In this document: positions 1 through 64,000 of the stretch, in pieces
How the letters are laid out: each line of letters starts with the position of its first letter
Numbering within the stretch: position 1 is the first letter of the stretch
Source of the DNA: Pecten maximus
Lineage: Eukaryota
Length of the DNA stretch: 64,000 nucleotides
Assembly (NCBI RefSeq): GCF_902652985.1
Contig: NC_047032.1
Span: forward strand, 5,580,001-5,644,000
Direction: 5' to 3'
Translations under genes and position numbers: made by a program
Notes under the pieces: generated by a model
What the model was told of the DNA's origin: nothing
What the model saw: the letters and a program-made list of their open reading frames with translations, nothing else
Databases searched by the model: none

Positions 1-335
1 TTGAGAGGGACAATGTGGGTTCAACCTCGACAAACCTTTCAAAACTAAGTTCAGTTCATATTGTCTAATGTCATACTTTAAGTTTAGCAACATGTGAAGA
101 GTTTTGACTCCCGCTATATAGTTGCGAATAGAATCGACACTGATGAAAGTCCGACTTAAAAACTGAGCGTAAAGGCATATAATCTCCGTGCTTACCGGCA
201 ACGGCTGTTTCCGGAACGCTTCGCAAAACAGAAAATAAGCTTTCCATTGTGTACGGAAATTTCTATAAGTACCCTCAGCGAAGGCTGCTCTAGCGGACAC
301 CTTGAGATCTTTCCTAAGCTGTGACCAGGCAGTGT
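1..335 (-). CDS. Tyrosine recombinase, N-terminal core-binding region (partial; not in the ORF track)
   Basis: Manual translation DTAWSQLRKDLKVSARAAFAEGTYRNFRTQWKAYFLFCEAFRKQPLPVSTEIICLYAQFLSRTFISVDSIRNYIAGVKTLHMLL...LVLKGLSRLNP resembles DIRS/Ngaro YR N-termini. The frame is open from 477 to 1 with no ATG before the domain. Acceptor-like TTTCATCCTTCCAG ends at 336. Confidence 0.85.
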
Positions 336-520
336 CTGGAAGGATGAAACAGGAGTCATAAAGCCTGATATCGCTAAAATTTACCTTATAAACTAGGAAA
401 AGATACACTGCTATGTATATAGTGTCAACATATGTACAAAACTGAAGAAAAAGGTAAACCACCAAGAGAGGGATACATCACTATATATATACCCTGTCTC
501 AACTACTATGTATAGATAAT

Positions 521-2383
521 CTACCAAGAGTGGGAGAAGGAGAACATGCTAGAGGGTACTACCTCCTCTACCAGGTCAACTTCCTTGGTCAAACGGATGA
601 ACTCCTGCTGGTGTATAACATCTAAATGCCACCTGGATAAATGGTCTGGTAGTCGATTTTGAATTCCAGAGATGTGTTGCGCCCTGATCTCAAATTCAAA
701 ACTAGCAGCAAAGTAACATATCTCTCTGAGACAGCTCTGCATAAATTGAATTCTGGACCTACCTGAGTTGAGGACCGATACTGTGGCTTCGTTGTCACAT
801 AGTATGACAATTCTCTTACCTTTAAAGGCACTGGCCCAGAGTTTTATACTCACCATAACTGTTAACAACTCTAGGATGTTTATACATGGGGACAGTTGAA
901 GGATGGTGTCTGGGAACTCTGTATGAAAGTATCTACCCATGAAGTAGCCTCCCCCGCCTGTGAGACAAGCATCTGAGGCAAACTCAGTGTCTGGAGTGGA
1001 CCATTGTTCCAGAAACATAATGGACACACCGTTATACTGTGCCAGAAAAATGTGCCACCACAATATGTCCTTTCTCACCTCTTCTGAAATACTCCAGGAA
1101 CGATGACTGTCCTGACCAATCGACCGGAGCCAGTTCAATATACGGCTAACAAAAAGTCGACCTGGACGAACACAGGCAGCGACAAACTGTAATTTTCCCA
1201 GCAGGGATTGAATCTCCTTTAAGGAAGCCCTTTCCTTTTTCAACCATTCGCAGGTTAAGATTCCTATTTCCTGCAACCTAAAATCAGGGACCTCTAAGAC
1301 CATCCTGACTGTGTCAAACAAGACACCCAAAAAAACCATACGAGTGGCAGGAGGCTCTGCCTTCTTCTCCGATTCGATAAAGCCACAATCAGAGAGAAGG
1401 GAACCAAGTCTCCAGAAAGCCAAATCTGCCATGTCCGGGCACTCAGCCCCTGCAAAATCATCTAGATAATTGAGGACCAGAAAACCGTCCTGCAGCATTA
1501 AGAACGAAATCAGACTTGTGACTCTTTGACAAATGTACGCTGCCGAACGCAAACCCATAGATAAGACCCGATCAAAATACATCTTACCTTCCCAAGAGAA
1601 ACCTAAAAAACGAATATCTCCCGGGTCGATGGGAATTTGTCTGTAAGCCTTCCTAAGGTCTCTCTTGAAAAGACAACAACCCCTCCCTTTCTCCTTGATA
1701 ATCTCTACCAGGTCATCTACCCTGGGGTATGACAATGAGATGGGGTCCCCTAAATATGAAGTCTTGGGGATACAACTATTTACTGACTTAGAGTCCGGAA
1801 AGCTCAAATCCAAAATTATGCGTCTTTCCTCAGAATCCCTCTTTGGAACTGAGTTTAAGGGGGAAATCACCATGGGTAAGGAAAACGGATTTTCCTCAAA
1901 TGGACCTAACACCGACTCATTTGCCAACTCAATACGTAAATACTCACTTATTTCCTGAGGAAAGTCTGTAGCTCCTTTGTGATTTCTGTACTTGATAGAA
2001 GAACTTACCTCTGAAGTAGCCTCCTGGCGATGAATTAAGAGGTGGTTGTCTAACCCTATGGGAAAACCAAACTCTAAAAATTTTAAAACCTCTAGATCCG
2101 AGTACAACTCTAACCTGTCTTTCATATATCTGATGTTAAAATTTGACTTAACAGGGGTCCTTTGGGTATTAAAATTAAAGCAGGATTGAACCTGTAAATT
2201 TCTAACAGTTTCTTCGGGTACCTCAGAAACTATATCATCTACAGCGTCTATAGGTATATGTCTATAATCAATATCTTGGCCACCCGATACAAACAAATTA
2301 CCTCCAAATTCAAAAGGCACATACTCGGGTTCTATAATTGAGGTGTCTGGATCTATCTCAATACCTACAGACGGGACGGTTAG
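521..2383 (-). CDS. Reverse transcriptase + RNase H (pol); frame open up to the gag stop codon
   Basis: RT motifs SPLNSVPK, RIILDLS, KRDLRKAYRQI, LSMGLRSA, YLDDF, FLGV. RNase H motifs ASDAC, INILEL, CDN, NRLPDHLSR. The 21 codons at 2383-2321, upstream of the GTG used in the ORF track, are also open. Confidence 0.95.
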   Translation of the reverse strand, partial: LTVPSVGIEIDPDTSIIEPEYVPFEFGGNLFVSGGQDIDYRHIPIDAVDDIVSEVPEETVRNLQVQSCFNFNTQRTPVKSNFNIRYMKDRLELYSDLEVLKFLEFGFPIGLDNHLLIHRQEATSEVSSSIKYRNHKGATDFPQEISEYLRIELANESVLGPFEENPFSLPMVISPLNSVPKRDSEERRIILDLSFPDSKSVNSCIPKTSYLGDPISLSYPRVDDLVEIIKEKGRGCCLFKRDLRKAYRQIPIDPGDIRFLGFSWEGKMYFDRVLSMGLRSAAYICQRVTSLISFLMLQDGFLVLNYLDDFAGAECPDMADLAFWRLGSLLSDCGFIESEKKAEPPATRMVFLGVLFDTVRMVLEVPDFRLQEIGILTCEWLKKERASLKEIQSLLGKLQFVAACVRPGRLFVSRILNWLRSIGQDSHRSWSISEEVRKDILWWHIFLAQYNGVSIMFLEQWSTPDTEFASDACLTGGGGYFMGRYFHTEFPDTILQLSPCINILELLTVMVSIKLWASAFKGKRIVILCDNEATVSVLNSGRSRIQFMQSCLREICYFAASFEFEIRAQHISGIQNRLPDHLSRWHLDVIHQQEFIRLTKEVDLVEEVVPSSMFSFSHSW

Positions 2384-3592
2384 TCACAAGGCATTTGGAC
2401 ATGTCTCTGCTGATTCAGGATGTTGTCTTTTTACCCCATCTTTTTTCCAACATGTGGCACAGATATGTAGCAAATGCCTTTTGACACCCCGTATGTCGCC
2501 ATCATGATCCCCTCTTTCGCTACAACGATTTTTCTGAAACATTACACAAAACCAAACTCTCCCAGAGTCCGACTGAATCGGACCACTATTTCTGGGTTTC
2601 TCATTTTTTTGCATCAACACATGTTTCGCCAAAATTGGGACTTCAATACTTGAGGGATCATCTGACCATGATCTCTCACCCAACTCTATCTTGCGAAGCC
2701 ATGCCGCATACCATGCAAGCAAGGCTTTCCATTCATAAATATTGCTATAATACACAATTTTCTGAAGGAATACTGTCCTTCCTTCCTTCTCTGAAGCAGA
2801 GCTCGTCTTGGAAATTATCTCAAGCTCTCCCGCCACAAATAATTTAAAGGTGAGATCTTGAAACTGGGGATTCTTACTTACATATTCGTATTGAAGAAAG
2901 TGGTGGGGATAAGCTTGAGGGAATTTCACGACGTCTCCAGCTTTAGCTTTCAAACCAGATCTGAGTTTTTCACCCTTACGTGCTCGTTTAAAGCTATTGT
3001 AGGAAGCCGATGAGGCGACTGATAGAGTGTCGGAGTCAGTATCACTACCGGAAAATTCCGGCAACACCCTGGACATCTTCTTGCTCGATCTGCTGACCAG
3101 CTGGTCCATTTTTCTCAGTTTAATCAAGTCTATGTCGTTAGGCATACCTGAACCAAGGCCAGTCGCTGCTGATTGAGGCTGATCCTGCTGGATGTCATCT
3201 AACTGCCTCTGAAGATCATCCCGCTTCTTCCTTCTGTCCTTTAATGCACTGTTCAATCTGGCCGACTCCAGTTTATTCTCTAACAGCGCGATCTCCCGGT
3301 CTGCCTCCTCAAGGCGCTTGTCCACATCACTAACCAAAGGAGACTCGATGCAAACGTTCTCTAGACTGCGATAAGCCCGGGGCGTGACAGATTTACCCCC
3401 TTCAGCCATTCCTGCACACGAAGCGAAAAATAGGTCCTCTTGATTTGCAATGTTTATAGACAGTTCTTGAGGGTTCGTTTCAGATATATCGGACACACTA
3501 CTGTTCCAATTCCCTTCGTGTAAGGATCGATAATCAATTCGGGATTTGGTTCTACGATTTCTCTGCATGACCCAATCAAGTTCATTCACCAT
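2384..3592 (-). CDS. Gag-like ORF1 of the retrotransposon (402 aa)
   Basis: Lies upstream of pol. Has a coiled-coil-like segment and a C-terminal Cys/His cluster (CVMFQKNRC...H...HICATC...H...C) typical of DIRS/Ngaro ORF1. Confidence 0.85.
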   Translation of the reverse strand: MVNELDWVMQRNRRTKSRIDYRSLHEGNWNSSVSDISETNPQELSINIANQEDLFFASCAGMAEGGKSVTPRAYRSLENVCIESPLVSDVDKRLEEADREIALLENKLESARLNSALKDRRKKRDDLQRQLDDIQQDQPQSAATGLGSGMPNDIDLIKLRKMDQLVSRSSKKMSRVLPEFSGSDTDSDTLSVASSASYNSFKRARKGEKLRSGLKAKAGDVVKFPQAYPHHFLQYEYVSKNPQFQDLTFKLFVAGELEIISKTSSASEKEGRTVFLQKIVYYSNIYEWKALLAWYAAWLRKIELGERSWSDDPSSIEVPILAKHVLMQKNEKPRNSGPIQSDSGRVWFCVMFQKNRCSERGDHDGDIRGVKRHLLHICATCWKKDGVKRQHPESAETCPNAL

Positions 3593-4070
3593 TCACCGGC
3601 CATATTAACAAGTGCGTAAATCGATGTTCCCAACACAAATCGGATCGTTGGACTCGTAGCTCGGAGTTCCCAACACAATGGGAAATAAATCGAGAGTTCG
3701 TAATTATACAGCTTAATCAGGTTTCGTGTCGAAGAATTGATTCTCCTGATCTTCTGTTACTCGAATATGCTCGTGATTGATACCATCGTAATGAAAGTTC
3801 GGTCGTATGTGCCCGACTTAGGCTCCGAACTTCCGACTTGACGTGACAAAAAACAAAGTTGACACGCAAGCCAAAGTATCTCGAATGAATAAAACTTCTG
3901 TGATTCAAACCTAAACCGGGACCTAGGGGACCCTGGGTAAATCGGGGATTGGACGGAGGCCGTGAGTACCAGCTTACTTCACTGACCAATCATTGGACCC
4001 ACAGGGACACACCCCTCACAGGCCCAGGCAAACGGGAAAACAATTAGCCATTTTACATTAAAATTTTACA

Positions 4071-4230
4071 ACACTGACATCAGTCAGGGATCCGGACAGG
4101 ACCCTCAAACACTGACATCAGTCAGGGATCCGGACAGAACCCTCAAACATTGACATCAGTAAGGGATCCGGACAGGGGACTCAAACACTGATATCAGTCA
4201 GGGTCCGGACAAGAGACTCAAACACTGACA
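4071..4230. repeat. 38-bp tandem repeat x~4 at the presumed 5' end of the retrotransposon
   Basis: Unit ACACTGACATCAGTCAGGGATCCGGACAGGACCCTCAA, copies starting at 4071, 4109, 4147 and 4185. Confidence 0.9.
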
Positions 4231-4479
4231 CCAAAAAGCTGCGGACATCATATCATGCTCAATCACATCAGATTTGGGGCCATGAGTACTGATATATTTC
4301 GGTCAAGGACTTACAAGTTGATTTGATCACATTTGAACAGAGATGTATATGTAAATATTAAGTATATAAATATATGATTAAATCTTAGCAAATCTGATAT
4401 AACATAAACCCCCAAAATGCACAAATTGCCTTAATAATCACATAATCAACATCTTTGCAGAATTCCTCTTTCATAACAA

Positions 4480-4730
4480 GCGCCATTTTCTTTCCAATGC
4501 CGTAAGTGAAACGTTTGTATGTCGCAAAATCTTACCTGCACAAGCCTTATTATTCCCTTTATTTCAATTCTATGCAAATACTTTTTATTTCTGTTCAAAA
4601 CATGTTTAAGAAATAACAAGTACATCAGAAAGTCTTTTATTAATGAATATTTTGTTTATTGTTTCGTCGTAAACAAAAAATAACTACCGGAAGTAAACAA
4701 TTTTTGACAGAGAACGGGCTTGATTGGTAA
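4480..4730. promoter_or_regulatory. Candidate, possibly bidirectional, promoter upstream of the pinocchio-like gene
   Basis: ETS-type CCGGAAGT at ~4687-4694 (+). YY1-type AAAATGGCG at ~4481-4489 (-). Minus-strand donor CAG|GTAAGA at 4536/4535. The acceptor at 5401-5402 implies an upstream non-coding exon. Confidence 0.4.
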
Positions 4731-5114
4731 CATTTTTATATTATCACTGTTTTATATCATTTTATTCACGCGTACGACTAAGATTAAGACCTTTATGCAC
4801 AAAATGCACGTTTAAATGTTCCAAAATAACCCTTTATTGTTTTAAGGGACAGCAAAAAATATAGCAAGTGTCTATCTACTAATTGAATGACAATATTGGT
4901 ACTAAATGTCATTTTAAATTTCAATATTAAAAATTGCTGAAACGGGCTAAATGTAGCCCTAAATTGATGTTTCATCATTGCTAGAAATACGTTTTCTATT
5001 TCAAATACGTACCCAATAGATGCGATAACGGTAGGGTGTAACTCTTAAGACTTTGATCATGATCTGTTAAACTGTAACGGCTAATACAGTTGTAATAATT
5101 ATAGTCTGTTGGGC

Positions 5115-5234
5115 CACAGGGGCATGTCTAGTTTTATATTACAAAAAAATTGTCAGAAATACCTATATATATGTCAATATATATAGGTATTTCTGACAAT
5201 TTTTTTGTAATATAAAACTAGACATGCCCCTGTG
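5115..5234. mobile_element. 120-bp foldback MITE with 7-bp TSD (P/Galileo-like termini)
   Basis: Near-perfect palindrome CACAGGGGCATGTCTAG...CTAGACATGCCCCTGTG, flanked by GTTGGGC at 5108-5114 and 5235-5241. Confidence 0.85.
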
Positions 5235-5413
5235 GTTGGGCCCTAAATCAATATGATAATAATCAAGAACCTGTTAAACCTATCCATCTATCTGACTGTT
5301 TTTGATTTCATTTAAGAGTTTGAAAAATATTCATTTTCAAAAGCAGATCACAAGCACACTGCCTGCCTTAATAGTTTCATCCCAGATCTTTTAATTTTCT
5401 AGCCAAGTTCAAT

Positions 5414-7452
5414 ATGGATGGTGATTGGCAAAGTAACGATGGGGATGAGGGATTTGATGACGGTGATGAGGCTGAGGAAGAAAATGTCCCAATGGATATT
5501 AACTTGGCTACAGAAGGAGAAGGTATATGTTCTATCAGTTGCAGTAGGGAATGTGTGTTAGAGAATTTGAGGTTATATTATTATTATATAACGGAACTGG
5601 ACTGGGTCGATCATAGGCGACCAGGTAGCTCTTTGGTAGAGTGTCAGTCTAGAATTTGGAGGGTCCCGGGTTCGAACCCTGGTCTTGCTTCTACATTTTC
5701 TCCTCCTGTTACAGTTATAACAGTAAAATATTGAATTTATATCCAAAAATTTCACAATTAAAATGTTTTCAAAATTTAATATTTAAAATAAATATGTAAT
5801 AAATATTGGTAAAATCAGCACATGTGTTTTAGAAATAAAGTGTTGAGGTAATTTATGTACCAGACCACAGTATACCAGTTGTGTTGTTACAGAGTAGAAA
5901 ATTTGAAATAAATTTCAGTCTTTTTTATGACTTTAAAATGTTCTGAAAAACAAAAATGTTTAACTGATCAAATCTAATAATCATTGAAATGTAACATAAT
6001 TCTTAACCTGTATTTGCCAGATGAGCTTTTGAATGGTCCTCGAGCAAGTGTGTTTTACATGGTGCCACAGTCTGAGGATAAAGGCAAAGACTTTACCAAG
6101 ACTGAAGTAGAGGAAATGATGAAGTCTGAGGAGTACCAAAAGAAAATTGATACTTGTCATTTGTAAGTAGACTAGTTTGTTGAATATCAAACGTTTACTA
6201 GTACTCCTACCCCAACTATCAGGGGTATACTTTGGTTCCAGATTACTGCCAACTGCCAATTTCCCATTTTCTTGACATTTTGCCATTTTGGCTGTCATTA
6301 AAATGTTCAGACAATATATTGACACTACAGTAATAATTAAATTGTAATAAAAATAAAAGTTCTAAATGTATCGGTATGTGTAGTAATGTACTTACACTGA
6401 TGGTCAGTGTTGTTTATTTGTAGATGTGGTCAATGCTGGTATGAAGGCAAGTATAGCGAGGACTGTCCCGAGTGTGATGGACATCACATGACCCGCCCAT
6501 GTGCGATCTGTGGAGGAGAATGTAACCAGGTCTGGAAACGTGATGTCAAGATTGTAAGTCTTATGATAGATTCATTATAGTTGATTAGAGGAAGGATACC
6601 AAGGCTTCATAACCATGGCCTTCCTTATTTAGAGGGAATTAATACATTATAAAGGGAAAAAATCAACAATTTGAAAGATAAACGCCACAGATGATGTTGG
6701 TGATGGTGGTGATGTTGATGATAATGGTGATGGTGATGATGTATGAAATGATATTATTGATTTACGAGGGTAAAGTATTATAACAGAATTAGGCAATAAT
6801 TCGACAATGTAAATTGTACATGAAAATAAAAATAAAAAATAAATTATCAAAAAGAAAGAAACAATAATTATGGTTTTGATTGAAGTTCATGCAGCTAGAG
6901 TGTTTTCATGCCACCAGCACAGGAAGTGGGTCAGATGCTTTAAATGTAACCCATTGTCTGTCAGTTTAGTAAGTCACTCATCAATATAATGATGAAACAT
7001 GATGTATGCTGTATACTAAAATTGGGTTATTGTTTTAGTTTTTTCCCCAGACTTGACATGCTTTGTTCTGTGGCTAGCGTTTTTCATTTTGATAGCCCGA
7101 TTTCCATCAACGCAGGAGCAGGGACATAAATATTTCACAAACTGCAACATATTCTTGTCTTTTGACTCAACATTTTCTTCCTTTTTAATCTTCAAAATAT
7201 GATTTACTGCTAATTCACCTGTTCCTGTTTATTTTTGTACTAAGAGTATTGTTTTCACATTTGATTTACAGCTGATTTCTCCATGTAATAATTAACATAA
7301 CTGCGATATTTACATTTCAGTCACATTCCTTCCATAAGGCTCACTGGGACGGAAAGTGCTTGCTTCCCACAGAGGCTCAGAATGCATACAGGAAACGAAA
7401 TACCACCTCAAAGTCACTGACGGAAGGCATGCAAGACTTGTCGACGAGATAG
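5414..7452 (+). CDS. Pino: Pinocchio-like Cys-rich protein, 170 aa; exons 5414-5522, 6021-6162, 6424-6553, 7321-7452
   Basis: GT-AG introns with compatible phases 1, 2 and 0. The spliced product contains TCHLCGQCWYEGKYSEDCPECDGHHMTRPCAICGGECNQVWKRDVKISHSFHKAHWDGKC, matching the CxxC-W/DCxEC/RPCxxCxGxC/WxRD/SH/AxWxGxC pattern I recall for Drosophila pinocchio (smi21F). Acidic N-terminus. Confidence 0.85.
5585..5712 (+). mobile_element. tRNA-derived SINE-like/pseudo-tRNA repeat in pinocchio intron
   Basis: A box TAGCTCTTTGGTAGAG and B box/T-arm CCGGGTTCGAACCCTGG. Acceptor and anticodon stems are mismatched. Ends in TGTTACA. Confidence 0.65.
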
Positions 7453-9431
7453 CACAGTGGCGCCCTCTGTAGGAGATAACCAGAGGTTTTCTGTATCTGG
7501 AGATGAATGATAAACAACCCTTTGGTCTCTACATCACAGAGGATGGTCACATGACCCTGAATAATGTACTGTACTTATATTGATTGAGTGCAATCAAAAT
7601 CTTGTATGCTTTATGTTAATACCAGATAATATATTTGCGCAGACATAACGTAGCATATCATGACATTATTAATATTTTTTTTTTATATTAAATTTAAGGA
7701 AACCTTTTTGTTGGCTATGTCTGTCTTAACAGTTGTGTTTTCATACCATATTAAATCTAGCTATGGTATTATCAATAGCCTTATTTCCACAAATCTGCTT
7801 GTTCCAATATAAAACAGGAGTGGAGTCTGGACACATATCTATTTATTCAGGGCAGAACAAAATTTTTAATATTTAATATGAAATCATAGATCTGGCTAAT
7901 AGAAATATTTCCCCTCTGCAATCAGTGTTTATGAGGACATACTGATTTTTTCTTTACAAAAATATCTTGTTAGCCTGAAAATGCTGGAAAAGGATTGGGC
8001 TGCATGTGACCGGTGTTATTCTGTGCAGTTTACAATGCATGGGCATTTTTTTCTTTCTTTCTTTTTTAAAGAAATGTACAGATATGGCATTATATTTGAA
8101 TTCACAGTTCATGTGTTACAGTTGCTTGATATTGTAATGCAATTTTCATATGACAATTATAAGCAATATAAATGCCAAAGTATCTTTAGTTTTTGTAATG
8201 TTTGATTTTCTTGTACACATTATGAATTTGCATGGGAATATGTGTCAGTATTTCTAATTAGTAAATTGCCTTTTCAAGCTGTTCAGTATATAAATATAGC
8301 TTTGTTGGCTGATATTCAATAACCAACGAGGTGATTAAAATCATCTATCTGTGACCCTGGGAATAAACCTTATGTGATACTTGAATATAAAACTATAGCC
8401 TCATACTTAAAATCTGATTCATAAACTCATTTAGACAACCAAAAAATTAATTGTTATCTGAGAAATGACATTGTAAATACATTACTTGTAAATTTTCTTT
8501 GCATGACATACACTTGTAGATTTATCAGCATGGCAGATTTTGTATACATTTTGCCAATGCTTTCCTATTGGAATTAATGTAATTGTACATGTATTATTGA
8601 GCTATTACTGTAATCAGTAATGACGCACAAATCCTTCCATTTAATGGGAAACTCTTGTTGATAATGTAAAGCACTTCAATTTTTACATAAAGGATGTTAT
8701 ATTGGAGGGGTTGTATTTTTTTCAGTTTTCAAGAATAGAACAAAATAGAAAAAATGTATTTGAAAGAAAATTAAAAAAAAATCTTTTTCACAAGTTTCAG
8801 AAAAACACATCATTATATCATTATTTATGTAAATCATACTACCTAAGTTATCAACTCAGTAAAATATTATACAATGTATGTACTTAGGTTAAAATGAATA
8901 GATATTTATGATATTATCAAAAACACTAAGAAAGAACTAATTTTATGGTGGCCTAGCATGAAATAGTTCAGGTTATCTCCCTTGACAAAACTGCAATTTT
9001 AATTAGTGGTTTACTGCCTACATGACTCCATCTATTGCTAGGTTTCCACTAAGTGATTACCACTGGTGTCCTATTGGTGCGCTGCTGGATTTATCGTGTG
9101 GCTCTGTTATATATAAAACATGGACAGTGATGCAATAAGGTGGTGCCACCTAGTGTACAAAAAATCAATTAGTTTAGGTTATCTCCCTTGATTTAAGTAG
9201 AACTGAAGTATTGATTATGCTGCATACTTACATGTTACAGAGATATTTGATGTAAACATATTCTTTTCAACACTAGAAGTATATATGGAAGTTTAAGATT
9301 TGAATGGTTTGTTTTTGATGGCAGTGTGTTTTATTTCTGTTTGAGTCTGGCAGTTTGTATCACTGAATCAGAGCTATGTAATTCATTGTCTCTCATCAAC
9401 ATATCATTGCAAGAGAAACTAGAGTACTAGT

Positions 9432-11778
9432 ACTAGGTTTGTAATTAGTATCCCACCAGTATTACTAGAGGGGACCATATGTCTGTAATTAGTCCCCGAC
9501 AGTACTACCAGAGGGGACTATAGGTCTGTAATTAGTCCCCCATCAGTACTACCAGAGAGGGCTATAGGTCTGTAATTAGTCCCCACCAGTTACTACCAGA
9601 GAGGGCTATAGGTTTGTAATTAGTATCCCACCTGTACTACCAGAGGGGACTATAGGTCTGTAACTAGTCCCCACCAGTGCTACCAGAGGGGACTATAGGT
9701 ATGTAACTAGTCCCCCACCAGTACTACCAGAGGGGACTATAGGTCTGTAATTAGTCCCCCATCAGTACTACCAGAGAGGGCTATAGGTCTGTAATTAGTC
9801 CCCACCAGTTACTACCAGAGGGGACTATAGGTCTGTAATTAGTCCCCACCAGTACTACCAGAGGGGACTATAGGTCTGTAATTAGTCCCCCATCAGTACT
9901 ACCAGAGAGGGCTATATAGGTCTGTAATTAGTCCCCCCACCAGTACTACCAGAGGGGACTATAGGTCTGTAATTAGTCCCCACCAGTACTACCAGAGGGG
10001 ACTATAGGTCTGTAATTAGTCCCCCCAGTACTACCAGAGGAGAATATAGGTTTGTAATTAGTCCCCACCAGTACTACCAGAGAGGGCTATAGGTTTGTAA
10101 TTAGTCCCACCAGTACTACCAGAGGAGAATATAGGTTTGTAATTAGTCCCTACCAGTACTACCAGAGGGGACTATAGGTTTGTAATTATTCCCCCATCAG
10201 TACTACCAGAGGGGACTGTAGGTCTGTAATTAGTCCCCCACCAGTTACTACCAGAGGGGACTATAGGTCTGCAATTAGTCCCCACCAGTACTACCAGAGG
10301 GGACTATAGGTCTGTAATTAGTCCCCACCTGTACTACCAGAGGGGACTATAGGTCTGTAATTAGTCCCCACCAGTACTACCAGAGGGGACTATAGGTCTG
10401 TAATTAGTCCCCACCAGTTACTACCAGAGGGGACTATAGGTTTGTAATTAGTCCCCACCAGTACTACCAGAGGGGACTATAGGTCTGTAATTAGTCCCCC
10501 ACCAGTTACTACCAGAGGGGACTATAGGTCTGTAATTAGTCCCCACCAGTACTACCAGAGGGGACTATAGGTCTGTAATTAGTCCCCCCAGTACTACCAG
10601 AGGGGACTATAGGTCTGTAATTAGTCCCCACCAGTACTACCAGAGGGGACTATAGGTCTGTAATTAGTCCCCCACCAGTTACTACCAGAGGGGACTATAG
10701 GTCTGTAATTAGTCCCCACCAGTACTACCAGAGGGGACTATAGGTCTGTAATTAGTCCCCACCAGTTACTACCAGAGGGGACTATAGGTCTGTAATTAGT
10801 CCCCCCAGTACTACCAGAGGGGACTATAGGTCTGTAATTAGTCCCCCACCAGTTACTACCAGAGGGGACTATAGGTCTGTAATTAGTCCCCCACCAGTGC
10901 TACCAGAGGGGACTATAGGTCGGTAATTAGTCCCCCATCAGTACTACCAGAGAGGGCTATAGGTCTGTAATTAGTCCCCACCAGTACTACCAGAGGGGGC
11001 TTTAGGTTTGTAATTAGTCCCCACCAGTACTACCAGAGGGGACTATAGGTCTGTAATTAGTCCCCCACCAGTTACTACCAGAGGGGACTATAGGTCTGTA
11101 ATTAGTCCCCACCAGTACTACCAGAGGGGACTATAGGTCTGTAATTAGTCCCCACCAGTTACTACCAGAGGGGACTATAGGTTTGTAATTAGTCCCCACC
11201 AGTACTACCAGAGGGGACTATAGGTCTGTAATTAGTCCCCCACCAGTTACTACCAGAGGGGACTATAGGTCTGTAATTAGTCCCCCACCTGTACTACCAG
11301 AGGTGACTATAGGTCTGTAATTAGTCCCCACCAGTTACTACCAGAGGGGACTATAGGTCTGTAATTAGTCCCCACCAGTACTACCAGAGGGGACTATAGG
11401 TCTGTAATTAGTCCCCCCAGTACTACCAGAGGGGACTATAGGTCTGTAATTAGTCCCCCACCAGTACTACCAGAGGTGACTATAGGTCTGTAATTAGTCC
11501 CCCATCAGTACTACCAGAGAGGGCTATAGGTCTGTAATTAGTCCCCACCAGTTACTACCAGAGGGGACTATAGGTCTGTAATTAGTCCCCCATCAGTACT
11601 ACCAGAGAGGGCTATAGGTCTGTAATTAGTCCCCCATCAGTACTACCAGAGAGGGCTATAGGTCTGTAATTAGTCCCCACCAGTTACTACCAGAGGGGAC
11701 TATAGGTCGGTAATTAGTCCCCCACCAGTTACTACCAGAGGGGACTATAGGTCTGTAATTAGTCCCCCACCAGTACTA
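9432..11778. repeat. ~43-bp minisatellite with internal hairpin
   Basis: Unit GTACTACCAGAGGGGACTATAGGTCTGTAATTAGTCCCCACCA, with inverted arms GGGGACTA/TAGTCCCC. Confidence 0.97.
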
Positions 11779-13564
11779 ATTTTGGTCATTCCATTATTCA
11801 TTTCATGTTAGATATAACAAAGTTAACTAATGTATCATGACCTAACCTTGTGATATCATTGTCGATCTCATATGTATTCATTACAAGCTTACTACCATAT
11901 ACTGCTGACAGAATCATGCGACTGGACTATCCTATAACTTATCTTTTGTCATATTCCATCTAACAGCATAATATTATATGTACATGTTATATATGTTATA
12001 CGGCATAAACTTTTGCATCTTAAAGCTTCAAAGCAAATGTAGTTAGATTTATGTGTATAGATGTAAATTTTATTTTTTTTCATTCGTAGATATATGTACA
12101 GGTTTCTGCATTCCTTCATTGTTGATGCGCAGATATCTCTTGCTTTGGCCGTAGAACAAATTATCCTCCATCTTACGAGTTATCTCCCCTTGTATGAGGT
12201 ATTGTCTGCTAATGTCTTATTTATATTTATGAGTTATCTCCCTTCGTAGAAGGTTTTGTTTATTGTGTGCTAATGTCATTTTCAGAAAAAAAAGAAATTT
12301 GAAAATTATTTGGATCTCTCGACAGGTTTTCACAAGATTTTCCAAAAACAAAAAGTAGAAGATCAAATCCTGAAAAAATATTATTAAATAATGTATTTAT
12401 AGAGGTTACACAATGAGTGGTTGTTGGATATAGAAGATATTTCACCCGAGTAAGTTATTTTTTTAAAGTTACAAAAGACACAAACTTTGGCTAGTGTCAT
12501 TTGTAACTTTTGTAAAAAATAAAAAACAAAAAAGACTGGCACCTGCTGAAAGATTTCTTAGAATATGAAGAGAAATATGGAAATGACACTGTAAGTTATG
12601 AAGAATGCCATCCTGCCTCATATCAAAACCTAGCAGCATTCCTCAACACGGTTTCCTGGCTAAGAGATATCAGCGACTTTGATTTGTACATGTATAAGTA
12701 AATTTAGACTACATACATCAAAGACTTGTGTATATTTACAATGTTGTATGGTGTCTGTTGCTTATTTTCTCCCCAGATTAAACCATTTCTTCCTGGATAA
12801 CTTCATGTTGACTTTACCTGGACACATTTAAAACCCAATATGATACCAATACTGCTTCAATTTGCCTTTAAATTGATTTATTTGGGCCGAAAAGGTGTTT
12901 GTGATACTCATGGGGTTTGTTGACGAACCTTGTCGCTGTACATAGTTTGATGATCAGACAAATCCTTACCTGTAAATTGGTGATGGGACCAGCTACCATA
13001 ACAACAGAAAGCTTGTGCTGTATTAGATGTGATATTCCTTCAGCATCTAGAATCATGACAGAGGTTTGATTGAGGAAGATATTCAAACATATGTCGCACA
13101 AATACAAACTGTATCTATAGGATTTGTTTGCTGTATGCATCAGTGAAATTAGATTTTGTTGGATATTTTGATTTAAGTAGAATATATTGGTATAGAGACA
13201 ATTTGCCAAACAAATTAAGCTTAATAAATTTCAACAAAATTTTTGTGTTTTTTATTTATTTTTTATTTCATCAAGATTATTCTCCATCCATCTTTCTGTT
13301 CACCAACAACTTGTTTGGTTTCAGGGTTAGCTCTATTTGGCCTACAGTTCATTAAGAATAGTTCTGTAGTACTAATGTACTGCAGTTTGAGAAAAACATT
13401 TTTTCAAAACAAAACAAAGCCAGTTATACTTGAGATCTAACTATAATTTGTGAATTTTCAATTAAAAAAAAGATGTTTGCAACAAGGAAACACTGATGTA
13501 GGCATTAAAACGACAACCAGGACTTGTGTTGTCTAGGAGGAATAACCAATTATCATGACTCAGT

Positions 13565-16500
13565 CCTCTCCATGTCCTAGTGGACAGTGATATGCCCCTC
13601 CGTGTCCTAGTGGACAGGGACATGCCCCTCCATGTCCTAGTATGCCCCTTCATGTCCTAGTGGACAGGGACATGCCCCTCCATGTTTAAGTGGACAGAGA
13701 CATGCCCCTCCATGTCCTAGTATGCCCCTTCATGTCCTAGTGGACAGGGACATGCCCCTCCGTGTCCTAGTGGACAGGGACATGCCCCTCCGTGTCCTAG
13801 TGGACAGGGACATGCCCCTCCGTGTCCTAGTGGACGGGGACATGCCCCTCCATGTCCTAGTATGCCCCTTCATGTCCTAGTGGACAGGGACATGCCCCTC
13901 CATGTTTAAGTGGACAGGGACATGCCTCTCCATGTCCTAGTATGCCCCTCCATGTCCTAGTGGACAGGGACATGCCTCTCCATGTCCTAGTATGCCCCTC
14001 CATGTCCAAGTGGACAGGGACATGCCCCTCCATGTTTTAGTGGACAGGGACAGGGACATGCCCCTCCATGTTTTAGTGGACAGGGACATGTCCCTCCGTG
14101 TTTTAGTGGACAGGGACATGTTCTAGTGGACAGGGACATGCCCCTCCATGTTTTAGTGGACAGGGACATGTCCCTCCGTGTCCTAGTGGACAGGGACATG
14201 CTCCTCCATGTTTTAGTGGACAGGGACATGTTCTAGTGGACAGGGACATGCCCCTCCATGTTTTAGTGGACAAGGACATGTCCCTCCGTGTCCTAGTGGA
14301 CAGGGACATGCCTCTGTGTCATAGTGGACAGGGACATGTCCCTCCGTGTTTTAGTGGACAGGGACATTCCCCTGTGTGTCATAGTGGACAGCGACATGCT
14401 TCTCCATGTCCTAGTATGCCCCTTCATGTTCTAGTGGACAAGGATATGCCCCTCCTTGTCCTAGTGGACAGGGACATGCCCCTTCATGTCCTAGTGGACA
14501 GGGACATGCCCCTCAATGTCCTAGTGGACAGGGACATGCCCCTCCATGTTTTAGTGGACAGGGACATGCCCCTCCATGTTTAAGTGGACAGGGACATGCC
14601 CCTCCATGTTTTAGTGGACAGGGACATGCCTCTCTGTGTCATAGTGGACAGGGACATGCCCCTCCATGTCCTAGTGAACAGGGACATGCCTCAATGTTTT
14701 AGTGGACAGGGACATGCCTCTCTGTGTCATAGTGGACAGGGACATGCCCCTCCATGTCCTAGTGGACAGGGACATGCCCCTCCATGTCCTAGTGGACAGG
14801 GACATGCCTCTCTGTGTCATAGTGGACAGGGACATGCCCCTCCGTGTTGCAGTGGACAGGGACATTCCCCTCCGTGTCAAAGTGGACAGGGAAATGCCTC
14901 TCTGTGTCATAGTGGACAGGGACATGCCTCTCCATGTCCTAGTATGCCCCTTCATGTCCTAGTGGACAGGGACATGCCCCTCCATGTCCTAGTTGACAGG
15001 GATATGCCCCTGCGTGTTTCAGTGGACAGGGACATTCCCCTCCGTGTCCTAGTGGACAGGGATATGCCCCTCCATATCCTAGTGTACAGGGACATGCCTC
15101 TCCATGTCCTAGTGGACAGGGATATCCCCCTCCATGTCCTAGTGGACAGGGACATGCCTCTCCATGTCCTAGTATGCCCCTTCATGTTCTAGTGGACAGG
15201 GACATGTCCCTCCATGTCAAACTGGACAGGGACACGCCCCTCCATGTCCAAATGGACAGGGACATGCCCCTTCATGTCCTAGTGGACAGGGACATGCCCT
15301 CCATGTTCTAGTGGACAGGGACATGCCCCTCCATGTTTTAGTGGACAGGGACATGCCCCTTCATGTCCTAATGGACAGGGACATGTCCCTCCATGTTTTA
15401 GTGGACAGGGACATGCCTCTCCGTGTCCTAGTGGACAGGGTAATGCCCCTCCGTGTTTTAGTGGACAGGGACATGCCCCTTCATGTCCTAGTGGACAGGG
15501 ACATGCCCCTTAATGTCCTAGTGGTCATGGACATGCCCCTCCATGTTTTAGTGGACAGGGACATGCCCCTCCATGTTTTAGTGGACAGGGACATGCCTCT
15601 CTGTGTCATAGTGGACAGGGACATGCCCCTCCATGTCGTAGTGGACAGGGACATGCCTCTCAATGTTTTAGTGGACAGGGACATGCCCCTCCATGTCCTA
15701 GTGGACAGGGATATGCCTCTCTGTGTCATAGTGGACAGGGACATGCCCCTCCGTGTTTTAGTGGACAAGGACATGCCCCTCCATGTCCTAGTGGACAGGG
15801 ACATGCCTCTCTGTGTCAAAGTGGACAGGGACATGTCCCTCCGTGTTGCAGTGGACAGGGACATTCCCCTCCGTGTCAAAGTGAACAGGGACATGCCTCT
15901 CTGTGTCATAGTGGACAGGGACATGCCTCTCCATGTCCTAGTATGCCCTTTCATGTCCTAGTGGACAGGGACATGCCCCTCCATGTCCTAGTTGACAGGG
16001 ATATGCCCCTCCGTGTTTCAGTGGACAGGGACATTCCCCTCCGTGTCCTAGTGGACAGGGATATGCCCCTCCATGTCCTAGTGGACAGGGATATGCCCCT
16101 CCATGTCCTAGTGGACAGGGACATGCTCCTCCGTATTCTAGTGGACAGGGACATGCTCCTCCGTGTCCTAGTGGACAGGGACATGCCTTTCCATTTCATA
16201 GTATGCCCCTTCATGTCCTAGTGGACAGGGACATGCTCCGCCGTGTCCTAGTGGACAGGGACATGCTCCGCCGTGTCCTAGTGGACAGGGACATGCCTCT
16301 TCGTGTTTTAGTGGACAGGGACATGCCCCTCCATGTCCTAGTGGACAGGGATATGCCCCATCCATGTCCTAGTGGACAGGGACATGCCCCTCCATGTTTT
16401 AGTGGACAGGGACATGGCCCTCCGTGTTTTAGTGGACAGGGACATGCCCCTCCATGTCCTAGTGGACAGGGACATGCCCCTCCATGTCCTAGTGGACAGG

Positions 16501-17040
16501 GATATGCCCCTTAATGTCCTAGTGGACAGGGACATGCCTCTCTGTTTCATAGTGGACAGGGACATGCCCCTCTGTGTTTTAGTGGACAGGGACATGCCCC
16601 TCCGTGTTTTAGTGGACAGGGACATGCCTCTCCGTGTTTTAGTGGAGAGGGACATGTCTCGTCATGTCCTAATTGATAGGAATATTCCCCTCCATGTCAT
16701 AGTGGACGGGGACATGCTCCTCTGTGTTCTAGTGGTCAGGGACATGCCCCTCCATGTCCTAGTGGACAGGGACATGCCCCTTCATGTCCTAATGGACAGG
16801 GACATGCCCCTCCATGTCCTAGTGGACAGGGACATGCCCCTTCATGTCCTAGTGGACAGGAACATGTCCCTCCATGTCCTAGTAGACAGGGACATGCCCT
16901 CCGTGTTCTAGTGGACAGGGACATTCCCCTCCGTGTTTTAGTGGACAGGGACATGCCCCTCTGTGTCAAAGTGGACAGGGACATGCTCCTCTGTGTTTTA
17001 GTGGACAGGGACATGCCCCTCCGTGTTCTAGTGAACAAGG
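13565..17040. repeat. 30-bp minisatellite, subtype A
   Basis: Unit CTAGTGGACAGGGACATGCCCCTCCATGTC, with occasional shortened units. Confidence 0.97.
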
Positions 17041-17162
17041 TTGTTTCCCTTAATGCTCTAATGGACAAGGAAATACCTTGCGTATCTCAAGTGAACAAGT
17101 GAATTCCTCACCATTTTCTAGCAGACAACAGGATTTCTCATCATGGTCTATTGGACAAGGAC

Positions 17163-18160
17163 ACTAGTCTCCATTCTCTAGTGGACAAGGGGATTCCTCT
17201 CCATTCTCTAGTAGACATGGGGATTCCTCTCCTTTCTCTAGTGGACAAGGGGATTCCTCTCCATTCTCTAGTAGACAAGGGAATACCTCTCCTTTCTCTA
17301 GCGGACAAGGGATTCCTCTCCTTTCTCTAGTGGACAACGGGATTCCTCTCCATTCTCTAGTGGACAAGGGAATACCTCTCCTTTCTCTAGTGGACAACGG
17401 GATTCCTCTCCATTCTCTAGTGGACAAGGGAATACCTCCCCATTCTCTAGTGGACAAGGGAATACCTCTCCATTCTCTAGTGGACAAGGGGATTTCTCTC
17501 CTTTCTCTAGTGGACAAAGGGATTCCTCTCCTTTCTCTAGTGGACAAGGGGATTCCTCTCCTTTCTCTAGTGGACAAGGGGATTCCTCTCCATTCTCTAG
17601 TGGACAAGGGGATACCTCTCCTTTCTCTAGTGGACAAGGGAATACCTCTCCTTTCTCTAGTGGACAAGGGAATACCTTTCCTTTCTCTAGTGGACAAGGG
17701 AATTCCCCTCCATTCTCTAGTGGACAAGGGGATTTCTCTCCTTTCTCTAGTGGACAACGGGATACCTCTCCTTTCTCTAGTGGACAAGGGGATTCCCCTC
17801 CATTCTCTAGTGGACAAGGGGATTCCTCTCCTTTCTCTAGTGGACAAGGGGATTCCTCTCCTTTCTCTAGTGGACAAGGGAATACCTCTCCTTTCTCTAG
17901 TGGACAAGGGGATTCCTCTCCTTTCTCTAGTGGACAAGGGAATACCTCTCCTTTCTCTAGTGGACAAGGGGATTCCTCTCCTTTCTCTAGTGGACAAGGG
18001 AATACCTCTCCTTTCTCTAGTGGACAAAGGAATACCTCTCCTTTCTCTAGTGGACAAGGGGATACCTCTCCTTTCTCTAGTGGACAAGGGGATTCCTCTC
18101 CTTTCTCTAGTGGACAAGGGAATACCTCTCCTTTCTCTAGTGGACAAGGGGATTCCTCTC
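17163..18160. repeat. 30-bp minisatellite, subtype B
   Basis: Unit CTAGTGGACAAGGGGATTCCTCTCCTTTCT; shares the CTAGTGGACA core and the period with subtype A. Confidence 0.97.
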
Positions 18161-18175
18161 ATTTCATTTGACAGA

Positions 18176-18300
18176 AATCTAGTGATATTCCTGATATTGT
18201 CTACTAAATCTAGTGATATTGTCTACTAAATCTAGTGATATTGTCTACTAAATCTAGTGATATTCCTGATATTGTCTACTAAATCTAGTGATATTTCTGA
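18176..18300. repeat. Short 22/31-bp tandem repeat
   Basis: AAATCTAGTGATATT(CCTGATATT)GTCTACT, ~4-5 copies. Confidence 0.8.
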
Positions 18301-18619
18301 CCGATTCACATTAGCACCACCAAATGTAATTTGAATGTTGTATGTCCAACAGTGAAATCTCCCACACAAACTCATTATCTGTGCATTATTAACATATAAT
18401 TCCATATTCTTTGGGGGACTGTTATTCACCAAATCTAAATGTTGTTAACAGCATTTGATTTTAGAATTCCTTGTTATATTTGAATATTTTATGCATTTTA
18501 TGACAAGAATCAATGTCACAGGAGTATATTGTACCTGTCCTTTGTTACTGTGGTTACCATTTACAAGAATTTATATTTTCAATGTATGAAGTCCTGGATA
18601 ATAATTAACAAAACAAGTA

Positions 18620-21600
18620 TGAAGTTTGTATATATATATTTTATTTTTTTTCTGTAACTACAAATGTACTATGGACATCAAAATCAGAAACATTCTTGTA
18701 TTCACAGATCGACACTCACATTAGTCAAAATGAAAATGTTTGTCATTGTTAACAATAATATTACATGATGATTAGATACATGATGAAGAAAACCATGAAA
18801 GTAGTCGATGACACAACAGCTATCAAATGCTGATAGTAGGTCAAGCATAAAATTCAATATTAGAGGAGAGCAAAGAAATTTGTAAGGAAAAGATGAGATA
18901 AGATGGCAATATATATATAGGGAACAGCAGCTAGAACAGAGAGTTGAGCCTATTTATAGATAACAATAACCCTTGTTTGTAGGCAATAGAATTCGTGTCT
19001 TGACAGAAATTTTACTCAATAAACTGGCTGATCAGAGAGCATCAACATAAGCCATGTTTGCATGTATGCCAACTGAAGGTTCAACTTCACAAAGCAATAA
19101 TTTCACCTTCACTTAAATTCCCAACTAAGGAAAACATTGCACAAGTTCAGAACCCAGTTTTACGACTGCTCCTGAACTTCCACAGGAAGGCCTTACAGAG
19201 CAATGTGAACCATGAACTTATATCAAATAATGCCATTGAAAACTTCCTTAATCAATTCAGGAATTATGATGAAAATTACTCCCAAGAAATCCACTTAATT
19301 TTAGAAACCTCAAATAACTTAAAACTTTTTCTTCACAGCTTGCGTTAATGGCTAGTGTTGGCTAGTGGTAGAAAGTTCCCACAGACAAGGGTTGCTGTCA
19401 CCACTTATAGGCACCTGAGCTAAAACATCCTTTTAAGTGTTGTATGCTTTAATCATTAATTGATCTACATATTGGCTAAAATTGTCTTGGACGGTTTTGG
19501 ACAAAAAGCTAATTTTTGGAATAGCAACAAAGGAAGAAACAGTTTTAAATCCAAAATTCATGAATATTCATTATGGCAATAAGCAAGAGAAGGGAATAAT
19601 ATTTTCATTTGAATTTGTTTTGTATGCAGGTTCCTGAGAATTTATCAGAATCTCCCTTACATCATACAAATATGCCAAAGTCTGACTAGCCCAAGGCACT
19701 AATTAGTCTGTAGGCTTTAAACCCAAACAACTATGAGATGAGTCTCACAAAGCAAGTGAATATCTTGAATATATGCATTTCTGTATTTGCATCTTTCAGA
19801 GGAAGTACTTGTAAACTGATTAAATATTATTGTTTATTTACTTTCATCGAATCTCTAAATCTGTTTCATCTGATGATCATTACTTTTAACCACTTCAAAC
19901 AAAGACATTCATTCATGAAAAAAGTTGTCTTAGATTATTTTAACAAGTCTGAACAGAACCAGACTCTTCCCTTGGACACAAATTTGTAAGAGTAGAAAAC
20001 AATTTGACAAGCAAGGGAATTGAATTTTTCACACAAAAAAAACCCCATTGAAAACCTCAACTAAATGCTAGAAGCTAGGTTTGATTGAATTTCACAGAAA
20101 ACACTTTATAATCTCATTTTACAACCATAATATACAGAATGTATACATTTTTGTTCTTTGCCCCCTCCCCCAAATCAACCAGCCCCCAACAATAAACATC
20201 CAAGTAACTTCTCTACATCACAATGACAAAGTTCTAATAGTGAAATTTTGAATATTGCAATAACATTTTTTTGCTATTTTTCTCAAAATGAATAAAATCT
20301 AAAGAAGATATACTTGAAATTGTAAAAATTTCTAATGCTTTAGGAAGGAAGGCAATGTCTTAAAAGTTGATTATCATTATCATCCTTCCTCCAGAAACTC
20401 GGCTAGCTGTCCATCAATCGGACAAGCTGGCGGAGATTTAAGGAGCAAGAATGGTTAATGTACAAGACATAAGAAGGAACATATGGTAGACAAGACAACA
20501 CATTATGTTAATAAATAGACAATTATAGGAAGACCTTGCCTACCCTTAACAGCCTCAATGGCATAGCCCTGTAAAAGACAAGGAGATTCCATTGAGATAT
20601 ATAAGGGATGACTATGAATAGAAAATGTTTAAAACCTTTCTTCCAATAACTGTAAATGTACTGGCACAAATTTAAAAGATTAAAACTTATCCAATGAGAC
20701 ACAATTGATAAGTAAAGGGAAAAAGGGTTGGTACAAACATACCAATATCTTGCATCATCTTCTCCATATTACAACCTTCCAAAGTTATCATAGTTTCAGA
20801 TTTTACCAAATCAAAAGGATATGGAATGCTACTTAAAAATGATCAATTAATGTACTATTATCTGATTTAGATCAAAGACTTAAAAGTAGAATTAAAAAGA
20901 TTTGGCATATTGATACTTCCTCTTTGATTGATCGGGCATCCACATAAATGCCAGATGTTTTAATGCAAAACATGATTTCCTGTTTAAAGTTGAATGAAAT
21001 AAATCACTTCTTAATTCTGCACAACTATGTGACAACCGATTTGTCAATAATTTTTTTTTATTTTAAACATTTCGTTTCTTATTTATTTTTTGCACACTCT
21101 CACGTTAATAATTCTCACATCTCCTTATACATCAGGTGATGGGAAACATGTTTGAAAACTAAGCATGTGATGATTATGGACTCATAAAAAGTTCTCTAGC
21201 TGTGATAATGTGACATGAAGATATGTGGTATTACATTTAACATGGAGATATTCTAGTACACTCGTTAAGGCCTGGTCATGGCACCAGATCAAGTTTTTAT
21301 CTATAATTATGCAAGCTTCCTTTAAAGCTACCCATTTCATTGCTGAAAATAAAATAGTAAAATTTAAGGAGAAAATAATTTTTTTTATCTTTATTGAAGA
21401 AAACAGGAGAAACTGAACAGGAAAGAAAGAAAAAAGACTTTGTTCTTTGTTTTTCACTGTTAACCTAAAGAATGCCTGAAATAAAGAATTTTTAAAGATT
21501 TTCTAGAATCTTTAGATTGTTCGGACTGCAGGCCACTTCATGGCCTTTTAATCAAGCTATAAGGCCTTCAGGTAACTAAATTCATATTTTCAAACTGGCC

Positions 21601-23788
21601 CATCTCCATTTATCATGAATGCAAAAAATTTCAACAATTCACATTTTAATAAAGTTATAAGATTGTTGAGACCAGATTTTGGGTCAATACTATCAAGGTC
21701 AATGGAATGTTGAAAACCAAATTAAAACATGAGTGACCATGTGCCTTTAAAACGACATAATATTTGATTAGTCTGTCTGATGATAAATCTTAAATTATAC
21801 AACATAATTAATATGAAATGACATGAGGTGAAATGCTATGACAACTTCTACTTGTACTATGTAGTCTAGTATTTACATTGGGTATAGTATCCGATCTGCA
21901 CACTGGATAGAAAATACACAGCCTCACATCAGTATAGCAGATCGATCTACAATTCTACAAGGTACCAAAAACTTCAGGGAAACGTGCCATTAACACATAC
22001 AATGTTAATCTAGACTTAATTCAAAATTTTCAACATACTCAACATATTGAACTTAGGTGTAGGGCCATGCATCTTAGTTTTTCTTTTGGACCTTCAACAT
22101 TTGATTCAAAAGTAAATATTTCATCAATTACAAGGGTTAAATAACTATGTTTTTATTACCAAAATAAAGAGCAAATACTAGATATATTTTAGTTAACAAC
22201 TAAAAATACCTAAATGAGGAGATTTAAAATTTGGACCAATTTATGAATAAAAGTGTGTACAAGTTTTTGGGGGTTTACAAAATATGGCCAGACAAAAGGA
22301 GAATTCATCTTGTAACTATACAAGACCAACAGCCAAACTTGCCTTTAACAAAATATTTAGAATTTCCAAAAAAAAAAAAAAAAAAAAACTAATTCTTTCC
22401 TATATAAAAGACATGTATTTCAAATTGCATCTGACAAAGAAACTTCAACACGCCTGCCGATCAGCATGCGTTTCAGTCATAAAGTGCGTCAATATTTAAC
22501 ATGTTGCTTTATAGCACTCCCTTACCGACACAGTTACATACAAACAAATTGTGACACATAACATAATAATCATTTCTCCCTGAATTAAAAGACAAAATGA
22601 CAGGACACTTTAGTTGTGTAGTCAAACGATTTCCACATTCCAACATGTAAACGTGATATTTGACCAATTCCTGTTGAAATTGAGTAACTCAAACACATCC
22701 AACAAGTCACTAAGAAAATAGTATTATCAAGATCTGCAACCCAGTTATTACAAACACAATATGCTCTATTTGTTCCAATTCATTTCAAATAAATATTAAA
22801 ACTGAAACATTACCAATATCATTAAGCTTTCTCGATTTTGAATTAATCTTAAAATCATTTCTAGAATAATGTGCATGACAAAATTATGCTAAATGAAGCA
22901 TTAACTTCAGATATAGATTGAACTAAAAAAGGAAATTGTTAAAATTGTTGAATTATAGTAATATCAAAATAATCAAACAATATTACACGATAAAACAGCT
23001 CCCTACTTGAAGAGGAGTGCACTAAATGACCTCTCCATACCTTGATGTACAATTCAGATCCTGTGTGTGTGCAATTAATGAAATATACTTTCATACGAAA
23101 ACTTGTTAACGGCAGTCTGATAAATTGAAATATGTACAGAGTTACAACAGTATAAACTTCATAGTTTCACTGCTTTGTAACATATTAAAATCATTGTCCA
23201 GTCGACATTGACATTTCTTTCATTTTGTTTGTTTGTTCCTTCCGGTGGACGTGCACATCTTAAATTGATGAAGAGCAATATCAGGCTCTCAAAGTCTGTA
23301 TGAAACTCTAGCTGGCTTTCTATGATTTCAATATCATACTGATAATAAATATACAAATAAAAAGGTGTCAAAAATTGATTATAGTATAAAAAATAAAATC
23401 TTGTATGAACAAGTTCACCCGCCCCTCCCACCCGCCGACTGTTCCCTCAGACACCATCAACGGTCATTAAACTTCCAGGATTATTTTCCCAACAGCAGCA
23501 CCATCGCTGTCCCTCAGAAATTTGTCCCCATAGATACTAATTTTGCCCCCGCACACAACATCACCAGAACAGCTATCTTACACTTCAAATGGTCTATATA
23601 TTGCATTGAAATGGAAAAATTTCAGAAAAAATGTTACATTTCTTAGAAATTTTCTTCACGAAAATTGAAATGCTATGTGCCAGGAACTCGGTGGTCTTTC
23701 CCATTGTGGTGTCTATTTGTTTTAGTTTAATTTTTCTGCCAAGCTAGAGATGTAAGGTAAGGTCCATCTCCTTCCCATTGATGTCTGC
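18620..23788 (-). other. Probable long (~5 kb) syndecan 3' UTR
   Basis: AT-rich stretch with no tandem arrays downstream of the stop codon. Minus-strand AATAAA at 18645-18640, followed by a TTGTTTTGTT tract. Other AATAAA hexamers exist, so the end is tentative. Confidence 0.4.
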
Positions 23789-23952
23789 TCACGCATAGAA
23801 CTCTTTTTCTGGTGCTTTCATGTAGGAATAGTTTGTGAATTTCTGTTCTTCCAGGGCATAGCTGCCTTCGTCCTTCTTTCGCATGCGATACACGATGAAC
23901 ATGACCAGAAGTATAGCCCCCAGCAATCCAACCACTGCCCCGGCTATCACAG
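23789..23952 (-). CDS. Sdc: Syndecan TM + cytoplasmic exon
   Basis: [54 protein letters not shown]; acceptor TTCTCTTTACAG. Confidence 0.98.
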
Positions 23953-26900
23953 CTGTAAAGAGAATTTTAGTGTGGAGTAAAAATCGACAAGGCAACTAAG
24001 ATGTGGTTCTGTAAATGCAAAATGTAAACTTGTAAACTTAATTCGCTTAACAAGTTTTATCATTATTCAACTTATATTGATCAATCTGGGCCTGGATTGA
24101 AGGATCTGAGTGGTCTTATTGTCAGAGGAAACCAGAGTACCTGAGTAAAACCCATGTGGCCAATACCTGTTCATGTCCGATCACGATATCAAACCCCAGC
24201 CGCCTATGTGGCCGGGCAGGTGACCAATACCTGTTCATGTCGGATCACGTTATCAAACCCCAGCCGCCTATGTGGCCGGGCAGGTGACCAATACCTGTTC
24301 ATGTCGGATCAGGATATCAAAGCCCAGCAGCCTATGTGGACATGCCTGTGTGATACCACTGTACCACTAACATGTAAGGGGAAATGGTTCAGGGAGCACA
24401 TCTTACTTGGTCACAGTGGGTAAATATTATTGATATATATTGACACAGTTTCGTGAGGATCACATCAGCTCAGCAGTTCCTGAGATAAGCTAGTTTCATT
24501 GCATTTGGATGGACAGGACGGGCATAGGTACCTCTCCCCCTCCACTCAATTTAATAATATGATTTGTTCATGTACAATGATCTATATGATCCTTTTGCAA
24601 CTAACTGTATAACTATGTCATTGAAGTTTGAGACAAAATATGAGATAATTCAGAATGGATAACAACTCACCTCCCATAACAAATGGTTTTGCCAGAAATT
24701 TCATTTCACTTTCGCCCTCATGTGACAGATTGCTGCTCGACAGATTATCCTCCTCTTCGGGCTCCTGGGGGTCAATGGGATCCACTTCAATATCCTTTGG
24801 TTTTGGTGTTGCCTCCTGCTCTGGGGCAAGTGTAGAACCAACTGTAAGCAAAGAATCTTCATGAAAATTCACGTAAGTGAAAAGCAGATTTTTTAAAGGA
24901 TAGTTTGTTTTTTATTACCTTTAAAAACACATTATTTGCTTTCCTTTCATGATTCGTTGATGCAGACAGAAAGTCAACAAATAAAAGCTTCAAACTAATT
25001 TTCAAGTTTTTTTTTTTTTTTTTTTTCAACATATGTAATTTAAATTATATTTTAATAAGTTCCTTTAAATTGTTACAGATCATTTATACCTGTTTTTTCA
25101 TTATTATTTACAGAATTTAGTTTTGAGTACATAATGTTTGGAGAATTTTCTTCAAATGATTATATCAGAGAACTTTTATTCATCTTTTTTTAGTTTCAAT
25201 GTTTTATCAAATCTACACTCTGGGTGGAGTAAATATGTTTCCTTAGTAATTTTTCAAAAGTTCCACATTTTGTTGGATCAAGGGAAGTAACTCCAACTGT
25301 TTACACTGTAGCGTAACCAGTAATCAAGAAAGACAACTGTAGCAGGTTAATGTATTCTGATGTCCAATGTGTAGGTATGGAAAAGCTCCATAGCATAAGA
25401 AAAAGGATAAAAATTGATAGAAACAGGACAGCTAAAATGATGCATGCAAATGTTAGTAGAGAAAGAGAAAATGTAAATACAACATGCCAAAAATATACAA
25501 AATGCTAGGCCAAAGAAATCAATGTGGTTCGGCTAATGAATCACCGTGTTACCAGGTATTCTGCAACTCAAGTCGCCAAACATTCGCGTACTTGAGTTTA
25601 CAAGAATTACCCTGTATTCTTCTGCTGGAGTATGAAGAATACTGGTAGTCAACGAATACAGCATTACTGAGTTGACTCATTCAGGGCCTCTTTTAGAGGA
25701 ATACCAAACTTTTAATTTCCTTGACCTTCCTCAGTGACTTACTGTGGTTAAATTAGAATACTCTAACATTTCTATAGGTGTTAGTTCACACAGCTACCAT
25801 CCAGTCCACTCATGCTGTGTTTTGGCAGTTACTCAATAAATTTCCAGGCCATTAATCAATGAATATTCAAATCATTAATTTATAATTTATTAATATTCAG
25901 AATATTCCTTGATGACTATTTAGACCAATTGTCAATGAATATTCAAATCATTAACTTATTAATATTCAGAATATTCCTTGATGACTATTTAGACCAATAA
26001 CCAATGAATATTCAAATCATTAATTTATTAATATTCAGAATATTCCTTGATGACTATTTAGACCAATTATCAATGAATATTCAAACCATTAATACAAATT
26101 TCAAATCAATTTTTTGATCAGAGTTACTTGAATTTTCCTGAAAATATTGATGAGCGCAATAAATATTTGAGTCAGCCAAAGGCTGATGAGATAAACGGAG
26201 GGAATGATACATGGATCTGTTACTATTGCAGTACTGGTAGTTATACAACTAACAGAGCTTGATTTTCTGTATGTGTTACTTAGTTGTATGTTTATCATAG
26301 AACACTCATTCAAATTGTAAAACACCTATTATCAAAACAAAGCAAGTCCAACAGAACGTAATAATTCACTCAAGTGATAATTGATATTATTCACATCCTC
26401 ACCATAGGAATCAACCAATCCCCTACCCAAAAATTCTCTAACACAGCAGTACATCCCTCCTTGGCCCTGCTAAACAGCTCACTCCTCCAAAACAGCTGTT
26501 AAATCTCATCCCTACCCAACCCCTCCAAAACAGCAATCTCTAACCCCTGCCTAGCCCCTCCTACAACGATCTTTAACCCCTGCCTAGCCCCTCCAAAACA
26601 GCAATCTCTAAACCATACCTAGCCCCTCCTAAACAACAATCTATAACCCCTGCCTAGCCCCTCCTACAACAATCTATAACCCTTGCCTAGCCCCTCCTAC
26701 AACAATCTCTAACCCCTGCCTAGCCCCTGCCTAGCCCCTGCCTAGCCCCTCCTACAACAATCTCTAACCCCTGCCTAGCCCCTCCTACAACAATCTCTAT
26801 CCCCTGCCTAGCCCCTCCTACAACAATCTATAACCCCTGCCTAGCCCCTCCTAAACAACAATCTATAACCCCTGCCTAGCCCCTCCTACAACAATCTCTA

Positions 26901-29900
26901 TCCCCTGCCTAGCCCCTCCTACAACAATCTATAACCCGTGCCTAGCCCCTCCTACAACAATCTCTAACCCCTGCCTAGCCCCTCCTAAACAACAATCTAT
27001 AACCCCTGCCTAGCCCCTCCTAAACAACAATCTATAACCCCTGCCTAGTCCCTCCTACAACAATCTATAACCCCTGCCTAGTCCCTCCTACAACAATCTA
27101 TAACCCTTGCCTAGCCCCTCCTACAACAATCTATAACCCCTGCCTAGCCCCTCCTACAACAATCTATAACCCCTGCCTAGTCCCTCCTAAACAACAATCT
27201 ATAACCCCTGCCTAGTCCCTCCTACAACAATCTATAACCCCTGCCTAGCCCCTCCTAAACAACAATCTATAACCCCTGCCTAGTCCCTCCTACAACAATC
27301 TATAACCCCTGCCTAGCCCCTCCTACAACAATCTATAACCCCTGCCTAGCCCCTCCTAAACAACAATCTCTAACCCCTGCCTAGCCCCTCCTACAACAAT
27401 CTATAACCCCTGCCTAGTCCCTCCTACAACAATCTATAACCCCTGCCTAGTCCCTCCTACAACAATCTCTAACCCCTGCCTAGCCCCTCCTAAACAACAA
27501 TCTATAACCCCTGCCTAGTCCCTCCTACAACAATCTCTATCCCCTGCCTAGCCCCTCCTACAACAATCTATAACCCCTGCCTAGCCCCTCCTACAACAAT
27601 CTCTATCCCCTGCCTAGCCCCTCCTACAACAATCTCTAACCCCTGCCTAGCCCCTCCTACAACAATCTCTAACCCCTGCCTAGCCCCTCCTACAACAATC
27701 TATAACCCCTGCCTAGCCCCTCCTACAACAATCTATAACCCCTGCCTAGCCCCTCCTACAACAATCTATAACCCCTGCCTAGCCCCTCCTACAACAATCT
27801 CTAACCCCTGCCTAGCCCCTCCTAAACAACAATCTATAACCCCTGCCTAGCCCCTCCTACAACAATCTCTATCCCCTGCCTAGCCCCTCCTACAACAATC
27901 TATAACCCCTGCCTAGCCCCTCCTACAACAATCTCTATCCCCTGCCTAGCCCCTCCTACAACAATCTCTAACCCCTGCCTAGCCCCTCCTACAACAATCT
28001 ATTACCCCTGCCTAGTCCCTCCTACAACAATCTATAACCCCTGCCTAGCCCCTCCTACAACAATCTATTACCCCTGCCTAGTCCCTCCTACAACAATCTA
28101 TAACCCCTGCCTAGTCCCTCCTACAACAATCTCTATCCCCTGCCTAGTCCCTCCTACAACAATCTATAACCCCTGCCTAGCCCCTCCTACAACAATCTCT
28201 AACCCCTGCCTAGTCCCTCCTACACCAATCTCTAACCCCTGCCTAGCCCCTCCTAAACAACAATCTATAACCCCTGCCTAGCCCCTCCTACAACAATCTA
28301 TAACCCCTGCCTAGCCCCTCCTACAACAATCTATTACCCCTGCCTAGCCCCTCCTACAACAATCTCTAACCCCTGCCTAGCCCCTCCAAAACCCTTCCAA
28401 AACTGTCATTTCTTACCCTCCTCCCATCGTTCAATCAAGTCATATTCCTTATTCCTCCAGAGTAGTTGACAATCCACCCCCCCCCCCCCCCCCTACCCCC
28501 TCGGGAACAGCAGGCACACCCCCAACCCTCCCTACCCCCTCGGGAACAGCAGGCAGTCACCATCCCTGGCCAGCTGTTGTTGTACTTACATTCTGTATCA
28601 ATATAGTCAATGATAAGTGGTGGATCTGTATCGACTACGTACTGAAAAACAAAACAAACCACAGTTGTTAACAAATAGATCAGAGGTCAACAACATCAAT
28701 CAGTGATATTCATAAACTTATTATATCCTTTTTATCCTAGGCTCAAATACAATAACTACCAACGGTTAAAACAAGCTTCATTAAAGGTGTCTTATTTTCT
28801 CTTTTTACTTTTAATTCTGATGCAGCATTCTACTTCCTTACATATCTCTATCTAAAAACTAACAAAACTATTACTGACTTTGTCATTAATCTTCATTTGT
28901 ATTGATTTTTCCATCTAAATATTTTCTATCTTTTTCAGGGGGATCCATTTGGAGATTTTTAAGCCTAAGTTCGAATTCAAATTTTTGAAATCTTTTTGAC
29001 ATCTTGAAGTCTTTCTGAACCCTATTACCACTGATAAAGGAATTTCCAATTCTGCTGACAGTTAATTTGGTATTTAAGTAAGTCTTGCAGGTGTATGTTT
29101 AAGTCACCAAAATTATCACTGAATGCTACAGATGTACAGCCCATGACCCTATATGGTATTTAATACTTATTGTCAATGGACAGTTTTATCATCCTCTCAA
29201 GTGTTGAAAACAAGTACAAAAGTGAAACAATCAGCTAATAAGCTGAGGTTTGTTGTACTTGTGAGACTAAATTCTAGTAGCTGCATGCTACAGATATATA
29301 TATATATATATATATATCACTCACTGGAGCAGACAGATCTCTCTCCATAAGGCCTAGTCATTTCATTTTAATTCACAGCCTCCATTTTATTAAATAAATG
29401 ATGCATCACATATAAAAACACATAGAAATTCCTTTTCAAACTGTTTTTTTTTATGTACACCTGCAGTCTCACTTCAATATGTCAAAGTTATGCACTAACA
29501 TTTTAAGAGCTTGTTGGATATGAACAGTTTGTGAGAGCTTGTTGGATATGAACAATTTGTGAGAGCTTGTTGGATATGTACAGGCTGTGAGAGCTTGTTG
29601 GCACATGTATGGGTTGTAAGAGCTTGTTGGATATGTACAGTTTGTGAGAGCTTGTTGGATATGTAGTATGTGAGAGCTTGTTAGATATGTACAGTTTGTG
29701 AGAGCTTGTTGAATATGTACAGCTTGTGAAAGTTTGTTGGATATGTACAGTTTGTGAGAGCTTGTTGCACTTATACTAGTTATGAGAGCTTGTTGGATAT
29801 GTAAAGTTTGTGAGAGCTTGTTGGCATATGTATGAGTTATGAGAGCTTGTTTGATATGTACAGCTTGTGAGAGCTTGTTGGATATGTAGTTTGTGAGAGC

Positions 29901-32900
29901 TTGTTAGATATGTACAGTTTGTGAGAGCTTGTTGAATATGTAGTTTGTGAGAGCTTGTTAGACATGTACAGTTTGTTGGATATGTAGTTTGTGAGAGCTT
30001 GTTGAATATGTAGTTTGTGAGAGCTTGTTAGACATGTACAGTTTGTTGGATATGTACAGTTTGTGAGAGCTTGTTAGACATGTACAGTTTGTGAGAGCTT
30101 GTTGAATATGTAGTTTGTGAGAGCTTGTTAGATATGTAGTTTGTGAGAGCTTGTTGAATATGTAGTTTGTGAGAGCTTGTTGGATATGTAGTTTGTGAGA
30201 GCTTGTTGAATATGTAGTTTGTGAGAGCTTGTTGGATATGTAGTTTGTGAGAGCTTGTTAGACATGTACAGTTTGTTGGATATGTACAGTTTGTGAGAGC
30301 TTGTTGAATATGTACAGCTTGTGAAAGTTTGTTGGATATGTACAGTTTGTGAGAGCTTGTTGCACTTATACTAGTTATGAGAGCTTGTTGGATATGTAAA
30401 GTTTGTGAGAGCTTGTTGGCATATGTATGAGTTATGAGAGCTTGTTTGATATGTACAGCTTGTGAGAGCTTGTTGGATATGTAGTTTGTGAGAGCTTGTT
30501 AGATATGTACAGTTTGTGAGAGCTTGTTGAATATGTAGTTTGTGAGAGCTTGTTAGATATGTAGTTTGTGAGAGCTTGTTGAATATGTAGTTTGTGAGAG
30601 CTTGTTGGATATGTAGTTTGTGAGAGCTTGTTGGATATGTAGTTTGTGAGAGCTTGTTGGATATGTAGTTTGTGAGAGCTTGTTAGATATGTACAGTTTG
30701 TGAGAGCTTGTTGAATATGTAGTTTGTGAGAGCTTGTTAGACATGTACAGTTTGTTGGATATGTAGGATATGTAGTTTGTGAGAGCTTGTTGAATATGTA
30801 GTTTGTGAGAGCTTGTTAGACATGTACAGTTTGTTGGATATGTAGTTTGTGAGAGCTTGTTGGATATGTATGGGTTGTGAGAGCTTGTTAGACATGTACA
30901 GTTTGTGAGAGCTTGTTGAATATGTAGTTTGTGAGAGCTTGTTGAATATGTAGTTTGTGAGAGCTTGTTGAATATGTAGTTTGTGAGAGCTTGTTAGACA
31001 TGTACAGTTTGTTGGATATGTACAGTTTGTGAGAGCTTGTTGAATATGTAGTTTGTGAGAGCTTGTTAGACATGTACAGTTTGTTGGATATGTAGTTTGT
31101 GAGAGCTTGTTAGACATGTACATGATAAAAGAAAATAAGAGCTCTTTAAATACATATATATTGCCAGAGCTCATTGGATATAACCAGCTTGTGTTGACCT
31201 AATGAAAAGCACCAGTCATGACAAGAGAATGCCTTTATTTCAGGCTGTGTTTTTCCTTAAACAATATCCTCTTTATTCTTACTATGATTCCATAACTCTG
31301 ATATGTATGTAGGTATCTTTGTAGCAGTATTTCTAGCAGAAATTGCAGAAAAGTAATAAAACCAAATAAAAATGTCTATAGATAGTGAATTTTTTAAAAA
31401 TCTTACAAAATCATTAAATTATTTTTAATTGATGGGTCGTATACCACTCGTTAAAACAGGTGCTAGTATTAGGTCTAGTATGTTACAGATACTTACTCCA
31501 TTGTCAGGTTTCTTGCTAGGCTTGCTAGTGACAGGTCCTGGAGTCGTGTTGGCCTTAGTTGTCATTGTCTTTACTGTAGTTGCTACACAGGCACAAAATA
31601 TCACATTTATTTTTCCCCATTGTACAATAAGAATGTTACTCTCCGTCAACTAAGACATCAAACCACCTGTACAGAAGCCCTCAAAATACATCTGGACAAT
31701 GTTAAACATGTCATCCCATTGATTTCATTTTGATTTCAAACTTTTTACCAACATTGTTGTTTTATCATTCAAATTCCATTGAAAGTGTGACAATGGCATT
31801 TTTGTGTGTGATTACCTTGTCATTGATTTGTCTTAACAATCTCCGGAATTGACGACATGATAAGGTGTTGGAAAACACAAGCTTGTTGCAGTGGTAAAGT
31901 TATAAAAAGAATCTATTCTACGCAACATCCGATTAATTGTAAACATGCAATAGTAGACCCTGATCAGATGACCTGATCACATGATCAGGTCATGTGACCT
32001 GATCACATGACATGTAGCAACGGATGAGGTGGAAACATGCAACATTAATATTGAACTGTTAACAACTACAATAACAAGGGAATTAAATGTCATGATTCGC
32101 ACCAAATCAACTCATAGCGCAACAAATTGTGACAAAAATCACTTGCCATGTGCTTTTCCAAAAATAAAAGATGTGAAAGATGATGTTGAATGATGATTTC
32201 AGGCAACAGACAATAGAAGATAGTTTATATTTGTATTCCAGGTTAACTGTGTGTCTACAATGAGTAGGATTTGAACGACCCAATGCTGTAAACACAATGT
32301 TTTTTCTGTTTTCCATGCCTTAATGTCCATTGCTATCTATTCCATTTTATTGATTTAAAGAAATGAGCAAAACTAGAAACAGCAAATATTTTTGATTTGG
32401 CCTAATGACACAAAACACGGTAGCACAAACCCAACTTCAAAGGTCTGCAGTGTAAATATTGACTCAACATGATTAAGACTGTATACCCCTGCTTAGAAAC
32501 TAAATTTAACGGTGGTACTCGCAACAAAAAATACATTCTTGGTATGTGTTATTTTCAAAGATTTTTTCTCTAATTTGAATCTACATTAGCAATGCATATA
32601 TATATATATATGTGTGTGTTGGTGATCCGAAGATATAGATTTGAATTTCCTGTCGTAGTTGTACAGAGAGAAATATATATAATATATGAATACATTGCGA
32701 TCCAGATATTCATATCATCTTATAGACGACTTCCACAATGATCATGTCAGGGTATAGGGCCGACCATCTCTGCGCCATTGAAACATTCTTTTTTGAAGAA
32801 CGCCGATGTGGCGCAGCGGTATAAGCTGCGGGTATTTCTGGCTAGGCGATTGGGTGCCGTAGATCGTGAGTTCGAGGCCCGGTCAGGGCACGAGTCAAAA

Positions 32901-35900
32901 AGTTGTCTTCCTTCGTCATTTGTGTTTCTAAGCTATATATATATATATATATATTTAACTACCCCATGAAACTCTACATCACCCTGTGTTAGTCTACAGT
33001 ACCCCGTGTAAGTCTACAGTACCCTGTGTAAGTCTACAGTACCCTGTGTAAGTTACCCTGTGTAAGTCTAAAGTCCCCTGTGTAAGTCTACAGTACCCTG
33101 TGTAAGTCTACATCACCCTGTGTAAGTCTACATCACCCCGTGTAAGTATACAGTCCCCTGTGTAAGTCTACAGTACCCTGTGTAAGTCTACATCACCCTG
33201 TGTAAGTCTACAGTACCCTGTGTAAGTCTACAGTACCCTGTGTAAGTCTACAGTACCCTGTGTAAGTCTACAGTCCCCTGTGTAAGTCTACATCACCCTG
33301 TGTAAGTCTACAGTCCCCTGTGTAAGTATACAGTCCCCTGTGTAAGTCTACATCACCCCGTGTAAGTATACAGTCCCCTGTGTAAGTCTACAGTACCCTG
33401 TGTAAGTCTACAGTCCCCTGTGTAAGTATACAGTACCCCGTGTAAGTCTACATCACCCCGTGTAAGTATACAGTCCCCTGTGTAAGTCTACAGTACCCTG
33501 TGTAAGTCTACAGTCCCCTGTGTAAGTATACATTACCCTGTGTAAGTCTACATCACCCTGTGTAAGTCTACAGTCCCCTGTGTAAGTCTACATCACCCTG
33601 TGTAAGTCTACAGTACCCTGTGTAAGTATACAGTCCCCTGTGTAAGTCTACAGTACCCTGTGTCAGTCTACAGTCCCCTGTGTAAGTATACAGTCCCCTG
33701 TGTAAGTCTACAGTACCCTGTGTCAGTCTACAGTCCCCTGTGTAAGTATACAGTACCCTGTGTAAGTCTACATCACCCCGTGTAAGTATACAGTCCCCTG
33801 TGTAAGTCTACAGTACCCTGTGTAAGTCTACATCACCCTGTGTAAGTCTATAGTACCCTGTGCAAGTCTACAGTACCCTGTGTAAGTCTACAGTACCCTG
33901 TGTAAGTCTACAGTACCCTGTGTAAGTATACAGTCCCCTGTGTAAGTCTACATCACCCTGTGTAAGTCTACAGTCCCCTGTGTAAGTCTACAGTACCCTG
34001 TGTAAGTCTACAGTCCCCTGTGTAAGTATACAGTCCCCTGTGTAAGTCTACAGTCCCCTGTGTAAGTCTACAGTACCCTGTGTTATCTTTTTGATTTTCC
34101 TCACAGACATCCTTACATTTATACACAAAATACACAAATGTGCAGGATACAAAAATAAAGATTTCCAGGGCAAATTAATATGAGACAGATCGGTGACCTT
34201 ATTGATCATTAATGACAACATATGGGTCCTGAAGAAGTACCTCATATAGAAACAGTAACAAACTTACAGAAATTACTCATTTGTTATAAACTACCGTTAT
34301 AGAAGTTTTAAAACTAAAACTTCACATGATACCGTGTACAAAATTTGATGACAAAGTTTGCTATGTACAAGTGCAATTTACAATACTTGTGCAATGCTAC
34401 AAGAAGATAAACCAGCTAGATATTAAATGAGAAAGTAGAAGACAAAATCACCGATATATAAAACAGAGTTAGAAAATACAAACCACCTACAGTTAAACGA
34501 GAAAAGGATTTCCCTGTCATCTACCCACCACAAACAACATGACAAGGTGATTAGGAATCTATCAGACATATTAACACTACATACAAAGTACTGACATTTC
34601 CGAGTGACATTTCTGGTCTATTTCAACCATATCTATAGCCTGGCTGTGTCTCCGGATCACCAATTGGGAGTCTACACACCTACTCAAACTTCAAATGTAT
34701 CAAATTCTTTTTGCCCAGTTTTTTTTTTCCTACAATTTCCGATTCCATTTTTAGGAAATTTTATATGGTCTTAATTTCCGAGGGACATTTTAATAATATT
34801 CAAATATTACCTTTTTTTGTTAACTGTTTTAAATTTTTTGCTCATGGTTCAAGAATCACTCCTAACAATACTAATTATTTTTTTATACTTCTTCGTGAAG
34901 TTTTATTTAGAAGTTGAAATGATTTTTGTTATTGACAACAAAAGACATTTGAAAATATTTTTTGGGAGTTTGCTAAGCCCAATACCAGTAAAGGAGGATA
35001 TCTGTCTGAATCCTTTGAAGTAGATGAATGTATAATGGAAGGAGCTAAAGTGGGATGAATACCTTTACAATTAGGTGTTTTTGACGAGCGCACACGTGTG
35101 TTGTGACGTTCATTTCCTTTGTCATCCACACACCAACAGTCTCCCTCGAAACACTGGATGTCTTCAAACTCTCCGTCGATGGTACACCGCGGAGGGTAAG
35201 TTCCAAGCTTACCCCAGCTGTTCTTGAGGAGTAGGAATACACACTTTTTTATCGTTGAACCTGGAACAACAAACCGTTAACGCTTCATATAAAAGGGGAG
35301 ACAGAATAAATCAGCTACGTCCAGACAATGAAAAACAGACAGAAACAGTTAAAAACTGTTGGTTTTCTTACTAGGTTAAAAATAAATTCAAATAAATTTG
35401 AATTCCAGTGATTATTGTAATGATCCAGTCAGTTGTTGGTGTACACCTTTATAACCCATGGTACTGATACCACACATGTTTCTGGACTTCCTTAGATGGA
35501 CACAATGACAAGAAAATATTTTTCTCTTTTATTCTCTAGTTGAAAGCTTTTTTGACTCATCAGCTTGAAAGCTTGACAACGAGGGGAAAAAGCTAGGTGT
35601 GGATAAAGGAAAATGCTGAAATGTGTGGCTATATATAAACTTTTTAATGCTTCATGTATTATCCCAGACAACTACGGTAAATGTGAGACCTTGATTTAGT
35701 TATATAACATTGTCTGTTATGAGTCCTATGTTAAATGTCACCTTGTCTGCTCTACTTTTGGAATGGTACTTGGGTTGTATACGGAAGTTGAAACCTACAA
35801 CTAGATGCATGGTTGTAGTATATTTTTTTCTGTTACAACTACGATAGGTAGACTGTTTTGTGGGTCTGTAAAATTCTGGATAGATAAGACTGTTTTGTGG

Positions 35901-37159
35901 GTCTGTAAAATTTTGGATAGGTAGACCGGTTTAATTGTTCTTTAGTTTAGTTGGTATTTTTTAACATCCTATCAACAGCTATGGTCATTTAAGGACAGCC
36001 TACTTTTGGCGAGTGTGGGTGTATTTTGGGTGTTTGTCTCCTTTTGATAGTGCAGATTAACTGACACAGAATTTATAGTGCTATCTCACTGAAGCATACT
36101 GTGGCGAGTGTGGGTGTATTGTGTGTGTTTGTCTCCTTTTGATAGTGCAGATTAACTGACACAGAATTTATAGTGCTATCTCACTGAAGCATACTACCAA
36201 AGACATCCAATAATATAAGCCACCCAGTCACCAAACTCACCAAACTGACAGTCGGGTGTCGTTGGTCCATGCATGGTTGTGCCCTCTACACGGTTACCAT
36301 TTGGGAACACACACCAGCACTCATCAATGCCAGGCTCTCCCCGGCACTGTAGACGCTCGAAATCACCATCCAATGTACATCTTGGCACAAAAGATTTTGT
36401 TTCACGCGCATAATCTGGATCTTTTACAGAATTCCGCATTGTTTCACATTCTGAAAATGATCTTGTAGACTGGGGCTGTGTTGTAAATTCACCCAGAAAA
36501 CCTAAAATCAAAGTGAGTGATGCATCATAATGTAGTGAAGCCAGGAAAATAAAGAAAAGTTGAAATACCTTGATTTGTATAATATGTACATGTGGTACTA
36601 ACAAATATTGTAGCAAGAAATTAAAACCATCTAAAAAGCTTCTACCAAAGATCAAAGTAACCGCCAACATTTCTGTTATACATATATATGCCATATATAT
36701 TCAGGAAGTGTCACTTAAATTTTATTTTTATTTTTCCCTCTTTTTTCATGGAAAGAACAAAATTACAAAAAAGATACATTATACATAACAAAAATTAATA
36801 CATGATACATTACAAAAATAATGATTACCAAAAATTATGACCTTTTTCATGACTTTTTTAAAAAGAATATTTCTACAAAATGTATTGCTTTGAACTTTTT
36901 GATAAAATGTACAATTTTAAGAATAGAAAGACACTTTACAAAATCTATATTAATTAAAATAATTCCTGTATATAGATGTGCCCTTTCCTCCTACTAAGTT
37001 AAACATCACGGATACAAACTCCCTACCTTTGCCAGATCCTGATATTTCAATATCGTCGTCATCATCATCATCATCATCTGTAGATCCTTCCAGCATATCT
37101 TCATCGTCTGATTCTATCGTCCCATGTCCACTACCATTGTGTTCCAACTCTGCCCCATC
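23789..37159 (-). CDS. Sdc: Syndecan with two thyroglobulin type-1 domains, 5'-partial (354 aa); exons 37159-37027, 36501-36241, 35260-35063, 31582-31497, 28641-28590, 24841-24671, 23952-23789
   Basis: The last exon encodes [24 protein letters not shown] (GxxxG), C1 [10 protein letters not shown] and PDZ-binding EFYA*. The first visible exon has acidic GSG/SGSG GAG sites. All introns are GT-AG and the phases chain 0-1, 1-1, 1-1, 1-0, 0-1, 1-1, 1-stop. Confidence 0.88.
24100..24370 (-). mobile_element. Degenerate tRNA-head SINE (V-domain-like body) with an internal ~63-bp amplification
   Basis: GAGGAAACCAGAGTACCTGAGTAAAACCCA resembles the V-SINE core. The minus strand has A-box-like TGGTACAGTGG and B-box-like GGTTTGATATC. 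CCAATACCTGTTCATGTC occurs three times. Confidence 0.55.
24671..24841 (-). CDS. Sdc: Syndecan juxtamembrane exon (phase 1-1)
   Basis: [56 protein letters not shown]; TTACAG acceptor, G|GTGAGT donor. Confidence 0.92.
25857..26092. repeat. ~70-78-bp tandem triplication
   Basis: CAATGAATATTCAAATCATTAA...GAATATTCCTTGATGACTATTTAGACCAAT x3. Confidence 0.85.
26515..28390. repeat. 33-bp minisatellite (G-rich on the syndecan sense strand)
   Basis: Unit AACCCCTGCCTAGCCCCTCCTACAACAATCTAT. Confidence 0.97.
28590..28641 (-). CDS. Sdc: Syndecan 52-nt small exon (phase 0-1)
   Basis: [17 protein letters not shown]; strong acceptor TTTGTTTTGTTTTTCAG and donor T|GTAAGT. Restores the phase between its neighbours. 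Confidence 0.82.
29506..31122. repeat. 26/28-bp minisatellite
   Basis: Unit GTTTGTGAGAGCTTGTTGGATATGTA(CA). Confidence 0.97.
31497..31582 (-). CDS. Sdc: Syndecan Thr/Pro/Lys-rich stalk exon (phase 1-0)
   Basis: [29 protein letters not shown]; acceptor TTTTGTGCCTGTGTAG, donor GGA|GTAAGT. Confidence 0.85.
32612..32933 (+). mobile_element. ~320-bp element in (TA)n containing a tRNA-like Pol III head
   Basis: (TA)n on both sides. A box TGGCGCAGCGG (~32809) and B box GAGTTCGAGGC (~32868). Locally CpG-rich. Confidence 0.6.
32970..34083. repeat. 20-bp minisatellite
   Basis: Unit CCCTGTGTAAGTCTACAGTA. Confidence 0.97.
35063..35260 (-). CDS. Sdc: Syndecan exon: thyroglobulin type-1 domain 2 (198 nt, phase 1-1)
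   Basis: [66 protein letters not shown]: 6 Cys with PxC, QC and CWCV. TTGTTCCAG acceptor, AAG|GTATTC donor. Confidence 0.92.
35945..36195 (-). mobile_element. Truncated SINE fragment (Meta-SINE-like) with a 95-bp internal duplication
   Basis: TTTATAGTGCTATCTCACTGAAGCA and TTTAACATCCTATCAACAGCTATGGTCATTTAAGGAC resemble bivalve SINE body/tail sequence as I recall it. Duplicate copies start at 36007 and 36102. Confidence 0.5.
36241..36501 (-). CDS. Sdc: Syndecan exon: thyroglobulin type-1 domain 1 (261 nt, phase 1-1)
   Basis: [68 protein letters not shown]: 6 Cys with CWCV. TTTTAG acceptor, G|GTGAGT donor. Confidence 0.93.
37027..37159 (-). CDS. Sdc: Syndecan exon with GAG-attachment sites (phase 0-1)
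   Basis: [44 protein letters not shown]: Ser-Gly dipeptides flanked by acidic runs. Donor AAG|GTAGGG. Confidence 0.88.
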
Positions 37160-37170
37160 CTACAACACAC

Positions 37171-38490
37171 CAAGGTCAAACACTGGTTTACTGACAAGGT
37201 CAAACACTGGTTTACTGACAAGGTCAAACACTGGTTTACTGACAAGGTCAAACACTGGTTTACAGGCAAGGGCAAACACTGGTTTACTGACAAGGGCAAA
37301 CACTGGTTTACTGACAAGGTCAAACACTGGTTTACTGACAAGGTCAAACACTGGTTTACTGACAAGGTCAAACACTGCAGCTTGGTTTACTGACAAGGTC
37401 AAACACTGGTTTACTGACAAGGTCAAACACTGGTTTACAGGCAAGGGCAAACACTGGTTTAAATTTACTGGCAAGGTCAAACACTGGTTTACTGACAAGG
37501 TCAAACACTGGTTTACTGACAAGGTCAAACACTGGTTTACTGACAAGGTCAAACACTGGTTTAAATTTACTGGCAAGGTCAAACACTGGTTTACTGACAA
37601 GGTCAAACACTGGTTTAAATTTACTGGCAAGGTCAAACACTGGTTTACTGACAAGGTCAAACACTGGTTTACAGGCAAGGTCAAACACTGGTTTACTGAC
37701 AAGGTCAAACACTGGTTTACTGACAAGGGCAAACACTGGTTTACTGACATGGTCAAACACTGGTTTACTGACAAGGTCAAACACTGGTTTACTGACAAGG
37801 TCAAACACTGGTTTACTGACAAGGTCAAACACTGGTTTACTGACATGGTCAAACACTGGTTTACTGACAAGGTCAAACACTGGTTTACTGACAAGGTCAA
37901 ACACTGGTTTACAGCAATTCAACAACTGGTTTACTGACAAGGCAAACATTTTAGGCAGTTAAACATGGTTTACTGAAAAAGGCAAACATGTTTACTGACA
38001 GGTCAACACTTTACTGACTGTCAAAACACTTTTACTGAACAAGTGCAACCCCTGTTTAATTATTAACTTCAAGTGCAACATCTATTACTGAATCAAACTT
38101 CAAGTGACAGTCAACTTTACTACTTCAAGGACGACAGTCATACCCGTTTACTAACGTCAACGTACAGCATCAACATGTTTAAATCTTACTGCAAGTGCAA
38201 CATCTGTTACTTGACTAAGTTCAAGTGACAATCAACACTGTTTACTGACAAGTCAACACTGGTTTACTACATGGTCAACTTTATCTACACTGTCAAAGTT
38301 TACAATTACTGGCAGTCAACACTGTTATTCTACAAGTCAAACACGGTTTACTGACAATCCAACACTGTTTACTGAACCAAGGATCAACTGGTTTAAATTT
38401 ATGAAGGTCAAACATGGTTACTGAAAGGTCAACACTGCTGCTTGGTCTTTAATGACAACTCAAACACTATTACGTGACAATCAACACTGT
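37171..38490. repeat. 24-bp minisatellite (clean to ~37945, then degenerate)
   Basis: Unit CAAGGTCAAACACTGGTTTACTGA. Confidence 0.95.
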
Positions 38491-38491
38491 T

Positions 38492-38893
38492 CTTTATCTA
38501 ACTCAGTGACCATCTCAACTTTATCTAACTTCAAGTGACCATCACATTACTTTAAACTAACTTCAATGGCCATCTCATTACTTTATCTAACTTCAAGTGA
38601 CCATCTCATTACTTTATCTAACTTCAAGTGACCATCTCATTACTTTATCTAACTTCAAGTGACCATCTCATTACTTTATCTAACTTCAAGTGACCATCTC
38701 ATTACTTTATCTAACTTCAAGTGACCATCTCATTACTTTATCTAACTTCAAGTGACTTGACTATCCCATTACTTTATCTAACTTCAAGTGACCATCTCAT
38801 TACTTTATCTAACTTCAAGTGACAATCACATTACTTTATCTAACTTCAAGTGACCATCTCACTACTTTATCTAACTTCAAGTGACCATCTCAT
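38492..38893. repeat. 31-bp minisatellite
   Basis: Unit ACTTTATCTAACTTCAAGTGACCATCTCATT. Confidence 0.93.
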
Positions 38894-38899
38894 ACTTAT

Positions 38900-41800
38900 C
38901 AATCTCTTACTTTCTAATCCTCCTTACACCGCTCATCTTACCTCACCATACATCACCCCTCCACTATCTACGACCCTACACTCTACCCTACACCTCCACA
39001 TCTCTCGTACTCCACTACCTCACCATCCAACTACCTTCGTGACCTCACTCAATTCAGACATCCAACTTCTACCGACATCCACTATTACCAACTCCACTTC
39101 CCGACATCACCTTTATCAGAACCACCCTATCCAAACTACATCTCTCATGAATCAATTAACGCGTACTTCACTTCTACACCCCGACATCTCTCCAACTCAA
39201 TCTACCCGGACCCTCACTCTCTACCTGACACCTACATCTCTACCACACCTACTTCTACTGAACCTACATCTTACCGACCTCCACTTCTACCAACCTCCAC
39301 TTACTAACTCAACTACCTACCTCCACACTTCTACCGACACTCCACTCTCTCTACCCACAACCTCCACACTCTCTACCGACACTCCACTTTCTACTTCGTA
39401 CACCTCCACACTTCTACCCTGACACACTCCACATCTCTACCCTGACACCTCCAACTTCTAACCCGACACCTCCCACTTCTACTTAACACCATCCAATACT
39501 CTCTAACACCTCACACTATCTCTACCAGACACTCACACTTCATCACCCAGACACCTCACACTCTCTACCCGACCTCCAATATCTAACCTGACCTCCAACT
39601 TCTCACCGACACCTCATCTACCTCGGACACCTCCACACTCTCTAACCACGACACCTCCACTTCTACCCAGGACCTCCACTTCTACCAGCACTCCACTCTA
39701 CCCGACACCTCCACACTCTCTACCGACACCTCCACACTTCTACCCTGACACCTCCACATTTCTACCAGGACACCTCACTCTCTACCCGACACCCTACCTA
39801 TCTACCCACACCTCCACACTCTCTAACCTGACACCTCCACACTCTCACCCTGACACCTCCACATTCTACCCGACATCCACACTTCTACCCTGACACCTCC
39901 ACACTCTCTATCCCGACACCTCCACACTCTCTACCCCGACACCTCCACACTCTCTACCCCGACACCTCCACACTCTCTACCCCGACACCTCCACACTCTC
40001 TACCCGACACCTCCACACTCTCTACCCCGGACACCTCCACACTCTCTACCCCGACACCTCCACACTCTCTACCCCGACACCTCCACACTATCTACCCCGA
40101 CACCTCCACACTCTCTACCCCTGACACCTCCACACTCTCTACCCAGACACCTCCACCACCTCTCTACCCCGACACCTCCACACTCTTCTACCCCTGACAC
40201 CTCCACACTCTCTACCCGGACACCTCCACACTCTCTACCCAGACAACCTCCACACTATCTACCCCGGACACCTCCCACACTCTCTACCCGACACCTCCAC
40301 ACTCTCTACCCCGGACACCTCCACACTCTCTACCCCGACACCTCACACTCTCTATACCCTGACACCTCCACACTCTCTACCCGGACACCCTCCACACTCT
40401 CTACCCCGGACACCTCCACCTCTCTACCAACACTCCACTCTCTACCCGACACCTCCACACTCTCTACCTACTACTTCTACCGAACCCCACTCTCTCTACC
40501 CTCCAACTCTACCAGACACCTCCACACTTCTACCCAGACACCTCCACACATACCTCACCTTCTACCGACACCTCCACACTACTCTACCCCACTACACCTC
40601 CACACTATCTACCCTGACACCTCCACACTCTCTACCCGACACCTCCACACTCTCTACCCAGACACCTCCACACTCTCTACCCAGACACCTCCACACTCTC
40701 TACCCCGACACCTCCACACTCTCTACCCCGACACCTCCACACTCTCTACCCCGACACCTCCACACTCTCTACCCGACACCTCCACACTATCTACCCCCCT
40801 CACACCTCTCTACACACTCTCTACCAACCCTCTACACTCTCTAGACCACGACACCTCCACATTCTACCCGACACCTCCACACTCTCTACCCGACACCTCC
40901 ACACTCTCTACCGCACCTCACACTCTACCCCTGACACCTCCACACTATCTACCCCGACACCTCCACTCTCTCTATCCTGACACCTCCACACTCTCTACCC
41001 CGACACCTCCACACTATCTACCCAGACACCTCCACACTCTCTACCCAGACACCTCTACACTCTCTACCCCGACACCTCCACACTCTCTACCCAGACACCT
41101 CCACACTATCTACCCTGACACCTCCACACTCTCTACCCAGACACCTCCACACTATCTACCCTGACACCTCCACACTCTCTACCCGGACACCTCCACATTC
41201 TCTACCCAGACACCTCCACACTCTCTACCCGGACACCTCCACACTCTCTACCCCGGACACCTCCACACTCTCTACCCTGACACCTCCACACTCTCTACCC
41301 AGACACCTCCACACTATCTACCCTGACACCTCCACACTCTCTACCCGGACACCTCCACATTCTCTACCCAGACACCTCCACACTCTCTACCCCGACACCT
41401 CCACACTATCTACCCAGACACCTCCACACTCTCTACCCAGACACCTCCACACTCTACCCAACTCAACTCTACCCGACACCTCTCCACTCCATCTCTACCT
41501 CCGACACCTCCACACTCTCTACCGACACCCCACACTCTCACCCACGACACCCTCCACACTCTCCCTACCCCAGACACCTCCACACTCTCTACCCCCAGAC
41601 ACCTCCACACTATCTACCCACCCCTACCCACCTCCACACTCTCTACCCCGACACCTCCACACTATCTCTACCCGACACCTCCACACTCTCTACCCGACAC
41701 CCTCCACACTTCACTCCCACGACACCTCCACACTCTCTACCCCGACACCTCCACACTCTCTACCCGACACTCACACTCCCAACCTACACTCTACCCCGAC

Positions 41801-43560
41801 ACCCTCCACCACTCTCTACCCACACCTCCACACTATCTACCCCGACCCCACTCCTACCCCCTCACATCTACCACCTACACCTCCGACACCTCCCACCCCA
41901 CTTCTCTACCCAGACACCTCCACACCATCTACCCCGACACCTCCACACTCATCTACCCAGACACCCTCCACACTCTCTACCCTGACACCTCCACATCTCT
42001 ACCCAGACACCCTCCACACTCTCTACCCAGACACCTCCACACTATCTACCCCGACACCTCCACACTCTCTACCCGGACACCTCCACACTCTCTACCCAGA
42101 CACCTCCACACTCTCTACCCAGACACTCCACACTCTCTACCCAGACACCTCCACACTCTCTACCCAGACACCTCCACACTCTCTACCAGACACCTCCACA
42201 CTATCTACCCAGACACCTCCACACTCTCTACCCTGACACCTCCACATTCTCTACCCAGACACCTCCACACTCTCTATCCCCTGACACCTCCACACTTTCT
42301 ACATTGACACTTCCACACCTCTCTACCCCGACACCTCCACACTCTCTACCCGGACACCTCCACACTCTCTACCCCGACACCTCCACACTATCTACCCCGA
42401 CACCTCCACACTCTCTACCCCGACACCTCCACACTATCTACCCCGACACCTCCACACTCTCTACCCGGACACCTCCACACTATCTACCCCGACACCTCCA
42501 CACTATCTACCCCGACACCTCCACACTCTCTACCCAGACACCTCCACACTATCTACCCTGACACCTCCACACTCTCTACCCAGACACCTCCACACTATCT
42601 ACCCAGACACCTCCACACTATCTACCCCGACACCTACACACTCTCTACCCCGACACCTCCACACTCTCTACCCGGACACCTCCATGCTTTTTATCCTGAC
42701 ACCTCCACACTCTCTACCAGACACCTCCACACTCTCTACCCAGACACCTCCACACTCTCTACCCTGACACCTCCACACTCTCTACCCAGACACCTCCACA
42801 CTCTCTACCCAGACACCTCCACACTATCTACCCCGACACCTCCACACTCTCTACCCGGACACCTCCACACTCTCTACCCAGACACCTCCACACTCTCTAC
42901 CCAGACACCTCCACACTCTCTACCCAGACACCTCCACACTCTCTACCCAGACACCTCCACACTATCTACCCAGACACCTCCACACTCTCTACCCTGACAC
43001 CTCCACATTCTCTACCCAGACACCTCCACACTCTCTATCCTGACACCTCCACACTTTCTACATTGACACTTCCACACTCTCTACCCCGACACCTCCACAC
43101 TCTCTACCCGGACACCTCCACACTCTCTACCCCGACACCTCCACACTATCTACCCCGACACCTCCACACTCTCTACCCCGACACCTCCACACTATCTACC
43201 CCGACACCTCCACACTCTCTACCCAGACACCTCCACACTCTCTACCCAGACACCTCCACACTCTCTACCCCGACACCTCCACATTCTCTACTCGGACACC
43301 TCCACACTATCTACCCCGACACCTCCACATTCTCTACTCGGACACCTCCACATTCTCTACCCCGACACCTCCACATTCTCTACTCGGACACCTCCACACT
43401 CTCTACCCGGACGCCTCCACATTCTCTACTCGGACACCTCCACACTCTCTACCCGGACACCTCCACACTCTCTACCCGGACACCTCCACACTCTCTACCC
43501 CGACACCTCCACACTATCTACCCCGACACCTCCACATTCTCTACTCGGACACCTCCACAC
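38900..43560. repeat. 23-bp C-rich minisatellite (noisy left part)
   Basis: Unit GACACCTCCACACTCTCTACCC(C/A/T/G). Confidence 0.95.
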
Positions 43561-44644
43561 CTTCTTGTATCCGAAGTCACCAGTAAGTATTTAACAAATT
43601 ATATAACGAGTCTGACACAAGCAAAGGCAATAGTCCTACCAGAAAACTTCGCGTATTACGCCATGCTGATAAAACAGGGATTTTGAACACCTCCCCACAA
43701 TTCTGATGTAAACGAAGTGAATTCTACCAAAATCATTACCTCATGTTCATATGTCAACAGGTTTGTTTGTTGTTATATCATTAATTCAACTTCTAAATTA
43801 TGCAATGTATTTTTGTCAAGTTTCATTAAGCTACTGAAACTTTATCTGTACAGATAAGAACATTAGTATAATGACAGACTTCGTGTACAGTCCTACAACA
43901 CAAATCAACATCACTATATATAACAGTTAGTTTGGTATCACTATTTACATAAATATTTTTTGAATTTCATGTAAATGATGGTCTTTTATTGTTTCTGACA
44001 AATCTTGCTACAAGAAAATTGATTTAAGTAACTGGCTGATTGCATGACAGGTGTCTATCAGTATAAAACCAGCTTCCTCCTCAAAACACACATCAATATA
44101 TAGCTGTGTTAATCAAGACAGAGCCTCTTTTTCAACCTAATACCAGCACAAGAGATCAATGGTTTTTTTTTTACATTTACACATTCTTGAATTACATGAT
44201 GTGGATAGATTATCTTGCCATGGGTTTCTATATAAAATACTTTATTTTTCTGTTTTGTTTTGCAACTCCTTTCACACCTAAATACATATTCTAAATGAAA
44301 GCTATCAAGTAACATTCGTTGGAGAGGCTGGGATACATCCTTGCTATCTTGCCCCAGGAGATGGGACATCAGAATAAAAGAACTCCACCCAGACAGGCCT
44401 GCATGCTATCTGGTTACACACTTTGCATATGGTTAATGTAAGTAAAACATCACAAAACGAAGAAAGCAAATTCTATTTTTTTACCAAAATTTGTCAAATT
44501 TTTAAGTTTGACAGTACCAGGTATATTAGAAAATGAGATTTTGGAAGAATAGTTACACCACAAGATTTTTGTGTAGCGTTGCTATGAAAATGACAGCTAG
44601 CAGCTAATAAGATTTGAGGGATAATTATATAAGGTCATCATGAT

Positions 44645-44802
44645 CAGCCAATCAGATTTAAGGGAGAGTCATCAACCAATTAGATTTGGGGGATAGTCAT
44701 CAACCAATTAGATTTGGGGGATAGTCATCAACCAATTAGATTTGAGGATAAGTCATCTTCCAGTTAGATTTGAGGATAAGTCATCTTCCAGTTAGATTTG
44801 AG
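44645..44802. repeat. ~27-bp degenerate tandem repeat with CCAAT motifs
   Basis: CATCAACCAATTAGATTTGGGGGATAGT, ~6 copies. Confidence 0.75.
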
Positions 44803-45082
44803 TGTCTTCTATCAATTACTCTTGAGAAAAGGGCATCACATAGCAGATATATGATTAGTTATATCCAATTACATCTGTGATAGGGCCGTCCACCAATTAG
44901 ACACTAGATATGTCCTGCAATCAAATACGTTTTGAGGAAGAACTATCAATTTAAGACAGGATCATCCATGCCACCAATAAGATTTATAAGAAGCTTAGAC
45001 CAATATTCATCAACCAATCAGATTTGAGTTGGTTCGTCAGCTTTGTAACTCTTCAAAACTCAGGAGGATCCTTATACAAATG

Positions 45083-45542
45083 AACAAAGTCATCATTGTA
45101 CTGGGTAGTGTTGTCAATACCTGGTAATGGACAAGTCATCATTGTACTGGGTAGCGTTGTCAATACCTGATAATGGACAAGTCATCATTGTACTGGGTAG
45201 TGTTGTCAATACCTGATAATGGACAAGTCACCATTGTACTGGGTAGTGTTGTCAATACCTGATAATGGACAAGTCACCATTGTACTGGGTAGTGTTGTCA
45301 ATACCTGGTAATGGACAAGTCACCATTGTACTGGGTAGTGTTGTCAATACCTGGTAATGGACAAGTCATCATTGTACTGGGTAGTGTTGTCAATACCTGG
45401 TAATGGACAAGTCATCATTGTACTGGGTAGTGTTGTCAATACCTGGTAATGGACAAGTCATCATTGTACTAGGTAGTGTTGTCAATACCTGGTAATGGAC
45501 AAGTCATCATTGTACTGGGTAGTGTTGTCAATACCTGGTAAC
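45083..45542. repeat. 46-bp minisatellite x~10
   Basis: Unit GGACAAGTCATCATTGTACTGGGTAGTGTTGTCAATACCTGGTAAT. Confidence 0.95.
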
Positions 45543-46472
45543 TTCAGAACTCGTCCAAGGTCTAACAAAGATCAACACACTTCAATGCTCATCTACAAGA
45601 ATTATTGGTCTGGCACAATAAACATGGCCTAACTAAATCAACAGTAAACATTTATGGTTGGGAGAGAAAAATCAATAGACATTCACAGAATCCTATTACC
45701 TATAATGTAAGTAATAGTTAACAACTTACATGGACCCTGTGTTAACTCGCAATTAAAGCCTGGTAATCCAGGATCCTCTCAGCAACACTCAACACTGATA
45801 AAACAGCGTGTACTAGTACTACAGTCAATAGTTTTTTTGTTCTACTGTATTTAGCTCTAATATTAGTCCTAATATCTCGTTTCTTTCTTATGATTCGACA
45901 ATTAAGGCGCCAAGATTAGTGACATTCCACCGTATTCTTTATGCCAAAATAACTTTTGCCATTGGTGAAAAATGTGTTCTTTCCTAATAATATCTAACAT
46001 TTACACATATAATTCTAACTAAAACATTTATTAACCTATCATATTTTGCCTGGAAATAAGGTGCAATCATTTCAAAATTTACTATCTATGTCAGTGAAAT
46101 GTCCATTAATTTAAAAAAAAAAAACACTTTTTTATCATAACTTACACTTCATCTTTGTTATATTGTTAAATCTTTTTTAATCATAACTTACACTTTATCG
46201 ATGTTATTTTGTTAAAACTAACTTACAGGCACTGAGCCTAAAAGTCAAGGATAACATTGATCATTTCCAGGCTGGCTATTCTTATTTTTTCTGGTTCACC
46301 TCTGCACAATAGCAACGTAACAATATTAAGGTACTAAAGTTACTGATACTGGCTGTGGAAGCTGCCGATATACCCCACACAAATTATTTTAGCTTGGGAA
46401 TTAAAATCATGCTCAATACATATCAACTGCAGAATTCAGTATCCAGCATGTAGGCTGGTGTATATATATATA

Positions 46473-46796
46473 GGGACGAATCGTCTTTGAACTCTTCGGA
46501 ATACTTTCACGTGCGGGGGAATTCAAAATATCTCTGCCGTTGGTCGCATAGCGTTCTAGTGTTTGAACATGATGCAGTCACGCTAGTATCCGCCTTCGGC
46601 CCACGTTTGCCGAAGGGTTCATTGTGGTTTCTCCAGTTACTAAAACATTCTTATTGTATTTTATTGTATTTCCAGTACTTCTTATATATATTATGTGATT
46701 GTATTTGTGATTTTTTGTGTTTTGATAAAGGGGCGGATTGCCTCGAAAATTTAACAAACCTTATTGTTTACACTGTTTGAATTACTTCTTTGCCCC
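46473..46796 (+). mobile_element. (TA)n-embedded element with a minimal hammerhead-like motif; probable Penelope-like terminal-repeat remnant
   Basis: (TA)n flanks. Motif TGTT-TTGATAA-A-GGGGC-GGATT-GCCTC-GAAAATTT-AACA at ~46718-46756. Confidence 0.55.
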
Positions 46797-48966
46797 ATAT
46801 ATATATATATAGATATATATAGGAAGTGGGAAATCCTCCTCTCAGAGAAGACCAGTTATCTTCTTTATTTCATTTTCTTTTTGATTTGGGCCGATATATG
46901 GGTGCATGGATGACATGTGTAGAATATAAGGACATGTTACCATATATTGGGCAGATATGGTATGTGTTATGAAGATATGCATTTTACAGTTAGCTTACCA
47001 TATATGCAAAATTCTCCATATCACAAGACATTTGTGGAGATATATGTTACTCAAAGATATATGATTGGATGATCATGCTACAATATCAAACTTTTTTATA
47101 TTTCAATAAAATAAAAGTTGATCAAATTCTATAAAGAAATATGTATACTGACAAAATTAGATTAATCAGTTACAGCCTTTGATTATTCTTCTTTGGCATT
47201 GTATACGTAACAAGCAGGAAAGTAATAAATAACTATAACATATATGGTATAATACAACGATCTATATTATATATAGGAGCATCGCCTTGTCAATTTCTGC
47301 ATACCGGTGGTAATCTGACCTGGAAACCTACCACAAACCCTATAATAGTTTCATGTTGTGTGTTTCGTTGACATATTTTAGCCTTTCAGACCAGGTTTGT
47401 TGAAATCCGGCCCTTTGATCCAGTATACATCAAAAGTATGTAATACACACCTGTAAAGGTAATCAGTTGCCATGGTTTCTAACAGTTACAAGTTATGTTG
47501 CCTCACTGATGTGCATGGCCCAAAACAGTTAGCTTGAAAGTCTTAATCACATTCTATTAAATCAAGAATTTATTTTGTAAAGTTGGCCATGCTTTAAGCA
47601 TTAACTTGGCCCAGATGTCTTTTTAACTTAAAGGAAAACTTAACCAGATGCTTTAACATTGAAGATTGCAGCCTTAATTGTGAGAGTATAAAGGCAGCTT
47701 CCATCAGAGCTCATGAAAACACTGACAATAGTTGCATGTTTTTTTGTTTTTTTTTAATTAAGCCAAAAATTTCCTGATCAACAACAAACCAAATTATGTA
47801 GACAAACATATCCCTTTAATGCAAGTTACATCCACATTGCCTGTTTGGATTTCCTGGCTTAAAACCCATATTCAAAGCATAAAATATCAGCGTTATCTTA
47901 CACAAAGCAAGCAAACTTAACAGTTCTGATCAATTTGAACACAGAAAGCTTTGCCTGTATCAGACCAATCTCTCTCATTGTAGAACCTGACACATCTATA
48001 TAAGTACATTGTATCTATGTCCCATGATATCACACAAGATTAAAATCTAAATCCCGGACTATTCTGCTCAAGTTTCACACAACAATGCCTAACATGATGA
48101 ATGTTTAATAAAAGCTTGAAAGTATTTTAGCTGAACTGAAACCTTGCATCACAAGCCTACATTTTCATTGGTGGCAATTTGCCAAGTAAATTGACACAAA
48201 CTAGCTTGGTAACAAACATTTATCCGACCTTTGCTCACATGGCTGAGCGTCAACTACTGCAGACTTTTCTCCCATTTCATTTAACCTTAAAAACAAGCCA
48301 TGGAGCACTATTCCATGGCTGTCAATGTGTGCCTCTACTGTATGTAGTTAACACATTTTTATTATATTACAGACGGCCTGGACATCTGCGTATCCGATGT
48401 TCTTTTCGAAATGAAGAGTTGATAATTGTTTATGACGTAGTCTGAGGTTGATTAATTTATGTCTACATGCATATACTGATTTGTTACTGTATGAACTCAC
48501 ATGCACATTTTTAATAAACTCATTTATCACTATTTACGATAGAGACTTGCAAGACTCCATATTTTAATTTTTTCCCAAATACACTTCTTTCATGTTTGGT
48601 TTTATTACTAATTATGTGTATATATAAAGACCTTTCTTTATCTGTGCACCTTCCCTCCCTTTGGGCAAACACATCGTAATGGCAGCCTGATCTCTCTCAC
48701 ACCTTTTACTCTTTCACCTTGATGCGACTGTCTTTTTATGATCCTCTGTTGAACACCATCTTGGTCTGTGTCATTACAAATTCCAGACACTGTAAAAATG
48801 TCCTGATCAGAATTAAGTTTTAGCAACCCATTAGAACTAGTGTTTAAATATATTGACCAACATGATCACCTCTTCACTGCCCCAAGTAGGGCATTCATAC
48901 CAGTATACTAACAGGTATACCTGCCCCTCTTTGTCATTTTAAGACATTTTTAAGAAATATCATTTA

Positions 48967-51048
48967 CCTTTATAAAACTAGTACTAACCCAGACAAGTCC
49001 CTCGTTAACCAACCCTCCACAAGGACCTTTATAAGAACTAGTATTAACCCAGACAAGTCGAGCACGTTAACCAACCCTCCACAAGGACCTTTATAAGAAC
49101 TAGTATTAACCCATACAAGTCCACCTCGTTAACCAACCCTCCACAAGGACCTTATAAGAACTAGTATTAACCCAGACAAGTCGAGCACGTTAACCAACCC
49201 TCCACAAGGACCTTTATAAGAACTAGTATTAACCCATACAAGTCAAGCATGTTAACCAACCCTCCACAAGGACCTTTATAAGAACTAGTATTAACCCATA
49301 CAAGTCCACCTCGTTAACCAACCCTCCACAAGGACCTTATAAGAACTAGTATTAACCCAGACAAGTCGAGCACGTTAACCAACCCTCCACAAGGACCTTT
49401 ATAAGAACTAGTATTAACCCATACAAGTCCACCTCGTTAACCAACCCTCCACAAGGACCTTTATAAGAACTGGTACTAACCCATACAAGTCCACCTCGTT
49501 AACCAACCTTCCACAAGGACCTTATAAGAACTGGTACTAACCCATACAAGTCCACCTCGTTAACCAACCCTCCACAAGGACCTTTATAAGAACTGGTATT
49601 AACCCAGACAAGTCCCTCGTTAACTGACCCTCCGAGAGGACCTTTATAAGAACTGGTATTAACCCAGACAAGTCCACCTCGTTAACCAACCCTCCACAAG
49701 GACCATATAAGAACTGGTACTAACCCAGACAAGTCCCTCGTTAACTGACCCTCCGAGAGGACCTTTATAAGAACTGGTACTAACCCATAAAAGTCCCTCG
49801 TTAACTGACCCTCCGAGAGGACCTTTATAAGAACTGGTACTAACCCAGACAAGTCCCTCGTTAACTGACCCTCCGAGAGGACCTTATAAGAACTGGTACT
49901 AACCCAGACAAGTCGAGCTGATGTTAACCAACCCTCCGCAAGGACCATATAAGAACTGGTACTAACCCAGACAAGTCCCTCGTTAACTGACCCTCCGCGA
50001 GGACCTTATAAGAACTGGTACTAACCCATACAAGTCCCTCGTTAACTGACCCTCCGCGAGGACCTTATAAGAACTGGTACTAACCCAGACAAGTCCCTCG
50101 TTAACTGACCCTCCGCGAGGACCTTATAAGAACTGGTACTAACCCATACAAGTCCCTCGTTAACTGACCCTCCGCGAGGACCTTTATAAGAACTGGTACT
50201 AACCCAGACAAGTCCCTCGCTAACTGACCCTCCGCAAGGACCTTATAAGAACTGGTACTAACCCATACAAGTCCCTCGTTAATTGACCCTCCGCGAGAAC
50301 CTTTATAAGAACTGGTACTAACCCAGACAAGTCCCTCGTTAACTGACCCTCCGCCAGGACCTTGGTACTAACCCATACAAGTCCACCTCGTTAACTGACC
50401 CTCCGCCAGGACCTTGGTACTAACCCATACAAGTCCCTCGTTAACTGACCCTCCGCGAGGACCTTTATAAGAACTGGTACTAACCCATACAAGTCCCTCG
50501 TTAACTGACCCTCCGCCAGGACCTTGGTACTAACCCATACAATTCCACCTCGTTAACTGACCCTCCGCGAGGACCTTATAAGAACTGGTACTAACCCATA
50601 CAAGTCCCTCGTTAACTGACCCTCCGCGAGGACCTTTATAAGAACTGGTACTAACCCAGACAAGTCCCTCGCTAACTGACCCTCCGCAAGGACCTTATAA
50701 GAACTGGTACTAACCCATACAAGTCCCTCGTTAATTGACCCTCCGCGAGAACCTTTATAAGAACTGGTACTAACCCAGACAAGTCCCTCGTTAACTGACC
50801 CTCCGCCAGGACCTTGGTACTAACCCATACAAGTCCACCTCGTTAACTGACCCTCCGCCAGGACCTTGGTACTAACCCATACAAGTCCCTCGTTAACTGA
50901 CCCTCCGCGAGGACCTTTATAAGAACTGGTACTAACCCATACAAGTCCCTCGTTAACTGACCCTCCGCCAGGACCTTGGTACTAACCCATACAATTCCAC
51001 CTCGTTAACTGACCCTCCGCGAGGACCTTGGTACTAACCCAGTCCCTC
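48967..51048. repeat. ~60-bp minisatellite with a variant gradient
   Basis: Unit TTATAAGAACTGGTACTAACCCAGACAAGTCCCTCGTTAACTGACCCTCCGCGAGGACCT. Confidence 0.96.
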
Positions 51049-52010
51049 CATAGTATAATGATAAAGTACCTGTACAGACATTAAACAGTACTGCTTCCTG
51101 CTAGTAAAACTATTCTGTATTGTAACTTGACATTTATAGTCCAGTTTTACAATCATGGTCACGCACTCTCGACCTTCTCACCTTTCAGATAATGTACAGT
51201 GCTAGGAAACAACCTATATATGTGGCGAAATCATGGAGAGTTCTCATAAAATATCACAAATGGCATGGGTAGAGCTGCAGTTTCCGCTGCGTTAATTAGG
51301 TTTATTATTTTTGTATGGTTCTGAAGGAACTTCGGAAACTTTCCACTGGGAAGTTATGGTTTTAAAACTATCTACCACCAGGGGTGCAGGTAGGGATGTT
51401 ATTTTGGTTAAATATGGGTCTGAACAAACTTTTAATTTACAACACTGTAACTACAAATCTTAAGATTCAAAGGGATTAACTTCTCTACAGGAAATTCATA
51501 AAGAATTCAAATGAAGGAGTGAAATTGGGATTCCTTTTTCATGTATCTTGAGGATAGGAGCATGCTCTGAGTAGAGAAAAGGGAAAAAGGATTTAGGGGC
51601 CATAGTGATATCAATTTACTATTAGGGGGTACTAATCATTTAGGTTAGGTATAGACCCCGATTTTACACTGAAAGCTTCTACAATTTCTTAGGGACTGGT
51701 TTAAAAGTCTGATATTCCCATAATCCATGCTGCTACATTGTGCTCTTTGCAGCTGCATCTATTTTGTTTGGATGTAAAATGGAAAATATGAAATAGAAAT
51801 GACTTAATTCATTTAAAGTTACGATCTATAATAACAACAGACCTAAAATTAATGTGTATTGATTCAATATATCACACAGAACAGTTTTTTGCTTGGCAAT
51901 GTGTGCAAATTTAACACCGATATGCTTATAGATCTGAACTGACAGCAAACCTTTACTAAATTCTTTTACTTAGAATACATAAAGATTTATAGGGTAACTG
52001 GGAAACAGAG

Positions 52011-52976
52011 GCTGACGAGGGTTGGGAACAGAAAGCAATGTTATTTAAACTATTGCTGACGAGGGTCGGGAACAGAAAGCAATGTTATTTAAACTTTTGC
52101 TGACGAGGGTCGGGAACAGAAAGCAATGTTATTTAAACTATTGGTGACGAGGGTTGGGAACAGAAAGCAATGTTATTTAAACTATTGGTGACGAGGGTTG
52201 GGAACAGAAAGCAATGTTATTTAAACTATTGGTGACGAGGGTTGGGAACAGAAAGCAATGTTATTTAAACTTTTGGTGACGAGGGTCGGGAACAGAAAGC
52301 AATGTTATTTAAACTATTGGTGACGAGGGTTGGGAACAGAAAGCAATGTTATTTAAACTATTGGTGACGAGGGTCAGGAACAGAAAGCAATGTTATTTAA
52401 ACTATTGCTGACGAGGGTTGGGAACAGAAAGCAATGTTATTTAAACTTTTGCTGACGAGGGTCGGAAACAGAAAGCAATGTTATTTAAACTATTGCTGAC
52501 GAGGGTTGGGAACAGAAAGCAATGTTATTTAAACTATTGCTGACGAGGGTTGGGAACAGAAAGCAATGTTATTTAAACTTTTGCTGACGAGGGTTGGGAA
52601 CAGAAAGCAATGTTATTTAAACTTTTGCTGACGAGGGTTGGGAACAGAAAGCAATGTTATTTAAACTTTTGCGGACGAGGGTCGGGAACAGAAAGCAATG
52701 TTATTTAAACAATTGCTGACGAGGGTCAGGAACAGAAAGCAATGTTATTTAAACTTTTGCTGACGAGGGTCGGGAACAGAAAGCAATGTTATTTAAACTA
52801 TTGCTGACGAGGGTCGGGAACAGAAAGCAATGTTATTTAAACTTTTGCTGACGAGGGTTGGGAACAGAAAGCAATGTTATTTAAACTTTTGCTGACGAGG
52901 GTTGGGAACAGAAAGCAATGTTATTTAAACTTTTGCTGACGAGGGTTGGGAACAGAAAGCAATGTTATTTAAACTA
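52011..52976. repeat. 44-bp minisatellite x~22
   Basis: Unit GCTGACGAGGGTTGGGAACAGAAAGCAATGTTATTTAAACTATT. Confidence 0.97.
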
Positions 52977-53502
52977 TGTTACAGAGTCTTTATAGTAAAA
53001 TGTGGAAGCACCTCTACAACCAATTACTGCGATTCCCTGGAGTTTATCCAAAGCTTGTGTTGTTATATAATACCTGGTTCCTAGGCTTACTCTAAACCTC
53101 CCAGTTAAATGTGAACATCTGACGCTCCAATCTCACATGTTCTACAGATCTGTATTCCTGTTAACTACATTCGACATCCTCTAGCTTCCTATTTATTGAA
53201 ATGTTGTGTAATAGTGTCCATGTTTGAAATATCCAGGAAAGACATACAGGACAAGATCAGTATGACAAGGTGTAGATCGTATTTATCAGACTTGACTTGT
53301 TATCATCTTACACAGACCCAAGATCAAAGTGCCGAGATGATTGTAAGCATTAAACACTGGATAAAAGTAGAAAAAATATCAGGGTGGAGCACTAGTTTGG
53401 ATAGAGAGAATAAGGTCAGTCAATGAAATGTTGGAGACAGGAAATGGTTGGAGAGTGAATAAGATCTCCACAGAAAGAGAACATGATCAGATAGTAAATA
53501 TA

Positions 53503-54480
53503 ATGGTCAAACAGTATATATGGTCAGATAGTATATATGGTCAGACAGTATACCGTATTTGACCTAATAAGGGCGCAGGGCGCGGGTAATTGACAGTGGG
53601 GGCGCCCTTATTAAGATTAGTTATTCTGAAGTTTTATGAAACAGACTATACCTTATAGCAGAATACCCAAGGTTGTGGAAACGGTAAAATATTCAGTCAT
53701 AAAAATATTCCAGATGAAGATATCTATTCATTATCATATATTAAGCTTAAACATGACTTGAATACTCCTGTAAACTTGTAAACCATGCCAGCTGATCTTT
53801 AGACCAGAGAACGTGTGTTCCACCATTTATGTTCAAATGGAACTCTTTTGTGTTCTATTTATAGAAACAGGTGATTTCCCAGATCACATCAGACATCGTT
53901 TTCTTTGACCTAATAATTGATTTACAATGTATTTTACTAGCTTTCTGTTCTGAACAAAAGTTATTTATCAACAAGAATGAAGTCTTTACTTTATCTTCAA
54001 ATAAAGATGGTAAGTTATTATTTGTATGTGTGTTTAGTTTTGGGTGCTCTTTGCACTGACATGTCATCTGTAGCCTGTAGGAATACACAAAATGTGGCGA
54101 AAACATGTGTTCCAGTTACTTAATTTGCTGAAGAAAATTGAACACATAAAGTAGCAAAATATTTCACATGAATTATTACTTTTGAACACCATTTTGACAC
54201 TCAGTCAAAGATGTATTTCCTTGAAAAAAGGTAGGGGCGCCCTTATTAGGGCAGGCGCCCTTATTAGGTCAAATACGGTATATGGTCAGACAGTATATAT
54301 GGTCAGATAGTATATATGGTCATATAGTATATATGGTCAGACAGTATATATGGTCAGATAGTATATATGGTCAGAGAGTATATACGGTCAGATGGTATAT
54401 ACGGTCAGATGGTATATACGGTCAGATGGTATATATGGTCAGATAGTATATATGGTCAGATAGTATATATGGTCAGATAG
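53503..54480. repeat. 17-bp tandem repeat interrupted by a MITE
   Basis: Unit GGTCAGATAGTATATAT on both sides of 53553-54278. Confidence 0.88.
53553..54278. mobile_element. 726-bp non-autonomous Tc1/mariner (pogo-like) MITE
   Basis: 24-bp TIRs CCGTATTTGACCTAATAAGGGCGC / GCGCCCTTATTAGGTCAAATACGG. TA on both sides. Subterminal GGGCGCCCTTATTA repeats. No transposase ORF. Confidence 0.92.
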
Positions 54481-54734
54481 TGAATAAAATTGGAAAAAGA
54501 AAGTTTGAAAAGTGAACAGGGCCGGAAATAGAGATACTTAAATGAGGGAGATCAACTTCACCATAAAGAAATACAGCTAACACATGCTATCACTACCAAC
54601 CCATACAAATAACAACTCACCGAATTTGAAACAGATGACATTTTCAATAAAAATATTAACCTAATATTGGGTTTGATTGTCAATCAAATGTGTCTACCAT
54701 GTCTGTGTCATTGGGTATCATTACCCGACACTTC

Positions 54735-55850
54735 ACCACGTCCCAGCAATACCTTTAAGATCTTGTGAATACCAGCCACCACGTCCCTACAATACCTTTA
54801 AGATCTTGTGAAAACCAGCCACCACGTCCCTACAATACCTTTAAGATCTTGTGAATACCAGTCACCACGTCCCTACATTACCTTTAAGATCTTGTGAATA
54901 CCAGTACCACGTCCCTACAATACCTTTAAGATCTTGTGAATACCAGTACCACGTCCCTACAATACCTTTAAGATCTTGTGAATACCAGCCACCACGTCCC
55001 TACAATACCTTTAAGATCTTGTGAATACCAGCCACCACGTCCCTACAATACCTTTAAGATCTTGTGAATACCAGTCACCACGTCCCTACAATACCTTTAA
55101 GATCTTGTGAATACCAGTACCACGTCCCTACAATACCTTTAAGATCTTGTGAATACCAGTACCACGTCCCTACAATACCTTTAAGATCTTGTGAATACCA
55201 GCCACCACGTCCCTACAATACCTTTAAGATCTTGTGAATACCAGTCACCACGTCCCTGCAATACCTTTAAGATCTTGTGAATACCAGTACCACGTCCCAG
55301 CAATACCTTTAAGATCTTGTGAATACCAGTCACCACGTCCCTACAATACCTTTAAGATCTTGTGAATACCAGTCACCACGTCCCAGCAATACCTGCAAGA
55401 TCTTGTGAATACCAGTCACCACGTCCCTACAATACCTTTAAGATCTTGTGAATACCAGTCACCACGTCCCTACAATACCTTTAAGATCTTGTGAATACCA
55501 GTACCACGTCCCTACAATACCTTTAAGATCTTGTGAATACCAGTCACCACGTCCCTACAATACCTTTAAGATCTTGTGAATACCAGTACCACGTCCCTAC
55601 AATACCTTTAAGATCTTGTGAATACCAGTCACCACGTCCCTGCAATACCTTTAAGATCTTGTGAATACCAGTCACCACGTCCCTACAATACCTTTAAGAT
55701 CTTGTGAATACCAGTCACCACGTCCCAGCAATACCTTTAAGATCTTGTGAATACCAGTCACCACGTCCCTACAATACCTTTAAGATCTTGTGAATACCGG
55801 TACCAGTCACCACGTCCCTGCAATACCTTTAAGATCTTGTGAATACCAGC
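54735..55850. repeat. 43-bp minisatellite
   Basis: Unit CACCACGTCCCTACAATACCTTTAAGATCTTGTGAATACCAGT. Confidence 0.97.
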
Positions 55851-57019
55851 CATACTCAATCAGCAGATTTTGTTTGATATCAAACTCTTCGGCTGGTAGC
55901 CCATCGTACCAGAAGTTCATTTAGAGGTATTACTGTATGGTTTGAATTGTACGTACTAGCATTGACATTTGTAGTGTTCGAGATGGTAATAGAAACGACA
56001 AAATTTTTTAGAATGTTTCATCTCTATCATGATCCTATTGACACCAAGTTGACAAGTTGTGACAAGATGGTAAAAATAAAATAGAATCAAGTAATATCGT
56101 CGAAATGTCACACTCTTAAATATCATTTTGGTTGTGTTTTATAACTTCTATCATACTAACATTATATATAATTATCAGCCAGAAGAAAGTTTTCCAGAAT
56201 ACCTGATCTAAACAATTTCACAGAATGTGGACTTTTCTAAAATGTGTACCATATATAAATTCGATTCTTTTCTTCATTGTGAATGATCAGACAAAAGTGT
56301 CATTTAACCAGCTCAATTAGACCCTTGGCTGCTGCATTGCTTTGTATAGACATTAATTATTGCTATGGTTTTTATTATTATTATTTTTCTGTAAATTGCT
56401 GTAGTTAATGTGCAGGTGACACTAGCTTAAAATACATGGGAGTTAGCCATGACTCCAATGAGGACCAGCTGGGGCCTGTTGGTTTATGAAGACAATAAAA
56501 AACTGGGTTTGTCTGTTGCATCTTGACAGACCTACCAATGAAGGACATTAAAGTTCAGAAAACGAAACAAAATCACCAGTTCTGTCCTTATTCCATAAAC
56601 GAGCAACTCTGCATGGTCCAATGGATACACGAAACCATCCCAGTTTTATCAAAACACCTGATGTTCAAAGTAAATGTCAATAAGATTTTATCAAAAGAAC
56701 CCAATAAGAACTGTTAAGTCCACTCCCTCAGTAGACATATCTGAAACAGCAGATCCATGTCAACATCTAGTTGATCTGATGCATGTCCTTTGTATGTTGA
56801 TAATTATTTATGTTATTAAGCTTGGGAAGGGTTTCTCTATAATCTACACCTTGTGTAATTTGTACTTGATGGTCCCAGGGACAGGTAGATTCTTCATTAA
56901 TTACTAACTGGTACATTGGATACCCACTTGGTACTAGAGTCATTGCACCAACACATCGTACAGGTACATATATTGTCCTCATAATGACTTCTGGTCGACA
57001 CTATAAAACTCATACAACC

Positions 57020-60000
57020 ATAAATGACTTATAAACATTACCCAGTACCAGTGAATGTGAGTATGAAGTGACATATAAATATAACACAGTAACGGGTACC
57101 ATTGAATGTGAGTATGAGGTGATGTATAAACATTACCCAGTAACATTGAATGTGAGTATGAAGTGACTTATAAATATAACACAGTAACGGGTACCATTGA
57201 ATGTGAGTATGAAGTGACATATATAAATATAACACAGTAACGGGTACCATTGAATGTGAGTATGAAGTGATGTATAAACACCCAGTAACATTGAATGTGA
57301 GTATGAAATGACTTATATAAATATAACACAGTAACGGGTACCATTGAATGTGAGTATGAAGTGATGTATAAACATTACCCAGTAACATTGAATGTGAGTA
57401 TGAAGTGACATATAAATATAACACAGTAATGGGTACCATTGAATGTGAGTATGAAGTGACTTATATAAATATAACACAGTAACGGGTACCATTGAATGTG
57501 AGTATGAAGTGACTTATAAATATAACACAGTAACCGGTACCATTGAATGTGAGTATGAAGTGATGTATAAACACCCAGTAACATTGAATGTGAGTATGAA
57601 GTGACTTATAAATATAACACAGTAAGGGGTACCATTGAATGTGAGTATGAAGTGACATATATAAATATAACACAGTAACCGGTACCATTGAATGTGAGTA
57701 TGAAGTGATGTATAAACACCCAGTACCATTGAATGTGAGTATGAAGTGACATATAAATATAACACAGTAACGGGTACCATTGAATGTGAGTATGAAGTGA
57801 TGTATAAACACCCAGTACCATTGAATGTGAGTATGAAGTGACATATATAAATATAACACAGTAACGGGTACCATTGAATGTGAGTATGAAGTGATGTATA
57901 AACACCCAGTAACATTGAATGTGAGTATGAAGTGACATATATAAATATAACACAGTAACGGGTACCATTGAATGTGAGTATGAAGTGACTTATAAACACC
58001 CAGTACCATTGAATGTGAGTATGAAGTGACATATATAAATATAACACAGTAACGGGTACCATTGAATGTGAGTATGAAGTGATGTATAAACACCCAGTAA
58101 CATTGAATGTGAGTATGAAGTGACATATAAATATAACACAGTAACGGGTACCATTGAATGTGAGTATGAAGTGACTTATAAACACCCAGTACCATTGAAT
58201 GTGAGTATGAAGTGATGTATAAACACCCAGTAACATTGAATGTGAGTATGAAGTGATGTATAAACACCCAGTAACATTGAATGTGAGTATGAAGTGATGT
58301 ATAAACACCCAGTAACATTGAATGTGAGTATGAAGTTATGTATAAACACCCAGTAACATTGAATGCGAGTATGAAGTGATGTATAAACACCCAGTAACAT
58401 TGAATGTGAGTATGAAGTGATGTATAAACACCCAGTAACATTGAATGCGAGTATGAAGTGATGTATAAACACCCAGTAACATTGAATGCGAGTATGAAGT
58501 GATGTATAAACACCCAGTAACATTGAATGCGAGTATGAAGTGATGTATAAATATAACACAGTAACGGGTACCATTGAATGTGAGTATGAAGTGACTTATA
58601 AACACCCAGTAACATTGAATGTGAGTATGAAGTGATGTATAAACACCCAGTAACATTGAATGTGAGTATGAAGTGATGTATAAACACCCAGTAACATTGA
58701 ATGTGAGTATGAAGTGATGTATAAACACCCAGTAACATTGAATGTGAGTATGAAGTTATGTATAAACACCCAGTAACATTGAATGTGAGTATGAAGTGAT
58801 GTATAAACACCCAGTAACATTGAATGTGAGTATGAAGTGATGTATAAACACCCAGTAACATTGAATGTGAGTATGAAGGTATGTATAAACACCCAGTAAC
58901 ATTGAATGCGAGTATGAAGTGATGTATAAACACCCAGTAACATTGAATGCGAGTATGAAGTGATGTATAAACACCCAGTAACATTGAATGCGAGTATGAA
59001 GTGATGTATAAACACCCAGTAACATTGAATGCGAGTATGAAGTGACTTATAAACACCCAGTAACATTGAATGCGAGTATGAAGTGACTTATAAACACCCA
59101 GTAACATTGAATGTGAGTATGAAGTGATGTATAAACACCCAGTAACATTGAATGCGAGTATGAAGTTATGTATAAACACCCAGTAACATTGAATGCGAGT
59201 ATGAAGTTATGTATAAACACCCAGTACCATTGAATGTGAGTATGAAGTGATGTATAAACACCCAGTAACATTGAATGCGAGTATGAATTTATGTATAAAC
59301 ACCCAGTAACATTGAATGTGAGTATGAAGTGATGTATAAACACCCAGTAACATTGAATGTGAGTATGAAGTTATGTATAAACACCCAGTAACATTGAATG
59401 TGAGTATGAAGTTATGTATAAACACCCAGTAACATTGAATGTGAGTATGAAGTTATGTATAAACACCCAGTAACATTGAATGTGAGTATGAAGTTATGTA
59501 TAAATATAACACAGTAACGGGTACCATTGAATGCGAGTATGAAGTTATGTATAAACACCCAGTAACATTGAATGTGAGTATGAAGTTATGTATAAACACC
59601 CAGTAACATTGAATGTGAGTATGAAGTTATGTATAAACACCCAGTAACATTGAATGTGAGTATGAAGTTATGTATAAACACCCAGTAACATTGAATGTGA
59701 GTATGAAGTGACTTATAAACACCCAGTAACATTGAATGTGAGTATGAAGTGATGTATAAACACCCAGTAACATTGAATGTGAGTATGAAGTTATGTATAA
59801 ACACCCAGTAACATTGAATGTGAGTATGAAGTTATGTATAAACACCCAGTAACATTGAATGTGAGTATGAAGTTATGTATAAACACCCAGTAACATTGAA
59901 TGCGAGTATGAAGTGATGTATAAACACCCAGTAACATTGAATGCGAGTATGAAGTGATGTATAAACACCCAGTAACATTGAATGTGAGTATGAAGTGACT

Positions 60001-61353
60001 TATAAACACCCAGTAACATTGAATGTGAGTATGAAGTTATGTATAAACACCCAGTAACATTGAATGTGAGTATGAAGTTATGTATAAACACCCAGTAACA
60101 TTGAATGTGAGTATGAAGTTATGTATAAACACCCAGTAACATTGAATGTGAGTATGAAGTTATGTATAAACACCCAGTAACATTGAATGTGAGTATGAAG
60201 TGATGTATAAACACCCAGTAACATTGAATGTGAGTATGAAGTGACTTATAAACACCCAGTAACATTGCATGTGAGTATGAAGTGATGTATAAACACCCAG
60301 TAACATTGAATGTGAGTATGAAGTGATGTATAAACACCCAGTAACATTGAATGTGAGTATGAAGTGATGTATAAACACCCAGTAACATTGAATGTGAGTA
60401 TGAAGTTATGTATAAACACCCAGTAACATTGAATGTGAGTATGAAGTGATGTATAAACACCCAGTAACATTGAATGTGAGTATGAAGTGATGTATAAACA
60501 CCCAGTAACATTGAATGTGAGTATGAAGTTATGTATAAACACCCAGTAACATTGAATGCGAGTATGAAGTGATGTATAAACACCCAGTAACATTGAATGC
60601 GAGTATGAAGTGATGTATAAACACCCAGTAACATTGAATGCGAGTATGAAGTGATGTATAAACACCCAGTAACATTGAATGCGAGTATGAAGTGATGTAT
60701 AAACACCCAGTAACATTGAATGCGAGTATGAAGTGATGTATAAACACCCAGTAACATTGAATGCGAGTATGAAGTTATGTATAAACACCCAGTAACATTG
60801 AATGTGAGTATGAAGTGATGTATAAACACCCAGTAACATTGAATGCGAGTATGAAGTTATGTATAAACACCCAGTAACATTGAATGCGAGTATGAAGTGA
60901 CTTATAAACACCCAGTAACATTAAATGCGAGTATGAAGTTATGTATAAACACCCAGTAACATTGAATGTGAGTATGAAGTGATGTATAAACACCCAGTAA
61001 CATTGAATGTGAGTATGAAGTGATGTATAAACACCCAGTAACATTGAATGCGAGTATGAAGTTATGTATAAACACCCAGTACCATTGAATGTGAGTATGA
61101 AGTGATGTATAAACACCCAGTAACATTGAATGCGAGTATGAATTTATGTATAAACACCCAGTAACATTGAATGTGAGTATGAAGTGATGTATAAACACCC
61201 AGTAACATTGAATGTGAGTATGAAGTTATGTATAAACACCCAGTAACATTGAATGTGAGTATGAAGTGATGTATAAACACCCAGTAACATTGAATGCGAG
61301 TATGAAGTGATGTATAAACACCCAGTAACATTGAATGTGAGTATGAAGTGACT
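57020..61353. repeat. 41-bp minisatellite with an interspersed longer variant
   Basis: Unit AAACACCCAGTAACATTGAATGTGAGTATGAAGTGATGTAT. The variant carrying AAATATAACACAGTAACGGGTACC is concentrated in the left third. Confidence 0.97.
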
Positions 61354-64000
61354 TTACACATTAATTGTTAATACATTTAATCCGTCATTGTTGTAATATA
61401 TCTATTTCGTCATTAATCTTATTAGAAATAGTCCTTTCTTTTGCGAACATGTTAAAACAAGTTTGATGCTACCAACCATTTTTAAAACTATTATTTTGCT
61501 GTTCTTGGTAACCTAATCATGACGTTGACTGTGTCGAGAAAGTAACTAAATAGATATACATGTATATAATGTTACAGCGCCATCTAGGATTACTTTGCAA
61601 ATTGGAGTTATGTCCCCTGACTCACTAAGTGTAGGAATTGAGATTTTTTATTAGTAATAAGCTGATTAGCTCAAACATAATGACTATGACTAACAGACTA
61701 ACTAGCTGTGTTAAAGTACACAGAGGTGTAAGTTCTTCTCATTCAATCCAGCACAGAAATATTAGCATCATCTTATATTGTATAGTGTAATTCACACACA
61801 TCTCATACATATAATGTACGTGTAGACTTGAGCTACCTTTCAGAACTCAATAGGAACTTTTTTTTTTAACTATTTCTGGGTTGAAGGCTTTGTTTCATAT
61901 ATAACATGTGAGATATGTATTAGTGTACCCAGAAACCCAGTGAATATTTAATGTAAATCACCTTGAGTTGCTGGGGAGGTATGATGATCAGATCCTATTA
62001 CAGGATATAGGCAGACTAATAAACACTGCTTGTTTGTGATGGATGTGTGTCAGATTCTACAAGGTATTTCTGTAAATTATACAACATTGTTAGTCCATAA
62101 ATCCATATACTGTATATATATCTCTAGGGGCATTGAAGAATGGTCATTAATCTACAGCCTATACACTTGTGATGGTACAGACATTTATGGTCGACCCAGG
62201 TCAGAATTAATGGCAGCTGAAATCATCAATCCATGATGTAAGATCAAGAGGGAGGCACTGGATAAAAGCATGTTACAGACTCCTTGACAAGATGATACTA
62301 ACATTTAACGGATATTGTGCGAGTTTTGTGTGGGTTTGGAGCTGTGGTACATGTGTATCTAAGGTAAACTGAAGTACATAGGCCAGATCTTCTCTCTATT
62401 TACAAACATTTGTACCTTTCAAATTAAAGATTAACACAACTAAATATTTTGGGCCTCAAATCACGACATGTAGTAAATCCCAATCTTTGCCAAGTTGATC
62501 TTTGTTGGTACAAACACAATACTAAAAAACAACAGGTGAATTACTTCTCATCAAGTCTAAAAATCTTTCTGTGGATCGAGTCTAAATGTTTTAAATCAAG
62601 TTAGATCAACTTTAACCCTAAAACAATGAGAAAACCCTTTAGTTTTTTATCTGGCTGAACTGGGGTAATATGCGTATCACTAGATCCTGTTTTGTCATTC
62701 AAGCCTTTGTTGAAGTTGATCATAGGTTGTACAGGTAGAACTCAGCATGCCTTCTCAGCGACACAGGATCGCATTTCACCTACCAAATCAACCTTGTGTC
62801 CTGTCATCTGTATACAACAGCTTTAACTTCAACTTAACAAACTTTTACACAAACACACTTGTAGCAATAATAATGAAGTTGATGAAAACATTTAACATTT
62901 CAATTTGAGAAAAAAGAAAATCTTTACAAGAATCCAAAAGAAAAGCTGATTTTTATGACAGAAAAATAAAGTTGAAAACTTTGAAAATTAAAGTGAAGCA
63001 TACAGATGACAGTGTCGCCTCTCTACAGCAGTGAAATTCAGAACACAATGGTCAAGACTGGGGATAATGGAAGCCTTTAACTTATTTATTCCAATCTGTC
63101 CATGTGGGACTATAATAGAAAGACAAAATGGCAGGCCTGATAATATCTGGTCTAGTGTATGGGTAATTTAATTTGAAAGACAAATCTGTGAGGGCTGTTA
63201 AAGGCCAGGAGTTATCTCCCTTGATGGCTGTTAGAGATTATCTGCTGCTACTCTTTATTGAAAGGTCAAAAGGTGACTTCATTATTCTGATGAATGAGAC
63301 TGAATTGAACAATCTCAAACAAATTAACAGAAGAAATATAACAGGTCAGGGATTCATATGCTTCCAATTTAAAGAGACCTTTTTCAATTGAAAATAGGCC
63401 CCTTATATTAATTCGCCTCTTTGAATTTGTACTGATGAATAAAGAATTATCATTTCCCCTAAATATCTTCCATCTGAGAATTCAGGAATTATAAAACTGA
63501 AATGACCTCATACATATTTTAGCAATGCATTCCACATTAAAACATTAACAACTGATCGATGCTATGTTTGAGAATTTAAACTTTCAAAAAAATTACAATA
63601 TTTTTAATTTGGAGTACAAGATTTATTCAAAAATGGTATGGTAAATTCCTGTGACTGAAGTTATGTTTGTATTAACTGAATAAATAAAACATTTAACATT
63701 ACATTCTTTTTCATCCCATTTCTTCTTAACAGAATTATCTCCCCTTATTCACTCCACTTTATCCCACATCTATTGCGATTACCTACGAAGAAAAACAACC
63801 CGAATCACTACCATGCTTCCAAATGGTGACCGAAGGAAATGGGTGGTTGAGCAATAGTCGATAGACATGTGCACTGTAACTCTCTACAATGTGCACTACA
63901 AGTTACCAAAGTGAGTTTGTTACTTTTGGAGTTAAATCACAATCCTAAAGGTGACGTTCGAGGTACCGGCCTATCTATACCCAAATATATAAATCTATAA

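Follow-up and report, generated by a model that had tools for sequence, protein, structure and literature searches.

How does a retrotransposon make its polymerase when gag and pol lie in one reading frame with a stop codon between them? The question is raised by an element at the beginning of a 64,000-nucleotide stretch of Pecten maximus DNA (contig NC_047032.1, positions 5,580,001 to 5,644,000; hereafter the window), in which the two genes, on the minus strand, are separated by a single UGA. Read-through of a stop between gag and pol is known as a class of mechanism from retroviruses and from RNA viruses of plants and animals. From comparison of the element with its copies and relatives, we propose that programmed read-through of the Type II class (UGA-C) yields a Gag-Pol protein of up to 1023 amino acids, and we put the probability of this reading at about 0.85. 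Published papers are cited below from excerpts of their text.

An intact Ngaro-type element

The element is an intact, recently multiplied retrotransposon of Ngaro type. The label was set by repeat layout and domain content; the trees described below contain only loci from our survey, all of them unnamed. The terminal repeats are direct and split, in the order A1-ORFs-B1-A2-B2, with the A pair (222 bp) and the B pair (435 bp) each 100% identical. The 3' part of the element extends left past the start of the window, where it was read on the neighbouring stretch (locus L101).

3850..4071, minus strand: terminal repeat A1 (222 bp) at the 5' end, with an identical A2 close to the 3' end

The layout A1-[ORFs]-B1A2B2 is that given for Ngaro elements in an excerpt of PMC8547959. 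The element shares with the Ngaro superfamily of the order DIRS, as presented in parts of PMC8547959 and PMC3266345, the split direct repeats and the order gag-like gene, reverse transcriptase (RT) with RNase H, and tyrosine recombinase (YR). Its second ORF has RT and RNase H, the latter itself a weak match, and its third is a tyrosine recombinase in place of an integrase, as judged from a weak PF00589 match and visible residues. The methyltransferase that separates DIRS1-like and PAT-like elements from Ngaro was not found: after the RNase H region we found no Pfam match to such a domain with E up to 0.1, nor in the last 192 amino acids with E up to 1. DIRS1-like elements are marked by a methyltransferase domain and by inverted terminal repeats together with an internal complementary region; assignment to that superfamily was rejected on the direct terminal repeats and on the same methyltransferase result. 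Excerpts of PMC8547959 and PMC3266345 do not state how Ngaro pol is translated; in the window's element a conserved UGA-C marks the point where gag meets pol.

The named proteins closest to those of the element are from scallops and mussels. A 401-nt query across the gag-pol junction had 15 genomic matches, the window itself among them. Full-length matches are mostly 99.6-99.9% identical across 3.3 kb, and six of them lie on small contigs that may be alternative haplotypes. The 5' flanks are distinct at all five loci where a flank is visible; therefore the family has spread recently, with the stop already in place.

Gag, pol and the stop between them

The features of the coding region are as follows.

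2387..3592, minus strand: gag-like ORF of 402 codons with a C-terminal Cys/His motif, an open frame ending in TTG-TGA
2381..2389, minus strand: TTG-TGA-CTA junction, a Type II read-through context judged from the sequence, the copies and the families
2384..2386, minus strand: the sole in-frame TGA between gag and pol and the predicted read-through site (TGA in 40 of 40 in-frame families)
521..2383, minus strand: pol ORF of 620 codons, comprising a variable linker, RT and an RNase H-like end, from domain matches
2123..2125, minus strand: first in-frame ATG of pol, codon 87, from reading of the frame

The minus strand at the junction reads GCC TTG TGA CTA ACC GTC CCG TCT GTA GGT ATT. The original prediction, made from these letters alone, was of gag and pol in one frame with a single UGA in the context UGA-CUA, a first in-frame methionine about 85 codons downstream and a read-through product of about 1020 amino acids. 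The letters at 2386-2384 and beyond are as described, with 402 open codons leading up to the stop and 620 following it, and the methionine is at codon 87. The pol codons span 2383-524 in the phase of gag, starting CTA ACC GTC, so that the longest fusion is 402+1+620 = 1023 amino acids; the comparisons below support such a fusion as the probable product. Its true beginning is uncertain, as gag could start at Met 1, 9 or 62 and there is an out-of-frame ATG at 3603.

No Pfam family matched the gag ORF above its cut-off. Gag C-terminal profiles do match it, with the gag of the window itself among their seeds. In pol, RT is matched above cut-off (PF00078, E=1e-07, residues 179-311) and RNase H weakly (PF17917, E=0.11); comparison with structures returned RT and RT/RNase H matches (E 1e-8 to 3e-3) covering the RT part. 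The ORF ends about 35 residues past a D-x-LSR motif. Upstream of the ATG at codon 87 lie a TP motif (codons 76-77) and a pair of Asn columns that about 70% of in-frame families keep.

The stop is conserved among copies

Had the UGA been a private nonsense mutation, other copies should carry a sense codon at its place. TGA-CTA-ACC is present in 13 of the 15 genomic matches (L001-L013); a fourteenth, 71% identical across the match (L015), has TGA-CTG, and only the decayed locus L014 has lost the stop, with TTA CTA at the site. A decayed relative, L111, has TGG there.

UGA-C marks families with gag and pol in frame

We collected relatives from several sources: 59 of 150 RT matches together with the window's own element, then 30 loci and 20 regions out of a second set of 150 matches (with some overlap), and 80 of 290 confirmed metagenome stretches plus 4 genome contigs. 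The choice was biased to loci with long open pol frames. The resulting 194 loci, from the element's own genome and from marine contigs, form 120 families at 85% RT identity. In 81 of these the layout could be read from the frame in which the ORF with the gag C-terminal profile match lies; the other 39 have short contigs, no gag match or broken copies. A pattern scan of viral contigs gave five matches, none of them a relative.

All 40 families with gag and pol in frame end gag with TGA, and in 39 of them the next base is C. Where pol is in the +1 frame (30 families) gag ends in TGA in 4 and TGA-C in 2, and where it is in the -1 frame (11 families) in 5 and 1, giving 9 of 41 and 3 of 41 for the out-of-frame families together (Fisher p=2e-18 against the in-frame families, with kinship ignored). 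Within the element's own genome alone the same comparison gives 13/13 against 2/36. A kin-matched control is provided by the stop of pol in the 32 in-frame families in which pol is complete, of which only 6 have TGA and 1 has TGA-C. The pol stops vary and the gag stop is constant; therefore stops turn over freely in these families, the gag stop excepted. This conservation, which holds across RT identities down to about one-third, argues on comparative grounds that the arrangement is more than chance.

The conserved motif is short. After the UGA, CUA is the commonest codon (15 of 40), CAA comes second, CGG occurs twice and UGG once. The original prediction likened UGA-CUA to the UGA-CUAG motif; what is conserved is UGA-C, not UGA-CUAG. 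The base before the TGA is A in 25 of the 40, and in 14 the codon before it is CAA. In most families pol is open for 500-730 codons behind the stop, and gag also ends at TGA-CT in several broken loci.

Fused gag-pol frames occur in three single loci, L059, L090 and L224. Other copies of the first two families have the +1 layout, and in L224 the Cys/His motif seems to be missing its second half. L167 and L212, each the sole locus of a +1 family within the window's clade, may be damaged copies.

Kinship limits the number of independent comparisons

Quick trees were used, the first without 10 damaged loci and the second, of 79 families, without L067 and L182. On the latter, which has no outside root, the three layouts need 6 changes, and a topology that unites the in-frame families in a single clade is rejected (p-AU 9e-10). 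With only 4 tree-independent contrasts (sign test p=0.25), the families are less independent than the Fisher value assumes. One in-frame family, L057 (TGA CTC), falls inside the +1 clade on starred branches; its TGA is kept in 5 of 6 matches, the most diverged having TGG. Its position suggests a separate origin of the in-frame layout, as far as the tree can tell.

RNA structure around the stop

Type II read-through is defined, in part of PMC3159437, by UGA-CUA or UGA-CGG, and the window's UGA-CUA is the first of these. Excerpts of the same paper describe extended 3' RNA structure at such sites as general, not universal, and give 2.0% read-through in cells for a construct without the stem-loop sequence. 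In the window, the 80 and the 120 nt that follow the stop show no more folding than shuffled sequence does (z +0.2 each), and no excess 3' folding was found at these lengths in the 40 in-frame families (mean z +0.13 and +0.10). On the upstream side, the in-frame families (mean z -0.48) do not exceed the +1 families (mean z -0.6) in folding strength.

2345..2372, minus strand: GTCTG/CAGAC complementarity (GTCTG 2372-2368, CAGAC 2349-2345), unsupported as a structure

This pairing had been pointed out as following the stop. The two segments are complementary, yet they are not paired with each other in three downstream folds (z +0.2), and the match is lost in two diverged copies. We also considered a 22-nt inverted repeat of 2492-2471 with the stop region and rejected it, as it is broken without compensation in L014.

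A spliced contig that joins gag to the recombinase

The third gene appears to be reached by splicing, at the following sites.

3142..3150, minus strand: splice donor CAG/GTATGC, one base past gag codon 148, with the cut at 3148/3147, from the joint in run X1
336..356, minus strand: pyrimidine tract and AG acceptor ahead of the recombinase frame, from the X1 joint and the sequence
1..335, minus strand: 5' part of the tyrosine-recombinase exon, which continues past the window start and is in frame with gag after splicing

Eight sequencing runs were compared; the depths of X15 are the same as those of X1, and the two were counted as one data set. That any run is RNA is a guess, none being recorded as such, and contigs drop rare splice forms. 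An RNA-like contig of run X1 omits window positions 3147-336, with GT..AG ends and 27 letters on the short side. Two runs from another study, X3 and X4, break at the same donor toward other sequence. The spliced product joins gag codons 1-148 in frame to the recombinase (475 amino acids), with the stop and pol removed. The recombinase itself matches PF00589 with E=0.0011, below the curated cut-off, and its translation shows HSFRRG with a Tyr downstream of it. A review quoted in part of PMC13003380 has the YR of such elements probably reached by frameshifting from pol; the YR of the window's element has no overlap with pol, and the spliced contig joins it to gag.

Contigs of X1, X3, X7, X16 and X18 run across the TGA, and no change is listed for them there. 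Since the one splice joint observed leaves out the stop and the whole of pol, and these contigs span the TGA, Pol is likely to be made from unspliced RNA.

Other ways to make Pol

Pol could instead be made separately from a downstream AUG, by reinitiation, internal entry or an internal promoter, with the UGA an ordinary stop. The window's Met87 sits just ahead of the strongly conserved part of pol (L91, D96), and in 20 of 39 families there is an AUG before the first conserved (TP) motif, sometimes 3-10 codons past the stop; a weak promoter is described at the gag-pol junction of Candida Tca2 in part of PMC2194720. However, the first AUG ranges from codon 3 to codon 363, and in 9 of 39 families it comes only after the SPLN motif, within the RT core; a separate start also leaves unexplained why, with pol stops free to vary, 39 of 40 families have gag abutting pol in frame at TGA-C. 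We consider this explanation quite improbable. The conserved letters could also belong to an intron. The consensus of a splice branch point is CTRAY, which TGACTAAC resembles, and the donor at 3148 is in use; a splice from it to an AG just past the stop would remove the stop. The window has CTAAC, a pyrimidine-rich stretch and a TAG 20 nt past the A of the TGA (phase 1), and its AG at 2366-2365 would match the donor in phase. That AG is missing from L014 and L015, though, and none of the 8 runs (two of them seemingly one data set) has a joint to it. Among 38 families the phases 1/0/2 of the first AG are 15/12/11, with no preference, and pyrimidines make up 0.50 on average of the sequence ahead of it; the TGA is preceded by A, not a pyrimidine, in 25 of 40. 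A branch point, moreover, need not coincide with an in-frame gag stop. We regard a branch point as very improbable.

It is extremely unlikely, in our view, that gag and pol once formed an unbroken frame into which the TGA came by nonsense mutation, with copies mobilised in trans by the RT of another family and the conservation due to kinship only. DIRS-1 RT is able to act in trans, according to an excerpt of PMC7192593, the tree-independent contrasts are few (4), and continuous frames are present in L059, L090 and L224; but the families of L059 and L090 are otherwise +1 and L224 appears to be without half of the Cys/His motif. Furthermore, pol stays open for its 500-730 codons behind the stop in most families, and the stop is at the end of gag in families as distant as one-third RT identity. 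As the codon is always UGA in in-frame families, we also considered decoding as selenocysteine. The UGA falls at a variable position of the linker and not at a catalytic residue, and no SECIS family matched the element with E up to 1, the 2 weak matches being unrelated; we give this explanation next to no chance.

A model for Gag-Pol expression

In the read-through model that we favour, most ribosomes on the unspliced RNA would stop at the UGA and release Gag. The C after the UGA, often with an A or CAA before it, would weaken termination and let a near-cognate tRNA insert a residue (Trp, Arg or Cys). A small share of ribosome passes would then read through to give the Gag-Pol fusion, and local 3' structure is apparently not needed for this. 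Read-through would thereby keep the ratio of Pol to Gag low and hold RT on Gag for packaging, and a Gag(1-148)-YR fusion translated from spliced RNA would supply the recombinase.

The closest known parallels are the Type II sites of alphaviruses, tobraviruses, furoviruses and coltiviruses which, as far as described in excerpts of PMC3159437, share UGA-C and the next codons CUA and CGG and likewise have a polymerase as the extension. These viral sites generally have an extended 3' RNA structure, whereas none is detectable in the in-frame families studied here. Here, moreover, the host of the signal is a nuclear retrotransposon, and CAA is the second commonest next codon. Murine leukaemia virus and Candida Tca2 (parts of PMC3159437 and PMC2194720) also have gag, stop and pol in one frame with pol expressed from full-length RNA, but unlike the window's element they are integrase-bearing LTR elements. 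Murine leukaemia virus uses UAG-G and a pseudoknot, and Tca2 has UGA. The in-frame gag-UGA-pol junction of Tca2 gave no read-through in a yeast reporter, according to a passage in PMC2194720.

The original prediction had set the in-frame junction against overlapping ORFs as the usual DIRS-type arrangement. The element is of Ngaro type, and for that group the papers differ in the parts cited: Ngaro ORFs usually have no overlap according to PMC3266345, and an overlap is found in Xenopus according to PMC9210276. We found no description of gag-pol read-through in elements of the order DIRS, although prior mention in the Ngaro literature or in Repbase is possible. The term stop codon does not appear in excerpts of PMC3266345, PMC9210276, PMC7192593, PMC3783388 and PMC6681497, DIRS and Ngaro are not mentioned in those of PMC5009743, and those of PMC12440569 and of two preprints use the terms in other senses.

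Candidate recoding signals in sister families

The out-of-frame relatives carry motifs of their own where gag and pol overlap. In each of the 11 -1 families the overlap contains a slippery heptamer in phase, AAAAAAC or CCCTTTA, a count with no chance rate behind it. Of the 30 +1 families, 21 have TTT-CG within the overlap, read in the gag frame, and 27 have TTT-C; TTT-CG occurs 26 times in 2406 overlap codons against 13 times in 7628 codons upstream, and 1 and 2 times in the other frames. The +1 shift site of influenza PA-X is UCC UUU CGU (excerpt of PMC8310308). That site and the -1 slippery heptamers X XXY YYZ of animal LTR retrotransposons (part of PMC5009743) are like the motifs of these out-of-frame relatives, not like the window's element, and in the sister families frameshifting is read from the motifs alone. 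Together, the -1 and +1 motifs point to a Gag-Pol fusion made by recoding as the rule.

We lean, with some reserve, toward the wider view that, where gag meets pol, the Ngaro-type elements in marine animals have exchanged one recoding device for another among three, namely structure-free UGA-C read-through, -1 frameshifting on AAAAAAC or CCCTTTA and PA-X-like +1 frameshifting on UUU-C(G). The tree would hold several such exchanges or more, and at least some of these elements would make the recombinase by splicing it to gag. Together they would form a large natural panel of interchangeable signals for recoding.

If so, there would be a concrete answer, for Ngaro-type elements, to how RT is expressed in the order DIRS, a group whose translation is apparently undescribed. 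The 40 diverged natural UGA-C sites, seemingly without 3' structure, could help in asking what the minimal read-through signal of animals is, and the +1 families offer many candidate PA-X-type sites outside RNA viruses. There is also a practical side, in that the start which gene callers give to these pol genes would be the wrong one. All three layouts are present within one genome, with 13 in-frame, 8 -1 and 28 +1 families.

Gag/pol junctions in related families

Candidate frameshift sites are found where pol is out of the gag frame. When the gag/pol overlap is read in the gag frame, 21 of the 30 +1 families show TTT-CG, frequently as TCC/CCC/AAT TTT CGN, and five of the families without it contain CCC TTT C. 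Judged by sequence, both may be +1 frameshift sites like that of influenza PA-X. In the -1 loci, the spacing from the gag stop to an in-phase heptamer is fixed at 0, 30 or 39 nt, and these heptamers are candidate -1 frameshift sites.

Junction motifs in loci with pol out of the gag frame
+1 families, own genome: L049-L089 (e.g., L062, L067, L073), overlaps with the TTT-CG counted above for 21 of 30 families
pol in -1 frame: L095, L144, L145, L147, L148, L152, L154, L160, L175, L176, L197, in-phase AAAAAAC or CCCTTTA

Other Ngaro-type elements, with TGA-C junctions (L242-L245), are on contigs assigned to bacterial genome bins; these contigs are probably co-binned eukaryotic DNA.

RNA folding near the stop

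Two features lie near the in-frame stop of the window element.

2492-2471 and 2397-2376, minus strand: arms of a 22-nt inverted repeat, 82% complementary
2253-2134, minus strand: 120 nt, 130 to 250 nt after the stop, folding better than shuffled sequence (z -4.1)

The 3' arm of the repeat covers the stop codon; conservation of the repeat was sought in the decayed copy L014 and was absent. Better folding 130 to 250 nt past the stop was, on average, absent across families.

Gag start, splicing and insertion site

A five-codon out-of-frame ORF (window 3603-3586) overlaps the first gag ATG, and the true start of gag may be Met9 or later. In one data set, a GT..AG splice from window 3148 to 335 joins the recombinase frame onto gag codon 148. 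Outside sequence is attached to this donor in runs X3, X4 and X15, which suggests that it is also spliced into host flanks.

The window copy sits inside a 38-bp tandem repeat (flanks at window 4072-4240 and, in the neighboring stretch, L101:2950-3175). The flanks of four other copies are unrelated to this site, and the repeat is therefore no fixed target. Elsewhere in the window, strong C-over-G skew (-0.66 to -0.85) marks 26001-28000 and 38001-44000, probably simple or tandem repeats. In run X16, a 5208-nt contig links the element's 3' end with its 5' end (L101:3176-9069), and could represent either a circle junction or a repeat-caused assembly effect.

What the first reader, a model, noticed from the sequence alone, without database searches (positions are those of the whole stretch)
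35063..36501. Syndecan carrying two tandem thyroglobulin type-1 (TY) domains in its ectodomain
Seen: two exons, each a complete 6-Cys TY module (PxC...G.F...QC...CWCV...G...C), lie between the acidic Ser-Gly exon and the stalk/TM/EFYA exons, on the same strand and in frame. The ORF track captures only the C-terminal end of the second domain. Known: vertebrate, fly and worm syndecan ectodomains are largely disordered and lack Cys-rich folded domains. TY modules occur in equistatin, p41 invariant chain, testicans, IGFBPs, nidogen, SMOC and EpCAM, and some inhibit papain-family cathepsins or bind IGF. Inference: a sheddable cell-surface heparan-sulfate proteoglycan fused to protease-inhibitor or growth-factor-binding modules. 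I cannot confirm whether this architecture has already been described in molluscs.
Basis: partly seen in the sequence, partly recalled or inferred. Interest (0 to 1): 0.85.

Follow-up and report, generated by a model that had tools for sequence, protein, structure and literature searches.

The report
Scallop syndecan with two thyroglobulin-type domains
The two cysteine-rich exons really are spliced into the scallop's only syndecan gene, and the same design (a folded thyroglobulin type-1 module inside an otherwise floppy cell-surface proteoglycan) is shared by molluscs, annelids, brachiopods, nemerteans and probably bryozoans; it sits in sequence databases, but I found no paper that describes it.

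Summary
Window 36501-36241 and 35260-35063 (minus strand) are two phase 1-1 exons. Each encodes a complete six-cysteine thyroglobulin type-1 (TY) domain (Pfam PF00086, E 8e-15 and 2e-14). They lie between an acidic Ser-Gly exon and the stalk and TM/EFYA exons (PF01034 Syndecan, E 1e-24).

RNA contigs from four runs of four studies show the three predicted junctions, one of them in three runs only. They run on into the next stalk exon and 0.7-1.1 kb further.

The window is Pecten maximus. RefSeq LOC117316581 isoform X2 (377 aa, "uncharacterized protein") matches the window exactly over aa 24-377. It is the only syndecan locus in the genome.

The architecture is not scallop-specific. PF00086+PF01034 proteins occur in bivalves, gastropods, cephalopods and a chiton (two TY domains). 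They also occur in annelids, a brachiopod and nemerteans (one TY) and a bryozoan (partial TY). No named arthropod or nematode entry has a TY domain.

AlphaFold gives a confident TY pair (pLDDT 83-96) in a disordered ectodomain.

Function is untested. My best guess is a membrane-tethered thyropin-like binding or inhibitor module working beside the heparan sulfate chains. No paper found describes it. I rate it a lineage-wide variant of a known family, of moderate interest.

The parts
37027..37159 (-). Acidic Ser-Gly exon ([13 protein letters not shown]...D9...IEISGSGK). It carries the putative heparan-sulfate attachment sites and starts in phase 0 and ends in phase 1.
   Evidence: AG/GT borders. 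Identical to P0154 aa 24-68. Junction 37027>36501 seen in RNA contigs of 3 runs. SG sites flanked by acidic residues are read directly from the sequence, and the GSG / DDED / SGxxSGSG consensus is conserved in alignment A2.
36241..36501 (-). TY1 exon: a complete thyroglobulin type-1 domain (6 Cys, QC, CWCV), phase 1-1.
   Evidence: Pfam PF00086 E 7.6e-15, profile 1-67/67. RNA contigs cover 36239-36499 with 0-1 mismatches in 4 runs. Identical to P0154 aa 68-155. pLDDT 83-96.
35063..35260 (-). TY2 exon: the second thyroglobulin type-1 domain (6 Cys, LG.Y.P.C, QC, CWCVD), phase 1-1.
   Evidence: Pfam PF00086 E 2.2e-14. Junctions 36241>35260 and 35063>31582 seen in 4 of 4 runs. Identical to P0154 aa 155-220.
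31497..31582 (-). Stalk exon 1: Thr/Ser/Pro-rich, mucin-like ([29 protein letters not shown]), phase 1 to 0.
   Evidence: AG/GT borders. RNA contigs in 4 runs. P0154 aa 221-249. Low conservation and pLDDT below 55.
28590..28641 (-). Stalk exon 2 ([17 protein letters not shown]), phase 0 to 1.
   Evidence: The 30-nt loose end of the RNA contigs beyond 31497 is an exact match to 28612-28641. P0154 aa 250-266.
24671..24841 (-). Stalk exon 3 (acidic, membrane-proximal; ...[13 protein letters not shown]), phase 1-1.
   Evidence: P0154 aa 268-323 match exactly. AG acceptor and GT donor read. tblastn of scallop orthologues.
23789..23952 (-). Terminal coding exon: transmembrane helix ([21 protein letters not shown], containing GxxxG), cytoplasmic C1 region ([10 protein letters not shown]), V region, C2 region (EFYA) and the stop codon. 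The 3' UTR continues below 23789.
   Evidence: Pfam PF01034 E 1.1e-24. Sequence read. P0154 aa 324-377. This is the top PF01034 match in the genome.

Best explanation
SHOWN. This is the single-copy syndecan gene of the king scallop (Pecten maximus LOC117316581). The gene spans at least 84 kb on the minus strand.

The mature protein is a type-I membrane proteoglycan core. Its parts, in order, are:
- signal peptide (its exon lies 43 kb beyond the window end)
- an acidic segment with Ser-Gly sites
- two tandem TY domains, each on its own phase 1-1 exon
- a Thr/Pro-rich and acidic stalk
- a GxxxG transmembrane helix
- the canonical C1-V-C2 cytoplasmic tail ending in EFYA

The TY exons are included in every RNA contig seen here. 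The TY insertion is a lophotrochozoan trait. There is one TY domain in annelids, a brachiopod and nemerteans, and a partial one in a bryozoan. There are two in all mollusc classes sampled, which fits a tandem exon duplication in the mollusc stem lineage.

INFERRED. The TY pair is a rigid, disulfide-locked island between the distal HS-bearing segment and the stalk. I think it most likely works as a thyropin-like module that binds, and probably inhibits, papain-family cysteine cathepsins at the cell surface or after shedding. The protein's own HS chains could then concentrate the protease or tune the inhibition.

I give the architecture and identity about 0.95, and the thyropin function about 0.3-0.35.
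For: Domains: both TY exons and the last exon pass the Pfam cut-offs.

Splicing: RNA contigs from 4 studies contain the three junctions. They run on into exon 28641 and then 726 nt (X7) and 1065 nt (X8) further, while only 387 nt are needed to reach the stop codon.

Gene model: RefSeq protein P0154 is identical to the window over aa 24-377.

Copy number: the only other PF01034 match in the genome is a neurexin-like exon.

Distribution:
- 31 of the 150 best syndecan cluster representatives carry PF00086.
- All named PF00086+PF01034 entries are lophotrochozoans. They include Magallana gigas K1PIE7, Lottia, Haliotis, Biomphalaria 'syndecan', Octopus, Liolophura, Capitella, Owenia, Lingula 'syndecan-4' and Lineus.
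- Many come from short transcript-sized contigs of 1.1-3.8 kb that encode the whole TY-TM-EFYA protein.

Fold:
- The TY pair has pLDDT 83-96, while the rest of the ectodomain is below 60.
- Foldseek matches the saxiphilin TY pair and thyroglobulin at E 3e-8, p41 Ii (1icf) at TMt 0.72 and the IGFBP-1 C-domain at TMt 0.72-0.76.

Constraint: the TY region is the second most conserved part of the protein after TM/cytoplasmic, at 0.53-0.56 against 0.15-0.3 for the stalk. All Cys residues and the inter-domain linker PDC..G.NL..CVF are conserved in molluscs.

Function lead:
- TY2 keeps the L1 Gly...Pro-x-Cys motif that the thyropin literature discusses (PMC10889554).
- A two-domain tick thyropin is modulated by GAGs.
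- The membrane-anchored EpCAM TY domain inhibits cathepsin L (PMC8114703).
Against: No functional datum exists for any TY-syndecan. Many TY domains (IGFBPs, nidogen, thyroglobulin itself) are not protease inhibitors, and sequence alone does not predict inhibition.

The loops that would contact a protease vary between species. Scallop TY1 lacks the L1 Gly found in thyropins.

The link from exon 28641 to the TM exon in P. maximus RNA rests on contig length, the RefSeq model and orthologous transcripts. I could not read the contig letters there.

Contigs cannot exclude minor TY-skipping isoforms. Skipping would stay in frame, because both exons are phase 1-1.

Taxon sampling outside Lophotrochozoa is limited to named entries among the best 120-150 hits of each search.
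Confidence: 0.8

Rival explanations
1. The TY pair is a ligand-capture module for secreted signalling proteins, for example insulin-like peptides as with the IGFBP C-domain, or Wnt/BMP-type morphogens as with the TY-bearing proteoglycans testican/Cow and SMOC. It would cooperate with the HS chains as a co-receptor and would not be a protease inhibitor.
For: The model superposes on the IGFBP-1 C-terminal TY domain about as well as on p41 (TMt 0.72-0.76). IGFBP-1 is also a sequence hit for TY1. The literature search turned up papers on two TY-bearing matricellular proteins that act on morphogens: Drosophila Cow, a secreted HSPG (PMC4216105), and SMOC (PMC5360445). I saw only their titles and abstracts.
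Against: To my knowledge, high-affinity IGF binding by IGFBPs also needs the N-terminal domain, which is absent here. No ligand is known. The sequence hits are generic TY hits.
Confidence: 0.2
2. The TY pair is mainly structural. Either it is a rigid spacer or cis-dimerisation/adhesion module, as in EpCAM/Trop2, that positions the HS chains. Or it is a regulated cleavage site that controls shedding, as with ADAM10 cleavage in the Trop-2 TY loop.
For: EpCAM and Trop2 are type-I membrane proteins with a TY domain and are structural hits (E 0.01-0.04). The inter-domain linker is strongly conserved, which suggests a fixed two-domain geometry. A paper titled for Trop-2 cleavage in the TY loop appeared (PMC8042651). 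The TM helix already has a GxxxG dimerisation motif, read directly from the sequence.
Against: EpCAM and Trop2 need flanking N- and C-domains for their dimer, and these are absent here. Their Foldseek scores are much weaker than those for saxiphilin, thyroglobulin and p41. No self-association test was run.
Confidence: 0.25
3. The TY exons are not really part of the syndecan mRNA. They would belong to a nested gene, an assembly chimera or a gene-model artefact.
For: None was found. In principle the two exons could be skipped in frame.
Against: Exact exon-exon junctions on both sides of both TY exons appear in RNA contigs of four studies. The same architecture occurs in dozens of species from several phyla, including proteins from single short transcript contigs.
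Confidence: 0.02

Closest known systems
Canonical syndecans (vertebrate SDC1-4, Drosophila Sdc, C. elegans SDN-1)
   Same: Pfam Syndecan domain; GxxxG transmembrane helix; C1 [10 protein letters not shown] and C2 EFYA tail; N-terminal Ser-Gly sites in an acidic context; a single gene per invertebrate genome (review PMC8061687).
   Different: To my knowledge, the canonical ectodomains have no folded Cys-rich domain. Here, about 140 residues of the ectodomain form two TY domains.
Lophotrochozoan database 'syndecans' with PF00086+PF01034 (e.g. Magallana gigas K1PIE7, Lottia LOTGIDRAFT_235646, Biomphalaria 'syndecan', Capitella CAPTEDRAFT_227529, Lingula 'syndecan-4')
   Same: These are orthologues with the same order of parts: SG region, TY domain(s), stalk, TM, EFYA.
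   Different: Molluscs have two TY domains. Annelids, the brachiopod and nemerteans have one, and the bryozoan Bugula has only a partial one. The scallop entry is named only 'uncharacterized protein'.
Testican/SPOCK and Drosophila Cow (secreted TY-bearing HS/CS proteoglycans)
   Same: A TY domain and GAG attachment sites sit on one core protein.
   Different: These are secreted with no TM segment or syndecan tail, have additional Kazal/follistatin and EC domains, and carry only one TY domain. This rests on general knowledge and on the titles and abstracts listed.
EpCAM/Trop2 and the CD74 p41 isoform (membrane proteins with one TY domain)
   Same: A membrane-anchored TY domain. The EpCAM TY domain (PMC8114703) and the p41 fragment (PDB 1icf, a hit) act on cathepsin L.
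   Different: They have no syndecan tail and no Ser-Gly/acidic HS region. They carry a single TY domain set in other domains. CD74 is a type-II membrane protein.
Multi-domain thyropins (saxiphilin TY pair, tick IrThy, equistatin)
   Same: Tandem TY domains. The best structural match is the saxiphilin TY pair. IrThy inhibition is modulated by GAGs (PMC10889554).
   Different: They are soluble proteins without a membrane anchor or GAG chains of their own. Inhibitory activity of the scallop domains is untested.

Membership tests
Syndecan | Pfam PF01034 Syndecan domain (TM plus cytoplasmic) above the gathering score | tested here: met
   86.6 bits against a cut-off of 25.2 for the exon alone. 91.9 bits for P0154.
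Syndecan | Conserved C1 ([10 protein letters not shown]) and C2 (EFYA, PDZ-binding) cytoplasmic motifs at the C-terminus | tested here: met
   Read directly. These positions are invariant in the alignment of 150 syndecan representatives.
Syndecan | Type-I topology: signal peptide, ectodomain and a single TM helix | tested here: met
   Signal-peptide exon MSWKLLFLTVAVLILGSCTA... found at G000:C18:5687463. Predicted helices at residues 3-21 and 319-352.
Syndecan | Ser-Gly GAG attachment sites in an acidic context that actually carry heparan sulfate | not testable with these tools
   The motifs are present (NGSGHG; D9-IEISGSGK) and conserved. Glycanation itself needs biochemistry.
Syndecan | Single syndecan gene per invertebrate genome | tested here: met
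   A PF01034 scan of the scallop's own genome gave this locus plus one neurexin-like exon ending KEWYV.
Thyroglobulin type-1 (TY) domain, subtype 1A | Pfam PF00086 above the gathering score; six Cys; QC and CWCV motifs | tested here: met
   54.5 and 53.1 bits against a cut-off of 20.6. Six Cys in each domain. The Cys residues are conserved or nearly so across the 70 orthologues.
Thyroglobulin type-1 (TY) domain, subtype 1A | Predicted fold matches solved TY domains | tested here: met
   pLDDT 83-96 over residues about 81-222. Foldseek probability 1.00 to saxiphilin, thyroglobulin, p41 (TMt 0.72) and IGFBP-1 (TMt 0.72-0.76).
Thyropin (MEROPS I31 cysteine-protease inhibitors) | Measured tight-binding inhibition of papain-family proteases | not testable with these tools
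A complex prediction would have needed a spliced scallop cathepsin model, which I could not hand in.
Thyropin (MEROPS I31 cysteine-protease inhibitors) | L1 loop with conserved Gly and Pro before Cys2 (as discussed in PMC10889554) | tested here: inconclusive
   TY2 has [10 protein letters not shown], and the mollusc consensus is GLLG.Y.PRC. Scallop TY1 has TKSFVPRC with no Gly.

The most novel reading that the evidence does not exclude
Lophotrochozoan syndecans are membrane-tethered hybrids of a thyropin and a heparan-sulfate proteoglycan. In this reading the conserved TY module binds or inhibits pericellular cysteine cathepsins or another protease. The protein's own HS chains set its potency or specificity in cis. 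Protease control, shedding and syndecan signalling would thus be coupled in one molecule, a function that ecdysozoan and vertebrate syndecans lack.
Probability: 0.2. Interest if true: 0.7.

Novelty: new variant of a known kind. Interest (0 to 1): 0.45.

Why it matters
To my knowledge, syndecan ectodomains are usually treated as disordered GAG carriers. The two syndecan papers I checked (PMC1464127, PMC8061687) mention no folded or thyroglobulin-type ectodomain module.

Here a whole superphylum keeps a folded, disulfide-rich TY module in that ectodomain. It is more conserved than the rest of the ectodomain, and it was duplicated in molluscs.

This gives a natural test case for what a structured domain adds to a cell-surface HSPG. 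It also offers a candidate link between HS biology and pericellular cathepsin control. On the practical side, it allows a simple annotation correction: LOC117316581 and its scallop orthologues are syndecans.

It is not a new gene family, and the architecture is already recorded by automatic annotation. The interest is therefore moderate.

Tried and rejected
- A heuristic scan of the window for a signal-peptide exon upstream of 37160 found nothing credible. Exon 1 turned out to lie 43 kb beyond the window end.
- My first gene model joined exon 28641 directly to 23952. tblastn and exact peptide mapping showed an extra exon at 24841-24671, and I corrected the model.
- The listing of cluster members on ten TY-less syndecan representatives gave almost no names, so it did not help with taxonomy.
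- Literature searches combining syndecan with thyroglobulin type-1, thyropin, mollusc or lophotrochozoa terms found no relevant paper.
- Rfam found nothing in 23000-38500.
- The search of earlier findings had nothing for this place or these words.
- A tree of TY domains groups the mollusc TY1 domains together and the TY2 domains together. Which of the two the single TY of other phyla corresponds to is not resolved (support 67/71).
- Complex prediction was not used. I do not claim a specific binding pair, and a scallop cathepsin chain would have required a joined multi-exon model.
- I did not hand in a self-joined spliced protein. The exons were searched one by one by reference. Whole-protein work used the database protein P0154, returned, which is identical to the window's exons over aa 24-377.


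Full report
**1. What is in the sequence**

On the minus strand, 36501-36241 and 35260-35063 are bounded by AG and GT. Both exons start and end in phase 1. The preceding exon ends ...ggc aaa g|gt, and each TY exon begins gt... and ends ...g|gt (direct reading).

The first exon reads [87 protein letters not shown]. The second reads [66 protein letters not shown].

Each exon, searched on its own by reference, matches Pfam Thyroglobulin_1 well above the gathering score (54.5 and 53.1 bits; E 7.6e-15 and 2.2e-14). The terminal coding exon 23952-23789 matches Pfam Syndecan (86.6 bits, E 1.1e-24). It reads ...[53 protein letters not shown]-stop.

The upstream exon 37159-37027 encodes [13 protein letters not shown]...[17 protein letters not shown]. 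This is the classical acidic Ser-Gly context for GAG attachment.

**2. Are the exons joined in RNA?**

About twenty public runs from eight studies hold roughly 0.26 of the sampled words of 35063-36501. That is the share expected if they hold only the two exons.

I laid the contigs of four runs from four studies on 31440-37165. The joints have GT..AG ends, seen as CT..AC on the plus strand:
- 35063>31582 in 4 of 4 runs
- 36241>35260 in 4 of 4 runs
- 37027>36501 in 3 of 4 runs (the fourth contig ends inside TY1)

No alternative joint that skips a TY exon was reported, but contigs drop rare variants.

The part of the contigs that runs beyond 31497 begins with 30 letters that match 28612-28641 exactly, which is the next exon. 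The contigs go on 726 nt (X7) and 1065 nt (X8) past 31497. Only 387 nt are needed to reach the stop codon through exons 28641-28590, 24841-24671 and 23952-23789.

I could not read those further letters. The last link in this species therefore rests on contig length, on the RefSeq model and on the orthologues described below.

**3. Identity of the gene**

A phmmer search with the TM/cytoplasmic exon against 1.84 billion representatives gave 714 syndecan-like proteins.

A follow-up search returned P0154, NCBI 'uncharacterized protein LOC117316581 isoform X2 [Pecten maximus]', 377 aa. Its residues 24-377 map without a mismatch onto seven window exons:
- 37159-37027
- 36501-36241
- 35260-35063
- 31582-31497
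- 28641-28590
- 24841-24671
- 23952-23792

The window is therefore P. maximus.

Residues 1-23, the signal peptide, are not in the window. Their exon lies at G000:C18:5687463, 43 kb beyond the window end. An optional cassette exon (…RDLIDIDSK…, used in a Ylistrum isoform) lies about 2.1 kb beyond the window end.

A PF01034 scan of the whole genome finds only this locus and a weak match that is a neurexin-like C-terminal exon. This is therefore the scallop's single syndecan.

Every exon was searched by reference. Whole-protein steps used P0154, as returned by the database.

**4. How widespread is the architecture?**

Of the 150 best syndecan representatives, all carry PF01034 and 31 also carry PF00086.

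Two homologue searches, with a scallop query and a Lingula query, each list about a hundred PF00086+PF01034 clusters. Every one that has a name is a lophotrochozoan:
- Bivalves: Pecten, Mizuhopecten, Ylistrum, Mytilus, Magallana gigas K1PIE7, Saccostrea 'probable syndecan', Pinctada, Dreissena, Mercenaria, Mya 'SDC-like', Mactra 'cell surface proteoglycan', Sinanodonta, Solemya
- Gastropods: Lottia, Patella, Haliotis 'syndecan-like', Pomacea, Biomphalaria 'syndecan', Lymnaea, Elysia, Arion
- Cephalopods: Octopus, Argonauta
- A chiton: Liolophura
- Annelids: Capitella, Owenia, Ridgeia, Paralvinella
- A brachiopod: Lingula 'syndecan-4'
- Nemerteans: Lineus, Tubulanus

Many unnamed entries come from contigs of only 1.1-3.8 kb that encode the entire protein from signal peptide to EFYA. 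These can only be spliced transcripts.

Named arthropod entries (tick, hemipterans) and a nematode entry lack a TY domain.

Molluscs have two TY domains, and the other phyla have one. The bryozoan Bugula entry keeps only the C-terminal half of a TY domain (22.9 bits).

In a tree of the domains, the mollusc TY1 domains group together and the TY2 domains group together. The single domains fall mostly on the TY2 side, with weak support. This fits a tandem exon duplication before the mollusc classes split, but it does not prove it.

**5. Structure and constraint**

AlphaFold2 was run on P0154 with a 70-row orthologue alignment. It gives pLDDT 83-96 for residues about 81-222, which is the TY pair. 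The signal peptide and the helix at 319-352 are also confident. The rest of the ectodomain is below 60.

Foldseek against the PDB gave these matches:

| Target | Score |
|---|---|
| Saxiphilin TY pair and thyroglobulin | E about 3e-8 |
| p41 invariant-chain fragment bound to cathepsin L (1icf) | TMt 0.72 |
| IGFBP-1 C-domain | TMt 0.72-0.76 |
| EpCAM/Trop2 | E 0.01-0.04 |

Sequence searches of the PDB give the same generic TY hits.

Across orthologues the TY region is the most conserved part after the TM/cytoplasmic domain (0.53-0.56 against 0.15-0.3 for the stalk). The Cys residues, the QC and CWCV motifs and the inter-domain linker PDC..G.NL..CVF are conserved in molluscs.

**6. Mechanism**

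The following is shown: a type-I syndecan core whose ectodomain has distal Ser-Gly sites, then a folded TY pair, then a mucin-like and acidic stalk.

The following is inferred: the TY pair is a binding module. I favour a thyropin-like role, meaning binding or inhibition of papain-family cathepsins, at about 0.3-0.35. My reasons are:
- The best-understood activity of free or membrane-tethered TY domains is cathepsin inhibition (the p41 fragment, PDB 1icf; EpCAM, PMC8114703).
- Tandem TY inhibitors exist, and the potency of one is strongly modulated by GAGs (tick IrThy, PMC10889554).
- TY2 keeps the L1 Gly...Pro-x-Cys motif.

Against this, many TY domains do not inhibit proteases, the loop sequences vary, and scallop TY1 lacks the L1 Gly.

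The rival readings are ligand capture of the IGFBP or testican/Cow/SMOC type (about 0.2) and a structural, dimerising or cleavage-switch role as in EpCAM/Trop2 (about 0.25). An artefact reading is excluded (about 0.02).

**7. Comparison and novelty**

All syndecan criteria that could be tested here are met, and both domains are bona fide TY subtype 1A. Membership in the thyropin inhibitor family is not established.

The architecture is already present in public databases, with both Pfam domains precomputed and often the name 'syndecan'.

Seven full-text searches found no paper that mentions a TY domain in a syndecan. The 2006 comparative-genomics paper had only cytoplasmic-domain ESTs for molluscs and does not mention it (PMC1464127). 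The word thyroglobulin does not occur in the text of a 2021 review (PMC8061687).

I rate it a lineage-wide variant of a known family. It is real, conserved, expressed, uncharacterised and of moderate interest.

Noticed in passing
window 26502-28387, 29506-31111, 32973-34083, 37171-38010: Four large intronic minisatellites: 33-nt unit x about 50 copies, 26-nt x about 59, 20-nt x about 56, and 24-nt x about 35. They create long spurious ORFs on both strands, for example 36978-37937 and 37160-37900.
   Followed up: partly
window 32586-32967 and 35833-36214 (95-nt unit x2 at 36007-36195): Intronic stretches are covered by many short RNA contigs at very high depth, up to about 4800 in run X8, with loose ends into unrelated sequence. 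This looks like a dispersed repeat or mobile element transcribed elsewhere, not part of the syndecan mRNA. There was no Rfam match.
   Followed up: no
G000:C18:5687463 (L005) and about C18:5646060-5646100 (L003), both beyond the window end: The signal-peptide exon of the syndecan gene lies 43 kb past the window end, so the first intron or introns span about 70 kb. A short optional exon (…TNRRSERLTRDLIDIDSKA…), matching the N-terminal extension of a Ylistrum isoform, lies 2.1 kb past the window end.
   Followed up: partly
L002 (G000:C3:20935331-20938456), ORF 1399-1815 minus: The only other PF01034 match in the genome is a terminal exon ending ...KKKDVKEWYV. It looks neurexin-like, which I judge from memory of neurexin tails, and it is not a second syndecan.
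   Followed up: partly
related proteins P0190, P0192, P0023, P0178; P0002 and P0161: Some gastropod entries (e.g. Babylonia LOC143276824) add a K319L-like PKD domain N-terminal to the TY pair. Babylonia has two TY-syndecan genes. One unnamed entry carries a further domain, PF07699. Tegillarca granosa has adjacent genes KUTeg_000368 (one TY domain) and KUTeg_000369 (two TY domains).
   Followed up: no
window 36300-36330 (TY1, CWCVFPNG): Scallop TY1 reads CWCVFPNG where the mollusc consensus is CWCVD..G. Ylistrum shares this. From memory the p41 invariant-chain fragment has a similar motif. I did not check this with a tool, so it is only a lead.
   Followed up: no
window 23789 downwards: RNA contigs imply a 3' UTR of at least about 680 nt below the stop codon: 1065 nt lie past 31497 and 387 nt of these are coding. 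Its end and the polyadenylation signal were not mapped.
   Followed up: no
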